Assembly: GCA_016748015.1 (NCBI GenBank)
Contig: JAAOMT010000753.1
Location: 1 to 26,614 of the forward strand
Direction of reading: 5' to 3'
DNA from: Geosiphon pyriformis uo1
Taxonomy: Eukaryota; Fungi; Glomeromycota
DNA length: 26,614 nt
The position numbers were made by a program, and so were the translations under genes. The notes below the pieces were generated by a model that ran no database searches, had not been told where the DNA came from, and was given only the letters and a program-made list of their open reading frames with translations. The first letter of the stretch is position 1; the number at the start of each line of letters is the position of its first letter. Positions 1-26,614 of the stretch are shown in pieces.

Positions 1-540
1 TCTACTTAAACAGGCTTACTGGGTGATTGATTTAATACACTTAAACAGACTAGTTTTTCAAAAAGTTCTTGGTTAACTTTACAAGAGATTATTAAACGTA
101 ATTAGACTTAATAGGGATTTTTCTATATTAATTCCCCTCATTATAACACAATAATTTCATTAAGATTGCATGAAATAAATAGAACTTATTCCAATAAAGT
201 CTCATAATCTAAAAATAACAATACTAATATTTCTATTTATTAAATCACTGAGCCTAAACCAAATAATATCCTATAAGAAAACATTAATGCAGGCAAGAAC
301 ATTAATTGTTTATTTCTATTAGAAATTTTTAAACGATTGCCAGCTAAATAAAATACATAATAAATGTTTTTGTTGATTTTAAGCTACCATTACTGGGCTT
401 TTGCATTTGAACCTCGATATTCACCAAAAGTGGACATAATAGTAAATTTTATTAGACTCTTGAACATTAATTAGCTTTAAACCCAGTCCGCTTACATAAA
501 TTAGTCAAAAAAATTAGGCACGACATGAAATTCTTAATAA

Positions 541-798
541 TTATGGATAATCCTTAAAAGTTGTATTTCTGATCTTAAACTCTTTAATTCGGTAAATTAT
601 TATCCACAGTCAGCCAAAATTTATGGAGTTATTGAATATCTAGCACCCAAGGTTTGTAACAGGGCCCCTCATATTAAGAATAGGGATATCTATGATTTTG
701 TCATCATTTGCTGGAAAACTATTTCAGATGTGATCGGTAGAAAGTGTTCTATAATAGAAAAGTATACATCTCAAAAAAAATTAGCAGATGCAAAGTAA
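541..798 (+). pseudogene. Protein kinase (TKL-like) pseudogene fragment, subdomains VII-IX
   Basis: Frame +1 reads CISDLKLF...KIYGVIEYLAPKVCNRAPHIKNRDIYDFVIICWKTIS, a decayed ISDLGL / YGVxxYxAPEV / DIYSFGxIxWE. Stops lie immediately upstream. The relic may extend over ~150-930. Confidence 0.72.
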
Positions 799-3420
799 AC
801 GAATCTGTTTATGAAAAAAGAAAAGATACAAGATGCTAGCATGTCATGATACGGCAAGGTATAAAATTCAATAATCTCAAAACCTGGATTTTCTACAAAT
901 GGTAGGCCTTTTATTTATTATATTCAAAAAGCTTTTAATCTAAGGACCTTTATTGATGATATGAAAATCAAGAATTGAGGGAGGATCGGTTCTTCAAAAT
1001 ATAATTTATTATCATATATATACTTTCATCTTTATATCTCTTTTAAGAGAAACTTTTTGAATAAAAGTTATTAAATATAAGGTGTTTGCTTATCAATTTT
1101 ATTTATGCACAAACACGTTTTGAAAACCCTATTCTTTTAAAACATTATTTATACATATTTGTAATATCTACCTAAATTAATATTTCAATTGACCAAGCTT
1201 ACTTAAACTTAAAATAATTTCTTTTCTTTTGGTTTAATACATTAAATGTTATATTTTACATTTTATCAATGGGTAAATTTTAATAAAATTGTAGTTTTTA
1301 AATGTAAGCCAAATGTTAAAAGTATACAATTAAACTTATTTTTTGATTTGTTTTTATTTTATTTTTTAATAAAAAAACACATCAAATTAATATTAATATA
1401 GAGGATTTATGTATGTTTTACAATAACTCTGCTTTTATTTTTAATTGATTTTTCAATAATATTATATATATGAACTATTATAAACAAATCTTAATTTAGA
1501 TAAATATTAATAAATATTATTATAAGTAATAAAAGTTTTTATATATGAAAATATTTATAACTAACAAATTTTAATTTATAATATTCTAGAATATTAAAAT
1601 TTTGTTACTATAATAAATTATCATTATAAATTGATTTATAATATTGAACTCTAATTGTAATAACCAATTAAAAAACTGGATTTAAATATTACACAAATAA
1701 AATTATTAATACATTTTCGAGAAAACAATTACTTGAAAAAAATAATTGCTAATCAATTTTGTTTTTGATTATTTTTTATTTTCTTATATTGGGATATTCA
1801 TCTAACTATTTGAAAAACTTAAATAATTAACAAGGTAGACTAATTTTTTTAAATAATCAAGTTAACCTTAAAGATTCTAATTCCTTTTTTCAACTCCACT
1901 ACATTTAATAAAAATGCCTTTGATTGCTTACTGGTCAGGTAATCAAAAGTTTTATTTTTTTTAACATATGCTAGATCTTCTCTCCAAATCAGGCTAAGCA
2001 AAGTTTGAAGAATGAAATGATATTATAGCTTTCTAATTAACTTATAAATAAAACAAAATAACCATATAATTTTTAATAAATTTACAATCCCTAAAATTTT
2101 ACGTCATAATTTATTGGATCTTAATTTATAAAATTGAAAGGGAACCAAGTTTTATTTATATTTTTATTTAGGAAGTATCAAATAATAGAGCTTATAACTT
2201 TTTCGATCATAACAGTTGGATCTTATTCTAATTTTGAATATTACAAGTAGAGAAAAATTAAAACCACAATGCATAGGTGATAAGAAAATCAAGTTAATTA
2301 TCTTTCTAAAACGAATAGTTATTAATAAATTTTGAAATTTTTTTTAATAATTAATTTTTCTAATTAATATTCCTCTTGTTTTTTCTATCCCTCCAGAATA
2401 AAAATATTCCAATTGAGATTATTATTAATTTTTGGCTATATTAGACAGAACATAAAAATAAGTTTTCAGTATTAGCCCATTTTAGCTGAAAATATTTGAA
2501 TATAGTTCAATTTTATTCTTTTATAATGATAAGTAAAATTATGTTTATACTCAGCATAGTCAAGAAATTACTTTTTAATAAATAGAGTAATAAATATATA
2601 GAAAAATTTAAATTTAAAACTGTTTATTTTCATTTGTAAAAACTGGTCTTTACAAAATATTAATAAATACTTATTAATTTATATTTCTTATTATATATAA
2701 ACTATGACTAATCAGATATTAATTTAATATAATTTAATTGCAAAGGATCCCAAAAAGATTTGTCACCACTTTTTTTATCTAATTAATTCCCACGTTTTGC
2801 AGTAGAAATTTGAGAATCCAAGTATTTTTCCCAATATAAATAGTAAATTTTTTTATGTAATATAAAATGCATAAATCATTTATTTAACTAGAAAAAATGT
2901 AGTAATAAATCTTTGATGCCTTTTCTAACGGTTTGAATAAAACATATTTTTCAATAAAGGTTACAAACTTTATTTAAATAAATATCTTTTGAAATATAAT
3001 AAAAGTTTACTATTTTTATTAAATAATTTTTGTTTATAACTTAAAAATAATACATTATTTTATTATTTTAAATATTAAATATTATATTTTAAAATTTAAA
3101 TTATTTTCTGTTATTAATTTAAATTTTGTGAAAAATTTGTTTAATATTATGCTAACTTTTTAATAAAAAATTCAAATTTTATAATATATCTTTTTTTATT
3201 ATGTAATAACGAAGGCTTATGCTTAATCACATGTGATCAGCCACCCGAGCCAGCCATACCCTGAGAACTAACACATCAAAAAACAAACCTGAGATTAAGA
3301 ACAAGCCCTTAACAAAACCAAAATTCAGATTAATTTCTTTGACAAAACCAATCTTATGAATTGCTACATTATTAAGCAAAAAAGCTGAACCTCTAAAATC
3401 AGAAATTACAAAACCAGCAT

Positions 3421-4200
3421 CATTTCAAATTAATGAAAGAGGTGAACGGAAAGAAAAGGAGAAAGTGCACCTACTGTAAGCTAGTCTTATATTATTAATA
3501 ATAGTGAGATAATACTTATTTTTATTTTTATTAATATTCCTATTTATAATAGGAAAATTTATGTTCTGGGAGAAGGCAGTACAACGCACCTCTTAAAGCA
3601 TTTAAAAAAAAACAATCCAATCAAATTTAATGATAAAAATTCTGGAACATTGGATGGTTTTGTTTAGGATGAAGGAATTCCGGTTAGTATCTCAATTTTT
3701 TTTATTTGATTTTTACTAATTTACTAATTATTTTCTAATTAACAAACTTACACATCTGTCTGTTTTCACAAATATCTTGTCAGATAGATTGTTTCCTCTG
3801 ATCAATCGTTTACCAAGATTGAGAAGAATGACTTTTGCAAAGTCCTCCACCTAATTAATCATGAAGTCATCCTTCCCATCACTGACACTATTAAAACCGA
3901 GATAATGGAAACTTTTTTCATGGAACAAAATAATATTCGTCAAATTTAACAGGTATAAATCTTTGTATTATGATTAATATTTTATTTGTCAACCAGAATG
4001 CCCCGGGCTGTTTATCTTTCACACTTGATGCATGAATCTCTTCAAATATGCTGCCTTTTCTAGGCATTACTGCCCATTAGATCACTAGAGATTGGCAACT
4101 GAAAGAAATATTATTGGACTTTTGTATACTGTACGGGCCCCACTCTGATGAAAATTTAGCCAAAGTCTTTAAATGTTGTTGTCGAAAGTTAGATATATTA
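3421..4200 (+). pseudogene. hAT-superfamily transposase pseudogene (BED zinc finger + N-terminal part of the DDE domain), interrupted by introns
   Basis: HFKLMKEVNGKKRRKCTYCK (3421-3480); KIYVLGEGSTTHLLKHLKKNNP (from 3554); LVR*IVSSDQSFTKIEKNDF...PITDTIK (3776-3952); GT..AG intron 3953-3996; NAPGCLSFTLDA*ISSNMLPFLGITAH*ITRDWQLKEILLDF...GPHSDENLA (from 3997), matching the hAT 'SFTxDxWTS...GITAHWI...HSGENLA' block. Trp codons are mutated to stops. Confidence 0.88.
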
Positions 4201-4291
4201 TTAATTAGACTTCTTTTTTTACACTTTGCCAGATCAAATCTCTGTGAGCCATCAATAATATGCAGAGCACCAATGTCAAACTGACCAAACT

Positions 4292-4440
4292 TAGTGTTCC
4301 AATCAGTTTGATTAAAACCGAACTGAACCGTAATTCGACTCATTGGTTTCGGTTTGGTTTTTGAAGTAAACCAAACCAGAATTTCGATTCGGTTTTTTTT
4401 CAGTTTCGGTTCCATATAAAATCAAACCGAAAATCTGGTA
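4292..4440 (+). mobile_element. Probable hAT-like DNA transposon terminus with subterminal AAACCG/CGGTTT repeats
   Basis: Starts TAGTGTTCCAA (hAT ends typically begin C/TAGTGTT or TAGGG), followed by many AACCG(AA)/(TT)CGGTT-type motifs in both orientations. No partner TIR was found. Confidence 0.55.
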
Positions 4441-5079
4441 ATTACATTCATGTGACAACATAATAAGTGTGAAAATAAATCATGCATCACATTTACATGA
4501 CAATGTGAGAAATGAATTACGACCATAACCTGGCAATTTTTTTTTCAATCAAAAAAATTGCCCATTATGTAAACTTTGTTTCTCAACTTCCAGTGTGATA
4601 AAAAGCAACTTCCAAGATGTCAGACCTTGATAGAAAGGTAAGTGAGCCAGATGAGTGAAAAAGAAGCATAACCAGCACATCAGATTTAAGTAAAATAATG
4701 AGAAGCCGAATATAGAGATATTATTGCTTTTTTAAAAGAGTTTTTAAAATAAACTTATTTAAATAAATATATTATGTAAACAATATAAATTTTAGCTAAG
4801 TGTTTAGTTATGAACCAGTTTTAGAAATCTTGGAATTTTCTAGTAAATTAATTTTTAACAGAAATATAAATCAAACAGAAAAACAAAAAATTGAGTTTAA
4901 TAAAATCTAGATAATTTCTGTTGCATATCGCAAAGTGTTTTTTAATTATTAAGCCAAGTATAAATAATTATTATACAATAAAAAGTAAAATAAATTTTAA
5001 TAATCTTACAAAAACATTATTTTTATGTTATAAATTTAAATAATAAGCAAAAAGATAGCAAGCAAAAAAACTATTTAAA

Positions 5080-5550
5080 GTAATAAAAATAATTAAAAAA
5101 GTTAATTGAATTTGTAAAAATCTAAAATGCATTATTAATTTCAAAAAAATAAAAAATAGTTTATAATTATTAACAAATAACACTATTGCTATTATTTAAC
5201 AATTCTTAAAATCAATAATAAATATTTTTGTGCTTTTTAATTGTTTTTTTATTTAATAAATTACAAAAGCAAATAAATAACTTTTCAAACTAATTTTAAC
5301 ACTACAAATTAAGAAAAAAAATAAATTATGTAAATATTCACAATTAATTTTTTATTTATAGATATTTAAATACTTAAAAAAATTAAAAATTAAAAAAAAT
5401 ATTAAATATAGAAAAAATATTAAATATGTGATTATTGTATTTTATTTTTAGATCTATTTTAAACTTTATATTTTTTTATAGCTGAAAAATTTATTATTAA
5501 TATAGCTATTAAAAAATATTAATAACAAAGTTAACAACTAAGTTATTCAT
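5080..5550 (+). repeat. Highly decayed dispersed repeat, copy 1 (homologous to 21650-22160); possibly the body of the element starting at 4292
   Basis: Collinear shared blocks with copy 2, e.g. aaaaaatagtttataatt, ttgtg(c/t)tttttaatt(g/a)tttttttatt(t/c)aataaatta, atattta(a/g)atacttaaaa, gaaaaatttatt(a/g)tt(a/c)atatag(c/t)tattaaaaaa. Confidence 0.68.
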
Positions 5551-6650
5551 TAGATTATTAATTAGCTAAATAGTTACTATCTAAAATAAAGTAGCTAATT
5601 TCATAATGTTAAATAGCTAATATATATAATAGTAATAAAAACTATAATTTTTAATCATAATATTATTATTAATATTTTTCAATTTTATTTTTTAAAATAT
5701 AAATATTTTAAAACTTTAATTAAAAAATTAGTTAAAAAATTCATAGTTACTTTATTATAAATAAACAAAAATCTGTAAAAAAAAACCCAATTTGGTTTTT
5801 TTTCTTTTTTCTGCTATAATTATTAGCAAATTATTATCTATTTAAATTTACAAACAATATATATTGAAAGATAAAATAAAGAATTCAACAAAAAAAAGTT
5901 AAAACAGTTTAAAAAAATTACTAAAAAAACAACTTTTAAAATTGATATAAAGCAGTATATTAACTGTATATTCTATTCTAATACTGTTTAAAAATATTGT
6001 TCAATTATAAAATACAAATATTTACTTTTAACAGAATTAAAAAACTCATTAAAATTAAGTTTTAAAACTTATAATAACAAATTACTAAAGCAAAATAATT
6101 AAAATATGTTAAATAATATTACTAATAAAAAATTAATATTGATTTTGATAAAACTTAATCTTAAAAAAAAATAATGTTACTTAATAAAATTAAGTATAAA
6201 TTATTATCTAAATTATTATATAAATTAACTAATTATTAATTATAATATTTAATATAATATAATCTATGAATAATAATCAAAAAGACACATAAAATACAAT
6301 TGTATTTAATTTTACAAAATTATTTAAAAATTAATTTAAAAAGTATTTATTAACAAATAAAAAGTCCAATAATTTAATATTTATTTATAATTTAATTAAA
6401 ATTGACTTATTTTTGTATAATCATAAAAAATCTATACAATAATTATTATTTATAAAAAAAGTATCTAAATTATCTATTTATTTAATTATAAAAATATCAA
6501 ATTAAAAATTTTTTTATCATATTTTTTCATTTTTTAGTTTGAAAATTTTAATAAAATAACTAATTCTAGAATTGTTTATACAAAAAAATAAAATTATTTC
6601 TTTAAATTACAAAACTATATAATTAATAAATTTATAATTAATTGTTAAAA

Positions 6651-7030
6651 TATTATTTATTTATTTATTTTTATTACAAGTTTTACAAATAAAGTCCAAC
6701 TGCTATCTAGTACATAGAACCAAATTAAGTAGAATCAATTAAACACAGCTTACGCACAAACTACATGTGGCCAGCCACTTAGGCCAGACAAAGCAACACT
6801 ATACACCTATAATAACAAAAACATTATCACCTAAATCAGAGAAAAAACAACACAATTTGCACCTGCCAAACCTAATAGCAAAAGATTCTATAATACCAAA
6901 CATATGGACAACACCAGTTAACAATGTAGAAACTACACTGCTGGACAAGCCAAAAATCACACTATTATTTCCAACCAAGCCAGTCTTTTCTATTTTCACT
7001 CTATGCTTGGTCCTAACAGTCTATATACAA
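6651..7030 (-). mobile_element. 3' end of LINE copy 1: ORF2 C-terminus (stop at 6799-6801), 3' UTR and (TAAA)n tail
   Basis: Removing 7031-10399 and one TSD copy gives a continuous frame FVVELQHIC|I*TVRTKHRVKIEKTGLVG...VIIGV*. The minus strand ends cttgtaataaaaataaataaataaataata at 6651-6680. Confidence 0.88.
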
Positions 7031-8021
7031 TGTTACAAATAATTATTTGGGGTCTCAAATCAAATTACAAATCTGTAACTTGGTGCTCAATTGATATAAT
7101 TATGTTGGTTTTTAAAAGTGTTTATGAATCTGAAGATTTTGTTATTTGAAGATTTTGGTTGAATTCTTTGTATAATAGACAGAGATTTAATAGTTGTTTC
7201 AGTAGTCTTCCGAAATCACAATTCTATCAAATTTTTTTCTCTACATGGTGGCCAATAATCTTTCTGATAAGCTATTCTCAAATCTATGAGTATTCTACTC
7301 TTATTTCACAGGTTTTTTACTAGTCTCTATGATGTCTTGTAACTTCAGCACTTAATTTTTTACTCAATTAGTAAATAACAACAAAAGAAAAGAAATAAAA
7401 AAAAAAATATGAAATAAAAAATAAAAAATAAGCCAAGGCAATTCCAGTTAGTATTTTGTCAATAACTATGATCAAGAGCTATTGTTCTAGTATGGTTAAG
7501 TGTTAGATTTTATCAAAATAAAGTGTTAGATTTTATCAACATGAAGTGTTGATAAATAGAAGAGTAATTATATTTTCAAACAAATAACAATAACATAGAT
7601 TTGAAAAATTGGTCTTTTATTTATATAATTCTATTTTGGTTAATAGCAACTATCTTTGAAATAAGGGTTAATAAATAAAAAAGAAAGAGGATTGTTTTAA
7701 ATTAATAAAACTTTATTGAATTCTCCAAGAATTGCTTTTTCTGCTTTTAACACTCTCATTATATATATATAATTTATGTTATATGAGATTCCTTGAATTC
7801 CTCAATTCTCTAGCCAAAATTCTTGGAATTCCTAGAATTTTGCAATTCCTTTGAGAGAAATTCTGGAATTCTGGAATCCTGCAATTCCTCATATGAGAAT
7901 CCTGAAATTCCTGAAATCTTGCAATTTTTCTGAGAAGAATTTTAGAATTCTACATTTACTATGTCTCCTTCTGATTGGCTAATTTATATGTTAATATATT
8001 TCCTATATTCTATGAGTAATA
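7031..8021 (-). repeat. 3' LTR (991 bp)
   Basis: tgttacaaataatt...tatgagtaata; aligns end to end with 9431-10399 (21 differences in the first 180 bp by manual count). Confidence 0.95.
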
Positions 8022-8036
8022 TTATTCTCTCTTTTA
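8022..8036 (-). other. Polypurine tract (decayed)
   Basis: Minus strand reads AAAAGAGAGAATAA immediately before the 3' LTR. Confidence 0.65.
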
Positions 8037-8125
8037 ATATTGAGTTTCTGCAAAATCTTTTAAATCTCTTTTTTGTATCAATGTTGTTGCTGTAATTTTT
8101 ATTGTTATTTGTAAATTTAATTTTA

Positions 8126-8445
8126 TATGTGACTGGGGTTTTTAACTATAATAGTCTGTCTAGAATATCCATGTTCAAATCTTGTATCTGTATTATGTGT
8201 ATGTTCAGACATAATGTCCTCATTATTATCACTGAATTTAGTTAATTCCTGTTTTATTGTAAGATTTAGAAGTGTGATATATTGTTCGGTATTTGAAGTG
8301 GAGTTTGAATTGTTGTTGGCAGAGTTTGAATTGTTGTTGTCATTAGTGGAATTTGAATTATTGCTGTTATCAGTGGAGTTTGAATCAGGATTAAGTTCTG
8401 ATTCTAATTCCTATTTGTTTTTGCTGATTGACTCTTCTTCAAATA
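8126..8445 (-). pseudogene. Polyprotein relic: Asn/Ser-rich linker followed by a probable dUTPase N-terminus (motif 1)
   Basis: Minus frame (missed by the ORF track): ELESELNPDSNSTDNSNNSNSTNDNNNSNSANNNSNSTSNTEQYITLLNLTIKQELTKFSDNNEDIMSEHTHNTDTRFEHGYSR. Reversing C>T/G>A changes turns MSEHTHNTDTRF into MPERAHDTDAGF, the trimeric dUTPase P-x-R-A-x3-D-A-G-x-D-L motif. Confidence 0.55.
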
Positions 8446-8559
8446 TATAACACATGGGAGTGGATTGTGACTATGTCTCAATATTTTAACTCAGGGCTGT
8501 CAGGTGAGTTTTGCTGATTTATTGGTACTATGAGAATTAGGTTTTATTGGGCTATTGGA

Positions 8560-9300
8560 GGTAAGTTTTCTTGTATAATAACAAGGTTTGGAATTTATCA
8601 GACTTCGAATGTTGAGTTTTTTAATAATTCCCAAAGTTTGAATTGCTAAAGATTTAACAAGTTTTATTGATGGTAAGTTTTTTTGTACAATAGCAGGGTT
8701 GGAATTATTGGGCTTCGAATGTTTAGGTTTTTAAACAATCAGATCTTGAATAATTAGAGTTTAACGAGTTTTAACAAGTTTATCAAAGATAAGTTTTGAA
8801 TGTTCGGGGTTTTAATGATTGGGTTTTGAATAAACAGAGTTTTAATTTAACTTGTTTTAATGAATTTATCAATGATAATTTTTGAATGTTCGGGGTTTTA
8901 ATGATTGAGTCTTGAATAATTGGAGTTTTAATTTAACAAGTTTTTTAATGAATTTATCAATGGTAATTTTCAAATGTTTGGAGTTTTAATGATTGGATCT
9001 TGAATAATCAGAGTTTTAATTTAACAAGTTTTTAATAAATTTATTAAAGGTAAGTTTCAAATGTTTGGGGTTTTAATGATTAGGTTTTGAATAAATGGAG
9101 TTTTAATTTAATGAGTTTTAACAAATTTATCAATGGTAATTTTCAAATGTTCGGGGTTTTAATGATCAGATCTTAAATAATCAGAATTTTAATTTAATGA
9201 GTTTTTAACAAATTTATCAACAGTAAGTTTTGAATGTTCAGGGTTTTAATAATCAGGTTTTGAATAATCAGAATTTTTTAATTTAATAAGTTTATTAAAA
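8560..9300. repeat. Tandem array of ~87-bp units inside the LTR element
   Basis: Unit anchors (g/a)aatgtt(c/t)gggg at 8798, 8884, 8972, 9059, 9145, 9232 (periods 86, 88, 87, 86, 87), plus two more divergent units near 8607 and 8717. Confidence 0.92.
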
Positions 9301-9410
9301 ATAATAGTAAAATAAGGATTTTACGAATTCTAAGTGATTTTTTTTTGTTTTTTTTTGGTCTGCCACTTTCTCGTATGGTTGTTGCTGGTGCTGGTTTTCT
9401 GTTGGATTAT

Positions 9411-9428
9411 GCCTCACAGGGAGCACCA
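9411..9428 (-). other. tRNA primer-binding site (18 nt)
   Basis: Minus strand TGGTGCTCCCTGTGAGGC, 2 nt from the 5' LTR. It is complementary to a tRNA 3' end GCCTCACAGGGAGCACCA, resembling elongator tRNA-Met or tRNA-Ile(UAU) ends. Confidence 0.9.
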
Positions 9429-9430
9429 AA

Positions 9431-10399
9431 TATTACAAGTAATTATTTGAAGTCTTAAATCAAATAACAAATTCATAACTTGGTGCTCAATTGATATAAT
9501 TATGTTGGTTTCTAAAGGTGTTTATGAATCTAAAAATTTTGTTATCTGAAGATTTTGGTTGAGTCCTTTGTATAATGGACAAAGCTTTAATAGTTGTTTC
9601 AGTAGTTTTTTAGAATTACAATTTTATCAAATTTCTTTCTCAGTGTAGTGGCTGGTAATTCTTCTGGTAAGTTATCCTCAAATTTATGAGTGTTTTATCT
9701 TTGTTTCATGAGTTTTTTACCATTTTCTATGATGTTTTATAACTTCAGTGCTTAATCTTTTACTTAATTAGTAAATAACAACAAAAAAAAAGAAATAAAA
9801 AGAAAAGAAATAAGAAATAAGAAATAAGCCAAAACAATTCTAGTTAGTATTCTGTCAATAGCTATAATTAAGAACTATTGTTTTAGTGTGATTGAGTGTT
9901 GGATTTTATCAACATGAAATGTTGATAAATGGAAGAGTAATTATATTTTCAAACAAATGACAATAACATGAATTTGAAAAATTGGAGAAATTTTTTATTT
10001 ATATAATTTCATTTTAGTTGATAGCAACTATTCTTGAAATTAAGGTTAATAAATAAAGAAGAAAGAAGATTGTTCTAAATTAATAAAACTCTATTGAATT
10101 CTCCAGGAATTGTTTTTTCTGCTTTTAACACTCTTACTATATATATATAATTTATGTTATATGAGATTTTTTGAATTCCTCAATTTTCTAGCCAGAAATT
10201 TTAGAATTCCTGAAATCTTGCAATTCCTTTGAAAAGAATTCTGGAATTTGAGAATCCTGCAATTCCTCATATGAGAATCCTGAAATTTCTAGAATCCTGT
10301 AATTTCTCTGAGAGAAATCTTGAAATTCTACATTTACTATGTCTCTTTCTGATTGGCTAATTTATATATTAATATACTTCCTATATTCTATGAGTAACA
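9431..10399 (-). repeat. 5' LTR (969 bp)
   Basis: tattacaagtaatt...tatgagtaaca; homologous to 7031-8021; adjacent to the PBS. Confidence 0.95.
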
Positions 10400-13300
10400 A
10401 CAAATGTGCTGCAACTCCACCACAAATCTGATGTATTCCACAAGGGTCTGAGTAGCTTTTTTTTTTTCTTCAAAAACTAAAACAGCTTCAGCATATCAAT
10501 CTTTCATTACAAAACCCTTGTATACTGCTATATAAAGACTTATATCCGAATAACATAATGAGAGTGAAAACAGAATAGCAGATAGAGATGAATTCGAAAG
10601 ACCAGACATTGACATCTATTTTTTAGCAGCTTCAACCAAAATGTTTCTGCAGAGATTAGAGTTGTCAGAACAAGTAAAAACATGATCAAAAAACTCTATC
10701 TTACCATACAGCAAGCACAAAACACTAGGATAACTCCTGTTATACAATTTTTTTCTAACTGCAACTGGCAGCCGTTTATATACAGTCTTTATCAAATATG
10801 TGTGTAAATTGGCTAACTTTTTACTAGTAAACCCAGAAAGCATGTGTGAATTAGGATACCAAATTGTCACAGTAGCATCCCAATCTATTTTCTTAACCAT
10901 AATATTTGAAACTATATTAAAACTTAGACCAGTCTCCCAATAGATACAGCATATTGACCAGTGTAAGTTCTGAGCAAAATGACAAATATTGCCAGATATA
11001 GCAGTTTTCTCAGTGACCAGAAATCTCTTCCAGATTTTAACTGGTAAAGAAAGAGATGAGGAAGCAGTCTCATTAGCCAGCACATTAGCCCTTATGTTGT
11101 CTAATACATCTAAATGTCTTTTAACTTTCACTTACTTAATTGAAATATTTTTATCTTTAAGAAAATTGACTATCTGTAATTGTTTGATCCAACATTGGTT
11201 ATGGAAGTCAGGTGTAGTTGAAGAAGCCTCGGAAATACAGACATCAATTGTCAATTAACTATCTGAGTACAAAATTACTGAACATAAAGATAGAACACAC
11301 TCCAAAGCCAATACCACAGCTTGCAGTTCAGTTAAAGTAGAGGACAGAAGTCCAGTGATCTTAACTCCAATGTTTGCATTTGCAGCCAGAAAGTATGCAG
11401 CTGTTCCACCTGCCACTTCAATAGAACCAGCACATCTTAAGAACTCATCTGTATAAACTTTAATACAATTAGACTACACCTCCAGTAAACTATCACAAAT
11501 CTCAGAAAACCTATCAGAATCCAAAACACTCAGCACATCTTCTTTAGTAGCAGCAGCAGCTCTGACCTCCAAAGAAACAGAATTGGTCATAAAATCAAAT
11601 ATTAAAGAAAACCAGTAAGGCACAGAGCTCCTCGGGTCCAATTGTTTCCAATGCCAAAATGTTTTCCAGTCTATCACCTTTCTTTTCTTGTCAAGAATTC
11701 TATCACCAAAAGCAACACCAAAATGTTTCAATAAAAAAACGGATTTGTAATACAAAGACTAATCCAGAATACCAGATATTAGAAAATCACCAGATTTACA
11801 AAAGACACAAGGTAAATTGTTCACTAAAGATAATTCATTCTCCAAAAAAATTTTCACCACCTTTGCCAAAAAATTGTTCAAAAGACTAACATGCAACTTA
11901 ACAGAAAATTGCAAAGAATTCAAAAGATACCATCCCAAAACTTGCAAATCCCAAAATCTATGATCAAATAAATGTTCAAAAATGCCATGGCCATTAGAAA
12001 ATAAAATTAGTGCCACCAGCTTTTTTTCAGACTGTATTTGTTCAAAAAGCTTCAAATTATATAAAAAAAGGTGGTACAAGATCTTACTGAGAAAGTCACG
12101 CAGTAAACTAGCTTTGGCTCTAAGACTTTTTCTAATCATAATATCCCATTTACAACACACATCTAAAATAACAAAACTGAACTGTATACGATAGCTAACA
12201 ATGGGTTGCAAAACTGCCAAAACCAAATAACAGAATTGTTTGTCTGTAATAGCTTTTCTTAACACTATATTAAAAAAATCTGACATTCTTATAAGCTTGA
12301 GCCAAACTGGACTTAGAAAGACCCTTAGTTGACAGGAAAATACTCAAATATTGGTATAATTTACCCTTTTTAGCAATCAAAATTGGCAATCTATCAATTA
12401 ATAGCAAAGCATTCTTAACTCTCTGATTGATAGAAATTGCTACTGTTTTATTATTATTAATTAAGATGTCATTGATCACAAAAAATTTACTTGCAATGTT
12501 TAAAATATACTGCGTAAATGTCTGACTACTTCCAACCCAAATTGTATTATCAACAAAAGTGTCTGCAGCCAAAAAAAAACTATTTTTTCACTCACTTCAA
12601 TTTTGCCAGACTTTGCTACAAACTTAGAATCAATCCTATACTCACATAAGTGCTCATGTCTTTTTACTTCACACAAAAATGGATCATAAAATATCCTTCA
12701 AAGCAATAAAGAAAAAACCTTCCCTTAATCTAACTCATCATGTACTTTATAACTATCTGAAAGCCCAAAGTCAGTCATTATTTTGTTGATCCAGTCCCCA
12801 TGAATGTTGCCAAAAAATTAGATGAAACATTTACAAATTTTGATGTGATGCAAGCTTGCATACAAATGATACCAGCCTACTGAATCATAAGCTTTGCACA
12901 TATCCTGCAGCATTAACCAAAGCTCTCTGTTTTTCTCCAGAGCATCTTTAATGGCTAAGCCAATAGCAAAAATAAGAGACTGAGTTGAAGTACCTTTCAA
13001 CACTGAAAAATTGTTACCACAAAGAACATTAAATTTGCTACAAACCAAAGATATCCAATCAGATAAAATTTTAAATAGTATTTTACATGCTGTTTTGACT
13101 AATGTAATAGATCTAGTATTTGTTAAAACACTATTTTACTCATAAGGTTTTGGAATCATTGAAACCCATGCTTTTTTTCACAGATTAGAAACTGTATCCA
13201 TACTTAAACACAAATTTAACAATTTCAAAAGACAGGCCAAAACTTCCCTACCACAATACTTCCAAAGTTTATTAGGTATCTCTGATAACCTGGCTGCTTT

Positions 13301-14860
13301 ATTGTTTGGCAAATTATCAACAACCAAAAACAATTCTTCTATACCAATCTCATTCATTATATTAGAGAAAGCATTATCATCCACATAATTTAAAGGCATA
13401 TATTGTCAAGACCAAAGATCAGATATCTTTGAAAGAACTGATTGTTTCTTTGTTCACTCTTCCATAATTTTATTAACCTTGAGTTTTACTTCATTAGGCT
13501 CAATCACCAGTTCATTATCCACTACCAAGTGATCCAAAACCACTTTGCAAAATGGATATTCCAGAATGCTCTTTATTATTTTCCCTTTGTTAGAACAAAA
13601 GTTTTCTATATAATAGTCAATTGCTTTCTTTATAACAGTATCCTCAGCAACCTTAAACTTGCAATACTTGGACTTACGATATCTTTTCTTTATCACTCTC
13701 AAATGTTTAATCAACTCTATCAAGCTCACACTGTTCAAAACTATGCCATTAACTTTGGAAGCTTTGACTATATCAATAGTCAACCAGATCTTAATAAGGC
13801 AGTTCAAATTTAAGAGATTACCAAAGTTTCAATATTTTGCAACTTTTGCAACAAACAGTTCTAATTTAAAAAATTTGGAAGATTGTTTATTCTTCAAACA
13901 GTCATATTTACTATACTAAATTCTAAATAAAACTGTGTCAACAGCTTGTACTATGGCCTCTTCCAACATTTTTTACATTGTATTCAAGTTATCATTGACT
14001 TTTGCCTTCTCAAACATGTCCGACCTAGCCAACAACTTGGCAAAAAAGCAGTCTTTAAAGCTTAACTATTGAATATTATCTGCATTCTTTAATTTGAACT
14101 TTCACCAATCTCAGTTGGCTTGTCTGTGAATGCTAATAAGATGTGTATTCAGCAGCCCACCCAAACCAATTGAAATGAAAACTGACTTATGATCTGTATC
14201 AAAAAACTTAGACACACCATTAACAGAATACAATATCATAGCAAATGCCAAATTCCTACTCACTAAAATAAAATTAATCACTTTCTCAACACCTTTAGAA
14301 TTGTTTTAGGTAGAAGTCTTGGCCAATAAGTGTCCATCAAAAGTATTAACCAGGCTTAAACCCAAACAAAACTTGAAACTTATACTTTTGCCAGACCTAT
14401 TTTCATTAAAATTACCACCCAAAACCACAAAAGAGCTAAAATTGACCACCTTGAAAACCATAGAATTGATATCAACAGCTTGACTAAATTGTGTGCCAAT
14501 AGATGCACCAGCATATAGACTCAAAATCATAACAAAAAGCTTGTTTTTGAACAGAAGACACACAAAAATCAAATGACCAGAAATTTCATTCACTTTTGAA
14601 ACATGCTAAGCCAAAGAATTGTTCATAATTATGGCAACTCCAGCACCACGAAACCCAACATCCAAACCAGAAGTAAAAATCTGAAGTCCATCAAACTTAT
14701 TCATAATTCAAGGTCTAATAACAGATCTTAATTTTGTCTTAGTAACAATCAAAATCATATTTCCCAAATCCTTATGCCAACAAACAATGTCTTCTTGTAT
14801 AGCTAAATTTAACATACTCCTGACATTGTACATAGCTATTCTCTAAATGAGCTCACTCAT
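10400..14860 (-). pseudogene. LINE ORF2 pseudogene: APE endonuclease, reverse transcriptase, RNase H, C-terminal zinc finger
   Basis: APE: IAMYNVRS, VTKTKL, LGGNFN, DTDHK. RT: PNNKAARLSEI, LQDMCKAYDSVGW, TFVDNTIWVG. RNase H: VYTD (11458), ELQAVVLALE, YSDS, KVKRH..LDNIRAN. Zinc finger: CLLYGKIEFFDHVFTC. Confidence 0.93.
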
Positions 14861-16384
14861 TGATACAAAGAATGCACCAAAAAACCTGAATTTATGCACA
14901 ACAGATCTAACTTCCCCAAGATTGAGCCAATAGAAACTTTGAGAGCCATCATTTTAGATTTCAAACCACCAACTTTGAAGGTAAGAACTTTTGAACTACT
15001 CAAACCCAAATCTACTACTTTGTCTTCTAATACCAAAAAAGAGAGAGAAAAGAACAACTAAGAGACATCCAAAACTATATTAGTATCTGGTAATGCCAAC
15101 ATAGAAACAGGAGCAGCTGGAAGTACAACTTAAGTAATAGACACCAGGAGTACCAGCTTCACACCATTTAATCTACACACAATATTTGACACCTGATTAG
15201 CTAGTAATTTTAAAGAACATTTCAGTAAAGCTGGACAATTATTGATTAAGGATTTATTTTGAACAACTGGTGCACTTCTCTTAATACTTAAAGAACCAGA
15301 AGGAAAAGAACCAGACCCAAAACCAGAATTGAAATGAGGCCCACTAGATGGAGAGACAAGTAAGACCACTTGCGCCCAAGATTTGCCACCAAAGACAGCA
15401 GGTCTAGAAATAGAAACACTCTTTTTTGTGTACAATTTCACCAGCTGGAGATGATGGTCAACTGAAGAGACTCTTTTAACAGGTCTTGAGGACTTAAAAA
15501 TGGGCAGAGTTAATGTATCACACTCCAAAACAGAATGGCCAAAATACCCACATTTTTCACAGCAAACCAAGTTTAATTTAGCCCAAGATAATTTAACATC
15601 ACCAAATATCAGCTTAGTGTGATAAGCAGACTCCAAATTCTCCTCAGATCTGAAACCAACTACAGCACAGCATACCTGGTTGCCAGAATTCATTGAGTAA
15701 TTAATAACACAGGTTTTTCCACCAGCTCCATTCAAAAGAGTGCTCAAATTATGAGCAGTTGTTCCCACAGGCAAAGTAAACAGCAATGCTCTGAACCTAT
15801 CTCTTAATGTCCAAGTCTCACAATCACTCACAGTCATGGCCATATGCACCAAATTTTTACCAATCAAGAAGAACCATTTAGCAGCCAATTGTTTAGCCTG
15901 ATCTAATTCAGCAAATTCTACCACAGTTTTTTGCCATAATCCAATAAGTTGAATTTTGATCGACATAATTTCACCAAATTCAGCTAGTGCAGCGACGATC
16001 ATATCTTTTGGCATGTTTATGGAAATTTTTTTGATGACCACAACCTGATCTGAACAAATTCCTTGTCTCTTAAGATCAATATTTACAACAATCTCTTTTT
16101 TCTTGGCCAATAACATGGTTTTCTCCATGCTGCTTTCTGATGTGAAGGTAGATCTGATAATTTTTTCAAATTTTGAGGGAGTAATGGGCCCCCCAAAACC
16201 ATTGACTAATGAAAAAAATTTTCTAACAAATTGAGTTTTTGCCATTGCTGATTTCCTTTCTACAGTTGAAAGATTAATATTCAAAGCAAACAACTTTTTG
16301 ACTAACACTTTCATAGAAGTCTTGATGACCTTTGGGTCAATCCACTTTTTTTCAAGAGAAATAGACAAGCAAGAAGAGAGTACA
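14857..16384 (-). pseudogene. LINE ORF1 pseudogene (RRM-like domains, single CCHC knuckle, C-terminal coiled coil)
   Basis: ORFs 15130-16368 and 14857-15057; VVVIKKISINMPKDMIVAALAEFGEIMSIKIQ...VVEF (RRM-like); CEKCGYFGHSVLEC (CX2CX4HX4C). Homologous to 22532-24267. Confidence 0.9.
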
Positions 16385-17762
16385 ACTTAGTTAAACTCTC
16401 TTCATAGACAGGCTAATAAAAATTATTAGAAGTTTGATTTCAGAGGTGCTGACAATGGTAAATAGAAAAGTTTTGAAGATGCCACTTTAGCCAATGCTGG
16501 AATATTTGCCAATGAGTTTACTGCTGCTGTACAACTCTCAGATTTGGATATTATGTGGGATGTTTTGTGTAAAATATTGACTCTTTTAGCTAATGAGATA
16601 TTTAAGAAGAAATGGTTTAAGAATTTTGATGGAGTTTTCACCAGAGATTCCTTGAGGTTTCATAGGCTAGAGTTGCTGGTGTCTAAGCTGGTTAAGGCTT
16701 CTTGCTTGGTCTCTAGTGTAGAATTTGCTTCATTATTGGATATGTGGTATGGGTTTGATGCTAATAGTGCATCAGTGGTAAAGTCTTTATTTCTTTCAGG
16801 TTCTAATTTCAACATGATTTGCTCGGCTTTGGCTAAAGTGAGGAAATCTTACTGCTCTTCTAAGTTGCTGGAATCCAGGTGGGCTGAAAAAACATGTATC
16901 AAGACAGCAATTAATAAAAAATGGAAAGTTTTAAATCAGATAAGAGTCATACCATTAGAAGTGTTTTGGAGCACCCCTTTCACAAGGTGGTATTGGATTA
17001 TCTGGTTGTAGGTAACGAATTGGTATTGGAGCCAAGCTTAGTTAAATCTAGGGTAGATAAGATTATGGAAGGTTGGACCAGAAAGTGCAGAGTTATGCCT
17101 GACATTTCAGATGAATGATCATGCCAATACCAGTCTCTGGAGTATGTTTTTGATAGTGCTTTTTCTGACATGATGTGTCTTGTTAGTGTTGATGAGTTGC
17201 TTGGTGTGATTTCTGATCTCCTCGAAGATAAAACTACTGGTTTCTCTGAGATTTTGAATAAACTTTGGAAACATTGTAATAAATCAATTTTGGATATGCT
17301 TTTGGTGCTTTTAAACTCTTGTTTAATCTGCAAATCAGTACCTGGTGCTTGGAAGGAAGCTTGGGTATCAATGATTCCTAAGCTGTATGAATGGGATAGA
17401 ATTTTCATGAACACTCAACCTATTGCTTTGATTGAAACTGTCCACAAGATTCTTTCTAAAATTCTCTCTGATAGAATCTCATCAGCATGTAGTACTTTTG
17501 ATGTTTTGTGTGGAGAAAATTTTTCAGTCCTAAAGGATACAATAACACAGTCACCCATTTTTGCCATTGGTTCAGTGGTTGAAGATGCTTTGGAGAAGGG
17601 TTGTGAACTCTGGTTGGTCTTGCAGAACATGCAAAAGGCTTATGATTCTGTTGGGTGAGAGCATCTTTGAAACAGTTTGGTTAGGATAAAGATGTATAGC
17701 AGATTTATTAGATATTTTGGTAGTATTCATAATGATTGCATCAATAGAATAATGACAGATTT
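16385..17762 (+). mobile_element. LINE ORF2 fragment (post-APE linker to RT N-half), second subfamily ('piece B')
   Basis: T*LNSLHRQANKNY*KF...SVLEHPFHKVVLDYLVV...WKEAWVSMIPK...TQPIALIETVHKILSKIL...LQNMQKAYDSVG*...RIMTDF. Homologous to but clearly diverged from ~12770-14150 (-). Confidence 0.93.
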
Positions 17763-17821
17763 TCGATTTTGTATAATATTGGCCTGTATATATTTTTGAA
17801 AATATTAATTTATTGTTGTAG

Positions 17822-18706
17822 AAGCAAAATCAACAAAATCTTGAGAGGCCTTTTGATGAGAATAGCTTTGAACTACTAAAAAAGTCTGATGATTTAAATA
17901 CATTAAGACTTTCATTGTATTATATAGAAAAGTCTGCTGAATTTCACAAAAAAATAAGATTAATGTTTTTATTTAATTCATTCTAAGTTTGATTGCTAAC
18001 TTTTAAACCTATATTTCTTTATTATATAACCTATAGAGAATCAACTTCTGATCAAAGCAATTATCTTTTAGGAAAAAAAGAAGATGTTGCTTTTAATAAG
18101 GAACAAACAATAAAGAAGCAATGTCAAGTTGGAAATACTATGCCATTTTCACTAAATAAAAATGAACAAAATGCAGATTTTGCTGTTGAACAGGATATGG
18201 ATAACATGTATTACCAAGAGCTGTTGTTAGTTGAGGTTTGAAATCTCTATCTTTTAAATATTTTATTATTGTCTGTTATTAATAAATCTTTATTTCATAA
18301 TAGATTTCATGAAATTTGGCTATCAAAATGTATATTAATAGTGAAAATGCTATTGCAAAATATCGGATTTTATTTTTACTAGAAGATAATATTTATAGTC
18401 TAATTAAGTGCTTATTTAACAATGAAGAGTGATCAATAATAGAATTGAACTAGAAAAAGGTTTTATTTTTTATTTATTTTTAGTTTATTTTACTTTTGTT
18501 TTAATGCAGATATTATTTATAGGTTGCAGATTTGCTTTCCCAGATTGATGAGAATAAAATTATTTTTAAAGAAGTATAGCAAGTGTATAAAAGATGCCAC
18601 CATCAATTGTTATGCTGACCTAAACAAACTCAAAGGCATCATTTGTAAAAACCCATTTGAAGATCAGCATTTATATCTGTTCAAAAAAAACTATTATTTT
18701 GAATGA
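17822..18706 (+). pseudogene. Decayed multi-exon gene of unknown family
   Basis: Alternating coding-like blocks and T-rich introns with tag acceptors (~17821, 18036, 18303, 18522), gt donors (18237, ~18460) and a GCTAAC branch-like site at 17995. In-frame stops are present. Confidence 0.45.
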
Positions 18707-18799
18707 GTACAATTAATATATAATACTTTGTAAGAAACTTAAGCATTTTCTATGATTTTTTATTTAACTAATATACTAATATACTACATTTTTCCTTAA

Positions 18800-19420
18800 C
18801 CCATTGTTTTAATTGTACAATATTTGAGAGTTGTAAATTATATTGACAAAATTTAACTTCAACATATGACTAAAAATTTTTTATTGAAGTAATATTAGAA
18901 TTTTGTGCTAATTAAGGAAGTAATTCAACATTTGAAAAGATAAAAAAAAGAATGCACAACTTTTAATGTGTAAATTGGTATATTGTTTTTCTAAAAAAAA
19001 ACTTTTTTTTAGTTTTTTTGCATGAAATTTTACCATAGAAATTGTATAATTAGCCAAGATTTTATAGTTTATAACTTTAATAATATAACCAATCAAAAGA
19101 ACTAAAGAATCCAAACCAATACATAAAAAACATTTTCAAAACATATGACCAAAGCTTTTTCTAACTGTGGCTGCAATACAATTCTTATAAAACTCTTTAG
19201 AAGATTTATGTTATATACATTCAAATTTTGTAATTTTAAATTGTATATATGTAGATTTATCTAACCAAACAATTCATTTAAAATTATCTTCTGTCCAATT
19301 TTTATAAATACAAGTTCATTGTAAAGATTTTTCTTTATTTGATTAAAAAATTAATAGCTTGAAACAAAAAATACATGAGTGAAGTCTTTTTTAAGCTAAT
19401 CCATTTTAAATAGTTTATAT
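18800..19420 (-). pseudogene. Tc1/mariner (IS630-like) DD34E transposase remnant
   Basis: Minus strand: WTEDNFK*IVWLDKST (=VWSDES), CIAATVRKSFGHMF*KCF, F*KNNIPIYT (=FQxDNAPIHT), VELLP*LAQNSNITSIKNF*S (=WPAQSPDLNPIENxW). There are 103 nt between the second D and E positions, i.e. 34 codons + 1-nt slip. Confidence 0.8.
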
Positions 19421-21649
19421 AAAAATAGATTTGTTGATATCTTTAATAAAATTCAATTATATTTGAAAAAGAGTTTAGTAGTAAATTTTTTTATTTTCTA
19501 TTATTAAATATTTGAATTGTTTATATACATATTTGTCAAGAATTTGTGGTTAGTTTGTTTATTTTTAGGAAGTTTTTTTTAGCTTATATGACTTTATACA
19601 TATATTATAAAAGAATGTAAATATTCAATAGTTGTAAAAATTTTACTGTTTGTATATTCTAACTTTTTTGGTATTCAAAAAGTTTTTTTTCAAGACACTT
19701 TTAATGTAGTAAATTTTTTTATGACAAAAATGTTTAATATTTTATATATACACATATAATCTACTATTGTGTTTTACAAAAACATTATTTATGTTGATTT
19801 GTAGATTATAACTATAAGTAATTATAAAAAAAATTATGGTTTAAATTGATAATAGTATTACAATATATAGCCTTTTTTATATATTATATTAAGTATTCAA
19901 TGCTTTTTATATCTTCCTGTATGTTATTTAGATTAAGCAAAAATTATATAAAATTAAATTTTTTATTAAGACTTATAAAATATTCTATTGAACTATTTAT
20001 TTTTAAATATGTAGTCTTTGTTTGTCTGTATAAAAGTGTAATTTTTAATTACTTAATTAAAAAAAATAGATAAAAAAACACTTAAAATATAACAAATAAA
20101 AGGTTTTTAGTCTTATATTATTAAAAAATATAGTTATTTAATATTTAATATTTTAAAAAATAGTAAATTGTATTCAGAATCTCAATACTAAACCTGTTGT
20201 TAATTACTTTCAATTTGACTTTTTAATAAAAATAGACTTATAAAAAGTCATTGAATTTGAACTTGTAATATTTTTTATAGTAACAAAAGTCTTATTTTTT
20301 GTAGAAAAATTGTTCAAGCTTTTTTCATCTTTAATATATTTTCTAATTACACAATACATAATTTTTGTTATGTATTTATCTTATTCTAGCATAAAAATTA
20401 TCTTAAAAGCCAATAGTTTGCAAAATATTCTTGAAATTTTAAAGAAAATTATTCATGTGTTTAATTAAGAGACTATTAATTCACTCTGTTTATATAAAAT
20501 TGCAAATAACATATATGTAAAAAATAAATATTGTAAATTTGTTCTAATAAAAAGTATATATAATGTAAAGTTAAATCGAATTTTGCTAAATTGGTTTATA
20601 AAATTATATAAATATAATATTAATAAGCAATAATATTTGAATTATATTGAGAATAAAATAAATTATCATACATATAATAATAGTTATCTTGCATCTTGTT
20701 TTTTTTATCTATTAACTGTTTTTAAGCTTCTTATAATAACAATATTAATTAAGTTTAATAAATATTATTAATAGATGCTAAGATATACACATTAATTTAA
20801 TGTTTATAAAGTTTGAATTGTGTATTATATATATACAGACAATTTTATTGAAAATTTTTTTTGGCAGTTTAAACTATTGCAAAAAAAGTGTCTAAATATT
20901 ATGCACTTTTAACATGACTTGAAATTTAAAAATATAAGAATAAATACCATATTAATAAATGCCTTTGATGTTTTTAAGATAATTCTAAATCAATAAGTTA
21001 TATTATAACTTTAATGACAAATATTATATTAATTAATTAATATAATAAGATTTGTAAACATAAAATATAATTTCAAGATACATTATACTTATTTTTATAA
21101 TGCCAATATTAAAATAGTTATTTTTATAAAAAATTCAAATTTGAATTACAAATTAAATAGTTTATTATATAATTTTATTACATATATATTTGGCAATCTA
21201 AAAAAATTCAATGAAGTATATTTAGCATATGCTCATCACTTAAAAATATAGAATGCAAATGTATATTACTCAGCTATAATTGGGATAAAGTTCTAAGTTA
21301 ATCTAAAAAAATCGGAATAAAAGTTAGTTTTAAGCTTAATACTATAGAAAATTTGTTATATTTAGTTAATTACACAAATTAATAAAAACATTAAATTTAG
21401 GTTTTTGGTCGAAATAATTGAACAGTTCAATTGTTTTTATGTATATTAATTTGAGATTATGTTAATTACATATTTTTGAAAAAGTTTTTGTTTTTTCTTA
21501 TTTATTTATATACATTATTTTTTTTACAAATTTTTTAAGACTTGTAGTTTTAATAAAGATATATCTATAACAAATTAGTAAAAAAATTATTATTAATTTT
21601 AATATAAATTATAATATTTTTTATAAATAACAAAGTAAAAGATTATTGA

Positions 21650-22160
21650 AAATAATAAAAATAATTAAAAAAAAATTTATTTAAAAAAACAAATTGAATT
21701 TATAAGAATTCAATATGCATAATTAGTTTTAAAATTACAGTTACTTAATTTTTTGTAAAATTTAAAGATAAAAAAATAGTTTATAATTGTTATTAAAATA
21801 ATACTGTTGTTATTATTTAATGCATTTTTAAGTAGTTTTTAAAATTATTTACAAGTATTATTGTGTTTTTTAATTATTTTTTTATTCAATAAATTATAAG
21901 AACAAATAAATATTTTTTTGGCTAATACTAACAATACAAATTAAAAAAAAAAAGATAAAATATATAAATTCCAACAAAAAATTTTTTATTCACAAATATT
22001 TAGATACTTAAAAGTAAAAAAATTAAAAAAATAGAATAAGCAATATAAAAAAAAGTATTATTATATTTGTTATCTAGATTTTATATTTTTTTATAACAGA
22101 AAAATTTATTGTTCATATAGTTATTAAAAAAAATTAATAATCAAATTAATAATTAAATTA
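21650..22160 (+). repeat. Highly decayed dispersed repeat, copy 2 (homologous to 5080-5550)
   Basis: See copy 1; similarity stops just before the LINE 5' end at ~22185. Confidence 0.68.
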
Positions 22161-22313
22161 ATAATTATACTAAAATATATATGAAAAACTCTCTCTTATC
22201 AATCCCCTAACCATGATAAGAGCGAATTTTACCAAAGTCTTAATTAGTTTTTTTCCCTTTTACCCTCTATTTTCTTTCTAATTATTCCTTCTGATTTTTT
22301 TCCTTTTGTTGTA

Positions 22314-24267
22314 ATAAAACTGGTAGGCTTCTCTGCTGGTGGTTTAGTTCTGTTTTGGCTGGATTGGAGACCCAGTCTAATAATAAAAAGAAAGTGCAAG
22401 TTGAAAGTGTATACTTTTATGGTTTTTCATATAAGAAATCTAAAATTCCTGGAAATGCTAGTGGTGTGGTCAATTTGTCAGCTGGTTCTATTCTTGGCAA
22501 TGTTTTACAAGCTGGCAATTTGGAATGAAAGATGTCTTGGGGCAGCAAAATAGAGAGCAAGGATGCTAATGTTAGTGGGACATCTGACTTGAAAAACATG
22601 AGTAATATGGTGGCAGAAAAAACAAGTTATGTAGACTCCAACGATTTCAAAGCTGATAATATGGTAGATAATATGACTTCGAAGAAGACACAAATGAGAA
22701 CATATGCTCTAAGACAACTACCAAAGAAGCCTTCTTTCAATGTTATGAATGACGTCAACAATGTTTTGGAACTTCTGTCTCCCAAGTTTCAAGGTTCCAA
22801 TCAGCTGCCAAGTGCCAAGTCATGTGTTCTGGAAAAAATGAGCTTTGAGCCAGTAAAATCATTTGCATTAGATATTGAGCTTTTGGTTGTTCTAGGGAAA
22901 AATGTTAGTGAGAAATTGATTTTAATTAAAAAAATTTTTTATTAAGTAGATGGTTTTGGGAGAGCTTTTACTTCCTCAAAATTTCCAGGGATCATTAGAT
23001 CCTCCTTTACTTCTGAGTTGAGTTTTAACAAAGCTAAGAAATTGGCAATTCATGGGAAGATTTTAGTAAATAATAATGTTAAAAAGTTGAGTATTTGTTC
23101 AAATCAGGAATAATTGTCAAGGAAATTCCAGTAAATCTTCTCAGATCAACAGTTGAGTCAGTTTTTGCTAAGTTTGGTAAAATTGTGTCTATCAAAATGC
23201 AATTAATTGGTTTGTAGCAGAAAGCTTTGGTTGAGTTTGAATCACCAGAGGTGGCTAGTTTGGTTGCTTCTAAATGGTTTGTTCTTATGGGAAAGAATTC
23301 TGTATGGATGGTATTGGCTGTTGAAGATAAACAATTGTGAGTGTTCAGAGATCAGCATAAGGCCTTACTCTATACTTTGCCAGTTGGCACTACTGTTCAT
23401 GATTTGTCTGGTTTACTTGATTTATATGGTAAGAAGACCTGTTTTATTGGTCACAATCCTAGTTCTTATGTCTGTAACAGATGTGCTGTGGTTTGTTTTA
23501 CTGATAAGGAATCAAAGTTGGCTGTGATTAGTTCTAATCCAGTTTTTAAGAATGTGAATTTGCGATGGACTGGTCTTTCTCTGGCTTATTGTGCCAAATA
23601 CAAACAAATTGGTCACATCTCTGATGTATGTTCATCTGGTGAGATTTCTGGGGCTTGTGGGAAGCGAGTGGTGACTGACTGAAATCAAGTTTGTCTGACT
23701 GATATTTATAAGAAGAAACAAGCTCCCATTGCCTGTTCAGTTTCTTTTGATAGTAGAACTTGGGCTCAGATAGCTGGTAGTTTATTTTTTCATGTGGCTT
23801 CTTCGGTTCTTTTTGGTGCCAGTCTGTTTCTTGTTGCTAAAACCTCTCTATTTGCTTCTGCCTTGTCTGATGATCGTGACATGTATGATTGTTTGGCTTC
23901 TTTGGAACACTCTCTGAAACTTTTGGCTGATCAGATTTCTGGTATTTTGGAGAAATTGGGTTCCATAAAATTGGTGTCTTTGGCAACTACATCTGATGCT
24001 TCTCTCTCAGCAGTTTCAGTGTCTGTGGTTTCAGGTTTGAACTTGGATATAGTATTGGATGGTGCTCTAATGATTCCCAATTTTTCTTCTCCTGTTATTG
24101 GTGATACAACTCTCATTATAAGTTCAAGTAATTCTAAAGTTTTGACTACCAAAGTCAGTAGTTTAGAATCTAAGATGGTGGCTTTGGAAATCTCAGTTGA
24201 ATTTGTTTTGGAAAAATTGGATTGTTTGTGCTCAGATTTAGGTTTGTCAGCTGCCTCTATTTCTTAA
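22314..24267 (+). pseudogene. LINE ORF1 pseudogene (piece A)
   Basis: SFALDIEL, KALLYTLPVGTTVHDL, CAKYKQIGHISDVC (decayed CCHC), LEHSLKLLADQISGILEKL. The start is inferred at an ATA (ex-ATG) at 22314. Confidence 0.85.
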
Positions 24268-24984
24268 TGAGTGTTTTGGTTTGGAAGATTGCCACATACA
24301 ATATAAGGGGCATGAACAATCTTGTAAAACAAGATAATATAATTTGTTGGCATAAGGAGACAAACAATTTAATTTCTATCATTACTGAGACTAAATTAAA
24401 GGGTAAAATTTGCTCATGAATTATGAATAAGTTTGATGGTGTCTGGGTGTTTATCTCTGGTTTAGATTCTGGTTATGTGAGCTCTGGCATTGTGATTGTC
24501 ATGGACATTTTTTTGACAAGACATGTGTACAAAGTTTCTAAGGTGCCTGGTCAGCTCCTGTCTATTAAGTTGCTTTTCAAAAATAAATTTTCTGTGTCTA
24601 TTTTGGGGCTATATGCTGGTGCTTCTTCAATGGTTTGGTTTTCTCAGGCTGGTGAAGTTAATTCTCTTATTGCTAAGGCTGTTAATAAATTTTCTTTTAT
24701 TGTTTTGGGTGGTGATTTCAATAAGGACGGTTTGTGTAAGAGGGCAAGTTTTAAAAGATGTTTAGACTTAGAGCTGGTCAATTTTTTGTCAGGTAGTCTA
24801 GTCGTAAAAAGTCCTACATAAGAAAATTTGAGAAGTGTGAAAAAACAATAGATTTCGTGTTAGTTTCATCTAATTTGGTCAATACAGTAATAGATCACAA
24901 TGTTGTGGATGTGAGTGAACATTTTAACACTGATCATTGGGCAGTTTTTGTTTCTGTGGGCTTAGGTGGTCTGCTGGATACTCA
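24267..24984 (+). pseudogene. LINE ORF2 APE endonuclease domain pseudogene (piece A)
   Basis: All main APE motifs in order: xNxRG, TETK, GDFN, IDF, TDH; internal stops at Trp codons. Confidence 0.92.
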
Positions 24985-26614
24985 AAGAAAAAATATCATA
25001 AAAAATATCATAAAAAAACTTCTTTCTCTTATTTCTCAAAGAGAAATTATTTTTGTAAAAAAAAGTTTTTTATTTTTTTATTTTGTTTATTAATATTTCA
25101 CAAAATACAAATTCTTTTGTTTAAGAACTGATAATCATTATTAATAATAATTTGACAAAAAAAAGTTGGGTAAAAAAGCTATTTTTGGGTAATTTTGTTT
25201 GTTTTAAATTTAAATAGATGGTTGTTAGATTTATTAAAAAAAAATAAAAATTATTATCAAAAAATTTTATGTTTTAAATATTAATTTTTTGGTTTTAAAA
25301 GAAAAAATATTACAGATAAACAAAAAATTATTTTCAAATATAAATAATCTAAAAGAATTATTATTTTTTGAAAATTCAAAGTTATATTTATATTATAAAA
25401 TAAATTATTTTAGATTATAATGTTAACTATAAATAAAATAATTTAAAGAAACCAAAAGTACAATTAGATTAAATTATAATCATTGAAAAAATTTATGAAA
25501 ATTTTTTTAAAAATCAATTATTTTAATTTTAATCAAATTTAATAAGATAATATTAATTTGATTATAATTGATTAAGCTATAACAATAAGCTATAGTAAAG
25601 TTTTATTGAATTAAATTAATTTTTTAATATTTAGTAATTTATTTTAAGCAGTAAAATTCAATATATATAAAAACTATTAAAAATTAAATTACTTAAAAAC
25701 AAAAAATATATTTAAAACTGTATTATTTATTTTATTTATAAATACAATTACATATAATTTTAAGAATTTTTTAGAAAAAACTAATAAAAAAATTTGTGTT
25801 ATCAATTATATATTTGCTATTAATAACAAAATAAAATATATTATTGTTTGTTTTAAAGCTAAAAAAAAACTTTTTATATTATTTTTATGTTTAATAAAAT
25901 TAATTTATTATGTATTAAATTAGATTTGGTTTTTATAAAAATTATAATATTTTAAACATACTAAGCTAAAATATAACTTTTAAAAAATTTTTAAAAAAGT
26001 TTATTAAATAAATATTTTTAAAAATTAATTAAATCTAATTTATTAAAAATTCTTTCTCTCTTGCATCCTAAATTCTTAAAAAAATATGATATTTTTGAAA
26101 GAATTTTTTTTGTTTTTAATTATTTCTTGCTATTTAATTAAATATCTTAAAACTTTTTTTGTTTAACTATAAAACTATTGATATTGACAGTGATTTGAGT
26201 ATAAAAAAACATAAAAAAAGTGTTTTAAATAATTTTGTTATTGAAATTAATGCTAGTGCTTCTTAAAAATCATTAAAAACTGGTAGAATAAGTAATTTAA
26301 CTGTTGACAAAACAATTAATACAAAGAACATAGATATAAAAAAAGTTTTTTGTTAAAAAAACCAGCTTTTAACTTGGTAGTAATAATAAATCAGAACAAA
26401 AAAATGGTAACATAAAAGCTGAAAAAATTTATTTCTAAATGTATTTTTAGAAAATTTTATAAGTAAATTAATATTAATATTAATATTAATATTAAAAATA
26501 ATATTTTGGATAAGTTTCTGTTTTTTTTGTTTTTTTTTTCAAACTTTTGGTTTATAATTTAGTTTGCAAATTATTTGATTTAGATATCAATTTTTTAGCT
26601 ATTAATTTTTCAGT

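Follow-up and report, generated by a model that had tools for sequence, protein, structure and literature searches.

Two pieces of one decayed LINE in swapped order in a Geosiphon pyriformis contig, consistent with local breakage and misjoining

Chromoanagenesis, which covers chromothripsis-like shattering and FoSTeS/MMBIR, leaves clustered breaks, rejoining in either orientation, loss of fragments and 0-4 nt of microhomology. Rearrangement and break patching also accompany LINE retrotransposition, by 5'-truncated insertions joined via microhomology and by endonuclease-independent insertion at breaks. Translocation or duplication through a circular intermediate has been described for the colour-sidedness KIT alleles of cattle and for human segmental duplications in which the order A-B is reversed to B-A (PMC7450558, PMC12235870). 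In such cases two abutting segments are reversed in order on one strand, the inner junction unites the outer ends of the donor, and the outer junctions show microhomology only or none (PMC7450558). Here we compare a locus of the fungus Geosiphon pyriformis with these systems.

The window, i.e. the whole stretch of DNA that was analysed, is an entire contig of 26.6 kb in an assembly of 792 contigs. Its sequence, with a GC content of 13-38%, resembles that of a fungus and is not human. The features discussed below are listed in Table 1.

Table 1. Features of the window and of its three junctions.
Feature	Position	Strand	Description
L1(-), 3' end	6650-7030	-	(TAAA)n-like tail at ~6650-6680; separated from the body by the LTR element
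LTR retroelement relic	7031-10399	+	nested in L1(-); LTRs 7031-8019 and 9431-10399
L1(-), body	10400-16388	-	different LINE subfamily, ~65% identical to A/B; 5'-truncated at 16388
J1	16385-16388		ACTT common to L1(-) end and B start; microhomology
Piece B	16385-17763	+	1.38 kb from the LINE interior, reaching from the linker to mid reverse transcriptase; 83-85% identical to intact copies across precisely these positions
J2	17763-17764		B end to T start, no microhomology; candidate circle-closing or direct religation junction
T	17764-18786	+	one side of low-copy unit F; 87-94% identity to C435, C498 (twice), C433, C392
High-copy repeat, 1.15 kb	18787-19923		>1200 first-look candidates, 80-85% identity
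AT-rich DNA	19924-21622		no other copy detected
Repeat M	21623-22167		550-bp AT-rich high-copy repeat abutting the 5' end of the LINE; ~1100 first-look candidates at 75-81% identity
Piece A	22159-24984	+	complete 5' UTR, ORF1 and first part of ORF2; 80-87% identity to intact copies
J4	24982-24984		TCA common to A end and U; microhomology
U	24985-26614	+	other side of unit F; 87-97% identity to C380, C433, C435, C498; runs off the contig end

Piece A terminates with ...GGATACTCA at 24984, and piece B opens with ACTTAGTTAAAC at 16385. The ranges of both were set by comparison with five intact members of their subfamily, to which they are 80-86% identical; these read from A into B continuously and contain ACTCA or ACTTA just once each. 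In the window the two pieces share a strand, with B on the upstream side. An earlier note on this DNA had claimed two LINE halves broken at the same point and standing in swapped order on one strand, and this was borne out against the five intact copies; the minus-strand homologue in the window also reads across the equivalent of the A/B boundary, near 14140. The comparison confirms the swapped order of what appear to be two pieces of one dead LINE as a real observation.

Pfam searches of LINE relatives detected RVT_1 (E = 1.4e-9 in copy L003, where the domain straddles the boundary between B and the following 3' part, C), RNase_H (E = 8e-6 and 7e-12) and, in ORF1, RRM_1 (E = 9e-4). Judged by the domains of these relatives, A and B can be classed as a non-LTR retrotransposon (LINE). 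Pfam matched none of the window's own decayed LINE fragments and detected no endonuclease domain. The family 5' end maps 665-697 nt ahead of the ORF1 anchor and places the start of A at about 22159-22190, which replaces the start at 22185 or beyond implied in the earlier note. Since A is 5'-complete, its junction with X' (the DNA between T and A) is a natural insertion junction. The nearest relative of both pieces is copy L002, with end branches of 0.10 and 0.11, so that A and B agree in relationship and divergence, the test that the earlier note had proposed. The subfamily tree is star-like, however, which makes the shared lineage weak evidence. Elsewhere, neither piece had a further copy exceeding 87% identity.

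The A/B point is uninterrupted in 22 of the 23 family copies that were fetched (the 23rd is cut ~165 nt upstream) and in five copies from other subfamilies. None of the 27 copies inspected is broken there, and by this sample the point is no breakpoint hotspot; a genome-wide hotspot was one of the outcomes by which the earlier note would have been refuted.

T and U belong together outside the window. They are the two sides of one spacer, S, at four other loci, and unit F, present in about four copies, reads rc(T)-S-U. At C498:1-2307 and C498:47034-49034, T and U diverge around a single S of 1.05-1.08 kb; T and S are contiguous in C435, and S and U in C380. The spacer is absent from the window, where U is internally broken at its left edge while the other copies extend upstream into S. 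Several copies seem to start at 17764 and 24988, and these positions were considered as transposon termini; this was rejected, since the copies run into the common spacer. Among the loci fetched there was no intact allele from before the rearrangement and no F copy still bearing the LINE.

To the left of B lies L1(-). Nine other copies of its family match up to 16388 and then continue into conserved 5' sequence that is missing from the window. At its other end family copies align to 6663-7026, and in C648 this 3' end is contiguous with the body. The nesting of the LTR relic was established by self-BLAST, sequence reading and contiguity arithmetic against C648; its two LTRs are 84% alike, have TG..CA ends and are flanked by a 4-bp target duplication, ACAA. 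Pfam found no match for the ORFs of 17764-22158, a range to which the labels gene relic and Tc1 relic had been given, and a search of the 1.15-kb repeat for terminal inverted repeats gave none, so that both labels are tentative.

J1, J2 and J4 are each unique to this locus in the genome. Past 17763 the intact LINEs continue differently, and before 17764 the F copies lead into S. The ACTT of 16385-16388 is family sequence of the left-hand LINE as well, and the TCA of 24982-24984 is family sequence of U as well. Given this ambiguity, a single clean break plus microhomology joins suffices, and there is no need to invoke a staggered 5-nt cut; the 5-nt overlap between A and B that had been reported amounts to 1-5 nt at most. 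Twin priming and template switching of a reverse transcriptase were rejected, because L1(-) and B are of different subfamilies and opposite sense and U is no retroelement end.

The most likely cause of this arrangement is that a short repeat-rich stretch was broken at several points and misjoined. We consider it probable, though far from assured, that A and B both descend from one old LINE insertion, which was scrambled by a local rejoining of multiple breaks. The four colinearities observed (A-B, X'-A, T-X' and T-S-U) can all be placed on a single linear ancestor without contradiction, and the sequences of the three junctions are read directly from the window. Since T and U are the two sides of unit F, the LINE would once have lain reversed beside that unit, in the order C-B-A-X'-T, each of these being reversed, followed by S and by U in forward orientation. 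About five breaks within roughly 10 kb or more, inside L1(-) and at the B/C, A/B, T/S and S/U boundaries, would have been followed by end joining of the broken ends with 0-4 nt of microhomology. Two segments, B (1.4 kb) and A-X'-T (7.2 kb), would each have been flipped in place, and S (~1.05 kb) and C (~2.7 kb) would have been lost. Three points are inferred: a shared F copy as the origin of T and U, a single event behind the three junctions, and a correct assembly. Against this reading, five breaks in a single event are elaborate, T and U may derive from two different F copies, the loci fetched included no intact earlier allele, and a possible target duplication of L1(-), GTTAAA (see below), would give J1 an ordinary origin.

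The same product could be reached if B-A-X'-T had been excised as a circle closed at 17763/17764, reopened at the A/B point and returned beside its origin. Direct rejoining and the circular route fit the data equally, and sequence alone cannot separate them. The proposal in the earlier note that a circular DNA was opened inside the LINE and integrated is supported in part, by the topology, by the microhomology at the outer junctions, by the agreement of A and B in relationship and divergence and by the absence of a hotspot among the copies inspected, and its candidate for the circle-closing junction matches 17763/17764; direct rejoining of several breaks explains the locus equally well, however, and does so with no free circle. 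That a small extrachromosomal circle, consisting of the LINE 5' half and 4.4 kb of flank, was copied or cut through one full turn, beginning at the microhomology-primed end of a broken LINE, and reinserted 1 kb from its origin seems to us rather unlikely.

The locus resembles the described circular-intermediate cases in that abutting ancestral segments stand in reversed order on the same strand, in that 17763/17764 would unite the outer ends of the inferred ancestral segment (its B/C and T/S sides), and in that its junctions carry microhomology only (J1, J4) or none (J2). It differs in scale, with 8.6 kb here against hundreds of kb there, and in lacking a retained donor copy. In four other F copies a single spacer separates T from U, which suggests that one locus served as both donor and acceptor, the two sites lying ~1 kb apart; with respect to its old neighbour the block is, moreover, inverted, and a free circle is not required. 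Chromoanagenesis is matched by the clustered breakpoints (five, as inferred), by segments in both orientations, B and A-X'-T being inverted relative to U, by the absence of S and C from the window and by the 0-4 nt of microhomology. In contrast to that class, the rearrangement is very small, sits among fungal repeats and is old, ~10% divergence having accumulated since the LINE inserted; it was presumably a single event. As in LINE break patching, L1(-) is 5'-truncated and meets B via 4 nt of microhomology, the usual form of a LINE 5' junction; its 3' flank, however, is unrelated AT-rich DNA and not the end of A. L1(-) at most bridged two different DNA ends, and J2 and J4 are beyond its explanation.

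A different origin of the contig itself must also be weighed. The B...A order would be absent from the fungus if the contig had been built from chimeric or template-switched molecules during assembly or amplification. The small contig starts within a repeat 99% identical to C551 and ends within U, and no junction-spanning ORFs are on record in independent assemblies, all of which would suit such an artefact. Random chimeras, however, would not use one LINE position for two junctions, nor would they pair B and A with both sides of a 1-kb spacer. Furthermore, the block 16385-24984 contains no near-identical repeat able to mislead an assembler, its best matches elsewhere being 85-90% identical, and we regard an artefact as unlikely. 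The contig could also be a permuted read-out of a tandemly duplicated or circular unit in which a LINE carried a large insertion (A-insert-B); U and L1(-) would then be the ends of the insert and 17763/17764 the duplication junction. The topology is compatible with this, and collapsed tandem units often appear as short contigs. The contig end is not continuous with its start, however: U copies elsewhere extend past the equivalent of 26614, and their downstream continuation (four other copies) is unmatched at the window start. A, B, L1(-) and the junctions moreover have no second copy above family-level identity, and the adjacency of T and U in unit F would be left as coincidence, which makes such a duplicated or circular unit distinctly unlikely.

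Chance has to be considered too, and the star-like tree weakens the evidence for a shared lineage. A and B could stem from two separate members of a burst-like subfamily that happened to be cut short at one position; agreement within 5 nt on an element of ~7 kb is expected at ~1e-3 per pair, and hence somewhere across thousands of windows. The earlier note had called two independent truncations at the same 5 nt unlikely, a judgement to which the shared lineage and the T/U link add weight, although across thousands of windows chance is a real risk. The agreement of the breakpoints within 5 nt, the equal orientation and end-branch lengths, the unbroken A/B point in the other copies inspected, and neighbours T and U only 1 kb apart in a unit of so few copies make coincidence very unlikely in our view. 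Serial ordinary events are, if anything, harder to accept. Reasoned from the map, an inversion from A/B to S/U would give J4 and a second one, from B/C to T/S and with shared breakpoints, would give J2, followed by a deletion or by insertion of L1(-) exactly at the start of B. The hexamer GTTAAA, found at 6644-6649 and 16390-16395 (~5% by chance in such AT-rich DNA), would suit an ordinary L1(-) insertion as its target duplication; J1 would then have arisen by ordinary LINE insertion at the place of an older junction, a reading in conflict with counting ACTTA as part of B. In the series the A/B point would have to be struck three times within 0-5 nt, and L1(-) would have to land precisely on the older junction, so that we hold it to be highly improbable. 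Ac/Ds elements are known to yield permuted and duplicated products, and the earlier note had offered alternative (sister-chromatid) transposition from an element formerly inserted at this site. If a DNA transposon at the A/B point had moved in this way or by its reversed ends, the 5-nt overlap could pass for a target duplication. Microhomology accounts for that overlap, and at both outer junctions the neighbour is something other than a transposon end, U being broken internally and L1(-) being a truncated retroelement; with no transposon ends at the junctions the proposal is unsupported and can be given almost no credence.

The type of rearrangement favoured here, a multi-break rejoin, is already known, and the scrambled LINE is an example of it that reveals no new mechanism and no functional element. 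If real, it would be a complex rearrangement resolvable to the base pair within the repeat compartment of a fungus of the Glomeromycotina type, with the states before and after both reconstructable from repeat copies. Should the circular reading be true, the locus would preserve an eccDNA reintegration in fossil form, perhaps with LINE reverse transcription as the bridge, in an early-diverging fungal lineage from which such events are not known to have been described. A real rearrangement would also show that microhomology end joining reshuffles regions rich in transposable elements, and the use of broken element copies as rulers would provide a template for scans for circular-intermediate signatures.

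The earlier note had proposed that two pieces of one LINE, broken at one point, lie in swapped order in the window, and this was borne out by the match ranges against five intact copies from the same assembly (L001-L005). Piece B corresponds to exactly 16385-17763 and piece A to 22159-24984, at 80-86% identity. A terminates in ...GGATACTCA at 24984, and B opens with ACTTAGTTAAAC at 16385; in each intact copy ACTCA or ACTTA occurs once and is followed by GTTAAAC. A self-comparison of the window showed A and B each to be ~65% identical to L1(-), the minus-strand LINE of a different subfamily at 10400-16388, which is uninterrupted across the A|B point near 14140. Candidates for the A/B family number in the thousands in the assembly (128 Mb, 792 contigs, the window being one entire contig, C301, of 26,614 bp), and its relatives match RVT_1, RNase_H, and RRM_1. 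Since RVT_1 extends across the right end of B into the 3' part of the LINE (C), the reverse transcriptase domain is cut there; the window lacks C itself (~2.7 kb), which bears the remaining reverse transcriptase and an RNase H domain. The family 5' end lies at 22159-22190 and A is 5'-complete, because the mutual homology of two sub-groups of copies is lost 665-697 nt before the ORF1 anchor. A 550-bp AT-rich repeat (~1100 first-look candidates) is found at 4984-5552 and at 21623-22167, in the latter case immediately upstream of the LINE 5' end. The LINE in L002 (contig C645) also has one upstream, which may point to a preferred target or to an extended 5' end. In the DNA between B and A, ORFs at 17764-22158 gave no Pfam match and the 1.15-kb repeat at 18787-19923 showed no terminal inverted repeats; the gene relic and Tc1 relic named there in the earlier note were not borne out.

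Trees of A and B were built from 16 full copies. Window-A grouped with L002 (SH-aLRT 90, end branch 0.10), and window-B fell in the same unresolved grade, with L002 nearest by path (end branch 0.11). The two pieces thus passed the check for the same nearest relative and similar divergence, although the star-like tree makes this only moderate evidence of a shared lineage. A breakpoint hotspot, raised by the same note as an alternative, was not seen: the A|B point was continuous in 22 of the 23 copies fetched, the remaining one being broken ~165 nt upstream, and in five copies from other subfamilies. The swapped arrangement is real, beyond chance.

The right neighbours of B (T, 17764-18487 and on to 18786) and of A (U, 24985-26614) are two sides of a low-copy repeated unit, F. 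At C498:1-2307 the order is reverse-complemented T, a 1,078-bp spacer S, and U; a second unit at C498:47034-49034 is inverted, with a spacer of 1,050 bp. T adjoins S in C435 and S adjoins U in C380; the start of T and the initial 200 nt of U are each present in only about four copies genome-wide. From this order, the right neighbours of B and A would once have lain ~1 kb apart in the ancestral unit. S is not present in the window. The two units on C498 (the first is L009) form a large inverted repeat pair ~45 kb apart, and related pieces are concentrated on the small contigs C380, C433, C435, and C392. S holds a repeat unit of ~100-110 bp, with two in C498 (L009:92-330) and a longer tandem array in C435 (L015:3218-4310), and also a MITE-like pair of ~40-nt inverted repeats.

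Junctions and features of L1(-) in the window.
Feature	Position	Strand	Description	Details
L1(-) 3' end	~6650-7030	minus		(TAAA)n-like tail
LTR retroelement relic	7031-10399		splits L1(-)	LTRs 84% alike, TG…CA, target duplication ACAA (4 bp)
J1	16384-16389		L1(-) meets B	4 nt microhomology, ACTT
J2	17763|17764		B meets T	blunt
J4	24984|24985		A meets U	TCA can belong to U

None of the three junctions was found elsewhere in the assembly, and look-ups of other assemblies found no ORFs spanning them. At J1, nine family copies match L1(-) to 16388 (…ACAACTT), after which their conserved 5' sequence is missing from the window. L1(-) is therefore 5'-truncated, ACTT is common to both partners, and the A at 16389 is the only base unambiguously from B. 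At J2, intact LINEs proceed with GGTTTGA…, and the sequence before T in its relatives differs. U does not begin at an element end, as its copies in C380 and C498 extend upstream; the assignment at J4 follows from C380, which reads …AATCAAAGAAAAAATATC across this point. The 5-nt overlap with one C>T reported previously is seen as ACTCA and ACTTA. A staggered cut or mutation is unnecessary, since the LINE family itself varies between these motifs and one clean break plus two microhomology joins suffice. GTTAAA at 6644-6649 recurs at 16390-16395 (estimated at ~5% by chance) and could be the L1(-) target duplication, a reading at odds with the assignment of ACTTA to B. L1(-) may already have been in place and then been broken, or it may be a reverse-transcribed patch bridging two ends. 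The internal part of the LTR relic spans only 1.4 kb, with a tandem array at 8553-9302.

Four colinearities, A-B in the LINE, X'-A at its natural 5' junction (X' being the DNA between T and A), T-X', and unit F, are mutually compatible and fit a single linear ancestor, in which C, B, A, X', and T point left and are followed by S and then by U pointing right. Relative to this ancestor, B and the A-X'-T segment would each have been inverted in place, S and C lost, and L1(-) attached to the start of B, a change that takes about five breaks and creates three new junctions. The same product would come from a B-A-X'-T circle that was closed at J2 and then opened again at A|B. The circle proposed earlier, with J2 closing it, thus fits in topology, but direct cut-and-rejoin yields the product equally well. 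Published circular-intermediate cases (PMC7450558; cattle KIT alleles, PMC12235870) show order reversal, an inner junction of the outer ends, and microhomology only, as does the window. Unlike them, the window appears to have the same donor and acceptor locus and keeps no donor copy, which makes direct cut-and-rejoin equally good.

Taking both routes as one explanation, we consider a local rearrangement moderately probable. An assembly or amplification artefact is unlikely: under it, neither a twice-used LINE position nor the pairing of T with U would be expected, and the block lacks a near-identical repeat, its best matches elsewhere being 85-90%. The contig has a GC content of 13-38%, is densely filled with nested repeats, and starts inside one, at 1-452, which shares 99% identity with C551:91813-92265 and 97% with C778. 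The assembly probably broke there on account of this young repeat. A permuted read-out of a tandem or circular unit is quite unlikely, as the right contig end is not continuous with the left (the continuation of U compared with the window start) and no second copy exists above family-level identity. Pure coincidence is very unlikely; were A and B unrelated fragments, the ~1-kb ancestral spacing of T and U would itself be very unlikely. Serial inversions plus a deletion, for which one point would have to be struck three times, are also very unlikely. Least probable is alternative (sister-chromatid) transposition, the other mechanism suggested in the earlier note: the junctions carry no transposon termini, with U copies extending upstream and L1(-) truncated.

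Provisional on read-level confirmation, the swapped LINE is most plausibly the outcome of a small, complex rearrangement in junk DNA; the kind is already known, and this is a tidy instance of it.
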